A stretch of 64,000 nucleotides of DNA from an archaeon (lineage in GTDB: Archaea; Nanobdellota; Nanobdellia; Woesearchaeales; GW2011-AR15): positions 5,234 to 69,233 of the forward strand of contig JBDRQT010000041.1 in assembly GCA_043826135.1 (NCBI GenBank), written 5' to 3'. The notes below the pieces were generated by a model. That model was given only the letters and a program-made list of their open reading frames with translations. It did no database searches and was not told the DNA's origin. Positions 1 through 64,000 of the stretch are shown piece by piece; positions within the stretch are counted from its first letter, which is position 1, and each line of letters starts with the position of its first letter. The position numbers were made by a program, and so were the translations under genes.

Positions 1-374
1 GATACATCTGAAAGATCTATCTTTTCTGAGATAATGTCATTCTCAAGCCCTTGGGGCGTTGAAAAGATTATTTTGGAAGTTTTCCAATTCTCCATCCTGA
101 TGCCAGGTTTTACCATACCGGTAAACAGCGCCATCTCTTCTTTTTTGATTTCAAAGTGCTTCAGAAATAGTTCAAAGTATTGTGAAATTAGCGGCCTTGT
201 AGGGCCCAAAAAAAGTATCTTAGAATGTGGGAATTTACTCAATCTTTGCGCTGCCAGCAACAAGAAAATATAAGTTTTTCCAAGGCCCGTTGGAATAACC
301 ACAAGAGTGTTTTTTTGAGACGCTGTTGAAAGAATTGTTTCCTGATATATCCTTGGCTGGAAATCTTTGATCAT
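1..374 (-). CDS. hef: Hef/FANCM-like SF2 helicase, N-terminal part (runs off window start)
   Basis: Own translation, not in the ORF track: MIKDFQPRIYQETILSTASQKNTLVVIPTGLGKT...FLGPTRPL...FTG...IIFSTPQGLENDII. Q motif, motif I (PTGLGKT), Ia and Ib match archaeal Hef/ERCC4-type helicases. Confidence 0.88.
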   Translation of the reverse strand, partial: MIKDFQPRIYQETILSTASQKNTLVVIPTGLGKTYIFLLLAAQRLSKFPHSKILFLGPTRPLISQYFELFLKHFEIKKEEMALFTGMVKPGIRMENWKTSKIIFSTPQGLENDIISEKIDLSDV

Positions 375-457
375 GAACCACATAAATGAAAGTTCTTTTA
401 TAGGTTTTGTGCTTGCTAACCAATTATTTTATATAGGACTAGGCAATTCAGACATAT

Positions 458-1258
458 ATGAGTTCATTTTTAGACCCGATTCTCGGATGGATGCTCGTCA
501 TACATCCAGCTCTCGCCATTTTCCTGATATCAGTCATTGTATCCTTAGTTATCACTCTTGCGATAAAGTATATGACAAACCAAAGCCTGATGAAGGACAT
601 GCGTAATGAAATGAAAGATCTCCAAAAGGAAATGAAAAAACTGAAAAACAATCCTAAACGCATGTCGCAGATAAATGACAGATTCATGGAGATAAACATG
701 AAATATATGAGCAGTTCCATGAAACCGACATTGTTTACATTCATCCCAATAATACTTGTCTTTGGCTGGCTCCAGGCACACATTGGGTATTATCCGATCA
801 ATCCAGAGATGCCTTTTGAGTATACTGTTACTTTTGAGGACAGTGCAAGAGGCTTTGCGACACTGAAGCTACCTGATGGACTCAGGATCCTGGAAGGGGA
901 TTCGACAAGAGAGTTACTTCGCAGTGATCTGAGTTGGACACTCGCAGGCAGCGAGGGAGAACATACTATTGTTTTAGAATATATGAATGCAACATATGAG
1001 AAAAAGGTTCTTGTAACCTATGAAAGAACATATGCTCCTGTCGAGCAAAGTTTCAAGAAATCATTCTTGTTTTTCAGCTCAAAAGACAAAAATGGAGTAA
1101 ATAAGATCACTCTCAGCAATAAGCAGGTAATTCCTTTTGAAGATGTTCCAATCATGAAAGATATTCCTTGGATCAGCACCTGGGGATGGTTTGGAACATA
1201 TTTCTTGTTTTCTCTGATTTCGAGTATTGTGTTTAGGAAAGTGTTTGATATTTACTAA
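458..1258 (+). CDS. DUF106/EMC3/TMCO1 family membrane insertase with extra loop domain
   Basis: TM1, coiled coil, MKP-F-FIPIILVFGW, C-terminal WGWFGTYFLFS; canonical position upstream of L34e. Confidence 0.88.
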   Translation: MSSFLDPILGWMLVIHPALAIFLISVIVSLVITLAIKYMTNQSLMKDMRNEMKDLQKEMKKLKNNPKRMSQINDRFMEINMKYMSSSMKPTLFTFIPIILVFGWLQAHIGYYPINPEMPFEYTVTFEDSARGFATLKLPDGLRILEGDSTRELLRSDLSWTLAGSEGEHTIVLEYMNATYEKKVLVTYERTYAPVEQSFKKSFLFFSSKDKNGVNKITLSNKQVIPFEDVPIMKDIPWISTWGWFGTYFLFSLISSIVFRKVFDIY

Positions 1259-1295
1259 CGATACTTTTATAAATCATCTTTTTTTCCAATGCTTT

Positions 1296-1562
1296 ATGCC
1301 AGCACCAAGATTCAGGTCAAGGACATTCAAGAGGATAAGGACAACTTTGCCCTCTGGAACGAGTGTAATCCACTATAGGAAACCAAAACCTGTGCATGCA
1401 AAGTGCGGTAAATGCGGTACTGAACTAAAAGGGATTGCTAGGGAACTTCCAGGAAAGATGAAAAATCTTCCAGTGTCCAAGAAAAGGACTGAAAGGCCAT
1501 ATGGCGGGAATCTTTGTTCTGCTTGCAGCCGTTCTCTAATAAAAGCTGAAGCTAGAAAGTAA
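1296..1562 (+). CDS. rpl34e: 50S ribosomal protein L34e
   Basis: MPAPRFRSRT...CGKCG...RPYGGNLCSAC; start moved to ATG 1296, downstream of TATA-like TTTTATAAAT. Confidence 0.95.
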   Translation: MPAPRFRSRTFKRIRTTLPSGTSVIHYRKPKPVHAKCGKCGTELKGIARELPGKMKNLPVSKKRTERPYGGNLCSACSRSLIKAEARK

Positions 1563-1569
1563 AATCTCC

Positions 1570-1594
1570 TGCGCGATACTGGCAACAGCGCGCA
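1570..1594 (+). promoter_or_regulatory. GC-rich GNRA-tetraloop hairpin upstream of L14e (candidate leader)
   Basis: TGCGCG-ATA-CTG-GCAA-CAG-CGCGCA, immediately 5' of SD-like AGGTGA. Confidence 0.45.
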
Positions 1595-1612
1595 AGCAAA
1601 AGGTGAAAGAAA

Positions 1613-2047
1613 ATGTTTGAAATCGGAAGATTATGTGTAAAAATTGCAGGAAGAGACGCAAGGCTTAAATGCGTCGTTGTGGAAACGCTAGATAAATTCT
1701 ATGTAACTATTGATGGCCAGACAAGAAGAAGAAAATGCAACATAAATCATCTTGAGCCACTCGATAAAGTATTGAAGCTCAGCAAGGGTGCATCCCATGA
1801 TGAAGTTGTAAAGGCTCTGAAAGCTGAAGGAATTGAGATCAAGGAGAAATCTCCTAAAAAAGACAAGCCAGCTATGGAAAAACAGGTCAAAGGCCCACAT
1901 AAAGCAAAGCCAAAGGCAGATAAAAAAGCTACTGCCAGTAAAGTCGCTGAAAAACCAAAAAAAGAAACAAAGCCTGAAAAGAAAGCAGAGACAGTATCAG
2001 TAGAAAAATCTGAAAAAACAAAGAAAAAAGCTGCTAAGAAGGATTAA
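1613..2047 (+). CDS. rpl14e: 50S ribosomal protein L14e with Lys/Ala/Glu/Pro-rich C-terminal tail
   Basis: MFEIGRLCVKIAGRDA..KCVVV...RRRKCNINHLEP. Confidence 0.95.
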   Translation: MFEIGRLCVKIAGRDARLKCVVVETLDKFYVTIDGQTRRRKCNINHLEPLDKVLKLSKGASHDEVVKALKAEGIEIKEKSPKKDKPAMEKQVKGPHKAKPKADKKATASKVAEKPKKETKPEKKAETVSVEKSEKTKKKAAKKD

Positions 2048-2161
2048 ATTTCTTAATTCTATTTTATTATTTTCATATTAGATTGTTTCTTTTAGAAATT
2101 ATATATTTTTAAGAGTAGAAATTATTTTGTCAAATAACATATAACAAATAGAAAAATAAAA

Positions 2162-2974
2162 TTATTTCTTAACAACAAGTGGCTTTAGCTCTTTCCATGC
2201 AAGGTTAAACAACTCACTTAATGCTGAGGCAAAGAAGGGTGTATTTACCCATATCCCTATATCATAGGTCGGATGCACTTCTGTATCATCCATCACCATG
2301 AAAAGTAGCTCTTTTCCGTCAACTATAACAAATCTCGCCTTTGATTTTGTAGTCCTTATTTCAGCGAATTTGGTAATATCTTTGAGAGATTTGTGGTTCG
2401 GATCTGGAATTGGTGCTGCAATTCTAATCTTTACGCCTCTATTATGCAACTCTTCAAACAATGGTCCTAAAGATTCAATTTTTCTTATCAAACCTTGTTC
2501 TGTTGTCATCATTTCGACAGACTTTTCAGCGCCCCTAATAGTCATCTCTAAATGATTATATAGATTATGCCTGCCTCTTAGGCTTCCTGAAAGTTCGCTT
2601 GGCTCAATGAGCTCAACACCCTGTGTATGAAGTGATGATAATTCCTGGAGCACATCTGTGTTCTTTAGGTTTTCTAGCCTTTCAACAGATTCGTCAGCTT
2701 CCTTCCTCATATTCTTTTTGACTCTTTCAACAACTTCTGAAGGAGGGACCGCTATATACTTTATCGGTTTTCCAAGCTTCATTACAACAAATCCTTTCTT
2801 TTCAAGGCTTTCAAGAACATCATAACTTCTGCTTCTTGGAACATTTGCTATGTCTGAGAGTTCTCCAGCTGTAGATACACCTCTTGAGAGAAGGGCCGTC
2901 CATATCTTTACTTCGTATAAATTCAGGTTAAAGTACCTTCTCAATTTGCTGAGAAATTCATCTTTAACAATCAT
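2162..2974 (-). CDS. TrmB-family transcriptional regulator (wHTH plus effector/PLD-like domain)
   Basis: LNLYEVKIWTALL...TAGELSDIANVPRSRSYDVLESLEKKGFV...KY; C-terminal RFVIVDGKE. Confidence 0.9.
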   Translation of the reverse strand: MIVKDEFLSKLRRYFNLNLYEVKIWTALLSRGVSTAGELSDIANVPRSRSYDVLESLEKKGFVVMKLGKPIKYIAVPPSEVVERVKKNMRKEADESVERLENLKNTDVLQELSSLHTQGVELIEPSELSGSLRGRHNLYNHLEMTIRGAEKSVEMMTTEQGLIRKIESLGPLFEELHNRGVKIRIAAPIPDPNHKSLKDITKFAEIRTTKSKARFVIVDGKELLFMVMDDTEVHPTYDIGIWVNTPFFASALSELFNLAWKELKPLVVKK

Positions 2975-3255
2975 TTTTTCACCCCACCATTATTATATGT
3001 ATTTTGGTTATATGGAACTAGTATTAATATGTTACGGTTTTATCCACCCCTCTGTAGTATATACCAATTGTCCCTTTGAATAAAGAAAATTCACAACTCA
3101 TTTTAAGTGTAAAATATGGATACTAATTTCGAAATTTTTTTCAAAATATATGTTTTGGTGGCATATTATTTTTCATTTCGCAAACATCTGAATGAATGTC
3201 TCCACATTACGTGTTTAAAGAAAAATATATATACCCCACTACTGACAATTAGATT

Positions 3256-3885
3256 ATGTTGCTTGAACAAAAAAAGGTGCAGTCTCTTCTGAACACGTAT
3301 AAAATTGCTTATGTTCCAACATTAGTTATAAATAATACACTACCTTCAAAAAAGCTGAAATTCCCAGTTGTCCTTAAAGTGGATTCAAAAGAAGTAATTC
3401 ATAAATCTGATCTTGGCCTCGTTTTTACAAATATCATGAATTTAAATGAAATTGGGCGGAAGATGAAAACCGCCACCACTATACTTAAGATGCATGGCAT
3501 CAAAGATTATTCTTTTCTTATTCAAGAGATGATCCAAGGCACTGAACTAATAATTGGAATGAAACGTGATAAGACTTTCGGCCCCGTAATCATGCTTGGG
3601 CTCGGTGGCGTATTTGTTGAAGTTATGAAAGATATAAGCATGAGAATTGCTCCTGTTTCAAAATTTGAATGCTATAGTATGATAGAAGAGCTCAAAGGCA
3701 AGAAGCTGCTTAGTGGCTATAGAGGAAGCAAACCTGTAAATAAGGAAAAGATTGTAGATATCATGTTAAGGTTATCTGCCTTGTCTTTGAAAGAAACAAA
3801 TATTGAAGAGATTGATTTTAATCCTGTCATGGCAGATGACAAAAATGCTGTTGTTGTTGATGCGAGGGTGATTGATGGTGCTTGA
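3256..3885 (+). CDS. acdB: ADP-forming acetate-CoA ligase, beta (ATP-grasp) subunit
   Basis: FPVVLK...HKSD.G...ELIIGMKRD.TFGPVIMLGLGGVFVE...EIDFNP...VVDAR. Confidence 0.9.
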   Translation: MLLEQKKVQSLLNTYKIAYVPTLVINNTLPSKKLKFPVVLKVDSKEVIHKSDLGLVFTNIMNLNEIGRKMKTATTILKMHGIKDYSFLIQEMIQGTELIIGMKRDKTFGPVIMLGLGGVFVEVMKDISMRIAPVSKFECYSMIEELKGKKLLSGYRGSKPVNKEKIVDIMLRLSALSLKETNIEEIDFNPVMADDKNAVVVDARVIDGA

Positions 3886-5269
3886 AGAATTTTTTTCACC
3901 GAAATCCGTAGCTGTAATAGGAGCTTCGCGAGAAAGCAAATCAGCTGGACAAGGAGTCCTAAAAAGCCTTCTCAAAGGAGGTGTGTTTGATAGCAAAACC
4001 AATATACCTTATAATGGAAAAATATACCCTGTTAATCCAAATGCAGATGAGATTCTTGGTTTAAAATGTTATCACAGCATAAAAGACATAAAAGGTAGTA
4101 TTGATTTGGCTGTGATTGTTGTTCCTGCAAAAATTGTTCCTATTGTTATGAAAGAATGTGCTGAGAAAAAGGTGAAAGGCACGATAATAATCTCTGCTGG
4201 CTTTTCTGAAATCGGAAAAGAAGGCAAAATGCTTGAAGAAAGCGTAGTTAAGATTGCGAAGAACGCAGGAATAAGGATAATCGGACCAAATTGCCTGGGA
4301 ATAATAAATCCAAGCAATAAACTGAATGCAAGCTTTGGGCCATGCATGCCAAAGATTGGGAAAGTTGCATTTTTTTCTCAGTCTGGTGCCTTGATCGACA
4401 GCGTAATTGATTGGAGCCTTGAAGCAAATTATGGATTTAGCACTGTTGTGAGCCTGGGAAACAAGGCTGATGTTAGCATCGGCGAACTTCTTCTTTGGGC
4501 AGCGCAAGATAAGGGAACAAAAGCAATTGCGCTTTATTTGGAAGGCCTGACACATGGCAGAGAATTTATGAAAATTGCACAGAAAGTTGCAAGAAAAAAA
4601 CCAATTGTTGTTCTGAAGTCAGGAAGGATGAAGACAGGTGTGCAGGCTGTGAGTAGCCACACAGGAAGTCTTGCTGGAAGCTACGAAGTGTACAAAGCAG
4701 CTTTCAAGCAATGCGGAATACAGATAGCTGAAAGCGTTGATGACTTATTTGAGATGGCGGATGCACTTGCAAAGCAGCCTCCATGCAAGAATAGCATAGC
4801 AATAATAACAAATGGAGGTGGAGCAGGTGTTCTTTGCGCTGACCACTGCGAAGAAATAGGAATAAATCTGGCCCCGCTTTCTCCTGAAACACTAAAAAAA
4901 CTGGATAGTTCAGGAAAAATGCATTCTGCATATTCCAGAAGAAACCCATTAGACCTAGTTGGCGATGCGCTCCATGAAAGATATACAGTGGCAATTGACG
5001 CGCTGATGCAGCAAAAAGATATTTCTGGATTAATCATCATTCAGACTTTGCAGACAATGACCCAGCCCATACTTGACGCTGAAGCAGTTATAGATGCAAG
5101 AAAAAAATATCCAGACAAACCGATAATAACAAGCTATATGGGCGGAAAATTCTCAAAAAAAGCTGTTGAATTCTTAGAATCCCATGATGTCCCTGATTTC
5201 AATGTACCATTAAAGGCAGCAAAGGCTATGAAAGCGCTGATTGATAGAAATAGTTGGCTTAATAGTTGA
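3875..5269 (+). CDS. acdA: ADP-forming acetate-CoA ligase, alpha subunit
   Basis: PKSVAVIGAS, GPNCLG, SQSGA, SSHTGSLAG (phospho-His), TNGGG, NPLDL. Confidence 0.92.
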   Translation: MVLEEFFSPKSVAVIGASRESKSAGQGVLKSLLKGGVFDSKTNIPYNGKIYPVNPNADEILGLKCYHSIKDIKGSIDLAVIVVPAKIVPIVMKECAEKKVKGTIIISAGFSEIGKEGKMLEESVVKIAKNAGIRIIGPNCLGIINPSNKLNASFGPCMPKIGKVAFFSQSGALIDSVIDWSLEANYGFSTVVSLGNKADVSIGELLLWAAQDKGTKAIALYLEGLTHGREFMKIAQKVARKKPIVVLKSGRMKTGVQAVSSHTGSLAGSYEVYKAAFKQCGIQIAESVDDLFEMADALAKQPPCKNSIAIITNGGGAGVLCADHCEEIGINLAPLSPETLKKLDSSGKMHSAYSRRNPLDLVGDALHERYTVAIDALMQQKDISGLIIIQTLQTMTQPILDAEAVIDARKKYPDKPIITSYMGGKFSKKAVEFLESHDVPDFNVPLKAAKAMKALIDRNSWLNS

Positions 5270-6320
5270 TTTTATACCTCAAGATGGCGCCCATACCACC
5301 AAGCCCATCAAGTTTCTTTCCGCCTTCATGCTCAGAACTGATGATATGGACTTCGCCGTTCATGTTTTCAGTTTGCCTCATCATCCTGTCTATTCCTTCA
5401 AAGGTATCGTCTTGCCTTTTCTTCTGTATAAACCCATCTGTGATAAGAAGTTCTAAGACTGCACCTGCATCCACTGCATGTTTGATATTTTTCAGCCCAT
5501 ATTCTGCCTTTCCTTGTTTTGCTATTTCTTCCAGAAGAGTTTCAACCATGTTGATCTCAGAGGCAAATCTTTCTTGCTTTAGTACTGCTTTCACTTCTTG
5601 CCTCTTCATGACCTCATTGATGCCATTTACTCCGACTGAAGAGCACGTCGCATAAACCACCTTGGATTTCAAATCATCTTTGATAAGTTTCTGGATATAT
5701 TCTTTCCAGAACCCAGGACTTGCAATAATAATGTTTGAAAAGCCATGTCTCTTATCGTATTCTTCAATTGTCTTTTTTATCGATTCAAAAAAATCACTTG
5801 ACTCTGCCTTTACATCTGCCTTTTTCTGGACAGACCCCTTGAGCTCTGATAGAATTTCATATCCATATTTTTTTAGGACAGCAAAATGCGCTTCTTCCCT
5901 GTCATGAACACATAGTAATATTTTCTGATTCGTGTCCTTTGTAGATTCCTCGATCTTTTCAATCTGGTAATTCAGCAATGTTTTTTTTTGAAGCGAAAAT
6001 TCGCTTCCTTCTTCCAATGTTAGTGTATGATGGCTACCTTGAGGGATGTCTTCTGTTCCTTCACTAATTGTTCCAGAAACTCTCAAAACATTGGAATACT
6101 TCGAAAATTCAAGCTTCTCTACATCAATTGCGAGCACAACTGGTTTTTTAATGACCTCTGATTTTCTGTCCTCATCACCGCCAAGCTTTATTTTTCTGTA
6201 TGTGAGAGATTTTAGGACATCAGATTTGTCAATAATATAAGTCAAATACCACAGATCATCTATGTTTTCTACCTTGGCTTTTATGAACATATGCTTATAA
6301 TCTTTTACGAGTAATTTCAT
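5259..6320 (-). CDS. pelA: Pelota/Dom34 ribosome rescue factor
   Basis: ENIDDLWYL...LRVSGTI...G.HHTL...ISSEHEGGKKLDGLGGMGAILRY; start set at ATG 6320. Confidence 0.95.
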   Translation of the reverse strand: MKLLVKDYKHMFIKAKVENIDDLWYLTYIIDKSDVLKSLTYRKIKLGGDEDRKSEVIKKPVVLAIDVEKLEFSKYSNVLRVSGTISEGTEDIPQGSHHTLTLEEGSEFSLQKKTLLNYQIEKIEESTKDTNQKILLCVHDREEAHFAVLKKYGYEILSELKGSVQKKADVKAESSDFFESIKKTIEEYDKRHGFSNIIIASPGFWKEYIQKLIKDDLKSKVVYATCSSVGVNGINEVMKRQEVKAVLKQERFASEINMVETLLEEIAKQGKAEYGLKNIKHAVDAGAVLELLITDGFIQKKRQDDTFEGIDRMMRQTENMNGEVHIISSEHEGGKKLDGLGGMGAILRYKINY

Positions 6321-6374
6321 AGGCAAGAGTAAAATGATAAGATTTATATATGTAATTGCCTGTTTTTCAAGACT

Positions 6375-7568
6375 ATGCAGTCTAAAGGCCAGCTTACCAA
6401 TCCAAATCCACAAAGTATGGTAGCCCTATTAATTTTCATAATCGGCTTGGCATTGGTGTTCTACATAATGTGGCTTCCTCCAGCTGACAGAGCAGATCTT
6501 CTAGAACAAAATAGGACTTATCCAGGAGACGGAACAAAGGATTCAGTAATTGTTCTCATCACAAAAGAGCCTGGAAGGCTGAGTAATATTGCAGAAGACG
6601 AGATAACAAGAGATCTGCCTTCCTTCAATTTGTTCACAAGGACAGATGCGTCAAACCTTGTTGACCTTTCATCAGTTTATATCAAAAAATCTCTTTACGA
6701 AGAGCAGACAAGAAATTTGACTTTTGACATTAGTGATATAGAAAACACTGATAATTTTATTTTATCTTTCTCTGCATCAAAAAGGAACGGTATACTTACA
6801 ATAATCCTGAATGGAGACATCATTTTCAGTAATGAAGTGCAAACCCCGAGTCCAAGTCCAATAAGATTCTCAAAAGATCTTTTAAAGGATGTGAATACAC
6901 TCGTTTTCAAAGTATCGGGTCCTGGAATTGAATTCTGGAAAAGCAATGAGTTCATACTTGAAAATGTAAAGATAACTGCTGATATAACTGACAAAAGCAG
7001 CCAAGAGAACAAACAGACCTTTGTTGTGACTCAGCAAGAAAAAGAGAATCTGCAGTTTTTTGATATGAGATTTATCGCTGACTGCAAAGCAATAAACTCC
7101 GGGCCTCTGGAAATCTACCTGAACAAGAGACTGATCTATTCAAGTGTTCCAGACTGTGGAGAAAAAATACAGGTGCCAAGTGTTGATTCCACAAGGATAA
7201 GGGAAGGTGAGAATGACCTATTGTTCAGGACAGAGAAAGGGAACTATCTTTTGTATTCTATCGAAACAAAGATGAAACTCAGGCAACCTGTATTCCCTAC
7301 ATATTTCTTTAGCCTTGATCAAGAGAAATATGATAAGATAAAAAGCGGAGAAGCTGATCTGAATTTGACGCTGGCATTCCCGAACAGCATTGATAATAAA
7401 AAAGGTGTTGTGCTGATAAATGATTATATACAGGAAATCGAAACATATGAAGCCAACTACAATCGGCTGATAAATTCATTCATCAGGGAAGGAAATAACG
7501 CAATTGAAATCAGGCCAAAAGTTGAGAAGATAGACATCCTTGAACTTAATGTTATCTTTGCAGAGTAA
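6375..7568 (+). CDS. Membrane-anchored surface protein with class III (pilin-like) signal-peptide signature
   Basis: N-terminal SKGQ, then a hydrophobic helix and repeated beta-rich domains (..EGEN.L.F.., ..EGNNAIEI..). Confidence 0.55.
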   Translation: MQSKGQLTNPNPQSMVALLIFIIGLALVFYIMWLPPADRADLLEQNRTYPGDGTKDSVIVLITKEPGRLSNIAEDEITRDLPSFNLFTRTDASNLVDLSSVYIKKSLYEEQTRNLTFDISDIENTDNFILSFSASKRNGILTIILNGDIIFSNEVQTPSPSPIRFSKDLLKDVNTLVFKVSGPGIEFWKSNEFILENVKITADITDKSSQENKQTFVVTQQEKENLQFFDMRFIADCKAINSGPLEIYLNKRLIYSSVPDCGEKIQVPSVDSTRIREGENDLLFRTEKGNYLLYSIETKMKLRQPVFPTYFFSLDQEKYDKIKSGEADLNLTLAFPNSIDNKKGVVLINDYIQEIETYEANYNRLINSFIREGNNAIEIRPKVEKIDILELNVIFAE

Positions 7569-7600
7569 GATTTATATACCGTTCTGATTATAGCAGTCTT

Positions 7601-9442
7601 ATGGGTGCTAAAGAGGTTTTTAATAACGCAAAAGGAAGCGGAGCCATTGCGTTTACACTTGCAATTATTTTATGGATAATAGATTTTTCTGGCACACCAA
7701 TGTCATTTACAGGATTAATTGTTCTTAAAGACAGTAATTTCTATTCAAATCTTCTATTAGGGTTTATTTCAGCCATGTGGCCACTTATAGCCGGCATGGC
7801 GGTTTTTATGCTTTTGACAAATGGCTACAAGGATAAACGCCAAATTGGATATGTTGTCGGTTTTTCAACAATGATTGCTTTTTTCGGCTATGTTGGAGGA
7901 TATAGGACTATATTACACATAATATTTCCGATGCTAATAATTGGTAGTCTCCCTGAATCAGAAATCGCAAAGGATGATAGAATAAAAACACTAATAGGAT
8001 GGTATCTTCTTGACTTTTTAACACCAGGTATTGCCAGTGCGTTTCTCCCAAAAGAATTTGCATTGGTCTTTGGAAATTCTCTTGTCATACCCTATTGGGT
8101 TATTTTTGCTTCCATGCATGCGTATAATCTATCAAATAATGGTTTCTATTATTTAATACTTGGAATCATTGTATTCATGAGTGCACTAAACTTTATGTCC
8201 TCCCTTAACGTATATAATCTATCACAGAATAACATAAATGAAGTTAGGCAGGGTTTTTTCAATGTCGCTGCCAAGTCATGGGAGACTGTAACAAATATGT
8301 TTAACCAGGCTACGAACTCTTTCACACAGCTTTTCAACCAATCTTATTATGATGGGACCCCGGAACAAACCGAAAAGCCGCAAGGTCTTTATCTGAAAGA
8401 GATGGATCGGGGTGATATTGATTTCAGGACAGATTACCCAGTCTATTTATGGGCCAGACTTGAAGCAAATACTCTTGACCAGGAAATTGAAGCCAGCGTC
8501 ATCTGCTATACTGAAGTTGAAGATGACTTTGGAACAAGGATAATAAAAGGCATAGTTGATGAAGACAGCAAGTCGACAGAGATGCGGCTTTCTGTGATAA
8601 ATGGAGTTGAGAGAAGCATCCCTTGTATATTTGAGAACCTTCCTGAAGGGAGTTATGATGTGTACTATAATGCTACATTTACCTTCTCAACAGAAGCCAG
8701 GAAAAAGATATATATGATGAATAGAGACAGGCTTCTAAGCGATCTTGATTTATTGCATAATAAAGGGAAAGACCCTAAGATCGAAGATGTCCTGAGCGAA
8801 CTCTACGACATTACTGATACTGATCCTACATCCATTTACACGACTGGCCCAATCCAGCTCGCAATCGGGACAGATAAAGTTCCTTGGGATATTGGCGAGC
8901 GAAATAACATAAAGCCTTTATTTGGAGTAACAGTTTCCAATATGTGGCATACTGGCGGAAAGATTGCACATATTGATAATCTATATCTTAAGATACCTGA
9001 TTCCTTTTCATTCACTAGCCTGGAAAGAAGCTGCACATTCCCAATAACTGAAACCAGCGAACAAAGCGAATTAGGCTACCGGATATATAAAGTTGCAAAT
9101 ACAAAGGAATTATCTGATGTGAAAGATTATGTGACAATCAATTGCCATATGACAATAGACCAGGCCAGAAGTCTTGATCCCCTGCCTGTCACTACACGAT
9201 CTCTCAAGACCCGTGTTGATTATACTTACTTGATGCAGGAAGAGATAAGCATAGATGTTAATCCCGGCTTCCTTAGTGATGATGCGCAGGAGATCATAGC
9301 AAGATCAAGGTCATGCTGCGAAATAACTACAGGCAGTGAAAAACAATATCAGATAGTTGACACAGAGGGACAGTGCAGTAATAATCAGGGTGATGGCTCT
9401 TCTGCAAAAATTGTGGATAGTGAGTTTTGCCAAAATGGATAA
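7601..9442 (+). CDS. Multi-pass membrane protein with C-terminal Cys-containing extracellular domain (distant paralog of downstream genes)
   Basis: About 7 TM segments, then QGLYL...C..C...GPIQLAI...V.N..GG..C..C..RVDYTY. Confidence 0.6.
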   Translation: MGAKEVFNNAKGSGAIAFTLAIILWIIDFSGTPMSFTGLIVLKDSNFYSNLLLGFISAMWPLIAGMAVFMLLTNGYKDKRQIGYVVGFSTMIAFFGYVGGYRTILHIIFPMLIIGSLPESEIAKDDRIKTLIGWYLLDFLTPGIASAFLPKEFALVFGNSLVIPYWVIFASMHAYNLSNNGFYYLILGIIVFMSALNFMSSLNVYNLSQNNINEVRQGFFNVAAKSWETVTNMFNQATNSFTQLFNQSYYDGTPEQTEKPQGLYLKEMDRGDIDFRTDYPVYLWARLEANTLDQEIEASVICYTEVEDDFGTRIIKGIVDEDSKSTEMRLSVINGVERSIPCIFENLPEGSYDVYYNATFTFSTEARKKIYMMNRDRLLSDLDLLHNKGKDPKIEDVLSELYDITDTDPTSIYTTGPIQLAIGTDKVPWDIGERNNIKPLFGVTVSNMWHTGGKIAHIDNLYLKIPDSFSFTSLERSCTFPITETSEQSELGYRIYKVANTKELSDVKDYVTINCHMTIDQARSLDPLPVTTRSLKTRVDYTYLMQEEISIDVNPGFLSDDAQEIIARSRSCCEITTGSEKQYQIVDTEGQCSNNQGDGSSAKIVDSEFCQNG

Positions 9443-10382
9443 GAGACTTATTTCATTAGTAATTATTTTATTCATTGTCAGTTGCACATCTAATAGTGGA
9501 AATGTCAAACTAGAGAAGGATATCTATAAAGGTACGTCAGGCATTGTACTAAATTTTTTTGACATGCCTAAAGAAGTATTTGAAAATGAGGAACTGACAT
9601 ATAGCGTAAAAATTGAGAATAAAGGCCCTTATCCAGTGGCAAACGCAAAGCTGCTTGTAAGCCTTGAGAAAGGCTATGCAGAATTCAAAGATAATGGTCT
9701 GCATTATTATCTGAAAAACGACATAAATATGGATGGGAAAACTATCTATAATTTATTTGATGATTTTAAGCTCGTTAATCTACCAATAAAGATTTTGACG
9801 CTTGATGCACAAAGCGAAACTCATGATTCAGTAATTCTTACAACTCTCTGTTATGATTATGAAGGCCAGCTATATACCGATATTTGCATCGACACAGATC
9901 CACATGGACTAACTCCGGGAAACAAGGCATGCGCCCAGCAGACTTCCATTAGCTTGTCAGAAGGCCAGGGCGGACCGGTTGTGATAAGCAAAATCGATAC
10001 AAAGATGCTAATGGATGATGATGTGATTAGACCTCAATTCAAGATAAATATTGTAAATCAGGGGAAAGGCACTGTAACCAGGCCAGGCGCTGGCGCAGAA
10101 GTTTGTGATAACAATCCACTAAGCAGACAATCATATAACACTATAAGCCTGAGTGATGTTGAGATTTCAGGAAGGAAAATGTCGTCTGGACAGATAGAAT
10201 GCATACCTTCTGATTTGATTTTAAGAAATGAGGAAGATTTTCTGACATGCACTGTAACAAAACAAAGCGGAATACCCAGGACAACTGCATCATATCTGAC
10301 ACCGCTGCAAATCAAAATAAAATACGGATATACCCAGTCAACATCAAAAGAAATAAGTATCAATAAGATATTGAAATACTAA
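9435..10382 (+). CDS. Lipoprotein-like surface protein, paralog 1
   Basis: Start re-assigned to MDKRLISLVIILFIVSC (lipobox-like); GTSGI, ENKG, CYDY, ICID, QGGPV, IKYGY. Confidence 0.7.
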   Translation: MDKRLISLVIILFIVSCTSNSGNVKLEKDIYKGTSGIVLNFFDMPKEVFENEELTYSVKIENKGPYPVANAKLLVSLEKGYAEFKDNGLHYYLKNDINMDGKTIYNLFDDFKLVNLPIKILTLDAQSETHDSVILTTLCYDYEGQLYTDICIDTDPHGLTPGNKACAQQTSISLSEGQGGPVVISKIDTKMLMDDDVIRPQFKINIVNQGKGTVTRPGAGAEVCDNNPLSRQSYNTISLSDVEISGRKMSSGQIECIPSDLILRNEEDFLTCTVTKQSGIPRTTASYLTPLQIKIKYGYTQSTSKEISINKILKY

Positions 10383-10383
10383 A

Positions 10384-11262
10384 ATGAAAAAAATATACCT
10401 GCTGATATTGATCCTGTTCCTAAGTTCATGTGCCACTGATAATTCCAGTTCAAAAACCAACTGGAGAACCGGAACACAAGGAATTGTAATGAGTTATATG
10501 TCTGATAATCCACCAAGTGAAATTGTCAGTAAATCAAAGGTAAATGTCATGGTCAAGTATTCAAATAAAGGAGCCACATCAACCAGCCCAACATTTTATC
10601 TGACTGGATATGACAGCAGTATACTTGCCTTTTCAGGGCCGTCAAAATCAGTTGGAAATATTTACGGAAAAGACCAGTATAACCCAGAGGGATCACAGGA
10701 AGGATTTGTAGAATGGAATACTGGGATAAATATGGCTTCGCTTGAACAGGTTGACAGCTTCAAGCAGTCACTAAGCGTTACTGCCTGCTATTCATACCAG
10801 ACATACGCAACTCCAAGTATATGCATAGATCCGAATAAGTATGAATATATCGGACCAAGCAGATGTGATTATGACATAAAAGACCTTGGAGACAGCCAAG
10901 GGGCGCCGATTGCCATAACTCAGGTCAAGCAAAAATCAGCTGGTGATGATATTTATCTGGAACTCCATTTTGCAAATAAAGGCAGCGGTACTCCATTTGT
11001 CAGCGGTGACTGCATGAAGCTTGGCTATGATGAAGTAAATATCATAAAACTCTCAGAAGTAAGCATTTCCGGGAAAAAATTTGACTGCACTCCCACAGAT
11101 ATAAGGCTTATCAGCAATTCTGGTTTTGCAGTGTGCAGCCAGACACTTGCAAACAAAGATAGCTCTTATGATGCAATTATCTCGATAAAACTTGATTACA
11201 AATACAGGGAGAGCCTTCCTAAAAAAGAGATAACTATTGTGAACGTCAATAAAAAGAAGTAG
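10384..11262 (+). CDS. Lipoprotein-like surface protein, paralog 2
   Basis: MKKIYLLILILFLSSC; GTQGI, SNKG, CYSY, ICID, QGAPI, LDYKY. Confidence 0.72.
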   Translation: MKKIYLLILILFLSSCATDNSSSKTNWRTGTQGIVMSYMSDNPPSEIVSKSKVNVMVKYSNKGATSTSPTFYLTGYDSSILAFSGPSKSVGNIYGKDQYNPEGSQEGFVEWNTGINMASLEQVDSFKQSLSVTACYSYQTYATPSICIDPNKYEYIGPSRCDYDIKDLGDSQGAPIAITQVKQKSAGDDIYLELHFANKGSGTPFVSGDCMKLGYDEVNIIKLSEVSISGKKFDCTPTDIRLISNSGFAVCSQTLANKDSSYDAIISIKLDYKYRESLPKKEITIVNVNKKK

Positions 11263-11305
11263 AAAGCTTTATATTCCTGATTAGGAGACTATATAGAAGG
11301 TGACT

Positions 11306-12253
11306 ATGATGAAAACACTGAAAATGATTTTATTCCTGATGATAATTGCATTCCTGATAATGGGCCAGGAAAGCTGCCAGTCAAGTAGTACTACTGATGA
11401 AGCAAATCCTTTTGTAGGAGGCACTGAAGGACTTCAGGTGTCTTTTGATGATGACAGACCTCCTGAATATGTTGAATCAGGAGGAACATGGCCATTCTAT
11501 GTAACTTTGAAGCTTCAAAATAAGGGTGAAGCATACGTTGAAGGGAAAAATGTCCGAATTGTAATAAGCGGGCCTGAACCTAGTTCATTTTCAGTGAATC
11601 CCGGGAGCATGATCAAAGAATCGATTGAAGAAGATATCTATCCTGTGAAAAAAGATGCAGAAGGAAATGTCAGAGTGCCTGTAGAAGTATATTCCACTTT
11701 TGGAGAGCTCAATTACAAACAAAAACTCGACACAAACTTCAAATTCAATATCCGTGCCGATGTCTGTTATAACTACTATACTGACGCAAGGGCAAATGGA
11801 TGCATTGTAAGGGATCCTACCCTGTCCGAAACCCAAGCATACTGCATAGTCAAAGAAGAAAAGCCGATATTTAACAGCGGAGCGCCTCTGCAGATCACAA
11901 AATTTGAGGAACTCCCTGCTGGACAGGACAGAATAAAATACATCTTTACGATTGAGCATTCTGACACAGGCGGAAGATTCTTTCTGCCAAATACAAAGTG
12001 TGATGATCCAAGAACAACTGAAAACAAAATTCATTTCAGTATAGAAACTGGAAAAACAGAGTTGTCTTGCACACCTATCAGTGGTGGAGGCATGTCAGGA
12101 GATGTATACTTAGGAAGAGACGGAACTATTGATGTCACCTGCATCCAGAAGATTGCAGCAACAACTGATTATCCTGATTTGATAAAGATAAGGCTCAGTT
12201 ATGATTATCTGCAAAACAAAGAAACTCCATTCATGGTCAAAGCAATTGAGTAA
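11306..12253 (+). CDS. Lipoprotein-like surface protein, paralog 3
   Basis: Signal peptide then ...GQESC; GTEGL, QNKG, CYNY, GCI, SGAPL, LSYDY. Start is 11306 or 11309. Confidence 0.72.
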   Translation: MMKTLKMILFLMIIAFLIMGQESCQSSSTTDEANPFVGGTEGLQVSFDDDRPPEYVESGGTWPFYVTLKLQNKGEAYVEGKNVRIVISGPEPSSFSVNPGSMIKESIEEDIYPVKKDAEGNVRVPVEVYSTFGELNYKQKLDTNFKFNIRADVCYNYYTDARANGCIVRDPTLSETQAYCIVKEEKPIFNSGAPLQITKFEELPAGQDRIKYIFTIEHSDTGGRFFLPNTKCDDPRTTENKIHFSIETGKTELSCTPISGGGMSGDVYLGRDGTIDVTCIQKIAATTDYPDLIKIRLSYDYLQNKETPFMVKAIE

Positions 12254-13154
12254 GCTGCGATATTTTTTCTTTTAATTTTTGTTCTCTTGAATAATATTTT
12301 TCCTTCAGTAGTCTAAGCTCTTCATAATACCTTTTCATATCAAGTGTCAGGGAATCAACTCGCGCCTTGTATTCTATTTCTTTATCAAGATAAAGTTTAG
12401 CTATATCCTTGACCTTATCTTCCAATTCTTTTCTCATCAAATTTATTTTATCATGTAATATTTTCTCATTTCCCAAGGAATGTGAACTAATATATTGCAG
12501 CTTTTTTGTCATATCTTCTGCAATCTTAGAAAGCCTGCTGTTCTCTTCTGCTATCCCTATTGCATTATCCTGCATTTCCTTAATTCGCATCAATAATTTT
12601 GTATTTTTTTGTTTCTCTGTTTCAATCTCTTCCTGAAATCCAAGTTTTTTGGTTTCGTATTCTTTTAGGATATTTCTGCCCTTATGCTGCTCCAATTTCA
12701 TTATATCCGTGATGCCAAGAATCTTTTTTTCAAAGTCTTTCTTCATAAGAAATTTCACTTTCACCAACTCTGATTTTAGCTCGGTATTCTCTCTTTGAAG
12801 TGTCTTCATCGCGCTGGTGAATCCCTTGTAATATTCTGCTCTTTTTTGCTCCTGTTCGAGCTTTGCAGAAAGAATTCCTATGATCCTATCAAAATCATGC
12901 TTTATCTTACTCTGATATTCCTTGAACTGCACTTCTTTATGGTTCAGTATTTTTACCAGGCTCTCAATCTTCTGTTCATTAATTCTTTTGACAGCCTCTT
13001 TATTTTTCAAGAACATTACTCTGAGCTGCTTGTTATCTTCATCAAGCTGCCTAATTTTCTGAAGATTTGCGAGAATTCTTTTTGAATACTCATCCTTCTC
13101 TTTTCTAGAATTATCTTCTATTATCTCAATCTCTTTCAAGGTCGGTTCTTGCAT
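12237..13154 (-). CDS. Coiled-coil hypothetical protein
   Basis: K/E/L heptad pattern throughout; directly downstream of RFC. Confidence 0.7.
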   Translation of the reverse strand: MQEPTLKEIEIIEDNSRKEKDEYSKRILANLQKIRQLDEDNKQLRVMFLKNKEAVKRINEQKIESLVKILNHKEVQFKEYQSKIKHDFDRIIGILSAKLEQEQKRAEYYKGFTSAMKTLQRENTELKSELVKVKFLMKKDFEKKILGITDIMKLEQHKGRNILKEYETKKLGFQEEIETEKQKNTKLLMRIKEMQDNAIGIAEENSRLSKIAEDMTKKLQYISSHSLGNEKILHDKINLMRKELEDKVKDIAKLYLDKEIEYKARVDSLTLDMKRYYEELRLLKEKYYSREQKLKEKISQLTQLL

Positions 13155-13158
13155 ATGG

Positions 13159-14118
13159 TTACCTGCTTATGAGACAGATCCCTGCAAGGAGCGCCTGAAG
13201 TTGAATAAATTCATCGCTTCCTTCCACAAGCCTGAATTCTATCTCACCACAAAGCTTTATCATCTCCAGTTTTTTAAGGTTTTCTATCTCAAGCTTCCAA
13301 ACGCCTGAATGGAATTGTTTTATGATATCAGTTCCAGATAAACCATTATCAAGCTGGATTTCAAGCATCATTTTTCTAGCAGAAAGAAAGTCTCCAGATA
13401 TCGCTTTTTCTAATATTTTATGGATTTCATTCGGCAATGCTTGAGAGGATATGCTGTATATAACTTTGTCTGTAATCTCAGACGCAACAGCAGCGCTGCT
13501 CTGAAGGATATTTTCAAGTTTCCTTACATCGCCCTGTGATATCTCAAACAATGCTTCTTTAGCCTCTTCTGTGATTGTAATACTCTCTTTTTTTGAGATT
13601 GAGTCTATTATTTCGAAAATTTCTTTTTTTTCAAGCGGCTTAAATTTGAATACGACGCATCTGCTCTGTATTGGATCGATTATTTTTGAGGAGTAATTAC
13701 AGCTTAAGATGAACCTGCATGTCTTTGTAAAATTCTCCATCGTTCTCCTGAGAGCCTGCTGAGCTTCTCTTGTCAGCGCATCACACTCATCAAGGAAGAT
13801 AATTTTAAATGGCACGTCACCTATGGCTTTTGTTCTGGCAAAATCCTTGACTTTTACCCTAACTACATCTATGCCCCTTTCATCAGAAGCATTAAGTTCA
13901 AGGAAGTTTTCCTTCCAGCTGTCTTTGAATAATTCTTTTGCTGCAACCAGTGCTAAAGTGGATTTTCCGACACCTGCAGGTCCTGCAAAAAGGACATGGG
14001 GCATATTCTTCTGCCGAACAAATGCCTCAATCCTCTTGATTATATCAGTCTGGCCTTTGACCTCTTTAAAATGCTTTGGCCTGTATTTTTCAGTCCATAT
14101 CATGACAACGTCTTCCAT
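13159..14118 (-). CDS. rfcS: Replication factor C small subunit
   Basis: WTEKYRP, GPAGVGKS, LELNASDERGID, IIFLDECD, SRC motif; no intein. Confidence 0.96.
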   Translation of the reverse strand: MEDVVMIWTEKYRPKHFKEVKGQTDIIKRIEAFVRQKNMPHVLFAGPAGVGKSTLALVAAKELFKDSWKENFLELNASDERGIDVVRVKVKDFARTKAIGDVPFKIIFLDECDALTREAQQALRRTMENFTKTCRFILSCNYSSKIIDPIQSRCVVFKFKPLEKKEIFEIIDSISKKESITITEEAKEALFEISQGDVRKLENILQSSAAVASEITDKVIYSISSQALPNEIHKILEKAISGDFLSARKMMLEIQLDNGLSGTDIIKQFHSGVWKLEIENLKKLEMIKLCGEIEFRLVEGSDEFIQLQALLAGICLISR

Positions 14119-14192
14119 CCTACTAAAGAAAGACTATTGATTTAAAAAAGTATTTAGTAAAAGTTAATAGAATAATAAGAAAAAAGTGTAAA

Positions 14193-14480
14193 TTATATGA
14201 TATCTTCTTCAGCAATCACCAGGAAATCTCCTGTTGCAAGAACTGCGCTAAATGGAATGAGGAGCCTTCCTTGCTTGTCCTTTTCCAGCTCAAGCTTTTC
14301 TGTGTATGCTGTCGGATTATTGACAACAATATGGATTAATTCTCCAGACCTAGTCTCAAATACAAGATCTCCAACTTCGCCGAACTTTTTTCCTGTTTTG
14401 CTTACAATTGTCTTTCCCAGGAGTTGCTTTGAGAACCTTTTGTCTTCTTCCTCTACTTGTTGTGATTTTTTTTCAGCCAT
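14193..14480 (-). CDS. PRC-barrel domain protein (CdpB-like candidate)
   Basis: SKQLLGKTIVSKTGKKFGEVGDLVFETRSGEL...LIPFSAVLATGDFLVI. Confidence 0.85.
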   Translation of the reverse strand: MAEKKSQQVEEEDKRFSKQLLGKTIVSKTGKKFGEVGDLVFETRSGELIHIVVNNPTAYTEKLELEKDKQGRLLIPFSAVLATGDFLVIAEEDII

Positions 14481-14539
14481 AATGACACCCCATGATGTTT
14501 ATATTAAATAAAAGAGGTTATATAAAGATTTCTATTGAA

Positions 14540-15310
14540 TTAGTGCTCTCCTTCCCAAGGCATATGAAGCCGATCATCCTTTTTTACATAGTGCCAGTAC
14601 ATTGCAAATACACCTGCAAATATACCTATAAGGAAAGAAAACAAAGGCGGAAGGAAAAATGCAGCAAGTGAACTGCCTGCAACAATTCCAAGTGTGAAAC
14701 TCCAGAAGTACACATGAGGATAAAACAGGTATAAACCAAGATTGCCTGGAATCGGAACCAGAGAATACACTGCAAACATAATATTCATAATCATTAGTTC
14801 TCTAACAAAGGGAATTTCCTTAAAGAAAGAACACAAAATGACCAGAATAATATTAAAAAATGGACCGGTGAATCCGCCCTTTGCCCACTCCCAGTCATTT
14901 GTATAGTATCTGAATTCACCCAGTCTTGATGCAGTAAGATGCCTGACATTAACTCCACCCGGAAGAAAAAATATGAGCCAACCTCTTGACGCGAAAGTGA
15001 TTACTAAGGCTATCATTAGTCCGATAATTCCATATTCATATGTTGGGTCATATCCATAATATACTGCAACTATCCTTTGACCAATCTGATTTATTATTAA
15101 CCCAATAGCTGCATACAGGGCACCAAGCAAAAAATTCTTTAGTCCTGCAACAAAATCAAATGTAACATCGCCCCATTTATTGAATGACCATACAAATGCG
15201 ATGATAAGAACAGTAATTATCATCTGCTTGATTTCCTTGCTGGACAATGAGAACCCATATCTTTTCAGATTATAGAAGAAAGTCCTATATTCAGAAGCAT
15301 ATGATCCCAT
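14540..15310 (-). CDS. Site-2 protease (M50)-like membrane protein, metal ligands degenerate
   Basis: M50 architecture (A..YGY, F.LPG, GP..N, P-P) but the HExxH position reads NQIGQ. Confidence 0.65.
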   Translation of the reverse strand: MGSYASEYRTFFYNLKRYGFSLSSKEIKQMIITVLIIAFVWSFNKWGDVTFDFVAGLKNFLLGALYAAIGLIINQIGQRIVAVYYGYDPTYEYGIIGLMIALVITFASRGWLIFFLPGGVNVRHLTASRLGEFRYYTNDWEWAKGGFTGPFFNIILVILCSFFKEIPFVRELMIMNIMFAVYSLVPIPGNLGLYLFYPHVYFWSFTLGIVAGSSLAAFFLPPLFSFLIGIFAGVFAMYWHYVKKDDRLHMPWEGEH

Positions 15311-15332
15311 AGTTTTAATTTATCAGATGAGA

Positions 15333-16013
15333 CTATTTAAAATTTTCCTTCCCGCTTGCAAGGATATGAATAATGCCAGGAATATGACCTGCACCAACTA
15401 CAGCAAGTATATTCTTATCAGGGTTCTGGAGCGAAAGCCTTATCAAATTGTCAGCCATATAATTGTCTCGTTCATCTATCAAAATTTTATGAATAGACGG
15501 ATACTTTTTTTTTATATATTCAACCAATTTAATTACCAGCTCTTCGCTAGGTGTCTTTGACAGGTCCATTTTTGCAAATTCGTTTTTCTTGAAAGGTCCT
15601 ATTATGAAATCAGCGAGCATTGTAATCATTTCTCTTTTCCTGAATCGTTTGGAAAATCTTCTTAAAGTAATCTGAAGATCCCTATCGATCAGAGCGACCT
15701 TTGATTTTCCTTTTGCAAGCTCAATTGCTCGCAGCATCTCACTCCCGGGGCTTACCCCGACCAGTTTTCCTATATTTTTTTGCGTATATTCCCCTATCAC
15801 ATAGAATAGGAATCCACCAATTCCCAATCTTCTTAATAACTGAATTTTGCTCGGTTTTTTTACTTTATGGGTAAGTGCATAAGCTCTTCCTTGATCAAGC
15901 TCAAGAGCAATAATATGAGGAGAAACCTGATGGAATGCCTCATCTACCTGTCGCATACTCTCTTCTGCGACATGTGATGTTCCGACTAGATAAATATTAT
16001 TAAAGATTTTCAT
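15333..16013 (-). CDS. TraB/PrgY/GumN family protein
   Basis: YLVGTSHV, IALELD..R, GSEM, LIDRD, LIDERD.YMA, VVGAGH..GI; start set at ATG 16013. Confidence 0.9.
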   Translation of the reverse strand: MKIFNNIYLVGTSHVAEESMRQVDEAFHQVSPHIIALELDQGRAYALTHKVKKPSKIQLLRRLGIGGFLFYVIGEYTQKNIGKLVGVSPGSEMLRAIELAKGKSKVALIDRDLQITLRRFSKRFRKREMITMLADFIIGPFKKNEFAKMDLSKTPSEELVIKLVEYIKKKYPSIHKILIDERDNYMADNLIRLSLQNPDKNILAVVGAGHIPGIIHILASGKENFK

Positions 16014-16041
16014 GATTAAAAGAAATTTGTTGGTATTGAAA

Positions 16042-17985
16042 TTACTTTTGTTGCATCCTTTTTGCTTCATCCAGGAGTATTTCAAGAATTCTTCTTTTTT
16101 CTTTTACACCATCAATCTTTGAGGCAAGCCCTTCATTTTTATAAATTCTCAGCAGCCACTTATGATATGCATTCTCTTCGAGCAGTTCAGAAAACCTTTC
16201 GTCGCTTAGAGTCTGGAGCGATATCATGAATTCTGGAAGGGTTTTTGCGTTTCTATTAGCAAAAGTGAAATTTGATGCAATGAGCCTGTCTTCATATTTC
16301 TTGCCGGATGGCTTATTTATATGAAAATCAGAAAGCCTTGATGAAAGAAATATCATCAGCAAAATTACTACAATCAATATTGTGAGGAAGCCTAGTGATT
16401 CCCAAATCAAAGAAAAATTGGAGCCAAATAATATGCTATTCCTAAATGCATCGCTGCTTGACACTACCGGATTAAATTTTATCTTGTCTGCTATATAGCT
16501 TGGCATCGTCTCGATCGGCAGGATTATTCCTGATGTCAGAAGAAGAAGCGTAGCAATGCTGACTGACGCGAGCATGGATATCTCTTCTGAATTTATCGAA
16601 TATCCGATGAACATGCCCATAAGGATGAAGAGACTCATAATCAAAAATAACGAAAGCAAGAGAAGCGATATATTATCAAAAAAGTTTATGTTAAAATAGA
16701 ATTGTGAAACTGTCAGGATAATCAATACTTGAAGTGATATCAAGATTAAGGAAGTAAAGTAGGTTGCCAGAACAAAATATATTGGTTTTTTCGGTGCTGT
16801 GAACACTCTGAAGAATGCCTTTGAATTCTTCTCACTTATAATTTGTGAAGAAGGCAGTAGCAAGCCTAAAAACATAATAAATATCACTATAAGGCTTGGG
16901 AAAAGGAATCCTAGATTTGTCCCTGATTCAGCAATGGGAATTATTTCAGTGGTTATGGGAGAAACAATATTTTCAGGATTTATTATCTCAATTGAAGTTA
17001 TGTCAGAATGCATCTTGTTTAGCTTATCACTCAGCTGCCCAGCCTTAGTCGCAAGCAGGTCTGCGTTTGCTTTCAACTGGCTAAGCTGAGCAATCACTTC
17101 TTTATTTGCTGAGTCCGCATTTTTTAGCTTTGCAGAAAGCCTTCCCAAAGATTGTTCCACATTCCTTGTGAGTTCTGCAAGCGAGCTCTTTGCAGCGCTC
17201 TGTTTAACGGAGATGCTTGTTTTCAGTGTGTTTAAATCACTTTTAATATCATTAAGATGGCTTGTCTGGTTTGCGGAGAGTGATCCCTCATCCTTGATTT
17301 TTTCGATCATGCTAAGACCATCTTGTGTGTATTTTGTTGTATCCTCAAGAAGTGTGTCCAGATCATCGTTGATGCTGGATAAGGATAAATCCACTGTGCC
17401 TGAGTCTGCTTTCAAATCAATTCCGCCAAGAGTTTTGGCCGCTGTATCTGAATTTGTTACGACCACTGCATTTTGCGAAATTATATCCTTCACTGAAGCA
17501 TCTGCAATCTCAAGCCCCTGCTTTGTGGAGAACAATGTTGTAACTATCCTGCTTGTCAGTTCCTTGCTCACTTCATTTGAGACTTCTCCAAATGAAGTCG
17601 AGAGCGATGACATGACAAAATATACGAGATTTATTTTTGACTGATCCACATGAAATTTTATCACATTGGAATTGTCATCTGTAACCTGCATATTAGTCGG
17701 AAACACAATACATGCCTGGATTTTCTGCTCTTTGACAGCACCCTTGCAAGCAATTTCTGTCTTATACTCTCTTACATCAAAACTGCTGTTGGAAAGTTCA
17801 AAAATGTATGATCTGGTGAGGTCCGAATACTGCTCTGAGAAGACACCAATCTTTAGATTGAAAGTATTAGTGCTAAATGAAATCCCAACCAGTAGTATTA
17901 TTATTAGAGGTCCAAATATCAGGAGCAGCGTCGAAGTCTTTGACCTCAGGAGCAGCTTAATGTTTTTTTTTATTATATTCTTCAT
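16042..17985 (-). CDS. ABC-2 type permease with long extracellular coiled coil and extra C-terminal cytoplasmic domain
   Basis: N-terminal TM, ~300 aa helical ectodomain, six C-terminal TMs, LTSGIILPIETMP. Confidence 0.85.
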   Translation of the reverse strand: MKNIIKKNIKLLLRSKTSTLLLIFGPLIIILLVGISFSTNTFNLKIGVFSEQYSDLTRSYIFELSNSSFDVREYKTEIACKGAVKEQKIQACIVFPTNMQVTDDNSNVIKFHVDQSKINLVYFVMSSLSTSFGEVSNEVSKELTSRIVTTLFSTKQGLEIADASVKDIISQNAVVVTNSDTAAKTLGGIDLKADSGTVDLSLSSINDDLDTLLEDTTKYTQDGLSMIEKIKDEGSLSANQTSHLNDIKSDLNTLKTSISVKQSAAKSSLAELTRNVEQSLGRLSAKLKNADSANKEVIAQLSQLKANADLLATKAGQLSDKLNKMHSDITSIEIINPENIVSPITTEIIPIAESGTNLGFLFPSLIVIFIMFLGLLLPSSQIISEKNSKAFFRVFTAPKKPIYFVLATYFTSLILISLQVLIILTVSQFYFNINFFDNISLLLLSLFLIMSLFILMGMFIGYSINSEEISMLASVSIATLLLLTSGIILPIETMPSYIADKIKFNPVVSSSDAFRNSILFGSNFSLIWESLGFLTILIVVILLMIFLSSRLSDFHINKPSGKKYEDRLIASNFTFANRNAKTLPEFMISLQTLSDERFSELLEENAYHKWLLRIYKNEGLASKIDGVKEKRRILEILLDEAKRMQQK

Positions 17986-18922
17986 TTTTGATCTTGGTAA
18001 ATATATCCCTCAGGCTAAGCTTAGTGATTTTGACATCAAGTAAGGCTTCATCAATTTTTGGGAGCAGTTGCAAGAGTTTTCCTAGCACCTTGTCTGGTCT
18101 TTTAGTCTGTATTATGAGTGAACTTCCTGTACTTTCCATGCTCATAATCTGAGCATCCTTCAATTGTTTTATGATTGCATCATAATTTCCAGGATAAGTC
18201 TCTATTTGTAATTCTTGACCTTTTGTTACCTTGCTTTTCAGTTCATCGAATGAGCCAACGTGAGACAGTTTTCCATCTGAAAGTATCCCAATCTTTGAGC
18301 AGACAGTCTCAACTTCTGGAAGATCGTGCGATGCTACTATTATGGAAGTACCTTTCTTATTTATCTTCCTCAGGAGTTGCCATATTTGCCTTGATAGGAT
18401 TAAATCAAGGTCTGATGTGGGTTCATCCAGTATTAGCATATCTGGGTGATGCATAAGTGAGCAAGCAATATCGAGCCTTCTTTGCATGCCACCTGATAGA
18501 TTTTTGGATATAATATCTCTTGCATGCTGCAAATCAACCATCTCAAGCAGTGCGTTAATATTATTCAGCCTTGCATCAGGGGATAGGCCGTATAGTGATC
18601 CAAAATAATCAAGATTTTCGAAGACAGTTAAATTTTCATAAAAGGATGGCTGCTGAACTGCAAACCCAAATCTTTTTTTTACATCCTGCGCATTATCAGC
18701 CACATTCTTCAAGCTTCCATCTGCGGATAAGAATAAAACACTGCCTGAATCCGGTTTCAGATAACCGATAATCATATTCAAGAATGTCGTTTTCCCGCTC
18801 CCTGATGAGCCAATAATCCCGAATATTTCCCCGCTCATAATCTCAAGGTCAATTTCATCTATTACCTTGTTAGAACCAAAATGCTTTTTCAGCTTCTCTA
18901 TTTTAACAGCTATCTTATCCAT
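17957..18922 (-). CDS. ABC transporter ATP-binding protein
   Basis: GSSGSGKT, LSGGMQRR, LILDEPT, ASH. Confidence 0.95.
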   Translation of the reverse strand: MDKIAVKIEKLKKHFGSNKVIDEIDLEIMSGEIFGIIGSSGSGKTTFLNMIIGYLKPDSGSVLFLSADGSLKNVADNAQDVKKRFGFAVQQPSFYENLTVFENLDYFGSLYGLSPDARLNNINALLEMVDLQHARDIISKNLSGGMQRRLDIACSLMHHPDMLILDEPTSDLDLILSRQIWQLLRKINKKGTSIIVASHDLPEVETVCSKIGILSDGKLSHVGSFDELKSKVTKGQELQIETYPGNYDAIIKQLKDAQIMSMESTGSSLIIQTKRPDKVLGKLLQLLPKIDEALLDVKITKLSLRDIFTKIKNEEYNKKKH

Positions 18923-18976
18923 CTTACACTCTTTTTTATAAGAGATGAGTAAGATATAGGATTTAAAGGTTTCTAT

Positions 18977-19561
18977 CTATTTTTTTTTTGAGACAAACAT
19001 AGTCCATATAAACACTACTGCAATAGCAAAAATGCTGCCAGCAAGAAACCATAATGCCACCTCTTGGTTTGCACTAACATCTGAAACAGCTGCCTGTGCT
19101 AGAGGAATTGCAGATTTTAGTGCCTGTCCAGACTCAAAAGTGTCTGCAAATACTGCTTGGTTTTGCAAAGGTTTCCAGAAAAGCTTTATTGATATGCTTC
19201 CTAGCACTGCAATAAATACAGCAGGCAGAAGCTCTTTTAATTTATCTATTAATAGATTCGAGTTTTTGGGGGCAATAATCACATATTTGTTTGATAGCGT
19301 ATAATGAACTACCTTTTTTCCCTTTTCTGAATATTTGAAGTTATCATCACTTAGAAGCCCTGCTTTGGTAAGAAGACTTAAATTATAATGTACTGTAGAT
19401 ATAGGAATCGAGAGCTCCTTAGATATATCTGTTTCAGTCATCAAATCCTTTTTTGAAAGCAATTCTAGAATTGTTCTAGACGTGTCGTTGCTGAGCACTT
19501 GTGCAAGTTTTTTGGATTTTTCCTCATCAAGGCTCACCAGCAAAAAAGATTCTTCTCCCAT
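18977..19561 (-). CDS. ArsR-like wHTH regulator with two C-terminal TM helices
   Basis: KKLAQVLSNDTSRTILELL...TETDISKELSIPISTVHYNL..L.KAGL plus two hydrophobic segments. Confidence 0.85.
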   Translation of the reverse strand: MGEESFLLVSLDEEKSKKLAQVLSNDTSRTILELLSKKDLMTETDISKELSIPISTVHYNLSLLTKAGLLSDDNFKYSEKGKKVVHYTLSNKYVIIAPKNSNLLIDKLKELLPAVFIAVLGSISIKLFWKPLQNQAVFADTFESGQALKSAIPLAQAAVSDVSANQEVALWFLAGSIFAIAVVFIWTMFVSKKK

Positions 19562-19623
19562 CCTTTATGGTTAACCAAGGATATATTTAAATAATTGGAT
19601 AGCTTCAGTTTCAGTTGAAGCCT

Positions 19624-19908
19624 ATGAAAAGCGAGGATATCAAACATATGAAAGCTGACGAACTCAGGTTCAGGATTGATCAGCTCAGGAAAGATAAGAT
19701 GATCTATGCTCTTGAGTCGATAGCATTCACTTTTATTGCAGAACTCGGTTATTTCCTGATAGCTGTCATTACCTTGCAGCAATATTCCTTTTTGCTTGCA
19801 TTTCTTGCGCTGATACCTCCGACTGTCTATTTTTTATTCATGGTCGTTGGAAATTTCAGCCGGCTCAAAGAGATAAAGAAGCTTGAACTTGAACTTTACA
19901 AAAAATGA
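19624..19908 (+). CDS. Small two-TM membrane protein
   Basis: Two hydrophobic helices; TATA-like TTTAAATA ~30 nt upstream; ATGA overlap with the next gene. Confidence 0.7.
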   Translation: MKSEDIKHMKADELRFRIDQLRKDKMIYALESIAFTFIAELGYFLIAVITLQQYSFLLAFLALIPPTVYFLFMVVGNFSRLKEIKKLELELYKK

Positions 19909-20246
19909 CTTCCTTCGGAAAGCTGCGCAGATTTTTGATAAAGATAAAATTATATATTGCACGGACAGGAAGTTATATCAGCCTCATTAATACTGTCCTG
20001 ATACTTTTTCTTTTCCTGTCTGACTTGAAGAAATACGGCATATACATTGCAATCAAGGACTGGATAGTTCCTCTATTCATCATGGGTGTCCTAATGATGG
20101 TCCTGTTTGGTTATATTGAGGAGAAGCTTGGATTCTACAGCGAAGAGCAAAGGTCAGCAAGCTCAAGGAATCCCTACATGAAAGATATCATTGAGAGATT
20201 GGACAGGATAGAAAAGAAATTGTATTTTTATAAAAAAAAGATATAG
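19905..20246 (+). CDS. Small two-TM membrane protein with C-terminal coiled coil
   Basis: Two TMs then EEQ..RNPYMKDIIERLDRIEKK. Confidence 0.7.
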   Translation: MTSFGKLRRFLIKIKLYIARTGSYISLINTVLILFLFLSDLKKYGIYIAIKDWIVPLFIMGVLMMVLFGYIEEKLGFYSEEQRSASSRNPYMKDIIERLDRIEKKLYFYKKKI

Positions 20247-20249
20247 TAT

Positions 20250-21401
20250 TCACTTCAATGCTTTTTCAAGGAAAGCCTTAACTTCTGATGAATTTTTTCT
20301 GGCAAATAAATCTCTCTTATATGTTTGTGCCGCCTCAACAGCTTTGGCAATAATTGTTTTTGCATTATTATCCCAGTATTCCCTCACCTGCATCTTAATA
20401 TCTTCCATAAGAATGTTCCAATAGCTTTTTTGTTTCAGAGTCTCAAACAGAAGCCTCTCTACTTCTCGGTCAACCTGCAAAAAAAGCTCTCTTCGATGAT
20501 CCTCATCCATTTGCAAAATCCGATCCCAGGAGGATTCGATAAGCAAATCTGCAAGTACTTTGGGATATATATCTCTAATTATCTCCATTATTGAATTATG
20601 AATCAATCCAATTTGATTTCTGCTTTGTGCCCTATCCATTGAAGTATTTCCTGGATCTCCTTTAGCGAAATATGCCCTAATGTTTTTTTCAATTTCTTCA
20701 CTTTCTTCTTCCAGTATCACTTCTTTTCTTTTTAAGATATTCAGTTCCGCAATAATAGACTGAATATCACCTGGCTGAATGGAATTTCTTGAAAAATTAA
20801 TACTCCAAATTTTATGTGCAAGTGCATTGATCCTTGAAGACCTTTTTGCAAGCATATAGACTTTTGACAATTCTTCCTTTATCTCAAAAATTGATCTGAA
20901 TATCGCACGGCCCTGCAATAATTTTTCGTCCCTGAAAAGAAGAGTGTTTGGATCATTGTCCATGGACATAAATACAGCTTCAAAATGATGCCTTGTCAAA
21001 CCTCCACCTTGATTTGGATTCTTATTAAGTTCCTTTAGTGCTTCATAAAGATAATATTCTAGATCAGAAAACGCTGAATCTGAAAGTTTCCATGCATTCT
21101 TTAAGTGATTCAATTGTGCATCCAGAAATTTCTCAATTTTTGTTAATATGTCATATATTTCCTTAAAATGAGCACTGACCTCTTTTTCCAGTTTGTTGCT
21201 TGAGTCTCCTTGTGAAACAGATGCCTGGACTAATTCCAGCAATTTTTCAAAATAATTGCTTAGCCTATTTATCTGCTGCTGAATTGATTGCTCATCAATT
21301 AGGGCATTTTGCACTATCAATTCCTCTTTTATAAGCTCTTCTTTCAGAACTCTAAATTCAGTCAAAAGGTCTCTTTTCTTGCGAAATTTACCCCAATTCA
21401 C
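20250..21401 (-). CDS. Helical/coiled-coil hypothetical protein
   Basis: 383-aa ORF with no recognisable motif. Confidence 0.7.
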   Translation of the reverse strand: MNWGKFRKKRDLLTEFRVLKEELIKEELIVQNALIDEQSIQQQINRLSNYFEKLLELVQASVSQGDSSNKLEKEVSAHFKEIYDILTKIEKFLDAQLNHLKNAWKLSDSAFSDLEYYLYEALKELNKNPNQGGGLTRHHFEAVFMSMDNDPNTLLFRDEKLLQGRAIFRSIFEIKEELSKVYMLAKRSSRINALAHKIWSINFSRNSIQPGDIQSIIAELNILKRKEVILEEESEEIEKNIRAYFAKGDPGNTSMDRAQSRNQIGLIHNSIMEIIRDIYPKVLADLLIESSWDRILQMDEDHRRELFLQVDREVERLLFETLKQKSYWNILMEDIKMQVREYWDNNAKTIIAKAVEAAQTYKRDLFARKNSSEVKAFLEKALK

Positions 21402-21476
21402 ATATTTTACATTTCATTCATTTTTATTAAATGTTGTTAAATATATTTTTAAAGAAGCAACTTCTACTATATACTT

Positions 21477-21793
21477 GTAGGGCAGTGCAAGACTAACGGA
21501 ATATCAGAATTCATTTCTGATAAACTGAGGAAAGTCCACCCACTTTCGTAACCACTGATGAAAGTCAGTTCCTGAAAAGGAAGGCAACCACTCAGAAACG
21601 AGACCACCTTATGATTATGGAATGATGCTAGTGAAGGTCTTGGTGACAAGACTAAGCTAACCTGCAGACGTCTCATAAGGAACGGATGAAACGGTGAGCC
21701 CTGGTTTGTGCAACTCCTTTGAGAGGCTAAGTTGAATGTCTTGAACGGCTTCCAAACATGGGCCGTACAAAAGGTGGCTTATAACTGCTCTAC
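21477..21793 (+). ncRNA. rnpB: RNase P RNA (archaeal, type A-like)
   Basis: P1 GTAGGGCAGT/ACTGCTCTAC; P2 CAAGAC/GTCTTG; CR-I GAGGAAAGTCC; P8 and P9 GAAA hairpins; CAGAAAC; P12 CCTTATGA/TCATAAGG; TGAAACGG; GCAA; CR-V ACAAAAGGTGGCTTAT. Confidence 0.95.
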
Positions 21794-21796
21794 TTT
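21745..21796 (+). repeat. Direct repeat copy 1 (3' end of rnpB)
   Basis: ACGGCTTCCAAACATGGGCCGTACAAAAGGTGGCTTATAACTGCTCTACTTT. Confidence 0.9.
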
Positions 21797-21994
21797 ATTT
21801 CAAATTTTTCTATTATTATATATTTACATAACAACCTGAGCGCATATTTTTTACTCACCGACAGGAATTTGGTCTCATAACTTACTCACATCAATTTGTA
21901 ATAACTTAAAAGTAGTAATTTTAAATAGATTTAAGTATAAGTTGTCACCTACTAAATCTAAAATAAAATTGATGCAAGTTTAAGGTGAAACAAT

Positions 21995-22726
21995 TTGGCT
22001 GGGCTTAGTGATGTTGTTAAAGATTTAGAAAAGAGATTTAAAAAGGTAGATTTAATGCAATGCAATGGGCTTGAAAGTGAAATTGGAATATTCACTGCAA
22101 CAAAGTCTGTAATCCTTGCTGATACTTTAACGGCATTCTCTGAATTTTTAGACATATATGAAAGATATAAAAATATATCTAAGGACAAATTATCCCAACG
22201 GGTCACATTATATTATCTCTCTCTTGTGGACTTAGCACATAATAGTCATGGCACACCTGATGAGATGAGTGCTATTGAACCGCAACTAAAACAAATAACT
22301 GCATACATCAATGGATTAACAAAAGAAATAAAAACCATATGTGATGAATATCCTGCGTTAAAAAGAAATGCAAAAAGGCCAGAAACCAGATTTATATCCC
22401 TCTTATATGAATATATATTGAACAATGGTAATGGAATGAGTAGATTGGATATGCCAAAAAATTATCCCAACCATAATCCACGTGAGTTCAGGGCTACTCT
22501 TTCCGGAAATGGATTAAAGGAAGTATGGATTTCAGCATACGAATGTCAGATACATCCAGGATATACTGTCTCTATTATACCGGCTCGCGCAAGCGAGCGT
22601 GAAAGAATTACATTTAGTTGTACAGAAGAGGAGGTAATAATTACCTCGATTGGAAGATTGAGTGCTAGGTCAGATCAACAGATTTTAAATATACTCCCGA
22701 TACTCAATAAAACTCTGTATAAATAA
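21995..22726 (+). CDS. Orphan hypothetical protein inside the rnpB-repeat-flanked islet
   Basis: 243-aa ORF with a TTG start after SD-like AAGGTGA; visibly AT-rich. Confidence 0.7.
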   Translation: MAGLSDVVKDLEKRFKKVDLMQCNGLESEIGIFTATKSVILADTLTAFSEFLDIYERYKNISKDKLSQRVTLYYLSLVDLAHNSHGTPDEMSAIEPQLKQITAYINGLTKEIKTICDEYPALKRNAKRPETRFISLLYEYILNNGNGMSRLDMPKNYPNHNPREFRATLSGNGLKEVWISAYECQIHPGYTVSIIPARASERERITFSCTEEEVIITSIGRLSARSDQQILNILPILNKTLYK

Positions 22727-22799
22727 AAAATAATTCTACACTGAATTAATCTATTCAAGAATCAATAAGGAATTGTTTTTTACCAAGCAGTTATTATAT

Positions 22800-22851
22800 A
22801 CGGCTTCCAAATATGGACCGTACAAAAGGTGGCTTATAACTACTATACTTT
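22800..22851 (+). repeat. Direct repeat copy 2: displaced rnpB 3' fragment (att-like)
   Basis: ACGGCTTCCAAATATGGACCGTACAAAAGGTGGCTTATAACTACTATACTTT; 48/52 identical to copy 1. Confidence 0.9.
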
Positions 22852-22907
22852 TTTAACTATTATTAAGTAGTAAAATTTATATATAAGGTTTTCCTTTGCT
22901 AAAAAAA

Positions 22908-23516
22908 ATGCCACTTAAAACAACACAAGGACTAATGCAAGCCTTAAAGAATGCGCAGGCATTGAGTAGACTTGTAGTAAAAGAATTGCGAGATAGTGAG
23001 AATATAGGCGAAGTGATCTTAACACCTAAAACCATCGAAATAAAAGAACATAAACACCAAGGAAGAACAAAAAGAGAAGTAGTAACTGGACATGTAGTCA
23101 GCAATAGTTTTTGGTTTGGTGAACAGCATAATCCTGTTGTCTCATATGTTTACGATGAATATAACTATTCTGAATTCAATTCTAGACAGGTTTTGAAAGT
23201 TGAACGCCTAAACCCAATGTTCAGAAAAAAAGTATACCTGCCAGCTTCGATAACTGTTGACGTAAAATCAGATCACCTTGTTTGGCTGCTTAAGTATGAA
23301 GGCAATGTGCCGAGCAGTTTAATGCATATGAATCAGCATACTGGGGCAAGAAGACCTTTATATGAAACTTCAATGGGCGCATTCATATATTATGATGGAA
23401 GAATAAAAGGTGCGGAAGGAATGTGCGCCTTTCGCCTAGATCCAAAAATAGATACACTTGAAAAAGTTGTTCAGTCGCTCCACCTCCATGGACCAATCGC
23501 ATATCTTGAGAGATGA
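22908..23516 (+). CDS. Orphan hypothetical protein
   Basis: ~202-aa ORF; TTTATATA box ~30 nt upstream of ATG 22908. Confidence 0.7.
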   Translation: MPLKTTQGLMQALKNAQALSRLVVKELRDSENIGEVILTPKTIEIKEHKHQGRTKREVVTGHVVSNSFWFGEQHNPVVSYVYDEYNYSEFNSRQVLKVERLNPMFRKKVYLPASITVDVKSDHLVWLLKYEGNVPSSLMHMNQHTGARRPLYETSMGAFIYYDGRIKGAEGMCAFRLDPKIDTLEKVVQSLHLHGPIAYLER

Positions 23517-23582
23517 ATATGACCGGATTTGCCAGACATGTATCATATATTTGTAGAATAGTTTAGAAACTACATATTTTTA

Positions 23583-23981
23583 TTACACTAAAGGTACGTT
23601 CTCGGCAATACTCTTTATCCCTGTTTTCAGGCTTGCAGGATCAGAATACTTATTATGCGTATAGGGCACAAGCGACCATTGCAGATTAACTTCTGGATTC
23701 GAGAATATTGTTTTTAGCTTAGGATTAACGATGAATTTCTGCCAATTTTGAAGCATGAACTCAAGGTTCTTTTTTGAGTTGAGACATATGAGCACTATCT
23801 GTCCTTCTTTAATCTTGTCATATACTGACTCGTCCAATATTTCACATATGATATAGACAACGTTTCCCTTATCTTTATACTCGCAGACTATGGATGATTC
23901 CATTACGTGTTTTGAGATTAAATCTCTTTTGAAGCTATTAAGATAGTCAATATATGAAGAAGCCCATTCTATAAGTTTCAT
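23583..23981 (-). CDS. Hypothetical protein (minD operon)
   Basis: 132-aa ORF abutting the upstream gene (1-nt gap). Confidence 0.75.
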   Translation of the reverse strand: MKLIEWASSYIDYLNSFKRDLISKHVMESSIVCEYKDKGNVVYIICEILDESVYDKIKEGQIVLICLNSKKNLEFMLQNWQKFIVNPKLKTIFSNPEVNLQWSLVPYTHNKYSDPASLKTGIKSIAENVPLV

Positions 23982-23982
23982 A

Positions 23983-24486
23983 TTAGATCTTTGTGAGTTT
24001 ATGCAGCATATGAGGGAGAGAGTAACTAAGAGTATAAAAAACTATTATTAACAAAGGATTTATTGTCACAAAAATGCCTATATCTTGAACGACACTTTTT
24101 GTAATATTCAACGTCAACATCAGCAGACCTAATGTTAGCAGAGGCAGAAAAAACAAAGCAAATGAATAGTGCCGATGGTCAATATCCATATGCCTTAGCA
24201 GGTAATCAGAAAATAATCCGAGACATATACCCATACACGAGATTACAAAGATCGACAAACTTGGCGCTCCGACAAAAACAGGTATTGCGGCCACAAATAT
24301 TATTGTGCTGCATACGGTAAAGAGAACTATGAAGAGAGTAAACATAGATTTGTCCAATTTCTTTATTTTGGGATGCTTAATTTTTTCTGCACCTTTCAGA
24401 ATATGCAATGTCCTGGCAATATATCTTTTCTCCCAACCTCTTTTTTCCAATTTTTTTGCTATCCTAGTGTGATTTGTCTCTATCAT
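23983..24486 (-). CDS. Four-TM membrane protein (minD operon)
   Basis: Basic N-terminus then four hydrophobic helices; ATGA overlap with minD. Confidence 0.75.
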   Translation of the reverse strand: MIETNHTRIAKKLEKRGWEKRYIARTLHILKGAEKIKHPKIKKLDKSMFTLFIVLFTVCSTIIFVAAIPVFVGAPSLSIFVISCMGICLGLFSDYLLRHMDIDHRHYSFALFFLPLLTLGLLMLTLNITKSVVQDIGIFVTINPLLIIVFYTLSYSLPHMLHKLTKI

Positions 24487-25259
24487 TTCATCCCCATCCT
24501 CTTCAGGAAAGTATCCATTGTTGAATCATCTTTTTCTTTGCCTTCGACATATTTTTCTCCGAGCAGACTTGCTGCAAGTTTTTTATATCCAATAGAACTT
24601 GGTGCATTTGGATGTGTATGAGTTACAGGATTCTTCATCCTAACTGATTCCCGCATTGTCTCATCTTCAGGGATAATCCCTATAACTGGTGTTTCAAGCA
24701 TCGCTTCAACATCCTCTTTTGACAGCTCCAGTTCATCTTCATATGCTCTTGTCAGAATTATGCCAGAGACTTTTTTTCCATATCTTTGTGCTATCTTTAT
24801 TGTCCTTAGGGCATCGCTCACAGCCGGAAGTTCTGGAGTTGAAACAACAAGTATCTCATCTCCCATCCTCAGCGTCGAGATGACTTCATTAGAAAGTCCT
24901 GCAGCACTGTCGATGATGACATAGTCTGCTTTTCCAGAAAGGCTTTTTATGAGCCTGTTTAGCTGCTCGTAATCTATCTGTGTCTGATCTTTGATTGACT
25001 GGCTCGCAGGTATTATTTTTAGTCCATGTTCATGCATGTACAATGCTTCTGTAATATTTTTGCCATTTTTCAGGACATCATGAAGTGAAATTGGAACATT
25101 AGGCGCTCCGAGATACAAAGAAACATTAGGTGTGCTTAGATTGCAGTCCACAACAATGACATCTCTCCCAAATACAGTCAGAGCAGTGCCTAAATTGATG
25201 GCAGTAGTAGTCTTTCCAACACCTCCTTTGCTAGAAGCAATTACGATGAACTTGGTCAT
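24483..25259 (-). CDS. minD: Archaeal MinD-type ATPase
   Basis: SSKGGVGKTT, VDCNLSTPN, IIDSAAGL, PELPAVSDA, IPED; C-terminal amphipathic MDTFLKRMGMK. Confidence 0.92.
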   Translation of the reverse strand: MTKFIVIASSKGGVGKTTTAINLGTALTVFGRDVIVVDCNLSTPNVSLYLGAPNVPISLHDVLKNGKNITEALYMHEHGLKIIPASQSIKDQTQIDYEQLNRLIKSLSGKADYVIIDSAAGLSNEVISTLRMGDEILVVSTPELPAVSDALRTIKIAQRYGKKVSGIILTRAYEDELELSKEDVEAMLETPVIGIIPEDETMRESVRMKNPVTHTHPNAPSSIGYKKLAASLLGEKYVEGKEKDDSTMDTFLKRMGMK

Positions 25260-25270
25260 TTTATTGTTTT

Positions 25271-25396
25271 TGTGGGTTTAGTACCCCACAGCTCTGCCGT
25301 GAAAAAATAATATTTGAAAATGTCGGTGCGCAGCAAAAAATTCGCAAATACCCCCTCAGCCCTGCTGTGGGTATTGTGAATTTTTAGACATTTTCA
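25271..25396. repeat. Nested inverted repeats / long imperfect hairpin upstream of minD
   Basis: TGAAAATGTC/GACATTTTCA enclosing AAAAATTCGC-A-AATACCC..CAGC-CCT-GCTG..GGGTATT-GTGAATTTTT; a second degenerate TACCCCACAGCTCTGCCGTG copy lies at 25282. Confidence 0.7.
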
Positions 25397-25840
25397 TTTT
25401 ATTGTTTTTTCAACAAACTCCATGATTTTTTTAAGCTCATGGAAATCTTCAGTTATACTATCAATATCCACTCTTATTTCCTTACTATCAACGATTGCAA
25501 CCATTGTGACATGCCTTCTGAATTCATTTGACTTTGAGTGCACCATTCTTCTGAGTTTCCTGAACAGAAGATATTTATTGATATTTACGGTTATTATCTT
25601 TGACGGATATATCTCCAGTACCTTGCTTGCGCTAGTTATAGGATTTCCTGGAAGCTCTTCCAACTTCCCGTCATGCATCGCTTTTTTTACCAGAGATTCG
25701 ATTAAGAATTCATAGCAATTTATAATACGTTCAACAACACTAATTAGTACATCGACTGTCCTAGTGTATTTCAGTGTAACATATATAAGATGGTCAATTC
25801 TTTTCAGTTCTTCTTTTGCATTTTCCAGAGATTCAATCAT
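25394..25840 (-). CDS. Hypothetical alpha-helical protein (HEPN-like fold suspected)
   Basis: AKEELKRIDHLIYVT...FRR; similar to the adjacent gene. Confidence 0.7.
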   Translation of the reverse strand: MIESLENAKEELKRIDHLIYVTLKYTRTVDVLISVVERIINCYEFLIESLVKKAMHDGKLEELPGNPITSASKVLEIYPSKIITVNINKYLLFRKLRRMVHSKSNEFRRHVTMVAIVDSKEIRVDIDSITEDFHELKKIMEFVEKTIK

Positions 25841-26277
25841 TTTATTCTGCCCATTGCTTCCTTTAAAAAAAGTTTTCCTTTGGAGATTAACTCTGCCAAT
25901 TCTTTTTCAGTCACATACTTTATCTGATAATCATCAGATGCAAATACAAATTTGTCTCTTCTTATAAATTCTACGCATGAATTTTTCTGTTTCTCTTTCA
26001 GTTCGGAAATTTCTTTCAGGAAAATAATGTATCCAGTACTCAGATCAATCTTTTCTAGAATACCTTTGATGTTTGTTACATTGTATTCAAAATCCATCGG
26101 CTGTTTCTTAGAAAATAAGAAAAGCGCAAGCACTGCGTCCTGCATTGAATCTATAATGTTATTCAGGATTAATTTAAGAAGTTTCGTGTCTGCGACAAGA
26201 GGGTAAGTCATTGTAAGAAGGTGATCAGCAGTCTTTAAGTGACTGATAGCTGTTGTTTTGTAATCCTGATAATCCAT
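25837..26277 (-). CDS. Hypothetical alpha-helical protein (paralog of downstream gene)
   Basis: AISHLKTADHLLTMTY...EFIRR; ATGA overlap. Confidence 0.7.
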   Translation of the reverse strand: MDYQDYKTTAISHLKTADHLLTMTYPLVADTKLLKLILNNIIDSMQDAVLALFLFSKKQPMDFEYNVTNIKGILEKIDLSTGYIIFLKEISELKEKQKNSCVEFIRRDKFVFASDDYQIKYVTEKELAELISKGKLFLKEAMGRIK

Positions 26278-26307
26278 TTATAGCTAGTTAAGCAGAATTA
26301 ATATAAA

Positions 26308-26649
26308 TTACTTTTGAAAAGATAGGATTGCTTCTGCGAGGTCCCCTTTTGAGTTAACAAGCGCTTCATGTGCTTTCTCTTTAGGTACTTTTGCCTGCTC
26401 TGCCACAGTAATAATATCCTGTTCACTTATCTGCGGCTCTTCTTCCTCAAGAGGTCTATGTTCTTCCTCACCGCTTATTTGATATGAAATACCGCCACCC
26501 ATGTTCACTTTCTGAACTGAGGGATTATGGATAATTATATCTTCCGTTTTGGTTCTTATAACTACAGCATACGCATCAATTTCCTCTTGTTTGATTCCGA
26601 GCTTGCGCATCGCCTGCTCCATCTGACGCGGGTTCATTCCTGGTAACAT
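26308..26649 (-). CDS. nac: Nascent polypeptide-associated complex protein
   Basis: MNPRQMEQAMRKLGI..EEIDA..V.I...NP.V...YQISG; C-terminal UBA GDLAEAIL; start set at ATG 26649. Confidence 0.93.
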   Translation of the reverse strand: MLPGMNPRQMEQAMRKLGIKQEEIDAYAVVIRTKTEDIIIHNPSVQKVNMGGGISYQISGEEEHRPLEEEEPQISEQDIITVAEQAKVPKEKAHEALVNSKGDLAEAILSFQK

Positions 26650-26686
26650 ATGCTTCAACAATTCACAGAATAATAAAAAGCTTTTG

Positions 26687-27454
26687 CTAATATGCCATAC
26701 GATTGTCAAGCCAGTGTTTGAAACGCCTATTTGAAAAATAAGATATGAAGAGACTCCAATAGAAAATAAAAATAGCCAAAATAGAATATCTAGAATCGGT
26801 TGCGATAAAATAACCTGAAGCAAGGATAATACCTACTATCAATAATAAGAGCATAACTGAATCTTTTTTATAGCGCCTTAATGCAACTCTTCCAAATTCA
26901 TTTTTTTCAAGTTCCTTGAATCTCTTCAGGAAAAGACAACCTATCGCAAATATAAAATAATAGAATACAAAAAAGTACCTATGGACCACCCCAAACAATG
27001 AAATTCCAAGCATAATCCTCAGCGGATGGGTCACCGACGCTACAATTGTTTCGATGTAGGGTATATGTTTCAAGAAGAAGGAATAATTTAGATTAACTAA
27101 AAGAAATAAAAGTTCATATATCATAAGAACTAAGCTTATGATGGAGCCAAGTATTAAACCAACAGAAATCAACACTAAAGAGAATATAAGTGCATTTTCT
27201 CTACTGATCTTACCAGATGCAATCATTCTTTTTGACCTAATAGGATCCTTGCTATCTTTCTTGTAGTCACATATATCATTTATCATATAAATGCCAGCAT
27301 ACACAATCTGAAACGAAAAAAAAGTAAATATTAGAGTTAGAAAGAAATTCATGCCGATGGTGAAACTGCTACCGATGAGAGCACCGATTGTGACTTCCTG
27401 AAATGCAAATAGATTTTTTGGTCTTGTAGCTAAAATTAACTCCTTTATCTTCAT
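26687..27454 (-). CDS. UbiA-family prenyltransferase (closest in motif to decaprenyl-phosphate phosphoribosyltransferases)
   Basis: RPKN, YMINDICDYKKD..DP.R..R.IASG, YSFFLKHIP; multiple TMs; start at ATG 27454. Confidence 0.82.
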   Translation of the reverse strand: MKIKELILATRPKNLFAFQEVTIGALIGSSFTIGMNFFLTLIFTFFSFQIVYAGIYMINDICDYKKDSKDPIRSKRMIASGKISRENALIFSLVLISVGLILGSIISLVLMIYELLFLLVNLNYSFFLKHIPYIETIVASVTHPLRIMLGISLFGVVHRYFFVFYYFIFAIGCLFLKRFKELEKNEFGRVALRRYKKDSVMLLLLIVGIILASGYFIATDSRYSILAIFIFYWSLFISYFSNRRFKHWLDNRMAY

Positions 27455-28545
27455 AGTAAAAACCTGATATAGGTTAGTAATGACGGTTTCGTATATCCAA
27501 TTTTGATGCACATCTTAAATAATTTATCTCTGCTTTCTGAAAATAAGATACTTTTCATTTTCTCTTCCGAGAACGATCTTATAAGATTATTCCAATCTGA
27601 TTCCTTGAACCTTGTCATCATTCTATGCAAAGTGAGATGCAAATATAATTCCAGGAACAGGTGTCTCTTCCACTCAAGATTATAATCGAGATTGTTCTCG
27701 ATGCAGTCAGATAAAATGACTGCCGCTTTCAGCGCCTGATTAATGCCTCCGCCAGAAGTCGCTTTGTTGAAAGTCGCCGCGTCACCTATCAGATAAACAT
27801 TTCCTGCCTGAACCTTAACAAAAGGATCAAATACAGGGATTACTCCTGATTGATTTTCAAGTGTTATTTTACTATATTCCCCAAGTTTTTCTTTTGCGAA
27901 TTTCTTGAACAAATCCTGTGATGACTTATATGCAGCAACACCTATTCTCACTGTATTACTATTTACAGGAACTATCCAAGCATAATTCCCAATGTAAGGA
28001 TAGAATTCAACAACATTGTCATTTGATTTACTCGCCTCTATCTGAGTCCCTATTAAAAATTTTCTCTTTCCAAACAGCCCTGCTGATTTCGCAACTTCAC
28101 TTAGCGGCCCATCTGCACCGATCAATATATCACATTCGTAGATTGTAGGTTTGCCATTGTGTGATACAATGGTTATAATTCTGTTCCCTTTTCTCGCAAA
28201 GGATTTGAATGAGTGCTCAAGAAAAATTTTTGCGCCAGCTTCCTCAGCTTCTTTAGCAAGATAAGAATCAAATTTTTTTCTGCAGATAACGTAGTTCTTC
28301 TTAATTTTTGTATCAACAAACTCTCTATTTGGAGCATATATCCTTGTAGTGTCCACTGTATTGAGGACAAAATCCTCCTGTGGCATCATCAATTTCTTAA
28401 AATAATCACTGAGAATTCCAGTGCACTGAACAGGTTTTCCTATTTCTCTATCTCTTTCAAAGATTTTTACTATGTGACCTTTTTGTGCTAATAAATAGCC
28501 TAAATATGTCCCTGCAGGACCAGCTCCAATGATATTTATTCTCAT
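27451..28545 (-). CDS. Geranylgeranyl-reductase-family FAD oxidoreductase
   Basis: IIGAGPAG, G.PVQCTG, R..FD, IGADG..S, YAWIVP, LIGDAA...TSGGGI. Confidence 0.88.
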   Translation of the reverse strand: MRINIIGAGPAGTYLGYLLAQKGHIVKIFERDREIGKPVQCTGILSDYFKKLMMPQEDFVLNTVDTTRIYAPNREFVDTKIKKNYVICRKKFDSYLAKEAEEAGAKIFLEHSFKSFARKGNRIITIVSHNGKPTIYECDILIGADGPLSEVAKSAGLFGKRKFLIGTQIEASKSNDNVVEFYPYIGNYAWIVPVNSNTVRIGVAAYKSSQDLFKKFAKEKLGEYSKITLENQSGVIPVFDPFVKVQAGNVYLIGDAATFNKATSGGGINQALKAAVILSDCIENNLDYNLEWKRHLFLELYLHLTLHRMMTRFKESDWNNLIRSFSEEKMKSILFSESRDKLFKMCIKIGYTKPSLLTYIRFLL

Positions 28546-28594
28546 GATAGAACAGACTTTAAAAGAAAATATATAACTATATCACCACTATATT

Positions 28595-28619
28595 GTAGTA
28601 AAAACGAAACATTTATATA
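28595..28619 (+). promoter_or_regulatory. BRE-TATA promoter of Cys-rich surface protein gene
   Basis: GTAGTAAAAACGAAACATTTATATA; 22/25 identical to the promoter at 30777. Confidence 0.7.
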
Positions 28620-28677
28620 CTTTTGATTACTTCATAGTAGTAAAATGAAGGTAATACTCGAAAAAGAGGTTCCAAAT

Positions 28678-30756
28678 ATGGCAAAAGCCTTATTGTATGT
28701 TCTAGTATTAGTTATATTCAGCGGATTTGTTGCTGCTTCAGGATGCTACATCGACTGGAACGGCGGCAATGACGGCTGCAAAGCAGTATATAGTTGGGGC
28801 AATAATGTTAATATCAATAATGTAGTGAAGAACACGGCAAAAAATGACCCTGGAACTGAATATATGGCATGGTGCCCTTACGATGGAGCAACCCCTTATG
28901 CAAGAGAAGTTAAAGCTGCCTGCAGTTGCCCTGATCTTCACCCAGCACCTGGTGAATGCGTTACATCTACATGCGGTGCGTGCGGAAATCCTGTAACAAA
29001 ATGCTCGCCTGCCCCAAAACCAGTTTGCGGAGACGGAAAGGTCAACAGAGCTTCAGAAGAATGTGATGATGGTAATTCAAATAATTATGACAATTGCAGA
29101 AACGACTGCACAAGACCAATTTGCGGAGATGGAATTAAGGATAGTAATGAAGCATGTGATTTAGGAAATAAGAATGGACAAGTGTGCACTCCAGGGTGGA
29201 ACGGAGAATGCACTTACTGCACAGATAGCTGCAAATATGAAACAGTGAAAGGCCCTACTTGCAAGGATGAATGCATCAGAGGAGAAAATATGTGTTCTGG
29301 AAACGATCTTTGGGAATGTGGAAATTATGACAATGATCCATGCACTGAATGGAGAGTAAAGCAAGACTGTCTGAGCAGAACAGAAAGCAGGCCATATGAT
29401 GTGTGCGAAAACGATAATTCTGTCAGCTATAAAGATATTACTGAAGGATATTGCAAAGAGAATGGGAACAGAGATTACTGCACCACTGAAAAACACACTG
29501 AAAAAATGATCGAGACAGATTGTGGTGAGACTTACTGCACCTACACTCAGGACTGCTATATGAATGATGTATATGAGACAGCAACCTGCCAAAAAAAAGG
29601 CTGCTTTGCTGGCCAATGCTTTTCAGAAGAAACCAAGAAGATATATAAGGACGAGGACTGCGGAGACGACTCCAAAACTGGAGAATACTGTGACGGAGAA
29701 AATATTGTATATGGCGAGACAGAAAGAACCTGTGTGGATAATGAAAATGACGCATACTGCAAAGTCGATCCAAATACAGTGGTTGTAGAGAACTGCGGCC
29801 CTGACGCCTGCACTGAATTTACAGAGATGGATATTTTCACACCTGAATATGTGAAAGATGACGAGAGCTGCACTGAAAATAATTATCCTTACTGTGCACT
29901 TGATAGTGAGGCATATGACTTTTGCCTTAATGAAGAAATATTGGAACAGACCTATTGTGATGGAAATGATCATGCATTTGAAGAGTTTGATTGCTCAAGT
30001 TTGACTGGTTGCTATGACTTCTCGTTTGTATCTTGTGTCTATTGTCCTCAGGACGATGGAAGCTGTCAGAAGACTTCATGCGAGCGAACAGGCAAAGAAT
30101 ATAGAGAGTATTCATGTGGAGCAGGTGCATGCACGTACAATGTAAATCAAAGTCAGGATACAGATAGTGACAGAATTGACGATAGATGCGATGAGTGCAT
30201 TGATGTTGATCATGATGGTACATGTGATGATAAGGACAATTGTGTTGGATTAAATAACCCATCGCAGATAGATTCAGATAATGATGGTATAGGAAACGCA
30301 TGCGATAATGATAAAGATGGCGATGGATATTCAGGAAGAATAGACTGCAATGATTGGAATGCAAAAATCCACCCGAACGCCAAAGAGATACTAAACAATG
30401 GAATAGACGATGACTGTGATGCCGGAACTCTAGATAAAGGAGTATATTCACCAAAAGAAGCTTTGTATATAGATATATTATACGATGAAACAAGTGTGAA
30501 GCCAGGCGAGGAGATGGAATTAGTGATAACAGTCACGAATAATGATATCAAAGAATTGAAGGATGTTCAAATACTGGTTTCGACAAGCACTCAATTCACA
30601 TCATCCTTGATCAGGAAGCTCGAAACTGGAGAAACCCTGGACAGAGTATTTACAATAAAATTGCCTGACAAACCCGGCTTTGAACCTCTAAGGATCTCAG
30701 TCAGCAATCTGGACTACAAAAGAACAATATATAGAGAAATAATGCTTAGGGATTGA
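28678..30756 (+). CDS. Secreted Cys-rich surface protein (Myxococcus-type Cys repeats, TSP3-like Ca-binding repeats, metal-binding motif, CARDB-like C-terminus)
   Basis: Signal peptide; CGDG...EECDDGN twice; DNC...NPSQIDSDNDGIGNACD; DCND....IHP.A.EI.NGIDDDCD. Start 28678 follows GAGGT (alternative start 28645). Confidence 0.85.
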   Translation: MAKALLYVLVLVIFSGFVAASGCYIDWNGGNDGCKAVYSWGNNVNINNVVKNTAKNDPGTEYMAWCPYDGATPYAREVKAACSCPDLHPAPGECVTSTCGACGNPVTKCSPAPKPVCGDGKVNRASEECDDGNSNNYDNCRNDCTRPICGDGIKDSNEACDLGNKNGQVCTPGWNGECTYCTDSCKYETVKGPTCKDECIRGENMCSGNDLWECGNYDNDPCTEWRVKQDCLSRTESRPYDVCENDNSVSYKDITEGYCKENGNRDYCTTEKHTEKMIETDCGETYCTYTQDCYMNDVYETATCQKKGCFAGQCFSEETKKIYKDEDCGDDSKTGEYCDGENIVYGETERTCVDNENDAYCKVDPNTVVVENCGPDACTEFTEMDIFTPEYVKDDESCTENNYPYCALDSEAYDFCLNEEILEQTYCDGNDHAFEEFDCSSLTGCYDFSFVSCVYCPQDDGSCQKTSCERTGKEYREYSCGAGACTYNVNQSQDTDSDRIDDRCDECIDVDHDGTCDDKDNCVGLNNPSQIDSDNDGIGNACDNDKDGDGYSGRIDCNDWNAKIHPNAKEILNNGIDDDCDAGTLDKGVYSPKEALYIDILYDETSVKPGEEMELVITVTNNDIKELKDVQILVSTSTQFTSSLIRKLETGETLDRVFTIKLPDKPGFEPLRISVSNLDYKRTIYREIMLRD

Positions 30757-30776
30757 ATTGTTTTCACTTGACAATA

Positions 30777-30801
30777 GTAATAAAAACGAAACCTTTAAAT
30801 A
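30777..30801 (+). promoter_or_regulatory. BRE-TATA promoter of putative major surface protein gene
   Basis: GTAATAAAAACGAAACCTTTAAATA; strong SD AGGAGG before ATG 30894. Confidence 0.7.
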
Positions 30802-30893
30802 TTAGCTTAAAGTTATCATTGATTAAGTGGTCAATTCCTTGCAATAACCGAGGAATATTAATAATAAACAAATAACTAAGGAGGAAAATAAAA

Positions 30894-32264
30894 ATGAAAT
30901 TGGGCAAAGTGATGATGGTCTTTATGGCATTTGTGTTTGCTTTGGCAACAATGGGAGCAGTTTTTGCTCAAGAAGTCTGCACAGACTGTTGTGATGGCGG
31001 ACCTTGCACAGGAGACGCAAGAAACACACCTAAACTAGATGTTCAGGAATGTGTAGTTGAAATTAATGACAGAGTCGTGAAAAACGATGTTACAGTCCTT
31101 AAGGCATTTGAGAGAGGAGAAGTCCTTGACGTTAGTGTCGAGTTTGTCTCACTCCAGGATGCAAGCGATGTCCAGATAATGGCATTCATGACAGGATACC
31201 ACAGAGGACAGAAATTCAGAGAAGATGTATTTGATATGAGCTCAACATTTGATGTTGAAAGCAATGTATCATACATAAAAAGATTGTCACTAAGAATCCC
31301 AGAAGATTTCCAGATTGATACAGGAGATGAGCTAAAGCTCAGAATTGAGATTTCAGATAAATTTTCCTCATCATACATAAGGGAATACAACCTAAAAGTT
31401 GATGCTGTCAGAGACAGTGTCTATATTCAGGATGTAGTCCTTGACCCTGCTACAAGCGTTCAGGCCGGAAGAGGAGTTTTTGCAAGTGTCAGAGTAAGAA
31501 ACATGGGCACAGGAACAGAAGAGTCAATAAAGGTTGAAGTCAGCATGCCAGCACTTGGCTTGAAAGCAACTGAATACATTGATGAGCTTGACCAGGATGA
31601 AGCAACAACATCAGAGGACCTATTCCTCAGGATACCTTCATGCACAGAGCCAGGAGATTACTCAGTCGTCGCAAAAGTAACATATGCTGATGGTGATGAA
31701 AGCACAACCAGCGACAGGATGATAAGAGTGACAGCTGATGAAGCATGCGATCTTGTGAATCCAGTATCGCCAACAAGCAAAGAAGACAAGACTGTTGTTA
31801 CAGTACCAGGTAAGCAGGATGTCCTAAAAGGAACATCAGGAACTGTCTACCCAATGATGCTTCAGAACAGCGGATCAACAGACAGAAGCTATGAGCTATC
31901 TGCAACAGGCCTTGATTCATGGGCAACATACAGATTTGATCCAGGAGCCTTCACAATCGTGAAAGCTGGAGAAGTCAAAACTGTATATCTTTATGTCACA
32001 CCTAAAGCTGATGCTCTAGCAGGAGAAAAAGTTTTCATGGTCAGCGTAAAGACATCAGGAGACGAAAAACAGATTCCTTTGACAGCAAATGTTGTCGAGT
32101 CACAGAAAGAAGATAAACCTGCTTTCGGAGACCTGACAAAGGCACTGGAAATAGGAGTAATTGTCTTGATAGTTCTTTTGATAATCCTAGGATTAATCAT
32201 AGGATTCAATAAACTAAAAGACAAGGACGAACCTGAAGAAGTCTCAGGACAGACATATTATTAA
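30894..32264 (+). CDS. Putative S-layer-like/CARDB surface protein with C-terminal TM anchor
   Basis: Signal peptide, three acidic Ig-like domains (VRVRNMG, LQNSGS), TM helix and a short tail ending GQTYY; T-rich terminator follows. Confidence 0.75.
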   Translation: MKLGKVMMVFMAFVFALATMGAVFAQEVCTDCCDGGPCTGDARNTPKLDVQECVVEINDRVVKNDVTVLKAFERGEVLDVSVEFVSLQDASDVQIMAFMTGYHRGQKFREDVFDMSSTFDVESNVSYIKRLSLRIPEDFQIDTGDELKLRIEISDKFSSSYIREYNLKVDAVRDSVYIQDVVLDPATSVQAGRGVFASVRVRNMGTGTEESIKVEVSMPALGLKATEYIDELDQDEATTSEDLFLRIPSCTEPGDYSVVAKVTYADGDESTTSDRMIRVTADEACDLVNPVSPTSKEDKTVVTVPGKQDVLKGTSGTVYPMMLQNSGSTDRSYELSATGLDSWATYRFDPGAFTIVKAGEVKTVYLYVTPKADALAGEKVFMVSVKTSGDEKQIPLTANVVESQKEDKPAFGDLTKALEIGVIVLIVLLIILGLIIGFNKLKDKDEPEEVSGQTYY

Positions 32265-32318
32265 TTTTTTTTAATTAAACTTTTTTATTTATCTATAATT
32301 TGCTAGTGGGGGGCTAAG

Positions 32319-33179
32319 ATGAAACAGTATTTATTCATTCTGATAAGTTTGATAGTTATAAGTGCAGTCTCAGCAGAAATTGTTGTTAACACTGGTTCAG
32401 ATAAATTAATCTCACATACTTTTCTTGTGAACAAGTACTATTCAAATGTTGCAGAGATAATTTCTCCTGCTGCAGAAATCCTGGTTTTTCCAATTGTATC
32501 TGAACAAAGCATAGAAAACTGTGCAAAGGCTAATTTTTCATTCAAGCTCACCAATCCTACTTTAAATACAATAAAGTACTCTTTTTCTGTCACTGATTTC
32601 ACAGGAACAGTTTATTTATCGCCTGAAATATTAATCTCTGGCAAAGAATCAAGAATAATGCATATCTCATTATTGCCTGAATGTGATATCATCGGTAACC
32701 TGAACCCTAAGATAATAATTGAAACAGAAAATGAAAATGCGATAATCCCATTGCTGCTTCATGCGTCTGGCGATGTAATCAGCGAGTCTGAATGCAGATT
32801 CTATTATAATGAAAGCATCTGCAATTCATTATACTACAAAAGATTTTATCAGGATAACAAGCTCAGCCTTGATCTATCTGAATATTTTTATGATCCTGAC
32901 CAAGACATACTAAGCTATAAGACAAGAGATAACTTGAACCTTGACGTAAAATTCAGGAAAAACATTGCCGAAATTTCTGCAAGAAATGGATTTTTTGGAA
33001 GTGAGAATTTCATTATAGAGGCAGAAGATGGCAATGGCGGAAAGACTGAAAACCAATTTTATTTTCAGGTATTAAAATCTGATGCTGTCAGACTCCCTAC
33101 ATTACTGATAATTAGCCTTATAATTATAGGAGTGCTTTTCCTGCTGCTAATAATCTTTGCCCTTAGAAAAAGGGATTAG
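32319..33179 (+). CDS. Surface protein with Ig/cadherin-like domain and C-terminal TM
   Basis: Signal peptide; LDLSEYFYDPDQD.LSY...FFG...AEDGNGG; TM followed by basic tail. Confidence 0.75.
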   Translation: MKQYLFILISLIVISAVSAEIVVNTGSDKLISHTFLVNKYYSNVAEIISPAAEILVFPIVSEQSIENCAKANFSFKLTNPTLNTIKYSFSVTDFTGTVYLSPEILISGKESRIMHISLLPECDIIGNLNPKIIIETENENAIIPLLLHASGDVISESECRFYYNESICNSLYYKRFYQDNKLSLDLSEYFYDPDQDILSYKTRDNLNLDVKFRKNIAEISARNGFFGSENFIIEAEDGNGGKTENQFYFQVLKSDAVRLPTLLIISLIIIGVLFLLLIIFALRKRD

Positions 33180-34313
33180 ATTCATTTCTCTTGCAGCATA
33201 GACAAAAAGTCCTGCTGACCATGCAAGCGGCATTTCTGATTTGTAAATAAACCTATTTACCGGCTTTCCGGTATTTTCATACACTTCGTATACCCCATTA
33301 TATTTCACTATCATTTCTGAGATAGTTTCCATTAATTCCTTACCTTCCTTTTTCATGCCCAGCTTATGTTTTGCAAGTGCTGTCATGCACCCAAGCCATA
33401 TCCATGAAAGGCCATTGTGATAATCTGCAAGTCCCATTAGCTTAAGGTCTGAACTTATAAGGTTGCTTGGATATTTCGGGTGAACGCATGCAGACGGAAC
33501 TTCATTTATATCAAAGATAAAAGCTGCCTCCTCGATGAGTTTAGATCTCTTAGAATCTGCAATTCCCCAGATTATTGCAAGAATATTACCATCAGTTGAA
33601 AAGTAATTGTAGTGCTTATCTTTGTCTATCCAATCAATATAATGTTCTCCGCTCCAGAACTCATGGTTAATCTGTTTTTTTACCTTTTCATGCAGTTCAA
33701 AATAATGAGATGACATCTCTGCCCTTCCGGCTATTTTATTTATTTCTGAAATGCATTCAAGCGCGTGACAATGGCATATGTTTGTGAAAAGAACTTTACC
33801 TTTTTTATTGATGCTATCTGCCCAGTTACAGTAACCTTTCTCTTCAATCAAGAGCCCATCCTTTGACCTGCTAAAATTCCATCCTATTATCTTATCGAAT
33901 TTCTTCAGGTTGTCTAGAATAAAAAATTTATCTTTTGTGAATTTATAATATTCCAACGCTGCAATTATCAAAAGAGAGTTCTGGTCAGTTGAGGGATCGT
34001 TGCTTTTGTCAATTCTGAGTATCGGCATCCTGGGGCTATCTTTCGATTTGAGACCAAAATATGACAGAACTATATCGAGTGAGCTTTTTCCGATCCTGAG
34101 CGGGATCTGGCCATTCGGCCGCATATGATAGATAAACATCAGAAGATTCTTCTTTACAATCTCATGGTCACCAAGCCTGAGAGCCCCAAAACTTGCGAAT
34201 GATGAATCCCTTGCCCAATAGTCCTTGAAATGGTTGAGGCCTGCTAGTATCCCCTGCGAACCATAGCATGATCGTAAATTACTTACAGCAATAGAATATG
34301 CCTCTTTTATCAT
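33147..34313 (-). CDS. (alpha/alpha)6 glycoside hydrolase (amylo-alpha-1,6-glucosidase / invertase-like)
   Basis: YWARDS, WADS, YHNG.SW.W, EVY...AWSAG. Confidence 0.82.
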   Translation of the reverse strand: MIKEAYSIAVSNLRSCYGSQGILAGLNHFKDYWARDSSFASFGALRLGDHEIVKKNLLMFIYHMRPNGQIPLRIGKSSLDIVLSYFGLKSKDSPRMPILRIDKSNDPSTDQNSLLIIAALEYYKFTKDKFFILDNLKKFDKIIGWNFSRSKDGLLIEEKGYCNWADSINKKGKVLFTNICHCHALECISEINKIAGRAEMSSHYFELHEKVKKQINHEFWSGEHYIDWIDKDKHYNYFSTDGNILAIIWGIADSKRSKLIEEAAFIFDINEVPSACVHPKYPSNLISSDLKLMGLADYHNGLSWIWLGCMTALAKHKLGMKKEGKELMETISEMIVKYNGVYEVYENTGKPVNRFIYKSEMPLAWSAGLFVYAAREMNLIPFSKGKDY

Positions 34314-34384
34314 ATGATTTATTGTTAAGTGCACCTATATATAATTTACCTAGGTTTAAATAGCAAAGTTATTTATTACAATTA

Positions 34385-35050
34385 ATGAGCATTCTCTCTC
34401 CAAACTGCAAAGTGATTTCCTCTATTATAGATAATTATGATTCAGTCAGCCCAACACTGATATATGGAAATGCAGCTGCTGGAAAAACTACTTTATGTTT
34501 GCTGGCATCAATCTCTGCAGCAGAAACTGGCAAGGTTATCTATGTCGACACAGAAAATGGGTTTAGTTCTGAAAGATTCAAACAACTTCATGGAAAAACA
34601 GATGCATTACTAGATAAGGTTTTCTTGCTTCAGCCCAAATCATTCAAGAATCAACATGATACGATACTAAGTCTGAAAAGACTTTGCGAAAATCCTGCGA
34701 TCTCGCTTGTTATCGTAGATACAATCGGTTTTCATTATAGAGAAGAAGTAGCAAGTAATCCTAAAGAGGCCAACCAAATGATGGCTGAGCAGATGGCTAA
34801 TCTTGTAAGGATCGGACGGGATCTGGGGAAAATAGTGTTAATAACAAACCAAGCATCTTCAAAAATAAATGGGAGCAATGAACTGAACATTGTCGGAGGA
34901 AAACTTATCTCAAAATTCTGCAAAGTGATAATCGAACTAAATAAGATTGATTCAGACAGGTATGCCACTTTGATAAAGAGCGACAAAACCCAGATTATTA
35001 AGCAGAGACGATATGACATAAAAGAGAAGGGATTATTTCTCAGCGACTAA
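34385..35050 (+). CDS. radB: RadB recombination mediator (RecA-fold)
   Basis: IYGNAAAGKT, YVDTENGFSSER, VIVDTI, LITNQ, VGG; no RadA N-terminal HhH domain. Confidence 0.85.
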   Translation: MSILSPNCKVISSIIDNYDSVSPTLIYGNAAAGKTTLCLLASISAAETGKVIYVDTENGFSSERFKQLHGKTDALLDKVFLLQPKSFKNQHDTILSLKRLCENPAISLVIVDTIGFHYREEVASNPKEANQMMAEQMANLVRIGRDLGKIVLITNQASSKINGSNELNIVGGKLISKFCKVIIELNKIDSDRYATLIKSDKTQIIKQRRYDIKEKGLFLSD

Positions 35051-35857
35051 CCCATTAAAGACTCTAATTATCTTCCTGAATCCACATTTTTCCATTCTTT
35101 TAGTTATTCCGATTCGAATATCCTGATTTCTATTTCTGCTGCCGGGATCCCCTGTGTAATGATAGAACCTTGCCTGTTTTTTCATTACCCGATAGACTTC
35201 CTTGTAGAACAGTTCTGAATACAGGAGCGATGCGAGCGCCAGCCTTGGTGGATCATGGATAACCACATCGAAAAAATTAGATTTTAATTTCAAGATTTCG
35301 GAAAAAATATCTTTATTTTTTCGTATTATATTCTTATTAGAAAACAGCTTAACTGAATAAGGATTTAGTTTCTCTATTTCAATGACACTTTCATCAATCT
35401 CAAACGTATGCACCTCGGATGCAGTTTTTGATGCCATGATTGCCGTATATCCAAGGCCTGTGCAGGTATCAAGCACCCTTCCTGTGCACGGCTGGACAAA
35501 GGAGATTTTCTTCTCTGTATCTTCTTTTGGTGTAAAAGCCTTCGTGACATGCATCCTAATTCCAGAAATCTCAATTGAGGGCCAGCTTGCTGTCGGATAA
35601 AGCTTATAGAATTTATTTGTCTCATCAGAAAATAATGACACGGGAACTACTGTATTTTCTTTTATCAAAAAACAGACTGTATCTTTTTTTATTATTTTTT
35701 CAATATCCTTAAGCGATAGCTCCTGGCCATCCGGAAACTTAAAAATATTGCCGTTTCTAAAAATTTCAGATACTGTAATTCCCAAATCAAGAGAAACATC
35801 AATTTTTCCAACTTTACAAGACAAAAGTCTTTTCGCCTGATATACAGATATGATCAT
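35033..35857 (-). CDS. SAM-dependent methyltransferase (COG2521-like)
   Basis: EISGIRMH, VLDTCTGLGYTA, HDPPR.ALA..LYS..FY. Confidence 0.82.
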   Translation of the reverse strand: MIISVYQAKRLLSCKVGKIDVSLDLGITVSEIFRNGNIFKFPDGQELSLKDIEKIIKKDTVCFLIKENTVVPVSLFSDETNKFYKLYPTASWPSIEISGIRMHVTKAFTPKEDTEKKISFVQPCTGRVLDTCTGLGYTAIMASKTASEVHTFEIDESVIEIEKLNPYSVKLFSNKNIIRKNKDIFSEILKLKSNFFDVVIHDPPRLALASLLYSELFYKEVYRVMKKQARFYHYTGDPGSRNRNQDIRIGITKRMEKCGFRKIIRVFNGLVAEK

Positions 35858-35983
35858 AATTGACAGATGTTTCAATTAGTTCTTAGACTTATCGGTGAAC
35901 TCTATGTTAAATAGTTATCTTAAGAGCCTCAATAATAAGTAAAACATTCATAACAACAGCAAAGAAAAAATGTAATAACTAAT

Positions 35984-36583
35984 TTATTCCGGCGTAAAAT
36001 CTTCAATAGTATGTTTGAAGTTTTTCTCATCGAAATTCCCTTTAAGCTTCAGGAATTCCTTTGTAAGCGCATAGAACAGTAATCCTAGGCTTTTCTTGCC
36101 CTTATTGTTGCATGGCACCACAAGATCAATGTTATTCGCCTGGTTGTTTGTGTCGCAAAGCGCAACAACAGGTATACCCATATGCAGAGCATCAATAACC
36201 GCATTCCTGTCAGGCCAAGCATCTGTCACAACCACTACCTTTGGCTCCATAAACTGTTTCAAGTCCGGGTTTGTAAGGATTCCTGGTGGATATCTTCCGG
36301 CAAAGAACTTGACACCTGTTATTTTTGCAAACATTTTCACAGGAAGCCATCCGTTTTCCCTTCTTGATACGACCAGTATCTCGTCAGGTTCGTACTGTGC
36401 AAGAAATCTTGCCATTAGTTTTATCCTTTCGTCAATCTTCTGGACATTCAGTACTGATAGCCCGTCTGGCCTTGTCTTGTAAATAAACTCAGACATGAAC
36501 TTTGTCTTGAACTTTGTTCCAATATGTATTCCTGCCTTTAGATATGTATCATTAGGCACCAGTAATTCTCCTTCTTCTGTCAT
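35984..36583 (-). CDS. rps2: 30S ribosomal protein S2 (uS2)
   Basis: YLKAGIHIGTK, GRYPPGILTNP, ALCDTNN, VPCNNKGKKS; ATG 36583 after SD-like AGGTGA. Confidence 0.96.
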   Translation of the reverse strand: MTEEGELLVPNDTYLKAGIHIGTKFKTKFMSEFIYKTRPDGLSVLNVQKIDERIKLMARFLAQYEPDEILVVSRRENGWLPVKMFAKITGVKFFAGRYPPGILTNPDLKQFMEPKVVVVTDAWPDRNAVIDALHMGIPVVALCDTNNQANNIDLVVPCNNKGKKSLGLLFYALTKEFLKLKGNFDEKNFKHTIEDFTPE

Positions 36584-36700
36584 TTTTTTCACCTATATTC
36601 CCAGCAAAGATGAATAGAACCATCTTCACTGCATTTTTATCGCCTCAGCAGCTAATTGTTGCAAAAGTCCTATTTGCTATCCTTTTGCGTTCGGCTATGT
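36584..36700 (-). promoter_or_regulatory. Structured 5' leader of rps2 (candidate)
   Basis: TATA TTTATAAA at 36721-36728; hairpins at 36661-36688 and 36602-36631. Confidence 0.5.
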
Positions 36701-36865
36701 ATCCATGAAGATTCAGGCTATTTATAAATATATCTCCTAGTATCCTCATTAGAAAACTATTATTGCCAATTGTTAATTAATTAACAATTTTCAGTATCCT
36801 ACTTTATATTACTAACATAAGGTATTTAAACTAACCCTGATAGCATATAATGTTACAGTTAAACC

Positions 36866-37015
36866 ATGATGCAATACAGCAGACAGGGAATTTATGTAGA
36901 AAGATTAAAAAGATCAAAAAAAGGATCTGTTGATAAAGGCAAATCTGTGGATTGGGTCAATATTTTTCTATTTGTGCTTCTGATTGTTGTTGTAATACTG
37001 TTTATTGTAAGTTAG
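36866..37015 (+). CDS. Small tail-anchored membrane protein (49 aa, not in ORF track)
   Basis: MMQYSRQGIYVERLKRSKKGSVDKGKSVDWVNIFLFVLLIVVVILFIVS; TATTTAAA box upstream. Confidence 0.55.
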   Translation: MMQYSRQGIYVERLKRSKKGSVDKGKSVDWVNIFLFVLLIVVVILFIVS

Positions 37016-37118
37016 GTATTATCTAAGGATATTTATTGTGACTAACTGTTTAATTATTTCTAAGAGAAACAATTGCACATCTTCTGGCTTCATGAACTGA
37101 AAGAAAAGCTGATAGCAC

Positions 37119-38030
37119 CTAAGATTTCACATTCTTTAGATATTCTATATACTCGCTTTTGAACCTGAAACCTTTTGATTTCGCTATTTTCGTCAGAGCC
37201 TTATCGAAATTGCTGCCGTACTGCGCAGCCTTTTTTGGCCTGGAAGCAAATTCTTCTGGAAGCCCAAGAGATTCTGCTGTCTTCCTGAGAATGTATTTTT
37301 TCTGGCCATCCTTTATCTTAAGGTTGCCTGATATCTGCATCGCTGCAAGCATAAGCTCTTTGTCCAGGAAAGGCGTAAGAAATACTACCTTGGTTGACTC
37401 AGCAATCCTAAAATCCCTGACAAAATCCCTGTTCCACATGCCTGAGAGTCCAGTCCAGCATTCATCGTTAATATTTTGTGCCTCCACATGCCTCTCATAG
37501 CCTGCAAAAATCTCCTCGCTACCCAGACCTCCAAAAAAGATCTTGATATTGTCTTTTTTTGCATGCTCAATTGCTGCAAGCACAACTCCACCGACACCTA
37601 GGCTCACAACATCTGTCTTCTCTTTGAGAATAGCTGCAGTCCTTTTGAATAAATTTTCTGCCTCATTTATAGAGAATATCTTTGTCTTATGCACAAATCC
37701 AAGAGCCTTTGCAGCTTTGAGAGATTCTTCAATATCCTTAGACCCTTCAATTCCCACTGTATAGCAGATGAAATTACCTTCAAATCTCTTACAGAGGAAT
37801 GCAATTATTGTGGAGTCGACTCCTCCTGAGAAGAATATGCCGAATTTCTCTTTTGGAATCCTTTTTTTGACTGCATCGGAAATAGGCTGTGTCAGAATAG
37901 ATATTGCCTTTTTTTGGTCACTTATTGCAGGATGCTCTGCTACCTCCTTCTTAAGGCCTGATATGTATGAATTCCACATATCAAAAGGCACAAGCTTTCC
38001 TTCCTTTGAAATGTTTGCCAGTTCTACCAT
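37119..38030 (-). CDS. Asparagine-synthase C-terminal (PP-loop) domain protein
   Basis: FSGGVDS, GLGSEEIFAGY.RH, TPFLD, KYILR, RPKKAAQYGS; no glutaminase domain. Confidence 0.88.
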   Translation of the reverse strand: MVELANISKEGKLVPFDMWNSYISGLKKEVAEHPAISDQKKAISILTQPISDAVKKRIPKEKFGIFFSGGVDSTIIAFLCKRFEGNFICYTVGIEGSKDIEESLKAAKALGFVHKTKIFSINEAENLFKRTAAILKEKTDVVSLGVGGVVLAAIEHAKKDNIKIFFGGLGSEEIFAGYERHVEAQNINDECWTGLSGMWNRDFVRDFRIAESTKVVFLTPFLDKELMLAAMQISGNLKIKDGQKKYILRKTAESLGLPEEFASRPKKAAQYGSNFDKALTKIAKSKGFRFKSEYIEYLKNVKS

Positions 38031-38033
38031 GAT

Positions 38034-40004
38034 TCAAGACAAAACATGTCTCAATATAAAACATTCTCTCTGGTCTTTGACCTTTGTGAATTTAGATAGC
38101 TTTTCTTTCACCAAATCAATAGTAAAATTTTGCTCTAATTTTTCAGAGAATATCTGAGAGATAAATTCTATCTTTGCAAAGCATGCGCTCTTAGATAGCT
38201 GTGAAAGGATGTATCTGTCTGATATCTTATATCTGCTGCCTTCATGCAGGAAAAACCCCTTCGTGGTCAGACTGATTGTTGTTTCTTTTATATCTAGAAG
38301 CCCTTTTTTCAGCAGGTCTTCCTCACTGAAGGATTTCATCTTGAATCCAATCTGAAGAAGCTTCAGTTCCTCACTGCTCAGAGTGCCAAGTTCTGGCAAC
38401 GACTTGGTTACAAAATTATCGACGTCAACAACCACATCGCCACACGTAGATTCTACAAGGAGATTATATTCTGCATCCTTATCTTGGCAAAGGAACAGAA
38501 ATCCAGGAACTAGTATCTCTTTTATCTCTGAAATGTCCTTACCATTCATGATACTGATATCCTTTGCAGTCACCTTAGGTCTAATTATTGGTAGAAGATC
38601 TTTTTCCTCAAATTTATCTGCTTTTTCAAAGAATGCCTCATCTTTTTGGTCAAGTATATCTGTTGCATGACCTCCATGCATTGTTCTCCTTGGCCTTATG
38701 GTTACGAAAAGTGGCATATCCACAATTCCTGTCACGAGCGCTGTTCCAATCGCAAGATTCCTTATCTCTGATTCTGACTCAGCAGTTATCCCCTCTACAC
38801 TATTTGATATTGCCTTTAGGTCATTAGGATTCGTGATCTTGAGTATAATTTGTGTAGTGCACTGGCTGAGAACTGACTTATCGACTCTTGCAGGCCTTTG
38901 AGAAACAATACAGAGTCCAAGCCCAAATTTCCTGCCTTCTGATGCCACAGTCCTAAGAATCTTAGAAGATTTCGCTTCGCCAAAACTCCTCTCAGGACAA
39001 TAATTATGAGCCTCTTCTATTATCGTAAAAAAAGGAGGAATCCTATCCTTTTTGCGCTCTTCAAAAAGGTCTTTCATAAGCTTATACACAATTATCTCCT
39101 GTACATCCGGAGGGATGCCTTTCAGGTTGATTATTGAGCATCTCCCAGACTGGATGAGTTCATTATAATCCGTGAAGCTGTCACCGAATATCTGCAGGTT
39201 ATTCAGGTATTCCAAATTATTCACAATCGCCCATTTTGAATTGTTCTCTTCCTTGTCCAGTTCCAGCAGCACATTAGTGAAATTTACCTTGTCGATATGC
39301 TTAAGCAAGCTATAAAGCAGCCCCATCTGTGTATTTGATAGCTTTCCTGGCATGAGTTCTGTAATCTCAGAAGGTGTCAGATTATTGTTGAGCCTGAGAG
39401 GCCTTAGCTCATTATTGAGTTTTGCATCTCCGTATTCATAGATATTCTTGAATCCTATAGGAGATATTCCATAATTTTTCAGTTGCAATATATCGTCTGT
39501 TGGTGTTTTTAGTACTCCATATTCCCCATGTGGATCTATCACGATGATAGGAACTTTTTTTCCGATTATCTCCTCGATCAAGACACCAACTGTATAGGAT
39601 TTTCCTGCACCTGATTTCGCCAGAACTGCAACATGTTTGGTAAGGAGCTTTGATAAGTCTAGGTAAACATCAATATTCTTTCCTTCAAGCCTACCTATAA
39701 ATGCCCCTTTCTCGGATTTTTCAAGATTGATTATATCTTTAATGAAATCATCTTCTGCCTTCAGGACTTCAGAATTCTGATCAAATGGTATTCTTATCGG
39801 TTTTATGATTCCCTTATCCTTATACCCCAGGACTATGCACTTTGCAATATCCTTATCTGTCCTCTCTATTTCCAAAACCTGGCAGAGCACATAGTCATAC
39901 ACTTTATGGAGAACCTGGACAAACTCAAACTTCCTTGTCTCCTTCTCCACAATGAACTGAAACGAGGTTGTTGTGATTTTTCCAAATATCTTTCCTAAAA
40001 TCAT
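38034..40004 (-). CDS. HerA/FtsK-like (DUF87) ATPase with HAS-barrel and C-terminal extension
   Basis: KHVAVLAKSGAGKS, IDPHGEY, IIEEAH, EGRKFGLG, SQRP. Confidence 0.9.
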   Translation of the reverse strand: MILGKIFGKITTTSFQFIVEKETRKFEFVQVLHKVYDYVLCQVLEIERTDKDIAKCIVLGYKDKGIIKPIRIPFDQNSEVLKAEDDFIKDIINLEKSEKGAFIGRLEGKNIDVYLDLSKLLTKHVAVLAKSGAGKSYTVGVLIEEIIGKKVPIIVIDPHGEYGVLKTPTDDILQLKNYGISPIGFKNIYEYGDAKLNNELRPLRLNNNLTPSEITELMPGKLSNTQMGLLYSLLKHIDKVNFTNVLLELDKEENNSKWAIVNNLEYLNNLQIFGDSFTDYNELIQSGRCSIINLKGIPPDVQEIIVYKLMKDLFEERKKDRIPPFFTIIEEAHNYCPERSFGEAKSSKILRTVASEGRKFGLGLCIVSQRPARVDKSVLSQCTTQIILKITNPNDLKAISNSVEGITAESESEIRNLAIGTALVTGIVDMPLFVTIRPRRTMHGGHATDILDQKDEAFFEKADKFEEKDLLPIIRPKVTAKDISIMNGKDISEIKEILVPGFLFLCQDKDAEYNLLVESTCGDVVVDVDNFVTKSLPELGTLSSEELKLLQIGFKMKSFSEEDLLKKGLLDIKETTISLTTKGFFLHEGSRYKISDRYILSQLSKSACFAKIEFISQIFSEKLEQNFTIDLVKEKLSKFTKVKDQRECFILRHVLS

Positions 40005-40147
40005 GCTTTCCTAAAAAGAGCTGAGGCTTATTAAGATTACTGCGAGAAGATTATTGCTAAAAAGTAGTTGAAGCAAATTAAAAATACTATCTGTTCTGAT
40101 GTAATCAAGATCCTATATTTATATATTAAGTGCTTTTTCCGTCTTTC

Positions 40148-40993
40148 ATGTCACAGCATATGGAATGCCAAGATGAACTTGATTCACTACGCTCATTTAG
40201 CCCAACAAAATTATTGATGGCTCAGCTAAATGATATATCCGAACCTTGGAAAGAAGTTAGAACGTCGCATGGCAGAGATATTGCACATACTTACTATTTA
40301 GGCCATTTCGAACTAGATAAATTGGTAATTTTTCAGGAAATTAGTCTTTCTGAACATAAAAAAATTACAGAATGGATCATACATTTAGGCATGATACCAC
40401 ATGATGTTGCGGATACTTTTGATTCCGAATTAAAAGCACAATATCGCGAAATGCTTTTCCGGTTTGAAAAATCAAAATACTCCGCAGTTCAAAAGGCATT
40501 AGAAAAAAGTATGGACCTATATCATTATTATGGTGCAAGATTGAATCCTGATGGCCTATTTAGTGACAGAATAAGAGAAGGAGTTGTAAGAAGAGGGTAC
40601 TCTGAATTTAGAGGCATTGAAGGTCATCTTGTATTCTGCAAAGAAGAAGCGAAATACTGGTTAACTGATAAAATGTTTGAAGATCATATGCAACACATAT
40701 TAAATCTTGCTGAACAAGGAAAAGAAAAAGAAACGATAGCAAAACTTTTCGCTCTAACAGATTCTGGACTGGAATTGTTTGACCAAACAGTGCAAACACA
40801 GCTATCTCAGCTGGGTGCTACTGCAATAGCATTAGAGCTTGAATATGATGGTTGTTTTATTATTACTGATGTCAGAAAAGATTATTTGAATCCTGGCCAG
40901 AGAGTAAGATTTGTCCCGTCATGTGTACCAAATGAAAATTCATGGGCACCTGAGGCTAAGTTAGTTGATTATTCAATATTCATTCAACCTTAA
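40148..40993 (+). CDS. Orphan hypothetical protein
   Basis: ~281-aa ORF with TTTATATA box upstream; no motif recognised. Confidence 0.7.
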   Translation: MSQHMECQDELDSLRSFSPTKLLMAQLNDISEPWKEVRTSHGRDIAHTYYLGHFELDKLVIFQEISLSEHKKITEWIIHLGMIPHDVADTFDSELKAQYREMLFRFEKSKYSAVQKALEKSMDLYHYYGARLNPDGLFSDRIREGVVRRGYSEFRGIEGHLVFCKEEAKYWLTDKMFEDHMQHILNLAEQGKEKETIAKLFALTDSGLELFDQTVQTQLSQLGATAIALELEYDGCFIITDVRKDYLNPGQRVRFVPSCVPNENSWAPEAKLVDYSIFIQP

Positions 40994-41071
40994 TTAAATT
41001 ACTAATTCAAAATGGTTGTTTTACAAGTCCCACAGAAAAGCCTTTAAACTACTAACCTTTTTGTCTGTAAC

Positions 41072-42010
41072 ATGAAAGTCATCGTTACTGGCGGAGCAGG
41101 CTTTATCGGCAGCCATCTGTGTGAAAGGCTCTTAAAAGAAGGACATGATGTCATCTGCATAGATAATCTTGATTGCGGCAGCATGGACAATCTTTCTGCT
41201 TATATAGATAATAAAAGATTCAGGTTCATCAAACATAATGTGATTGAACCTATTGAGATTGACGGCAGTATCGACTGGATATTTCATCTGGCATCACGCG
41301 CAAGCCCTGAAGATTATCAGAAATATCCAGTAGAGACTGCTCTTGCTAATTCTGTCGGTACTGAACGGATGGTAAAGCTTGCCATGAAAAAAAATGCAAT
41401 TTTGCTTTTCACTTCCACGAGCGAAGCGTACGGAGAACCAAAAGAGCATCCTCAAAAAGAGTCATACTGGGGAAACGTCAATCCTGTCGGAATCAGGAGC
41501 TGCTATGATGAATCAAAAAGATTCGGAGAGGCCCTTCTTATGGCTTATCATAGGGAATATAATGCCAAGATCAAGATAGTGAGAATATTCAACACTTACG
41601 GCCCCAGGATGAGGGTTGATGATGGAAGGGTAATACCTAATTTTATATCGCAGGCTCTGCAAAATAAGCCTATTACTATCTACGGAGACGGTTCCCAGAC
41701 CAGGTCATTCTGCTATGTGGAGGATATGATAGAAGGTCTTCTCAAGATGATGAATTCCAAGGAGATGGGCCCAAAAAACCTTGGAAACCCAAATGAATTC
41801 ACAATCCTTGAGACTGCAAATTTTATAAAAAGGATAACATGCTCGAAATCCCTGTTTGTGCACAAGCCTCTTCCGGGCGATGATCCCACAAGAAGGCAGC
41901 CTGATATATCAAAAGCTAGGGAATTATTAGAATGGGAACCGAAAATTGAGTTTGAAGAAGGTATTAATAAAACAATCAATTGGTTCAGGCCAAAAATACC
42001 CAAAGCTTAA
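41072..42010 (+). CDS. UDP-glucuronate decarboxylase (UDP-xylose synthase)-type SDR
   Basis: [50 protein letters not shown]. Confidence 0.92.
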
Positions 42011-42036
42011 AATAATTATTTAACTTTAGTCATGAT

Positions 42037-42216
42037 ATGGAATTTCTTTCAGAAAAATTGGGTTACCTGACAGGATTTGTTTCTGCTTACCTTATCTTTA
42101 CTTCAATCATGTTTTTTATTATATCAGTAAAGATATCAGCTAATTTCTTCACCATCGTAATTGGTACTTCAATTACAGCGGTAATAGGATTTATTCTAAA
42201 GAGGATAATTTCATGA
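42037..42216 (+). CDS. Small two-TM protein (59 aa, not in ORF track)
   Basis: MEFLSEKLGYLTGFVSAYLIFTSIMFFIIS...IGFILKRIIS; ATGA overlap with the next gene. Confidence 0.65.
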   Translation: MEFLSEKLGYLTGFVSAYLIFTSIMFFIISVKISANFFTIVIGTSITAVIGFILKRIIS

Positions 42217-42443
42217 AGCTATTTCTAAAAGGGATAAAAAAAGGATTCACCGGATTTGGCGAAAATCTAGCAGCCATAATAAATTCACTATTACTAACAG
42301 CTGTATATCTGATCGGCATAGGGTTACCTTCCATATTCGGAAAACTCATCTGCAAAAAATTTCTCCAGATGGAAAAAAAAGACAGTTACTGGCAACCTGT
42401 TCAGATCTCTGAAAAAACAGAAAATCATTATAAGCAATTTTGA
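42213..42443 (+). CDS. SxtJ-like membrane protein (C-terminal half only)
   Basis: FG...INSLLLTAVYLIGIG...KK.L...DSYW...KQF pattern; adjacent to the carbamoyltransferase. Confidence 0.7.
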   Translation: MKLFLKGIKKGFTGFGENLAAIINSLLLTAVYLIGIGLPSIFGKLICKKFLQMEKKDSYWQPVQISEKTENHYKQF

Positions 42444-42449
42444 AGAAAA

Positions 42450-44207
42450 ATGTATACAATTGGAATCAGCTGCTACTATCACGACGCATCAGCGGCGCTA
42501 TTGAAAGACGGAATAATTGTTGCTGCAGCAGAAGAAGAGCGGTTCACCAGAAAAAAGCATGACTCGTCATTTCCAAAAAATGCAATCATGTTCTGCCTTG
42601 ATAGCGAAAAAATAAGCAGCAGTGACATAGATTATGTCGGATTCTATGAAAAGCCACTCCTGAAATTTGAAAGGCTTATGCACCAACACCTTGAATCCTT
42701 TCCTAATAGCCTTAAGGTATTCTTAAGCTCAACTCCTTCCTGGCTCACGGAAAAATTGCGGATAGCTGCAAGGCTTAGAAAAGAGATTAAGTATGACAAA
42801 GAGATAATATATGTCAATCATCATTTGGCGCATGCCGCAAGCGCCTTTCTCCCAAGTCCGTTTGAAAGAGCAGCAATCGTTACAGTGGACGGTGTCGGTG
42901 AATGGGCAACTACCACCTATGGAATAGGAAACAAAAACAATATAAATATCCAAAAAGAGATAGTCTTTCCGCATTCGATCGGTCTTCTATATTCTACCAT
43001 TACTGCATATCTAGGATTCTCTGTCAATAATTCTGAGTACAAGGTCATGGGGCTGGCTGCATACGGGGATATGAATCCTAGTACAAACAGGTATTATTCA
43101 AAACTAAAAAAAGTGATTGATATCAGGCCAGATGGCAGTTTCAGACTGGAGATGGAATATTTCAAGTTCCATTACAGTAGTAGGATGCCTTCAAAAAAAT
43201 TGTGTGAGTTGCTTGGTGGAGATATCAGGAAAAATGAGCCAGTCAGCAACAGACATAAGGATATTGCTGCAGCACTCCAGCTGATTGCTGAAGAGACCCT
43301 TACAAATATGCTGCTGAATGTGCACAAGGATACAAAAGAAGACAATCTTGTCATGGCAGGCGGAGTGGCGTTAAACAGTGTATTCAACGGAAAAATCCTC
43401 AGAAAAACCCCTTTCAAGAAAATTTGGGTGCAGCCAAATGCTTCTGACGGCGGAGCAAGCATAGGAGCTGCTATGTATGTGCATAATTCAATCTTGAAGC
43501 ATAAACGAGAATATGTTATGGACAATGCCTTTCTTGGACCTTCATTTAATGATGAGAACATCAGAAATTTTCTGATTCATAACAGGATAAGATTCAGTGA
43601 ATTTGAAAATGATATGCAATTAGTCAAAAAGACCGCCAGACTAATCTATGAGAACAAAGTTATCGGGTGGTTCCAGGGAAGAATGGAGTGGGGACCAAGG
43701 GCACTCGGAGCACGAAGCATACTCTCAAATGCCTGCAACAAGGATATGAAAGAATTGCTGAACAAAAAAGTCAAGCATCGTGAAATTTTCAGGCCTTTTG
43801 CTCCGGCTGTATGCTATGACGATGCTCCGAAGTATTTTGATTGTGACGACCCTATACCGGATCCGTGCGATTTCATGCTGATGGTCTATCCTATAAAGAA
43901 ACAATGGCAGGAAAAACTGCCTGCAGTCACGCATGTCGATGGGTCAGGACGTTTACAGACAGTAAAAAAATCACAGAATATCCTCTATTATGAGGTTATC
44001 AAAGAATTTGGAAAACTCTCGAAAATACCGATAATCATTAACACATCCTTCAACATTAGAGGCGAACCTATAGTCTGTTCACCCAAAGACGCATATAAAT
44101 GCATGATGGGTACTGGGATTGATGCTACGGTCATGGGAAAATTTCTTGTACAGAGGAAAGATAACCTAAAGGACCGCTGGAACAGCGAAAATATTGCAAA
44201 AGATTAA
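42450..44207 (+). CDS. O-carbamoyltransferase (NodU/CmcH/TobZ family)
   Basis: YHDASAA, EEERFTRKKH, HHLAHAAS, DGVGE, EYKVMGLA, GGVALN, GPRALG.RS, VKHRE.FRPFAP, NTSFN..GEP. Confidence 0.96.
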   Translation: MYTIGISCYYHDASAALLKDGIIVAAAEEERFTRKKHDSSFPKNAIMFCLDSEKISSSDIDYVGFYEKPLLKFERLMHQHLESFPNSLKVFLSSTPSWLTEKLRIAARLRKEIKYDKEIIYVNHHLAHAASAFLPSPFERAAIVTVDGVGEWATTTYGIGNKNNINIQKEIVFPHSIGLLYSTITAYLGFSVNNSEYKVMGLAAYGDMNPSTNRYYSKLKKVIDIRPDGSFRLEMEYFKFHYSSRMPSKKLCELLGGDIRKNEPVSNRHKDIAAALQLIAEETLTNMLLNVHKDTKEDNLVMAGGVALNSVFNGKILRKTPFKKIWVQPNASDGGASIGAAMYVHNSILKHKREYVMDNAFLGPSFNDENIRNFLIHNRIRFSEFENDMQLVKKTARLIYENKVIGWFQGRMEWGPRALGARSILSNACNKDMKELLNKKVKHREIFRPFAPAVCYDDAPKYFDCDDPIPDPCDFMLMVYPIKKQWQEKLPAVTHVDGSGRLQTVKKSQNILYYEVIKEFGKLSKIPIIINTSFNIRGEPIVCSPKDAYKCMMGTGIDATVMGKFLVQRKDNLKDRWNSENIAKD

Positions 44208-44232
44208 ATAGAAAAAAGCAATTCGATATCTC

Positions 44233-44397
44233 ATGAAACATAAAAATAAACCTTTATTAGTTGAGCTATGGGATTTCCTAAAAATCAGGAAAGTCTGGTG
44301 GCTTACACCAATCATCGTGATGCTTATCTTAGTTGCTCTACTTATTATATTCGGACAAAGCACAAGCATCAGCCCATTTTTGTATGCGCTTTTCTAA
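44233..44397 (+). CDS. DUF5989/SxtK-like small membrane protein (54 aa, not in ORF track)
   Basis: ELWDFLKIRKVWWLTPII.....Q....SPFLYALF. Confidence 0.85.
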   Translation: MKHKNKPLLVELWDFLKIRKVWWLTPIIVMLILVALLIIFGQSTSISPFLYALF

Positions 44398-44430
44398 ATG
44401 TTTATTAAATGTATTTCTTTCCTTGATTAA

Positions 44431-45675
44431 ATGAAACTCCTGATCATATCTGAATATTTTCCCCCTGAATCAAAAGGTGGTGGAGAACTTAGCGCTTTCT
44501 CACTTGCAAAAGAACTTGCAAAAAAAATTGAAGTCCATGTCCTTACATCTCATTTTAAGAATCTAAAAAAAGAGGAAATTTGCGATAATGTACATATCCA
44601 CCGTTACCTTACTACTGGCGCCGATGCGTCTATCAAAGGCAATATATCCAGAACTATAAATTTTGAGAAAAGCTTGCTTGAGGAACTTGAAAGATTCCCT
44701 ATAAAAATTGATATTGTACATTGTATGAATACCACAAGTATTGTAGCTGCAAAATTAAAGGAAAAACTGAAAGTTCCGTTTGTTCTGCACGTAAATGGCC
44801 CCTTACTTTTCTGCCCTAAAGGAACGCTTATGTACAAAGATAAGGAATTATGTGATAGACAATGTTCTTATCCAACTTATATTGACTGCTTATTTGGCTC
44901 AAAGACTGTCGGGAAAGTGAATCTCAGTCCGTTCCTAAAATATAATCCTGTATTCATCTCACTTCTTAGGAGAAGATATACCTATTATCAGAAACTGATG
45001 AAAAAATTTGACCATTTCATGGCGATAAGCACCTTCATGAAGGAACAACTCATAAAGGATAAAATAGATCCGAGAAAAATCACGTTAGTCTACAATATAA
45101 TGGACCTGTCAAAATACAGTAATTTAAAAAAACCAAAGAACAAAATAAAGAAAATACTTTATCTTGGCGGATATGATTATTCAAAAGGTCCAAGTGTATT
45201 GATTGATGCACTAAAAAATATAAAACACCCTTTTTCAGCTAATTTTTATGGTGAAGGAATCCTGAAAGAAAAATTACAGAAGGAAATCCAAAAAAACAGT
45301 CTTCAAGTTTCAATCCATGATAAGGTCAGTAATTCAGAGGTTCCAAAGATAATGGCAGAGCATGACCTCATTGTTTTCCCATCTATGGTCGGAGAAGCTT
45401 TCGGCAGAGTGGCGCTGGAAGCGCGCGCTGCAGGAAAAACAGTTGTTGCTTCCAATATCGGCGGAATAACTGATATCATTGAGGATAAAAAAACAGGCTT
45501 TCTATTTAGGCCTGGAGATTCAACAGAGCTTAAACAGATAATAGAAAAAATACTGTCTGGAACTGCAATTGCAACCGAAATATGCACTAAAAAATCACTT
45601 TCAAAATTCTCTAAAGACAAGAGCATCAAAGATGCACTAAAAATATACATAGGCCTTGCAAAGAGTTATAAATAA
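44431..45675 (+). CDS. Glycosyltransferase family 4
   Basis: EYFPP..GGGE, CPKG, KG, EAFGRVALEA, SNIGG. Confidence 0.92.
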   Translation: MKLLIISEYFPPESKGGGELSAFSLAKELAKKIEVHVLTSHFKNLKKEEICDNVHIHRYLTTGADASIKGNISRTINFEKSLLEELERFPIKIDIVHCMNTTSIVAAKLKEKLKVPFVLHVNGPLLFCPKGTLMYKDKELCDRQCSYPTYIDCLFGSKTVGKVNLSPFLKYNPVFISLLRRRYTYYQKLMKKFDHFMAISTFMKEQLIKDKIDPRKITLVYNIMDLSKYSNLKKPKNKIKKILYLGGYDYSKGPSVLIDALKNIKHPFSANFYGEGILKEKLQKEIQKNSLQVSIHDKVSNSEVPKIMAEHDLIVFPSMVGEAFGRVALEARAAGKTVVASNIGGITDIIEDKKTGFLFRPGDSTELKQIIEKILSGTAIATEICTKKSLSKFSKDKSIKDALKIYIGLAKSYK

Positions 45676-45695
45676 ATCAATCTTTTTTTATCAAT

Positions 45696-46829
45696 ATGGA
45701 TATATTAGTACTCACTGAATTTTTTCCGAAAACTGATAAGACAGAGATAAGTGGAGGGGTAGAGACCAGAGCATTCTACATAGCAAAGGAGCTTGCAAAA
45801 AAGAATTCTGTAACAGTAATATGCAGCAGGGAAAAAGGCACAAAAAAGAAGGATATCTTTTCAGGAATTAAAGTGGTCAGATGTGGGAAAGAAAGAAAGT
45901 ACAGCCAAGCAGGAAGCATAACTGACAGGATGAGCTTCATGTTTGCTGCTTATAATGAAGGCAAAAAGATAAAAGCAGATATTGTTGATGGGTATAATTT
46001 CATATCCTATTCTCCAGCGTACTGGATAGCCAAATCAAAAAAAATACCATGCGTCGCGACCTATCATGATGTTTGGCTAAATCAGTGGATAAAGAACATC
46101 GGGCCTTCTGGCATTCTGATGGAACTGTTAGAAAGATATGTATTGTCACTGAAATGGACAGGATTCATCGCTAACAGCGAGTACACAAAAAAGAACCTGA
46201 TAAGAATTGGGATTAAAGAGCAGAAAATTGATGTAGTATATAGTGGGGTCAATCTTGAGGATTACAAGTCTCAAAATACAAAAGAAAAGGGACTGTCTAT
46301 CTGTGCTGTATCCCGGCTGGTAAAATACAAGAGGATAGATGATCTGATCCTTGCTGCAGCGAAAATAAAGCAAAAATATCCTGACATGGCTATCAATATT
46401 ATCGGCGATGGCTCTGAAAAGAATAATCTGAAAAAACTTGCCAAGGAGCTTGGAATAAGCAGCAATGTGAATTTCCTGGGGTATCTTAATCATGGTGAAG
46501 TTTTACAAGAGCTGAAAAAAGCCACATTATTCTCGCTGCCGAGCGTAGTAGAAGGTATGGGGCTGGTCACAGTAGAGGCAATGGCATGCAGAACACCCTA
46601 TGTAAACAGCAGGATTCCTCCACAGGTTGAGATTACGGATAATGGCAAAGGAGGCCTATTATTTGAACCAAAAGATCATCTGGATTTATCAAAAAAATTG
46701 CTTCTTCTGCTGGACGATAAGGAACTATACAAAAAGAAACAGGAAGAATGTAGCAAGCTTGCAAAAAAGTTTGACTGGATAAATCTCGCGAAAAAAATTG
46801 AAAAGGTGTATGAAAAATGCTTGCGGTGA
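45696..46829 (+). CDS. Glycosyltransferase family 4
   Basis: GGVE.R, SRLVKYK, EGMGLVTVEAMAC. Confidence 0.92.
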   Translation: MDILVLTEFFPKTDKTEISGGVETRAFYIAKELAKKNSVTVICSREKGTKKKDIFSGIKVVRCGKERKYSQAGSITDRMSFMFAAYNEGKKIKADIVDGYNFISYSPAYWIAKSKKIPCVATYHDVWLNQWIKNIGPSGILMELLERYVLSLKWTGFIANSEYTKKNLIRIGIKEQKIDVVYSGVNLEDYKSQNTKEKGLSICAVSRLVKYKRIDDLILAAAKIKQKYPDMAINIIGDGSEKNNLKKLAKELGISSNVNFLGYLNHGEVLQELKKATLFSLPSVVEGMGLVTVEAMACRTPYVNSRIPPQVEITDNGKGGLLFEPKDHLDLSKKLLLLLDDKELYKKKQEECSKLAKKFDWINLAKKIEKVYEKCLR

Positions 46830-47488
46830 TTCTAGCAGCAGGCCTTGGAACAAGGCTTGGTAATCTCACTGATGACCTTCCTAAACCTATGCTTCGAATA
46901 AATGGAAAGCCTTTTCTTGAATATCTTATCCTTCAGCTCAAAAGACATAATATTAAAAAAATCATAATATGTGTTGGATATAAAAAAGACAATATCATAC
47001 AGTATTTTAAGGATGGGGAAAAATTCGGAGTAGAGATTAGTTACAGCGAATCAAAAATCCTGGGAACTGCCGGAGAGATAAAAAATGCAGCTGGACTTAT
47101 TGATGAGGATGATTTTCTGGTAATGAATGGAGATAGTATTCTGGACGGAGACCTTACAAACGCTGTCATGTCTCATAAAAATATTGGAACAATCTGCCTA
47201 ACAAAAGTTGACAATCCAGAAAGATACGGCTCAGTTGAACTAACCGGCAGCATCATTACTAAATTTTTTGAAAAAAATAAACAAGGTACCGGTATAATAA
47301 ATGGAGGCGTATATATTTTAAATCAAAAGATATTACAGATGATACCAGAAGGCTTTTGTTCGCTTGAGAAGGATATTTTTCCGAGGCTTGCAGAAAAAAG
47401 ACAGTTAGATGGAATTGTGCTGGATTGTTATTTCATTGACATCGGCACAATTGAGGATTATGAAAGAGCAAAAAGGGAGATGAAATGA
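46817..47488 (+). CDS. hddC: Sugar-1-phosphate nucleotidyltransferase, HddC-like (heptose-1-P guanylyltransferase)
   Basis: ILAAGLGTRL...PKPM, LGTAG, NGD, SLEKD.FP, FIDIG; adjacent to hddA/gmhA/gmhB. Confidence 0.75.
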   Translation: MLAVILAAGLGTRLGNLTDDLPKPMLRINGKPFLEYLILQLKRHNIKKIIICVGYKKDNIIQYFKDGEKFGVEISYSESKILGTAGEIKNAAGLIDEDDFLVMNGDSILDGDLTNAVMSHKNIGTICLTKVDNPERYGSVELTGSIITKFFEKNKQGTGIINGGVYILNQKILQMIPEGFCSLEKDIFPRLAEKRQLDGIVLDCYFIDIGTIEDYERAKREMK

Positions 47489-48492
47489 TAATAAGATGCA
47501 GGGCACCGGTGAGGATCAGTTTTGGTGGAGGAGGAACAGATGTCAGCCCATACTGCGAGGATCATGGAGGTTGTGTCATAAACGCTGCGATCAACAAGTA
47601 TGCGTTTGCCTCCCTTGAGCTCAGGAAAGATGAAAAGATTGTCCTAGAATCTTTTGATTTCAATGAAAAAAAAGAATTCCATTCACTGGATGAACTAAAA
47701 TATGATGGAGACCTTGATCTGCTGAAATCTGCTGTCCTCCATTACAGGAAAACAGGCATAAATCTAAGCCTTAGAAGCGATGTCCCTCCTAGAAGCGGTC
47801 TTGGAAGCAGTGCATCTGCTTTTGTGGCAGTAATCGGATTATTCAACCACCTTAAAAAAGAACATGCAATGACAGACTACGAAGTAGCAGAACTTGCGTA
47901 TACCCTTGAAAGGAAGGAACTAAAAAACCATGGCGGACGCCAGGACCAGTACGCAACTGTATTTGGCGGGATAAATTTCATGGAATTCAAAGGCGATGAC
48001 TTTGTCAGGATCAATCCATTAAAAGTGAAAAAGGATGTGACATTTGAACTCGAAAAGAATCTTGTGCTTATAAATTTAGGGATAAGAAAAAATTCAGGAG
48101 ACATAATAGCCGACCAGACAAAAAGGTATGTTGAAAAAAAAGATGATGTGGTTTCTGCCCTAAATAGGAGCAAGGAACTTGCAATTGAGATGAATAAATG
48201 CCTGATAAAAGGTGATCTTAATGGATTTGGCAGTCTGATGCATGAAGCATGGTTTGAAAAGAAAAAATACAGCAATATGATAACAAATGAGAAGATAGAA
48301 AAGATGTACGAAGAAGCAAGAAAAGCAGGTGCAATTGGAGGTAAAATCACCGGCGCAGGAGGAGGAGGCCACATGATCTTTTATTGCAGACCAAATACTG
48401 AACAGATTGTTTCATTAACTTTAAAGAGATTAGGAGCTGAGATAGTCCCATTCTCATTTGACTTTGAAGGTATGCAGACTTGGGAGGCATAA
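47485..48492 (+). CDS. hddA: D-glycero-alpha-D-manno-heptose-7-phosphate kinase (GHMP family)
   Basis: APVRISFGGGGTD, PPRSGLGSS, GG.QDQY, GGKITGAGGGG. Confidence 0.9.
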   Translation: MIIRCRAPVRISFGGGGTDVSPYCEDHGGCVINAAINKYAFASLELRKDEKIVLESFDFNEKKEFHSLDELKYDGDLDLLKSAVLHYRKTGINLSLRSDVPPRSGLGSSASAFVAVIGLFNHLKKEHAMTDYEVAELAYTLERKELKNHGGRQDQYATVFGGINFMEFKGDDFVRINPLKVKKDVTFELEKNLVLINLGIRKNSGDIIADQTKRYVEKKDDVVSALNRSKELAIEMNKCLIKGDLNGFGSLMHEAWFEKKKYSNMITNEKIEKMYEEARKAGAIGGKITGAGGGGHMIFYCRPNTEQIVSLTLKRLGAEIVPFSFDFEGMQTWEA

Positions 48493-48493
48493 A

Positions 48494-49087
48494 ATGAAGG
48501 AAAAGATCATAAAACAGCTGAAAGAGAGCGCTGAAGTGAAGGAAAAATGCGTGATTTGTGCAGATAGCATTGAATGCGCAGTCACCATGATTATAAAGTG
48601 TTTTAAGTCAGGAAACAAGCTTCTGCTTTGTGGAAACGGAGGAAGTGCGGCGGATAGTCAGCATATAGCTGCGGAATTTGTGAATAAGTTCAGGTTTGAC
48701 AGGGATCCGCTTCCAGCTATTGCTCTCACAACAGACTCATCTATCCTATCAAGTGTCGGAAATGACTCATCATTCAGCTATGTTTTTGAAAAACAGATAA
48801 GGGCTATTGGAAAAGAGGGAGACCTGCTCATAATCTCAACAACCAGCGACTTTGAAAAAAAGGAAAATTCTCATTCATCAAATCTGTATTTCGCGCTTCG
48901 TGCTGCAAAGGAGAGGGGTCTTGGAACAATCGGATTTGTAAGCCAGAAGAGCAAAGAAATTTTAAATCAGCTGGACGTTGCAATCCAAATCCCCTCAAAG
49001 GACACACCAAGGATCCAGGAAGCTCATCTGACGATTGCGCATATAATATGCGATCTTGTGGAGCAGCGCATGTTTCCAAATGAATAA
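48494..49087 (+). CDS. gmhA: Sedoheptulose-7-phosphate isomerase
   Basis: CGNGGSAADSQHIAAE, ALTTD, GND, TPRIQE.H; start at ATG 48494. Confidence 0.93.
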   Translation: MKEKIIKQLKESAEVKEKCVICADSIECAVTMIIKCFKSGNKLLLCGNGGSAADSQHIAAEFVNKFRFDRDPLPAIALTTDSSILSSVGNDSSFSYVFEKQIRAIGKEGDLLIISTTSDFEKKENSHSSNLYFALRAAKERGLGTIGFVSQKSKEILNQLDVAIQIPSKDTPRIQEAHLTIAHIICDLVEQRMFPNE

Positions 49088-49604
49088 AGCAGTGTTCTTA
49101 GATAGGGACGGGGTCATTAATATTGACAAGGATTATGTCTATAAGATCAAAGATTTAAGGCTCATACCTGGTGCAGGCAACGCAATAAAAAAACTTCAGG
49201 ACAGAGGTTATATCCTCATAATCATCACAAACCAATCAGGAATTGGTCGTGGTTATTATTCCGAGTCACAATATCTATTTTTAAAGGATAGTTTGCACAA
49301 AAGACTTGCAAGATACGGGGTGAAAATTTCCGCAGAATACTATTGCCCACATCTTCCTGAAAAAAATTGTAGATGCAGAAAACCAGGAACATTAAATATT
49401 GAAAAAGCAATTGAGAAGTTTGATATTGATGTAAAAAAATCATATTTCATAGGTGATAAAACCTCAGACATCTTAGCTGGTAAGAATTCAGGGCTAAAGA
49501 CTATTCTAGTAAAGACCGGCAAAGCTGGGAAGGATTCCCTGCATGAAGTTCAGCCGGATTTTACCTGTGACAGTATAAAGGATGTTTTAGGTGTAATAAG
49601 CTAA
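49080..49604 (+). CDS. gmhB: Heptose-1,7-bisphosphate phosphatase (HAD)
   Basis: FLDRDGVIN, TNQSGIGRG, CPH..C.CRKP, IGD..SD. Confidence 0.93.
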   Translation: MNKAVFLDRDGVINIDKDYVYKIKDLRLIPGAGNAIKKLQDRGYILIIITNQSGIGRGYYSESQYLFLKDSLHKRLARYGVKISAEYYCPHLPEKNCRCRKPGTLNIEKAIEKFDIDVKKSYFIGDKTSDILAGKNSGLKTILVKTGKAGKDSLHEVQPDFTCDSIKDVLGVIS

Positions 49605-49606
49605 AA

Positions 49607-49984
49607 ATGTTAAAAAAAATATCATTAATTGCAACAATTGCAATGGTTACTTGGACAATATTTTTATTTACTTCAGATGGCAGAGACTGGTTTGTGTATG
49701 ATTGGATATTTAATATGTGGAAAGGATTTGATGTAGTACTTTCAATTTTTCTTGCTTTTTTGACCTACGGACTATTTGAAAAGAGAAAATATGTGAAATT
49801 TCTTGCTCCGGTAATTTTCGGGATGGTCATAACAGACTGGATATTCAACATACAGCTCTGGATCTATGCTGGTTATAATCTTCTTGAGCCAAGATTCATT
49901 TTTTCGTTCATAGGTGCTGCAATTGTAATCTACTTTTTTTACTGGTTTACAAAAAAATGTGTAAAGGACACATCAAAGATATAG
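49607..49984 (+). CDS. Small multi-TM membrane protein
   Basis: Four hydrophobic segments; 2 nt downstream of gmhB. Confidence 0.65.
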   Translation: MLKKISLIATIAMVTWTIFLFTSDGRDWFVYDWIFNMWKGFDVVLSIFLAFLTYGLFEKRKYVKFLAPVIFGMVITDWIFNIQLWIYAGYNLLEPRFIFSFIGAAIVIYFFYWFTKKCVKDTSKI

Positions 49985-49986
49985 AA

Positions 49987-50883
49987 TTATTTTTTTGCCC
50001 ATATCTCTACCTGATCTCCAATTCTAAGAAGATTCATTAAAAATGCAAATGGCATCAGCATCAATTTGACAGCTCCTGAATCAAGAAACCAGGCATCCTT
50101 TCCGTTTGCCTTAAGATAATACTTCAGGCTAGAACTAAACTGATAAGGCATTGAATTGTACCTTATCCTGGTGATTTTGAATCCTGCTTCCTCAAGCATC
50201 TTCTTTAGGATTTTTGCTCCAAATAATGCTTTATGCCTTGGAGCATCTACCTGTGCCCAGTATTTTCCAAAAATCTTGAAAGCAATGCTGTCTGTATTTG
50301 GAGCAGCTATAATGAAGGTGCCGCCATTTTTTAGGTATGTTCTCAGCTTCTTGATATCGCTAAATGGTGTTTTGGAATGCTCTATCACATGATTCATTGT
50401 GATTATATCAAAAAATCCTTCTTTGAATTTTGATTTCTGCGTCTCAACATTCTGTATGTTATAACTCTTGATTGCTTGTTTTGGAATAGTGCCAGGTTCA
50501 ATTCCATAAACCTCAAGACCAAGTTTCTTCATCTTTGCTAGAAACATCCCACTCCCACATCCAACATCCAGGAACTTATTACCTTTCCGAATGACTGTTC
50601 CTCTGGTAAAGGGTCTTAGAAAAAACAAAGCAAGCGACAAGAGACTGGGCTCTGAATAAAATAAGTTATAGAAGAATAATCCTCTTTTCGAGACTTTATT
50701 GCTTTGAGTGTAGGAATAGTATTCCTTGTTTGGATATTCTTCAACTTTCTTTTTTATATCTAAGGACAATGTTCCACATTCTTTGCATTCATAAAAAGAG
50801 AATCTGCCTTTGACACCATACCTATAATCCTCAGAATAAAAAGCAAACCTAGTATTTCCGCTGCACACATTGCAATTCATCAA
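49987..50883 (-). CDS. Class I SAM methyltransferase with N-terminal Zn ribbon
   Basis: CxxC...CxxC, LDVGCGSG, GIEP, HVIEH, PN, PRH. Confidence 0.9.
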   Translation of the reverse strand: MMNCNVCSGNTRFAFYSEDYRYGVKGRFSFYECKECGTLSLDIKKKVEEYPNKEYYSYTQSNKVSKRGLFFYNLFYSEPSLLSLALFFLRPFTRGTVIRKGNKFLDVGCGSGMFLAKMKKLGLEVYGIEPGTIPKQAIKSYNIQNVETQKSKFKEGFFDIITMNHVIEHSKTPFSDIKKLRTYLKNGGTFIIAAPNTDSIAFKIFGKYWAQVDAPRHKALFGAKILKKMLEEAGFKITRIRYNSMPYQFSSSLKYYLKANGKDAWFLDSGAVKLMLMPFAFLMNLLRIGDQVEIWAKK

Positions 50884-50933
50884 AACTATACTTTATGGGA
50901 AACTTTATAAGGATTGTTTTTTATATTACCCTT

Positions 50934-51971
50934 ATGAAAATCTTGATGATTGGATTATATAACCTCAATTATTATCCTCGTGGGAAGGTCATCTACATGG
51001 GGCTTTTAAAATCAAACATTGAGACAGAAGTATTTGCACCGACAAAATTCAAGATATTTTCGCTTGTAAAAAGGATTCTCAAAAAAGATTATGACATATT
51101 GATAGTCACTGGAAAACCTGCCTTCTGGACCTCAAAATTATTGCAATTTCTGCACAGAAAAAAAATCATCTTTGATGTTTTCATATCTGACTATGACAAC
51201 CTTGTGATAGATAGGAAGACTGTCAAAAAAGGCTCTTTGTTTGCAAAATTGCTTTGGCTGTCTGACAAATATTCTTGTAAACTATCTGATGTTGTCATCC
51301 ATGACACAAAAGAGCATATCGCGTATTTTGTTAAAGAGTTCTGCCTGAAAAAATCACTTTTCAATGAAGTTTTTGTCGGTTCTGACGATTCGATGTTCTA
51401 TCCTATAGAAAAACCACAAACAAAGGAATTTATCGTAAGTTTCTACGGGACGTTCATTCCTGTTCATGGTGTTGAATACATACTTGGTGCTGCAAAATTG
51501 TTGGAACATGAAAATATAGTGTTCGAGCTGACAGGAAAAGGCCAGACTTATGAAGATATGATAAAATTGAAAGAAAAACTCAGGCTAAAGAATGCCAACT
51601 TTCTTGGCCCTGTACCTATAGAGAAGCTTCCTGAAAGGATAGCTAGAGGAGATGTATGCCTTGGCATCTTTGGAAACACACCAAGAGCGCTTAGAGTCAT
51701 TCCTACAAAGGCGTTTGATATAATTGCCATGAAAAAACCTCTAGTCAGTGCTGATTCTCCTACTATGAGACGTGTTTTTTCACATAAGAAGAATGTTTAT
51801 CTGTGCAAGGTTGCTGATGCAAAGTCGCTTGCTGGTGCTATAATTGCATTGAAAAACAAGAAACTAAGAGATAAAATAGCTGAAGGTGGGTATAAATTAT
51901 ACAGAGAATGCGCCTCGCCTGAGATCATAGGCAGGCAAGTCCTGAAAATCACCAAAAGATTAATTAATTAA
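50934..51971 (+). CDS. Glycosyltransferase family 4-like
   Basis: YPR, FYGTFIPVHG, LGIFG, VIPTK; start at ATG 50934. Confidence 0.88.
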   Translation: MKILMIGLYNLNYYPRGKVIYMGLLKSNIETEVFAPTKFKIFSLVKRILKKDYDILIVTGKPAFWTSKLLQFLHRKKIIFDVFISDYDNLVIDRKTVKKGSLFAKLLWLSDKYSCKLSDVVIHDTKEHIAYFVKEFCLKKSLFNEVFVGSDDSMFYPIEKPQTKEFIVSFYGTFIPVHGVEYILGAAKLLEHENIVFELTGKGQTYEDMIKLKEKLRLKNANFLGPVPIEKLPERIARGDVCLGIFGNTPRALRVIPTKAFDIIAMKKPLVSADSPTMRRVFSHKKNVYLCKVADAKSLAGAIIALKNKKLRDKIAEGGYKLYRECASPEIIGRQVLKITKRLIN

Positions 51972-51992
51972 CATCCTTTGCCCTAGGATAAG

Positions 51993-52439
51993 ATGATAGA
52001 GGGAGTATTTATAAAGAAAATTGTGAAGAATTCTGATGAGCGAGGCTTCTTTTCTGAAGTTTTAAAAGATGATGATTCTTTCTTCAAGGAAATCAGGCAG
52101 ACCTCTTATTCTGAGACAAAGCCAGGCATAATAAAAGCATTCCACTATCATAAGTTGCAGGATGACTATTTTTTTGTTCCAAGGGGAAATATTGTAGTTG
52201 TATTGTATGATCTTAGGGAAGAATCAATAACATACCAAAATACAGAGGTCATCAGAACAGGAGAAGATAATCCATTGCTCATATATATCCCAAAAGGTGT
52301 CGCGCATGGATACAAGGTTCTAGGGAATAGTCAAGCTGGCGTATTCTATCATATGACAAAGAGCTACAATCCTGATGATGAGCACAGAATTCCATATGAT
52401 GATAAAGAGATAGGATTTGACTGGGAGACTGCAAAATGA
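51993..52439 (+). CDS. rmlC: RmlC-like NDP-4-keto-6-deoxyhexose 3,5-epimerase
   Basis: DERGFFSE, KAFHYH..Q.D, LYDLR..S.T, IPKGVAHGY. Confidence 0.85.
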   Translation: MIEGVFIKKIVKNSDERGFFSEVLKDDDSFFKEIRQTSYSETKPGIIKAFHYHKLQDDYFFVPRGNIVVVLYDLREESITYQNTEVIRTGEDNPLLIYIPKGVAHGYKVLGNSQAGVFYHMTKSYNPDDEHRIPYDDKEIGFDWETAK

Positions 52440-53665
52440 ATTTCTCATGGAGAAAGAACTGCAGGATATGCAATAATCCTGATCTGATAAAGTATTTCGA
52501 TTTTGGCGATATGCCACTTGCAAATGCATTCAAAAAACCTGATCAAAAAGAGGAGCTATTTTTCCCGCAACAGATGCTTTTCTGTCCAAAGTGTGCAAAC
52601 AGCCAACTAAGTGTAGTAGTAGATCCAAAAATCATGTTTTCAAACTATTTGTATTTTTCTTCTGTCTCAAAGACTTTCCAAAAACATTGTGAGACCATGG
52701 CTAATCATTTTACTAATCTATTTACGGAAAAAATAAAATGCCTGGACATCGCGAGCAATGACGGTTGCCTGCTAAAAGAATTCCAGAAGCTTGGAAATGA
52801 GGTGATTGGAGTTGAACCAGCAAAAAACATAAGCAACCAGGCTAACTCAAACAATATCCCAACAATCTGCGAATTTTGGGGAAAATCCGCAGCACTGAAG
52901 GTTAATAGAAAAGTAGGGAATGTTGATTTGGTGACTGCAACAAATGTATTTGCCCATGTAGACGAAATTCATGATTTTGTAAAAAATGTGTATGATGTCC
53001 TTGATGATAATGGCCTATTCATGATTGAGTTCCCTTATATGAAGAATCTGGTGGAAGACTGTGAATTCGATACTATCTACCATGAACATCTTTCATATTT
53101 CCTTGCAAAACCAATAAAGATCTTGCTGGAGATGCATCGGATGAAAATTGTTGATTTATCCCTTCAGAAGATACACGGTGGATCTCTAAGGGTATTAGCT
53201 GCAAAGGATACTAACAAGACTCATCAGGTAGACAATAGTGTAGAAAAATTCATTCATGATGAAGAATCGCTTGGGCTTCATAATATTGAGGCATATGAAA
53301 AGCTTGAAAAATCTGCTAAAAAGATAAAAGAGGACTTCATATCTGCGATAAATGAAAAGATAAACAAAGGCAAAAAAATAATTGGCTACGGCGCTTCAGC
53401 CAAAGGCAATGTCTTTCTAAATTACTGCAAGATTGATTCTGATAAGATTAGTTTCATAGTAGATGATACAAAGGCAAAGCAACGCCTAATTTATGCAGGA
53501 ACAAAGATACCAATAGTTGATTTCAGCAATATTGAGAAAGAAAGACCGGAGTATATTGTAATATTGCCGTGGAACTTCGCAAAAGAGATAATGGATAAGA
53601 CAAAAGATTTCAAACAAAAAGGTGGAAAATATATTACTGCGATTCCGGAGCTGAAGATAATATGA
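52436..53665 (+). CDS. NDP-hexose C-methyltransferase (TylCIII/NovU-like)
   Basis: CRIC...MPLAN...C..C..QL, DIASNDG, FDTIYHEH.SY, HGGSLR, YGA.AKG, LPWNF. Confidence 0.9.
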   Translation: MNFSWRKNCRICNNPDLIKYFDFGDMPLANAFKKPDQKEELFFPQQMLFCPKCANSQLSVVVDPKIMFSNYLYFSSVSKTFQKHCETMANHFTNLFTEKIKCLDIASNDGCLLKEFQKLGNEVIGVEPAKNISNQANSNNIPTICEFWGKSAALKVNRKVGNVDLVTATNVFAHVDEIHDFVKNVYDVLDDNGLFMIEFPYMKNLVEDCEFDTIYHEHLSYFLAKPIKILLEMHRMKIVDLSLQKIHGGSLRVLAAKDTNKTHQVDNSVEKFIHDEESLGLHNIEAYEKLEKSAKKIKEDFISAINEKINKGKKIIGYGASAKGNVFLNYCKIDSDKISFIVDDTKAKQRLIYAGTKIPIVDFSNIEKERPEYIVILPWNFAKEIMDKTKDFKQKGGKYITAIPELKII

Positions 53666-54612
53666 GAATTCTTGTTACTGGTGGATGCGGATTCATGGGA
53701 AGCGATTTTATCAGATACATGGCACGAAACCATAACATTTTGAATTATGACAAACTGACATATGCTGGAAATCAAGACAATCTCAAAACTGTAAAAGACA
53801 ATTATCAGTTTGTACAAGGAGATATACTTGACTATGACCTTCTAATAAAAACTGTTGAAGAATTCAAACCTGAGCTAATAGTACATTTTGCAGCAGAGAC
53901 CCATGTGGATAGGAGCATTCATGGACCTCAAGAATTTATAAAAACAAATGTGCTTGGAACACAGGTTTTGCTTGAAATCGTCAAAAAATATGATCTCAGA
54001 CTTCATCATATCTCAACAGATGAAGTCTTTGGCGAACTGCAAATAAATGATCCTGCATTTGATGAACATTCTCCATATAATCCAAGATCTCCCTATTCAG
54101 CATCAAAGGCTGCATCTGATCATCTTGTCAGAAGCTATATCCATACATATGGAATAAAAGCGACTATTTCAAACAGCTCAAACAACTATGGCCCATATCA
54201 GTATCCTGAGAAAGTCATACCTTTATTCATAACAAATTTAATTGAAGGTAAAAAATTGCCATTATATGGGACTGGAAAAAACATTAGAAATTGGATTTAT
54301 GTGAGAGATCATAGCATCGCTGTTGAAACAATCATATCAAAAGGAAAATTAGGTGAGACTTACTGCATCGGCGGTCCTGATGAGCTATCAAATATTGAAC
54401 TATCAAAAAAGATTCTTAGGGAGATGGATGCAGAAGAGGATATGATAAAATTTGTAGAAGACAGGAAAGGACATGATTTTAGGTATAGCCTTTCATCAAA
54501 AAAACTTGAGAAACTCGGATGGAAATCATCTGTCAAATTCGAAGATGGATTAAAGAAAACTGTGTCATGGTATAAAAAAAATTCTTGGTGGTGGAGGAAA
54601 TTAAAAAAATAA
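53662..54612 (+). CDS. rmlB: dTDP-glucose 4,6-dehydratase
   Basis: DKLTYAG, FAAETHVDRSI, STDEVFG, SPYSASKA, NNYGPYQYPEK, DRKGHD.RY. Confidence 0.95.
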   Translation: MRILVTGGCGFMGSDFIRYMARNHNILNYDKLTYAGNQDNLKTVKDNYQFVQGDILDYDLLIKTVEEFKPELIVHFAAETHVDRSIHGPQEFIKTNVLGTQVLLEIVKKYDLRLHHISTDEVFGELQINDPAFDEHSPYNPRSPYSASKAASDHLVRSYIHTYGIKATISNSSNNYGPYQYPEKVIPLFITNLIEGKKLPLYGTGKNIRNWIYVRDHSIAVETIISKGKLGETYCIGGPDELSNIELSKKILREMDAEEDMIKFVEDRKGHDFRYSLSSKKLEKLGWKSSVKFEDGLKKTVSWYKKNSWWWRKLKK

Positions 54613-55451
54613 TACTGCTTGGTGCAGGAGGTTTTTTAGGCAGCAAGCTGTTTTCTGTATTGAAGAAAGAATTTGATGTTGTTCCGTATTATTTCAAAAA
54701 ATCTCCTTCTTTGGATGTCACAAATCGAGATGATGTCTTTGAAAAATTAAGAGATGCAGATATTGTGATAAATGCTTCCGGACTCACAAATGTTGACCTC
54801 TGCGAGACAGATAAAAAACTGGCTTATTCTGTCAATGTTGAAGGAACAAGAAATATTGCTACAGCCTGCAAAAAAAACAGAATTAAACTATTGCACTATT
54901 CAACTGATGCTGTCTTTAAAGGTGATAAAGGTGATTATGTTGAGACTGATGAAACTGGCCCGGTAAATTACTATGCAAAGACAAAACTACTGGCAGAAGA
55001 GATAATACAAAAGCTAGATGACTATATGATTATGAGAGTCGCAATCCTTTATGGCTACAATGGCAATGGCACTGAGCGAAGCTTTGTCATATGGGTCATA
55101 AATTCATTGAAACAAGGAAAAGCAATAAGAGTTGTAAGTGACCAGATTGGAACTCCTACACTTATTGATGATATTGCCGAAGCAACAGGAAAATTAATCG
55201 AGAAAAATACTAAGGGAATATACCATGTCTCTGGTTCACAAAAACTAAGCAGGCTGGATATGGCAAAAATAATTGCTAATGAATTTGGATTTGACAAAAA
55301 ACTCATTACACCTATAAAGAACGATGACCTACAGCTTGCAGCTCCAAGACCGCTTGATACAAGCCTGAATATCCAGAAACTTCTTAAATCAGGAATAACT
55401 ATGCATACATTTGAAGAAGGAATTAAGATTATGAGAGGGATGATGAAATGA
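54585..55451 (+). CDS. rmlD: dTDP-4-dehydrorhamnose reductase
   Basis: GAGGFLG, T.VD.CE, STDAVF.G, P.NYY..TK, DQ.G.PT, A.RP. Confidence 0.9.
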   Translation: MVVEEIKKIILLGAGGFLGSKLFSVLKKEFDVVPYYFKKSPSLDVTNRDDVFEKLRDADIVINASGLTNVDLCETDKKLAYSVNVEGTRNIATACKKNRIKLLHYSTDAVFKGDKGDYVETDETGPVNYYAKTKLLAEEIIQKLDDYMIMRVAILYGYNGNGTERSFVIWVINSLKQGKAIRVVSDQIGTPTLIDDIAEATGKLIEKNTKGIYHVSGSQKLSRLDMAKIIANEFGFDKKLITPIKNDDLQLAAPRPLDTSLNIQKLLKSGITMHTFEEGIKIMRGMMK

Positions 55452-56155
55452 AGGGAGTGATACTTGCTGGAGGAAATGGCACAAGGCTTTTGCCTCTTAC
55501 AAAAGTGACCAATAAGCATCTTTTGCCGATAGGATCAAAGCCCATGGTATATTATCCGATTGAAAAACTTGTGAAGGCTGGTATCAAAGACATCCTTATT
55601 GTGTCAGGAAAAGGACATGCAGGTCATTTCCTTGAGCTTCTTGGTTCTGGAAAAGAGTTTGGAGTAAAATTTAGCTATGCCATACAGGAAGAAGCAGGTG
55701 GGATAGCACAGGCACTAGGATTGGCTGAAGATTTTGCAGATAATGATTCTATGCTTGTGCTTTTAGGAGATAACATCTTTGAGGACGAGATTGATGTTTC
55801 AGGCTATAGGGAAGGTGCAAGGATATTTCTGAAAGAAGTGAATGATGCTAGCAGATTCGGTGTAGCTGAGGTGAAAAATAACAAAGTGATTAGTATAGAA
55901 GAAAAACCTAAAGCTCCAAAATCAAAATTCGCAGTTACAGGTGCATATATCTTTGACAACCTGGTATTTGAAATAATAAAGACATTAAAGCCATCCTGGA
56001 GAAACGAGCTTGAGCTGACTGACGTCAACAACCACTATATCAAAGCCGGCAAGATGGATTCAAGGATTCTGAAAGGATACTGGACAGATACAGGCACCTT
56101 TGAGAGCCTGTATAGGGCGAATGTTCTGGTGCATGATAAGTCAAAAAAAGATTAA
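55448..56155 (+). CDS. rmlA: Glucose-1-phosphate thymidylyltransferase (short form)
   Basis: ILAGGNGTRL.PLT...NKHLLP, GIAQA, LGDN, EEKP, R.ELELTD, W.D.GT. Confidence 0.92.
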   Translation: MKGVILAGGNGTRLLPLTKVTNKHLLPIGSKPMVYYPIEKLVKAGIKDILIVSGKGHAGHFLELLGSGKEFGVKFSYAIQEEAGGIAQALGLAEDFADNDSMLVLLGDNIFEDEIDVSGYREGARIFLKEVNDASRFGVAEVKNNKVISIEEKPKAPKSKFAVTGAYIFDNLVFEIIKTLKPSWRNELELTDVNNHYIKAGKMDSRILKGYWTDTGTFESLYRANVLVHDKSKKD

Positions 56156-56190
56156 ATACCTTTAAATATCAAAACCCATTGTTTTTTCTT

Positions 56191-56967
56191 ATGAAAGTCG
56201 TGATTCTATGTGGTGGGCAGGGCACAAGGCTTAGGGAAGAGACAGAATATAAGCCAAAGCCGATGGTAACTATCGGTGAGATGCCCATTCTTTGGCACAT
56301 CATGAAGATATATTCTCATTATGGATTCAATGAATTTGTTCTTTGCTTAGGATACAAAGGAGACATAATTAAAAGATTTTTTCTGGACTATGAATGGATG
56401 GCAAATGACTTCACTATCAACCTAAAGAACAGGATGGAATGGATAACACATTTCAGGAACGACCTTGAGGATTGGAAGATAACTCTTGCAGAGACAGGCC
56501 AGGATAGCCTGACAGCAAAAAGGATAAAATTAGCTGAAAGATATATAGATGGAGACACATTCATGATGACTTATGGAGATGGGGTTGCTAGTATGGATAT
56601 TCAAAAACTACTTGAGTTTCATAGGAAGATGAAAAAGACTGCAACAATAACAGGGATATCTCCAAGCTCAAGATTTGGAGCACTAGATGTGAAAGATGGA
56701 CTTGTCAAGGATTTTAGGGAAAAACCACTCCTAAAAGACGTCGTTAATGGTGGATTCATGGTCCTCAACAAAAAAGTGCTAAAGATGATCGATGAAAAAG
56801 ATAATTATATGTTTGAGGATAAGACACTGCCTGGGCTTGCGCTCAAGGGAGAACTGGCCCTATACAAGCACGAAGGATTTTGGCAAAGCATGGATACATA
56901 CAGAGATTTCCAGCATCTGAATAAGATGTGGTCAGCAAATGAGCGACCATGGAAAATTTGGAAATGA
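56191..56967 (+). CDS. rfbF: Glucose-1-phosphate cytidylyltransferase
   Basis: ILCGG.GTRLREETE.KPKPMV.IG..PILWHIMK.Y, TYGDG, GFWQ.MDT.RD. Confidence 0.94.
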   Translation: MKVVILCGGQGTRLREETEYKPKPMVTIGEMPILWHIMKIYSHYGFNEFVLCLGYKGDIIKRFFLDYEWMANDFTINLKNRMEWITHFRNDLEDWKITLAETGQDSLTAKRIKLAERYIDGDTFMMTYGDGVASMDIQKLLEFHRKMKKTATITGISPSSRFGALDVKDGLVKDFREKPLLKDVVNGGFMVLNKKVLKMIDEKDNYMFEDKTLPGLALKGELALYKHEGFWQSMDTYRDFQHLNKMWSANERPWKIWK

Positions 56968-57004
56968 ATATTTATAAATATAATTTAATACCACAGATTT
57001 TGGG

Positions 57005-57970
57005 GTGATTAGCATCTGGAAAGGAAGGAATGTATTTGTAACAGGAGCATCTGGTTTGCTTGGAAGCAATCTCACAAAAACATTGATTGAAAAAGGTGCA
57101 AAGGTCACTGTACTTTTAAGGGATTATGTTCCGGAATCCGAACTGATTAAATCTGGAAATCTAAAAAATGTTAATATTGTCAGTGGGTCTCTGGAAGATT
57201 ATGAACTAATATTAAGGATACTAAATGAATACGAGATTGAGACGGTTTTTCACCTTGGAGCGCAGACTATAGTTCCGACTGCAAACAATAATCCGTTGTC
57301 GACTTTCAACTCCAACATCAAAGGGACATGGAATGTTCTTGAAGCTTGCAGGATTTATGGAAAGATTAAAGCTGTCATTGTTGCCTCTACTGACAAAGCA
57401 TATGGGACTCAGGAAGTTTTGCCTTATACTGAAGAGATGGAACTCAAAGGAATTTTTCCCTATGATGTCTCGAAAGTGTGTTCTGATTTGATAGCGCAAA
57501 GCTACTTTAAGACATTCAATTTGCCGATTGCTGTGACCAGGTGTGGTAATATTTACGGTCCGGGTGATCTTAATTTTTCTAGGATTATCCCTGCAGCAAT
57601 CAAAGCTGGGTTATTTGATGAGACTCTTGAGATAAGAAGCGATGGAAAATTTGTGAGGGATTACATATTCATGGACGATGTTGTCTCAGGAAACATAAAG
57701 ATTGCTGAGAATATTGATAAAAGCAGGGGAGAGGCACTCAATTTAAGTACAAACAATAGGCTTTCTGTCAGTGAGGCTGTTGATGAAGTGTCAAAAGCAA
57801 TGGGAAAGAAGATAAAATTAAAAGTTTTGAATCAGGCAAAAAACGAGATAAAAGACCAATATCTCTCAAGCGAAAAAGCAAGAAAGCTTCTTGGATGGGA
57901 AGCAAAACATTCGATTGGTGACGGATTAAAAGAGACAATAAATTGGTATAAAATTCACTTCAGAAGGTAA
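57005..57970 (+). CDS. CDP-glucose 4,6-dehydratase-like SDR
   Basis: W..RNVFVTGA.G.LG, HLGAQ, ASTDKAYG, PY..SK, RCGNIYGPGD; lies between rfbF and rfbH. Confidence 0.8.
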   Translation: MISIWKGRNVFVTGASGLLGSNLTKTLIEKGAKVTVLLRDYVPESELIKSGNLKNVNIVSGSLEDYELILRILNEYEIETVFHLGAQTIVPTANNNPLSTFNSNIKGTWNVLEACRIYGKIKAVIVASTDKAYGTQEVLPYTEEMELKGIFPYDVSKVCSDLIAQSYFKTFNLPIAVTRCGNIYGPGDLNFSRIIPAAIKAGLFDETLEIRSDGKFVRDYIFMDDVVSGNIKIAENIDKSRGEALNLSTNNRLSVSEAVDEVSKAMGKKIKLKVLNQAKNEIKDQYLSSEKARKLLGWEAKHSIGDGLKETINWYKIHFRR

Positions 57971-57972
57971 AA

Positions 57973-59280
57973 TTGGAAAAAGAAGAGCTGGAAAAAGAGA
58001 TTCTGGAAAAGATTGATGCTTATTACGAGCTGGTTCATAAAAACAAGGTGTTTATCCCTGGAAAAACCAAGCTTAATTATTCCGGAAGATATTATGATGC
58101 TAGTGAGATGAAGGCGATGGCAAAATCTTTGCTTGAATTCACCTTGACCTATGGAAAGAATGGAGTCATGTTCGAGAAAGAATTCGCAAAAACTGTCTGT
58201 ACAAAATACGCAATGCTCACAAATTCAGGCTCATCTGCAAATCTTCTTGCTGTTTCAGCGTTAAAATCATACAAGCTCAAAAACAAGCTTGAAAATGGTG
58301 ATGAAGTAATAACTCCGTTATGTACATTTCCAACAACCCTAAACCCAATAATCCAAAATAACCTTGTGCCTGTGTTTATTGATGTAGAGATTGGAACATA
58401 TAATATGGATCTGTCCCTGCTTGACAAAGCACTTTCTAAAAAGACAAAGGCACTTATGATACCGCACACATTGGGGAATCCTAATGACATGGATATCCTA
58501 TGCAAATTTGCAAAAGATAATGATTTGTTTCTGATTGAGGATTCCTGCGATGCCCTTGATTCAGAATATGATGGAGGAAAGATGGGCTCTTTTGGCGATT
58601 TGTCTACTTTCAGCTTTTTTCCACCACATCATATCACAATGGGTGAAGGCGGATGCGTTGTCACAAACAGCCCTATGCTAAAGACAATCATCTGCTCTAT
58701 AAGAGATTGGGGTAGAGCATGCTGGTGCGAGCCAGATAATAGCAATACCTGCGGAAGAAGGTTCATGTTTGAAGTTGATGGAGTCAAATATGACCATAAG
58801 TACATGTACGATCATATCGGCTATAACTTGAAGCCTCTGGACATGCAGGCAGCGATGGGACTCGAGCAGCTTAAGAAACTCCAGATGTTTACAAATATGA
58901 GAAAAGCAAACTTCAAAAGATTTTATAATTTTATCAAAAAATATGAAAAATGGTTTGTCCTTCCAAAATCCATTGAAAAGGCCGATCCATCATGGTTCGC
59001 TTTTGTACTCACAGTAAAGGAGAATGCTCCATTTACAAAACAGGAGATTGTTGGTTTCCTTGAATCAAGGATGATTGAGACAAGACCCTTATTTTCAGGC
59101 AACATTCTCTCGCAGCCTGCATACAAGAATATTAAATTTGATCATAGGATAGTTGGAGAAACAAAAAATTCAGACAAGATACTGAGAAGTACATTTTTTG
59201 TCGGCGTTGCTCCGATTGTAGATGAAAGAAGGATGGACTTCATGATCGAATCATTTGAAGAATACTTGAAAAAATATTAA
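57973..59280 (+). CDS. rfbH: CDP-4-keto-6-deoxyglucose 3-dehydrase (E1, PMP/Fe-S)
   Basis: NSGSSANL, HTLGNP, SFFPPHHITMGEGG (His replaces the PLP Lys), RDWGR.CWC....NTCG.RF, YDHKY. Confidence 0.92.
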   Translation: MEKEELEKEILEKIDAYYELVHKNKVFIPGKTKLNYSGRYYDASEMKAMAKSLLEFTLTYGKNGVMFEKEFAKTVCTKYAMLTNSGSSANLLAVSALKSYKLKNKLENGDEVITPLCTFPTTLNPIIQNNLVPVFIDVEIGTYNMDLSLLDKALSKKTKALMIPHTLGNPNDMDILCKFAKDNDLFLIEDSCDALDSEYDGGKMGSFGDLSTFSFFPPHHITMGEGGCVVTNSPMLKTIICSIRDWGRACWCEPDNSNTCGRRFMFEVDGVKYDHKYMYDHIGYNLKPLDMQAAMGLEQLKKLQMFTNMRKANFKRFYNFIKKYEKWFVLPKSIEKADPSWFAFVLTVKENAPFTKQEIVGFLESRMIETRPLFSGNILSQPAYKNIKFDHRIVGETKNSDKILRSTFFVGVAPIVDERRMDFMIESFEEYLKKY

Positions 59281-60266
59281 ATTGTTTCTAGCACTTTTTT
59301 TATCCTGTGCATAAAAGTATGCTCACTAACCACTCTTCTATACCCAGCTTCTGAAATCCTATTCCTTTCATCTTCATTTCTCAAATAATATTCTGTCTTT
59401 TCCTTTAGCTCATTGATATCATTATAGCAAGCAATTTCCTTATCTATCCTAAAAAGATTCTGCATCTCCTTAAAATTATCACATAATTCAAAGCTCTTTG
59501 TAGCAGGAATCTCAAAGGTCCTTAAGTTAACGCTTTCCCTTGAATGCAGAGAATGTATATTAAGGTTAATCTTTGAGGAATTTAGAGTTTTGCAGTATTC
59601 TTTAAGGTCATCTGAGTTCCTGTCAAATCTCATAAGCTTGTCCTGCACCTTTGAGTAGATTAGGGAATTCCGATTTATCTCCTTCCATCTGTAGCCCCAA
59701 ATCTTTAGGTTTGTCTTGTTCAAGTTTCCGAGTATTTCCTCTCTCTTTTTTTCATGAGATCCGATGAAAGAGATATCAGAACTGTATTCTTGCCTGCTTA
59801 GGGGGATTTCTTCTTTATACAGATCCGTATCAACTGCGCATGGAAGATAATGCGCATTATGCTGGCCAGATTCTTTTAGTTTTGGAACATAGTATGGGTC
59901 AAAGACAAAGAAATGATCATATTCACTCCTATTCCTAATATTATTCAGCTGGCTGAATTCTCCAAACGGGTCATCAAGGCACCAGTTTGCAGTCTTGATG
60001 CCGGCATCTGATATTTTTTGAATGACATGCTCTTCTATCGACTGCCCTTTGTCAACAAATACAAGATCAGGGTTTTCATGGAGTGCTTTTTTCAGAAATA
60101 TCTTGCTAAGCACTTTTTTTGTGATTCCTGTCTTATGCATGTACATATATCTGATATTGAAATTATCTGTCTTCCACCCATTGTTATGAAATGCTTTCTT
60201 TAGCCTATAGCCAAAGCTTGGTAATTTGCAGCTGTCTGGTGTCACCAGAAGAACTTTCTTGTCCAT
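59277..60266 (-). CDS. CgeB/YkvP-like glycosyltransferase
   Basis: W.LDDP, YLP.A, FIGS, KINLNIH, NLRTFEIPA, EHT..HR. Confidence 0.85.
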   Translation of the reverse strand: MDKKVLLVTPDSCKLPSFGYRLKKAFHNNGWKTDNFNIRYMYMHKTGITKKVLSKIFLKKALHENPDLVFVDKGQSIEEHVIQKISDAGIKTANWCLDDPFGEFSQLNNIRNRSEYDHFFVFDPYYVPKLKESGQHNAHYLPCAVDTDLYKEEIPLSRQEYSSDISFIGSHEKKREEILGNLNKTNLKIWGYRWKEINRNSLIYSKVQDKLMRFDRNSDDLKEYCKTLNSSKINLNIHSLHSRESVNLRTFEIPATKSFELCDNFKEMQNLFRIDKEIACYNDINELKEKTEYYLRNEDERNRISEAGYRRVVSEHTFMHRIKKVLETI

Positions 60267-60348
60267 ATAAGAAGCAAATCTTGCAGTGTTTTTAAAGTTT
60301 GAGAAACCTGCAGTTAACTTTATATAAACACAGCCATTTTTTTACATC

Positions 60349-61338
60349 ATGAAAACAGCATTAGTCACAGGTGTCACAGGTCAGGATGGAAGTTACCTTG
60401 CTGAATTTCTTCTAAAAAAAGGATATAAGGTCATTGGAATGATCCGAAGGACATCAACAATCAATTTTGAAAGGATTGAACATATTCAAGATAAGATTGA
60501 ACTTGTGCAAGGAGATCTCCTAGACCAGCTTTCTCTGATTGAAATCTTGAAAACATACAATCCGGAAGAAGTCTACAACCTTGCAGCACAATCTTTTGTT
60601 CCTACATCATGGACTCAGCCAGTACTTACAGGTGAATTCACGGCACTAGGAGTCACAAGGATGCTTGAAGCAATAAGGCTCGTTAATCCAAAAACAAAAT
60701 TCTACCAGGCTTCATCATCTGAAATGTTTGGCCAGGCAGAGGAGACGCCTCAGTCTGAAAAAACAAGGTTCCATCCTAGATCGCCATATGGTGTCTCAAA
60801 GGTCTATGGCCACTGGATAACTGTAAATTACAGAGAAAGCTATGGCATACCTGCTTTTAGCGGCATACTGTTCAATCATGAGTCTCCACGAAGAGGGATT
60901 GAATTTGTGACAAAGAAGATAACAGATGGTGTTGCAAAAATCAAGTTTGGCTTCTCAAATGAACTGCTCCTTGGCAATCTTGAAGCTAAGAGAGATTGGG
61001 GATATGCTGGAGATTTTGTGGAGGCAATGTGGCTCATGCTCCAACAAGAAAAGGGAGATGATTTTGTCATCGGAACAGGAGAGACCCATTCAGTCAGAGA
61101 ATTCTGTGAGATTGCTTTCAAAAGAGCTGGTCTTGATTACAAAGATTATGTAAAAGAAGACAAACGATTCTATAGACCTGCAGAAGTACACATCCTCCTT
61201 GCTGATGCTTCAAAGGCAAGAAAGATCCTCGGATGGTCTCCAAAAGTCAAGTTTGAAGAACTTGTAAGTATGATGGTCGACCATGATCTTGCAAGATATA
61301 AAATATTAAAAGAACAAGGATTTCGTCCTAGAAAATGA
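60349..61338 (+). CDS. gmd: GDP-mannose 4,6-dehydratase family
   Basis: [58 protein letters not shown]. Confidence 0.95.
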
Positions 61339-62237
61339 GAGCACTAGTCATTGGTGCTGATGGATTTGTTGGTCCTTATCTTATTTCTGAACTTCTCAAA
61401 TCAGGATATGACGTCATAGGAACTTATCTTAAGTCTAAGCCTGGCCTAAACATAACACTTAGAAAATTGGATATTCTAAATAAAATAGAGTTGACAAAGA
61501 CAATTAATGAATTAAATCCTGATGTAATTTTTAATCTGGCTGCGATCAGCAGCGTAAAGATGTCTTTTGATATGCCTGACATGACAATGCAGGTAAATTA
61601 TGAAGGCACAAAGAATATTTTGGATTTTGCAAAGAAATCAAAAATTATCTTGATTGGAAGCGCAGAAGAATATGGTAATCCATTAAGTATACCAATAAAA
61701 GAAGAACACCTACTAAACCCAAAAAATCCATATGGAAAATCCAAAAAAATTGCTGAAGAAGCAGGCATACAAACTTCAAAAGAAGGGGGAAAAGTCATAA
61801 TCCTAAGGAGCTTCAATCACATAGGTGCTGGCCAGACCACTGATTTTGCAGTTAGCTCATTTGCAAAGCAAATATCAGATATAGAGAAAGGAAAGTCTGA
61901 CTGCATAAAAGTCGGAAACTTAGATGCGATACGGGATTTTACTGATGTCAGAGATATTGCAATCGCTTATGTTTTAGCTTCTGAAAAATGCAAGTATGGT
62001 GTCCCCTACAATATTTGCTCTGGAAAAGGATATAGGATATCTGATTTGCTTGGTAAACTGTGCAAAATGAGCCTATCCAACATAAAGATAGAACAGGATC
62101 CCGACAGGATGAGGCCATCTGACATTCCTGTTTTTGTTGGTGATAATTCCAGATTCAGCAAATTGAGCGGATGGGAACCGAAAATTTCTATTGATGACAG
62201 CCTAAAAACTATCCTTGATTACTGGAGAGCTCGATGA
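61335..62237 (+). CDS. GDP-4-keto-6-deoxy-D-mannose reductase (Rmd)-like SDR
   Basis: [33 protein letters not shown]...[13 protein letters not shown]. Confidence 0.85.
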
Positions 62238-63285
62238 GATTATCTATCTGCTTTAAGATTTTCTTTTGAGAGAATTTCTTAGATTGCCTGATGCATACCT
62301 CTTTCATTGAGACTGATCTTTCTTTTGACATCCAGTTTAGTGCTTCAACTACCTGCTTTGTATTTTCTGGTTCATCCACCAGATATCCTGTTTTCTTATG
62401 CTGTATTGTCTCTCTAAAGCCACCGTCATTTGTCGCTATGCAAGGCTTTCCTGCTGCATTCCCCTCTATAGGAATAAGTCCGAAGTCTTCTTTATATGAA
62501 AGATAGATTGTTGCGATACACTTGCCATAAAGCTCTTTTAGTTTCTCTTCGCTAACATATCCAGAAAAAGAGATATTTGCGCATCCACTAGCCAGGCTAA
62601 CAAGGCTGTTTTTTTCCGGACCATCGCTCACTATCACAAGTTTCTTATCCGGTATTTTCTTGAATGCATTTATTATAAGATCAACTCTTTTTATCCTATC
62701 GAGCCTGGCTGCAGACAGATAGAAATCTCCGGTCTCGATATATCTGTATTTTGACACATCGACAAAAGGATATACAATATCTGAATCCCTGCTATAATAT
62801 TTTTTGACCCTTGCATGCGTATTTTTTGAAATAGAGATTATCCTTCCGATATTTTTCATATTTGACTGGTCTCTTTTTCTGAGATGATTTGTTATAATTT
62901 TGAATAGTTCTCTTTTTGGCCATTTCTGGTATTTCATCTCATTCTCATGGAGATCGTAAAGATATCTTGACGGAGCAGTGCAATACCAAATATTCGGCTT
63001 ATTATTTTTTGCCGCATTAAGGCTTCCTGAGCCGCACATCAGGTAGAAATCATAATCCAGTTTAAGCTTTGAGAACTCATACCACAGCTTCAGGGTCCTG
63101 ATGCTGCCCGGAAGCTTTGTGCTTACAAGGCTCGTGACTTTGACATCCTTAAACTCAGGAAAAGTTGATTCAAGCTTATATATCCCTGCATAAATGTCTG
63201 CATTGTAATGCTTGGCAATCTCAAGCATCATTCTTTCGACTCCGCCTCTGTTCATCAGGGCATCGACAAGAATTGCAATCCTCAT
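62209..63285 (-). CDS. Glycosyltransferase family 4
   Basis: GGVER, P.RYLYD, RL..IKR.D, EDFG.IP.E..A.GKP. Confidence 0.9.
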   Translation of the reverse strand: MRIAILVDALMNRGGVERMMLEIAKHYNADIYAGIYKLESTFPEFKDVKVTSLVSTKLPGSIRTLKLWYEFSKLKLDYDFYLMCGSGSLNAAKNNKPNIWYCTAPSRYLYDLHENEMKYQKWPKRELFKIITNHLRKRDQSNMKNIGRIISISKNTHARVKKYYSRDSDIVYPFVDVSKYRYIETGDFYLSAARLDRIKRVDLIINAFKKIPDKKLVIVSDGPEKNSLVSLASGCANISFSGYVSEEKLKELYGKCIATIYLSYKEDFGLIPIEGNAAGKPCIATNDGGFRETIQHKKTGYLVDEPENTKQVVEALNWMSKERSVSMKEVCIRQSKKFSQKKILKQIDNLIELSSNQG

Positions 63286-63339
63286 ACTACTTAGCAATTT
63301 GTATCTGTATATATAATTTAAGAAAAAAAAAATAGGATA

Positions 63340-64000
63340 TTACCAGCAAATCCCCTGGTAATTTGAAGGCTTTTTATCACCAAACAGGTTCTTGCCGTCA
63401 ATCACTAGCTTTTTCTTGTAATCAACATCCAAAAATTCGTTCCATTCTGTAAGTATCAAGATATATTCGCTTGCATCTGCGACTTCCTGAGCGCTTTCCA
63501 TGTAGTTGAGATGAGGAAAGATCTTCTTGACTTTTTCCATTGCCTGTGGATCATATATGAATAATTCTGCTTCTTCCATCAAGAGTTCTTTTATAGTATT
63601 TAGTGCCGGACTTTCTCTTATATCATCAGTCCCTGCCTTAAAAGTCAGACCTAGCAGCCCAACTTTTTTTCCTTTGATAGGGCCTGCTGCCTTATCAAGC
63701 TGTTCGATCAACTTAAGAGGCTGATCCCTGTTTATGTCCAAGACTGACCTTAGAAGCCTTGGATTATATCCAAGTTCTGTTGCCTTGTAGATTATGGCAT
63801 TTACATCTTTTGGAAAGCAGCTTCCGCCAAAGCCTATCCCTGATTTTAAGAAATGAGGGCTGATCCGATGATCTAGTCCTATACCCTTTGCAACGACATT
63901 TGTATCTACACCATATTTTTTGCAGATATTCCCAATCTCATTGATAAAAGATATCTTTGTTGCAAGAAATGAGTTTGATGCATACTTGATCATTTCTGCT
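63340..64000 (-). CDS. ugd: UDP-glucose 6-dehydrogenase, C-terminal part (runs off window end)
   Basis: AEMIKYASNSFLATKISFINE, GFGGSCFPKD, GLTFK..TDD.RESP, TEW. Confidence 0.93.
   Translation of the reverse strand, partial: AEMIKYASNSFLATKISFINEIGNICKKYGVDTNVVAKGIGLDHRISPHFLKSGIGFGGSCFPKDVNAIIYKATELGYNPRLLRSVLDINRDQPLKLIEQLDKAAGPIKGKKVGLLGLTFKAGTDDIRESPALNTIKELLMEEAELFIYDPQAMEKVKKIFPHLNYMESAQEVADASEYILILTEWNEFLDVDYKKKLVIDGKNLFGDKKPSNYQGICW

Follow-up and report, generated by a model that had tools for sequence, protein, structure and literature searches.

In a groundwater Woesearchaeota (DPANN) genome, the gene of the archaeal RNase P RNA (rnpB) bears a scar of the kind that mobile DNA normally leaves at tRNA genes. 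The last 49 nt of rnpB, together with the TTT that follows (21745-21796; positions refer to the 64,000-nt stretch of DNA analyzed here, hereafter the window), recur on the same strand at 22800-22851 with 48 of 52 positions identical. We propose that this repeat pair is, on balance, probably the relic of a Campbell-type integration into the 3′ end of rnpB, whose recombinase would have been lost or would have acted in trans. The features of the locus are collected in Table 1.

Table 1. Features at and around rnpB (positions in the window)
Feature	Position	Strand	Remarks
Conserved 113-aa gene, left edge of conserved synteny	19905..20246	+	tblastn
ORF383, genome-specific orphan separating the 113-aa gene from the rnpB promoter	20250..21401	-	
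rnpB, archaeal RNase P RNA, complete	21477..21793	+	RF00373, 141.7 bits, model positions 1-288 of 288
Repeat copy 1, attL-like, functional rnpB 3′ end	21745..21796	+	
ORF243, orphan cargo between the repeats, 243 aa	21995..22726	+	
Repeat copy 2, attR-like, displaced decaying rnpB 3′ fragment	22800..22851	+	four G/C to A/T changes
ORF206, second orphan, 202 aa from ATG	22908..23516 (open frame 22896/22908-23516)	+	
Possible third, heavily decayed rnpB 3′ copy	23523..23585	+	local alignment, not significant alone
Conserved 132-aa gene, right edge of conserved synteny	23583..23981	-	

The duplicated 3′ end of rnpB

A cmscan search gave a single full-length RNaseP_arch match at rnpB, whose score lies well above the gathering score of 84 (E 8.1e-40), and the P1 pairs of this RNA are closed by copy 1; copy 2 by itself is no gene. 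Copy 1 consists of a species-specific hairpin, the 3′ strand of CR-V/P4, the 3′ strand of P1 and the TTT, so that the block opens within rnpB at the base of the hairpin and closes 3 nt beyond the Rfam 3′ end. Its left edge is abrupt: the sequences upstream of 21745/22800 show no similarity. The repeat search paired 21745-21831 with 22800-22886 (start-to-start spacing 1055), but past nt 52 the identity drops to about 19 of 35 positions, in AT-rich DNA, and the similarity there is unconvincing. The extent of the block is the stretch needed for rebuilding rnpB. The repetition described in the initial annotation was borne out on recounting, as was the presence of the CR-V/P4 strand within it, the 17-nt CR-V motif being identical in copy 2. 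When the 52-mer was compared by blastn with the whole genome (69 contigs, 1.88 Mb), the second copy was returned with E 1.7e-14 and no third one was found, i.e., the two copies at rnpB are the only ones. Matches to the 49-mer at ≤3 mismatches were observed in none of 100 dinucleotide shuffles of the window.

The two copies differ in one direction, all four differences being G/C in copy 1 and A/T in copy 2. Two of them lie in the alignable P1 strand, where five congeners carry the copy-1 base at both positions, and therefore copy 2 is derived there; the remaining two sit in the species-specific hairpin, where the relatives provide no means of polarising them. The G to A change at 22842 turns a C-G pair of P1 into C·A according to the Rfam structure line, and the C to A change at 22845 affects a position that is unpaired in Rfam, though its pairing with G4 is possible. 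Since one or two of the changes break P1 pairs and the bases are derived, copy 2 is a displaced fragment in decay, and the earlier claim that copy 1 alone keeps the P1 pairing was essentially right. The hairpin that opens the block folds in both copies alike. Its sequence is unrelated in the five congeners, yet it is present in copy 2, which indicates a duplication within this lineage, with its own rnpB as the source.

The intact CR-V motif, the still folding hairpin and a T6 run that follows, 121 nt past the ORF243 stop, could be taken to mean that copy 2 has been retained for a function, serving ORF243 as a terminator or 3′ UTR or acting as an RNA mimic of the CR-V/P4 strand, and is no neutral scar. 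We consider this quite unlikely, because copy 2 has accumulated 4 changes in 52 positions, each of them toward A/T, with the loss of one or two P1 pairs, and because such a copy is kept in no relative (17 family loci, order scan). No RNA run was found to contain this stretch. Such a function would in any case concern the present use of copy 2, not its origin, and does not compete with an insertion; the T6 run (22849-22854) could now terminate the ORF243 transcript.

Because the genome was binned from a metagenome assembly (69 contigs), an assembly artefact or chimera had to be considered. Both copies are bridged by a 5879-nt Logan contig of run X1, which matches 19500-25296 without a single difference and at even depth. 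X1 may be the source sample, so that this contig counts as an independent assembly, not as independent DNA. An artefact is nevertheless most improbable: a second assembler produced the same arrangement, the copies differ at 4 positions and, at 52 nt, they are shorter than usual short sequencing reads. Moreover, the sole apparent artefact of this type among the relatives, in genome G210, looks quite different, with identical 55-mers flanking a run of N. The concern raised in the initial annotation that the repeat might be artefactual was thus largely allayed by the X1 contig. The contigs of three runs, which drop rare forms, contained no circle and no empty-site junction; those of X2 and X3 cover too little of the stretch to bear on the junctions.

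Orphan genes and the rnpB locus in relatives

The 113-aa gene on the left has tblastn matches of 55-65% identity in eight relatives (G001-G005, G007, G009 and G012), and in congeners it ends about 30-100 nt upstream of rnpB. Here ORF383 intervenes; it has no flanking repeat, gave tblastn matches in none of 17 family loci, was found only as itself among 5.8 billion clustered proteins, and had no convincing match in Pfam, PHROG or PADLOC. ORF243, between the repeats, is preceded by an AGGTGA Shine-Dalgarno sequence at 21983-21988 and starts with TTG, and a hairpin and T-run are present downstream of its stop (22724-22782). Its codon score is best in its own frame, yet falls at the 4.6th percentile among the ORFs of the genome, so its codon use is atypical. 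Composition does not single out the islet, whose GC content is 30-35% (genome, 38%), and the native neighbours also score low on codons. ORF206 lies outside the repeat pair and inside DNA that is absent from G004 and G005. A TATA-like TTTATATATA occurs at 22876-22885, ~28 nt upstream of its ATG, and a 276-nt contig of run X2, a second groundwater sample from another study, matches 22952-23227 with 1 difference.

Both ORFs had been noticed before, as an AT-rich orphan between the copies and a second orphan after copy 2; both are present and without relatives. Neither belongs to a Pfam family, and for this cargo nothing usable was obtained from Pfam, PHROGs, PADLOC, the word-indexed search of 5.8 billion proteins, the ESM Atlas or a full phmmer scan. 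A phmmer match of ORF243 to P0003, a 1554-aa immunoglobulin-repeat protein (E 7.6e-29), was treated as repeat-driven score inflation, the same 39-aa stretch of ORF243 being aligned 14 times at ~30 bits each. ORF243 and ORF206 are missing from all 19 other family genomes. They have no similarity to each other, which rules out a tandem duplication of the whole 1055-nt unit.

The congeners G004 and G005 show an empty site, in which only 0-10 nt separate rnpB from the homolog of the 132-aa gene. It follows that the gain in the present genome amounts to ~1.8 kb (21794-23582) and includes both orphans. The description as a one-gene islet therefore holds for the DNA between the repeats, which contains one ORF, but not for the gained DNA as a whole, of which ORF206 is also a part. 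The spacer from ORF206 to the stop of the 132-aa gene (23523-23585) is the expected place of the ancestral rnpB end, and a third repeat copy was considered there. The local score was 26 against copy 2 (attained by 51 of 2000 shuffles) and 17 against copy 1 (attained by 676 of 2000), and unrelated places in the window reach up to 36 in the same comparison; the position is suggestive, the alignment score is not significant, and the candidate was not retained.

In keeping with the initial annotation, gene content downstream of rnpB differs across relatives: when the congeners, one of which is archaeon GW2011_AR15, were compared, four states were observed among six genomes. The pepF gene, for example, lies downstream of rnpB in G001 and G002 and on contig C43 in the present genome. 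A duplicate of the rnpB 3′ end was found in none of 17 family loci, in which 1.4-14 kb downstream were inspected (about 14 kb in 12 of them). An order-wide scan of 401 genomes returned 12 others with two motif matches, and none of the 10 that were inspected (G261 and G404 were left out) contained a genuine rnpB 3′ fragment. In G210 the second match came from an unmerged scaffold overlap, with the identical 55-mers on either side of the run of N; in G024 a second contig begins inside a 98%-identical rnpB (a strain variant); G081 has two complete rnpB genes; and the rest had 15-20-nt motif matches at the frequency seen in a reversed-pattern control. The proposal that rnpB is an attB or capture hotspot of the lineage was thus not sustained in these 17 loci and 10 genomes, and the rnpB islet is a single relic and no lineage habit.

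A second islet at tRNA-Ala and the origin of the repeat pair

A second islet is present in the same genome at tRNA-Ala(CGC), of which the 3′ part, beginning directly past the anticodon, recurs 964 nt downstream. This repeat of ~100 nt (89 of 100 positions identical, the first 45 all identical) continues ~64 nt beyond the tRNA gene, and the cargo is one methyltransferase gene, with no integrase. The islet has the same build as the one at rnpB, with one gene each. A start right after the anticodon is a classical sublocation in tRNA genes. The tRNA-Ala locus has no synteny common to the congeners, so an empty site is not definable there. Other direct repeats spaced by ~1 kb (on contigs C35, C63, C39, C9 and C1) are coding or AT-rich and are not fragments of RNA genes, and contigs C9 and C32, which have identical ends, carry ISL3 transposase, surface or glycosyltransferase genes and are no clear plasmids or viruses.

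The genome also contains a cassette array of one-gene units; it lies on contig C26 beside a XerA/IntI-like recombinase. An nhmmer profile built from the repeats of this array recovered 12 copies (C26, C38 and C11). In C41:25400-29300 it had no match, not even with the filters switched off and the threshold relaxed to E 10. Terminal inverted repeats were likewise absent from the rnpB islet, and a cassette-type insertion at rnpB was ruled out.

No integrase or integrase fragment was detected inside or beside the rnpB islet, in Pfam or among the profile matches of the genome; the integrase gene beside att that marks RNA-gene integrative elements is thus lacking. PF00589 has six matches in the genome, five of them above the curated cut-off, on contigs C20, C23, C26, C47 and C63 and none on C41, and these five tyrosine-recombinase loci could act in trans. 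A mobile copy was not found either: the 52-nt site and the ORF243 and ORF206 proteins have 0 matches in IMG/VR, site or cargo gave 0 matches in JGI metagenome contigs and in PLSDB, and neither occurs elsewhere in the present genome. The virus, plasmid and metagenome contigs searched therefore offer no mobile contig carrying the rnpB site or its cargo. A regenerated target followed by a displaced direct 3′ fragment (full RF00373 match, 48/52 repeat) was found here, i.e., the intact gene, cargo and 3′ fragment in direct orientation that had been read as the scar of an integrative element. The reading as an integrative element hence keeps its geometry, the empty site (in G004 and G005) and the variable downstream DNA, but loses the lineage hotspot, an integrase in the islet and a mobile contig.

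We infer a circular intermediate, an enzyme and an order of events as follows. A small circular DNA would have borne an attP-like site, a duplicate of the final ~50 nt of the species' own rnpB. A crossover, probably in or close to the hairpin at the start of the block, would have joined it to the chromosomal rnpB at the 3′ end. The incoming copy would have completed the working rnpB, becoming copy 1, and the original 3′ end would have been displaced 1055 nt downstream, where it would have decayed since as copy 2; one orphan gene, ORF243, would be what remains of the cargo. The recombinase, most likely a tyrosine integrase, would have been deleted, or would never have been on the element and have acted in trans. 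ORF206, just past copy 2, may have been gained there earlier, possibly via the same route. Besides the missing integrase and mobile copy, two points count against a Campbell integration: an islet of 1 kb is far below any self-sufficient integrative element, and recurrence was not found in relatives (the 17 family loci and the 10 genomes of the order). Furthermore, ORF206 and ORF383 were gained beside rnpB without a clear repeat, so that orphan gain at this locus does not require such an integration.

The 52-nt homology could equally serve host homologous recombination, which would give an identical product. In this case, circular or circularised DNA of a sibling strain that carried the rnpB 3′ end would have entered by a single crossover in the ~50-nt homology, no site-specific recombinase would have been involved and rnpB would be no att site. 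Such a route is a realistic, though distinctly less probable, origin. It agrees with the lack of an integrase in the islet, with a tRNA-Ala repeat that exceeds a minimal att core in length and resembles captured host DNA more closely, and with the rearrangement downstream of rnpB among the congeners, e.g., of pepF. However, the block spans the hairpin base to the gene end, as in site-specific systems at RNA genes, the tRNA-Ala block begins right after the anticodon, reportedly a classical sublocation, and random homology is not expected to respect gene ends twice.

It is also conceivable that there was no Campbell insertion, and that the 52 nt were duplicated by staggered-break repair or by a replication template switch during the capture of foreign DNA downstream of 21744, with only the products that rebuilt rnpB surviving selection. 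Because rnpB is presumably essential, selection alone could explain the intact gene, and ORF383 and ORF206 entered beside it without repeats. Nonetheless, we regard this as unlikely, since a target duplication of 52 nt far exceeds known transposition or end-joining events, terminal inverted repeats are absent, and the tRNA-Ala case, with its start on the classical side of the anticodon, would be left unexplained.

A bolder version of the Campbell integration, which we put forward as a speculation with a rather small chance of being correct, is that the rnpB 3′ end is a true landing site for integrase-less one-gene circles moved in trans by a chromosomal tyrosine recombinase. The site would have been hit repeatedly, first by ORF206, with the possible third copy at 23523-23585 as its remnant, and then by ORF243, and the tRNA-Ala islet would be a sister case. 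If so, a class of minimal gene cassettes that land on structural-RNA 3′ ends would exist in DPANN archaea, alongside the Xer-type cassette array of the same genome.

Comparison with known systems

Prokaryotic mobile DNA is found and delimited mainly by one rule, namely that it integrates at the 3′ ends of tRNA and tmRNA genes, and the tools built on this rule inspect only the RNA genes specified to them. The scar at the RNase P RNA gene of a DPANN archaeon suggests that a further essential structural RNA can fall under the same rule, and argues for rnpB on the target lists of island-finding tools. Together, the rnpB and tRNA-Ala islets provide two datable examples of the entry of orphan genes into small genomes. 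The value of the case is limited: the enzyme is missing from this one relic, and sequence cannot prove a mechanism. A full-text literature search found no report of rnpB as an integration or attachment site, in line with the earlier remark that no such description was known for archaea; supplementary tables and the TIGER/Islander database, which lie outside the scope of that search, could hold cases. One recent tool already scans RNase P models, and the available text of its description reports no rnpB case.

The parallel with Escherichia coli that the initial annotation had drawn is correct, in that tandem repeats of 113 nt take in the last ~41 nt of K-12 rnpB, and in both organisms the 3′ end of rnpB is part of a unit repeated downstream. 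In K-12, however, three to four such units lie head to tail with no gene between them, whereas here there are two copies, 1055 nt apart, with a 243-codon ORF between them, and a short-period head-to-tail array without an ORF is not what was observed. The Xer-type integron-like cassette arrays of Woesearchaeota resemble the rnpB islet in their one-gene units of ~0.6-1.3 kb. They differ in that their units are bounded by folded repeats of ~100 nt with a dif-like core, an element that the rnpB islet does not have, and in that cassette insertion produces no target duplication.

The CIMEs of Streptococcus are integrase-less elements flanked by att sites, which are mobilised in trans by related ICEs. 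They share with the rnpB islet the attL- and attR-like flanking repeats, the lack of a recombination module and a small size; a cognate integrase-bearing element that uses the rnpB site was not found in the genome or its relatives. A non-tRNA structural RNA gene as attachment site has a counterpart in prophage phiEf11, whose attB lies in ffs, the gene of the 4.5S RNA (Sci Rep 2025, PMC12540744). In the available text of that report, tRNA/tmRNA and csRNA are given as the known ncRNA targets and ffs is presented as new; the same text describes an intact bacterial phage with its integrase 74 nt from attP and a 27-nt core, and a confirmation by PCR, whereas the rnpB islet is a relic only.

From tRNA/tmRNA-type islands and proviruses (Islander/TIGER definition; archaeal SSV-type and pTN3-type) the present case differs in its target, rnpB, in having no integrase and no mobile copy, in its size of 1 kb with one orphan, and in its single occurrence. 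It has in common with them the intact RNA gene, the cargo and the displaced 3′ fragment in direct orientation, as well as a block of identity that starts within the gene and reaches its 3′ end and an empty site in relatives.

The rnpB repeat and its empty site

The claim of the initial annotation that the 3′ end of rnpB is duplicated as a direct repeat was confirmed. The two 52-nt copies, on the same strand and with a spacing of 1055 nt, were identical at 48 positions, and the block consists of the last 49 nt of the gene plus the next three T's. A comparable match was found in none of 100 shuffles of the window. Only these two copies were present in the entire 1.88-Mb, 69-contig genome (copy 2, E 1.7e-14); there was no third one, and the best matches after copy 2 were chance matches of 12-16 nt. 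On the left the repeat has a sharp boundary, and on the right it grades into AT-rich DNA in which ~19 of 35 further positions match, which were not counted as repeat. An assembly artefact, which the initial annotation had raised, was addressed with a 5879-nt contig of the public sequencing run X1, built by a different assembler. It covers 19500-25296 with no differences and even depth, so that both copies are spanned; since X1 is perhaps the source sample of the genome, this excludes an assembler quirk but does not provide independent DNA.

Coordinates of the features discussed (window positions unless a contig or locus is named)
Feature	Position	Strand	Remarks
ORF383	20250-21401	-	orphan, 383 aa
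rnpB	21477-21793	+	RF00373, 141.7 bits, full model; sole archaeal RNase P RNA gene in the window
Copy 1	21745-21796		within and just past rnpB
Gained segment	21794-23582		relative to the empty site
ORF243	21995-22726	+	orphan; Shine-Dalgarno and TTG start
Copy 2	22800-22851
ORF206	22908-23516	+	orphan; TATA-like box ~28 nt 5′ of the ATG
132-aa gene	23583-23981	-	homolog starts 0-10 nt after rnpB in G004 and G005
167-aa gene	23983-24486	-	between the 132-aa gene and a ParA/MinD-like ATPase
tRNA-Ala islet	C7:35553-36652 (L124:4554-5653)		repeat pair around one gene
Integron-like array	C26:30158-40245 (L138:3158-13245)		at least 8 repeats of ~100 nt

Synteny with congeners (five were compared, G001-G005) holds on the left up to 20246 and on the right from 23583. 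In G005 the 132-aa gene, convergent with rnpB, has its stop codon within the last four bases of the latter (L036 6303-6306), and by their gene order G004 and G005 show the empty site downstream of rnpB. With this site as the reference, this genome has gained a segment with two orphans, ORF243 enclosed by the two copies and ORF206 past the second one. In G001 and G002 an M3-family oligoendopeptidase gene lies downstream of rnpB, accompanied by a response regulator in G002; the peptidase ortholog of the present genome is kept on another contig. G003 has different neighbours. Four states are thus seen among six genomes, which makes the downstream flank of rnpB a breakpoint. On the other side, between a conserved 113-aa gene and the rnpB promoter, lies the genome-specific ORF383, which has no flanking repeat. 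Its product has a coiled-coil look, 3 nt separate the gene from the stop codon of its convergent neighbour, and no relatives were found anywhere. Only some relatives have the 167-aa gene (27-44% identity), namely G005 and a number of family members; G001, G002 and G004 lack it.

By Rfam alignment the block comprises a hairpin, then the conserved CR-V/P4 3′ strand and then the 3′ strand of P1. Compared with the RF00373 consensus the hairpin is inserted, and all five congeners have unrelated sequence at that place. Copy 2 carries this genome's version, and therefore the duplication arose in this lineage, from its own rnpB. At all four differences copy 1 has G/C and copy 2 A/T. Two of them lie in the alignable P1 strand, where all five congeners have the copy-1 base at both; one changes a C-G pair to C.A in copy 2, and the other affects a base that is unpaired in Rfam and able to pair with G4. 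The hairpin folds in both copies alike. On this evidence copy 2 is a displaced fragment, drifting toward the AT bias of the genome, and copy 1 the working 3′ end.

Cargo genes

Codon scores were highest in the frame of the ORF itself for both genes, and ranked at the 4.6th percentile of the long ORFs of the genome for ORF243 and at the 13.9th for ORF206; two native neighbours scored equally low. Neither had a match in Pfam, PHROGs, PADLOC or IMG/VR, in any of 19 other family genomes, or above noise in the ESM Atlas, and only self-matches were found among 5.8 billion clustered proteins. A full phmmer search with ORF243 against 1.84 billion representatives gave one other match, an immunoglobulin-repeat protein in which the same 39 residues match 14 times; this was regarded as repeat inflation. 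ORF206 was matched, with one difference, by a 276-nt contig of another groundwater study, so that the organism or the ORF206 gene is present in a second sample.

A second islet and the proposed mechanism of insertion

When all 27 ARAGORN tRNA genes were compared with the genome, one clear displaced fragment was detected, that of tRNA-Ala(CGC) on contig C7. The repeat spans the last 36 nt of the gene, from just after the anticodon, plus ~64 nt downstream, and a second copy is located 964 nt on; the copies are identical at 89 of 100 positions, including the first 45. They enclose a single gene, for a 254-aa class I SAM methyltransferase with no ortholog in 20 relatives, and this islet, like the one at rnpB, has no integrase. 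Genome-wide self-comparison revealed no other RNA-gene fragment pairs. Since there are two ~1-kb one-gene islets, both delimited by the 3′ portion of a gene for a structural RNA, we argue for a shared process rather than two unrelated accidents.

The product observed at rnpB is the one expected when a circle recombines with the chromosome by a single crossover. The block runs from a stem-loop inside the gene to a little beyond its end, which is the extent needed to restore the gene. According to the Islander abstract, tyrosine integrases leave blocks of this extent at tRNA and tmRNA genes. On these grounds we favour site-specific integration at rnpB, the recombinase being either lost or provided in trans. 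Williams (2002) reportedly gave a sublocation rule for integrases at tRNA/tmRNA genes. Five tyrosine-recombinase loci were found in the genome, none of them on the contig of the window. An identical scar would result from homologous recombination across these 50-100 nt, a possible alternative toward which the long tRNA-Ala block leans. Tandem duplication was excluded because ORF243 and ORF206 are unrelated. Cassette insertion by the Xer-type system of the genome was unsupported: neither islet has the ~100-nt folded repeats of that system, terminal inverted repeats are lacking, and the target is not duplicated in insertions of this type.

ORF206 might record an earlier insertion of the same kind. 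The spacer that separates it from the 132-aa gene shows a weak alignment to the block over its whole length, exactly at the expected ancestral end of rnpB, and could be an old block remnant. This is a lead: of 2000 shuffles, 51 reached the score against copy 2 and 676 that against copy 1, and the spacer is outscored elsewhere in the window.

The repeats of the integron-like array on contig C26 have a dif-like palindrome and a long hairpin that covaries, and mostly single genes lie between them (radical SAM, Nudix, hypotheticals). Immediately downstream of the array lies the gene for a 286-aa recombinase, with a score of 215.7 bits against NCBIfam XerA/integron integrase (cut-off 220), and more copies of the repeat are located on C38 and C11. 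The centre of repeats R2, R4 and R5 is a 9-bp helix identical to the tRNA-Ala acceptor stem of this genome, including G3.U70, and a 10-nt stretch equals tRNA-Ala positions 4-13. Within L124:5500-5653, the 26 nt 3′ of tRNA-Ala match the repeat loop and 3′ strand at ~20 of 26 positions by eye, a similarity unreported by nhmmer. Elsewhere, two contigs have identical ends and may be either circular molecules or pieces bounded by repeats: C9 (12049 nt, ends of 141 nt), with large surface proteins and an ISL3 transposase, and C32 (10386 nt, ends of 80 nt), with surface and glycosyltransferase genes.

Distribution and known systems

The initial annotation had also proposed rnpB as an attB or hotspot of the lineage, and here the comparisons were negative. 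None of 17 family loci carried a partial rnpB copy (rnpB plus ~14 kb downstream in 12 and 1.4-11 kb in the other five, with ~5-6 kb upstream in all but two). Across the order, the conserved 17-nt CR-V motif, with at most one mismatch, was found in 179 of 401 genomes (ten unpublished ones are part of the counts), the reversed-pattern control giving about a dozen matches; this test detects only fragments that keep the motif, and only within the 178 other genomes having a match. Two matches occurred in 13 genomes including this one, and among the ten examined of the other 12 (G261, unpublished, and G404 were left out) there was no further genuine rnpB 3′ fragment. G081 has two complete rnpB genes; in G024 the second match is a strain variant, a contig whose start lies within an rnpB of 98% identity and whose similarity extends over 1.3 kb; and in G035, G046, G105, G107, G180, G217 and G328 the 15-20-nt motif alone was in common. 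In G210 identical 55-mers lie on both sides of a run of N, where a scaffold overlap was left unmerged (L087, G210:C13:19220-19322), so that this public MAG scaffold mimics a duplication at the rnpB 3′ end. Beyond the genome, no copy of the site-specific sequence was found in IMG/VR, JGI metagenome contigs or PLSDB. The integration reading is partly supported: a single, old, integrase-less integration scar at rnpB stands, and a lineage-wide attB does not.

This kind of scar is well known, and rnpB as its target is not. In the literature searched, rnpB appeared only as a marker or annotation item, although supplements and the TIGER/Islander database may hold cases. In a 2025 paper (PMC12540744), the ncRNA attachment sites listed are tRNA/tmRNA and csRNA, ffs is described as a new one, and the scanner includes RNase P models. 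The parallel with E. coli drawn in the initial annotation is real, in that 113-nt tandem units overlap the last ~41 nt of rnpB there, but these units have no gene between them, unlike the islet described here.
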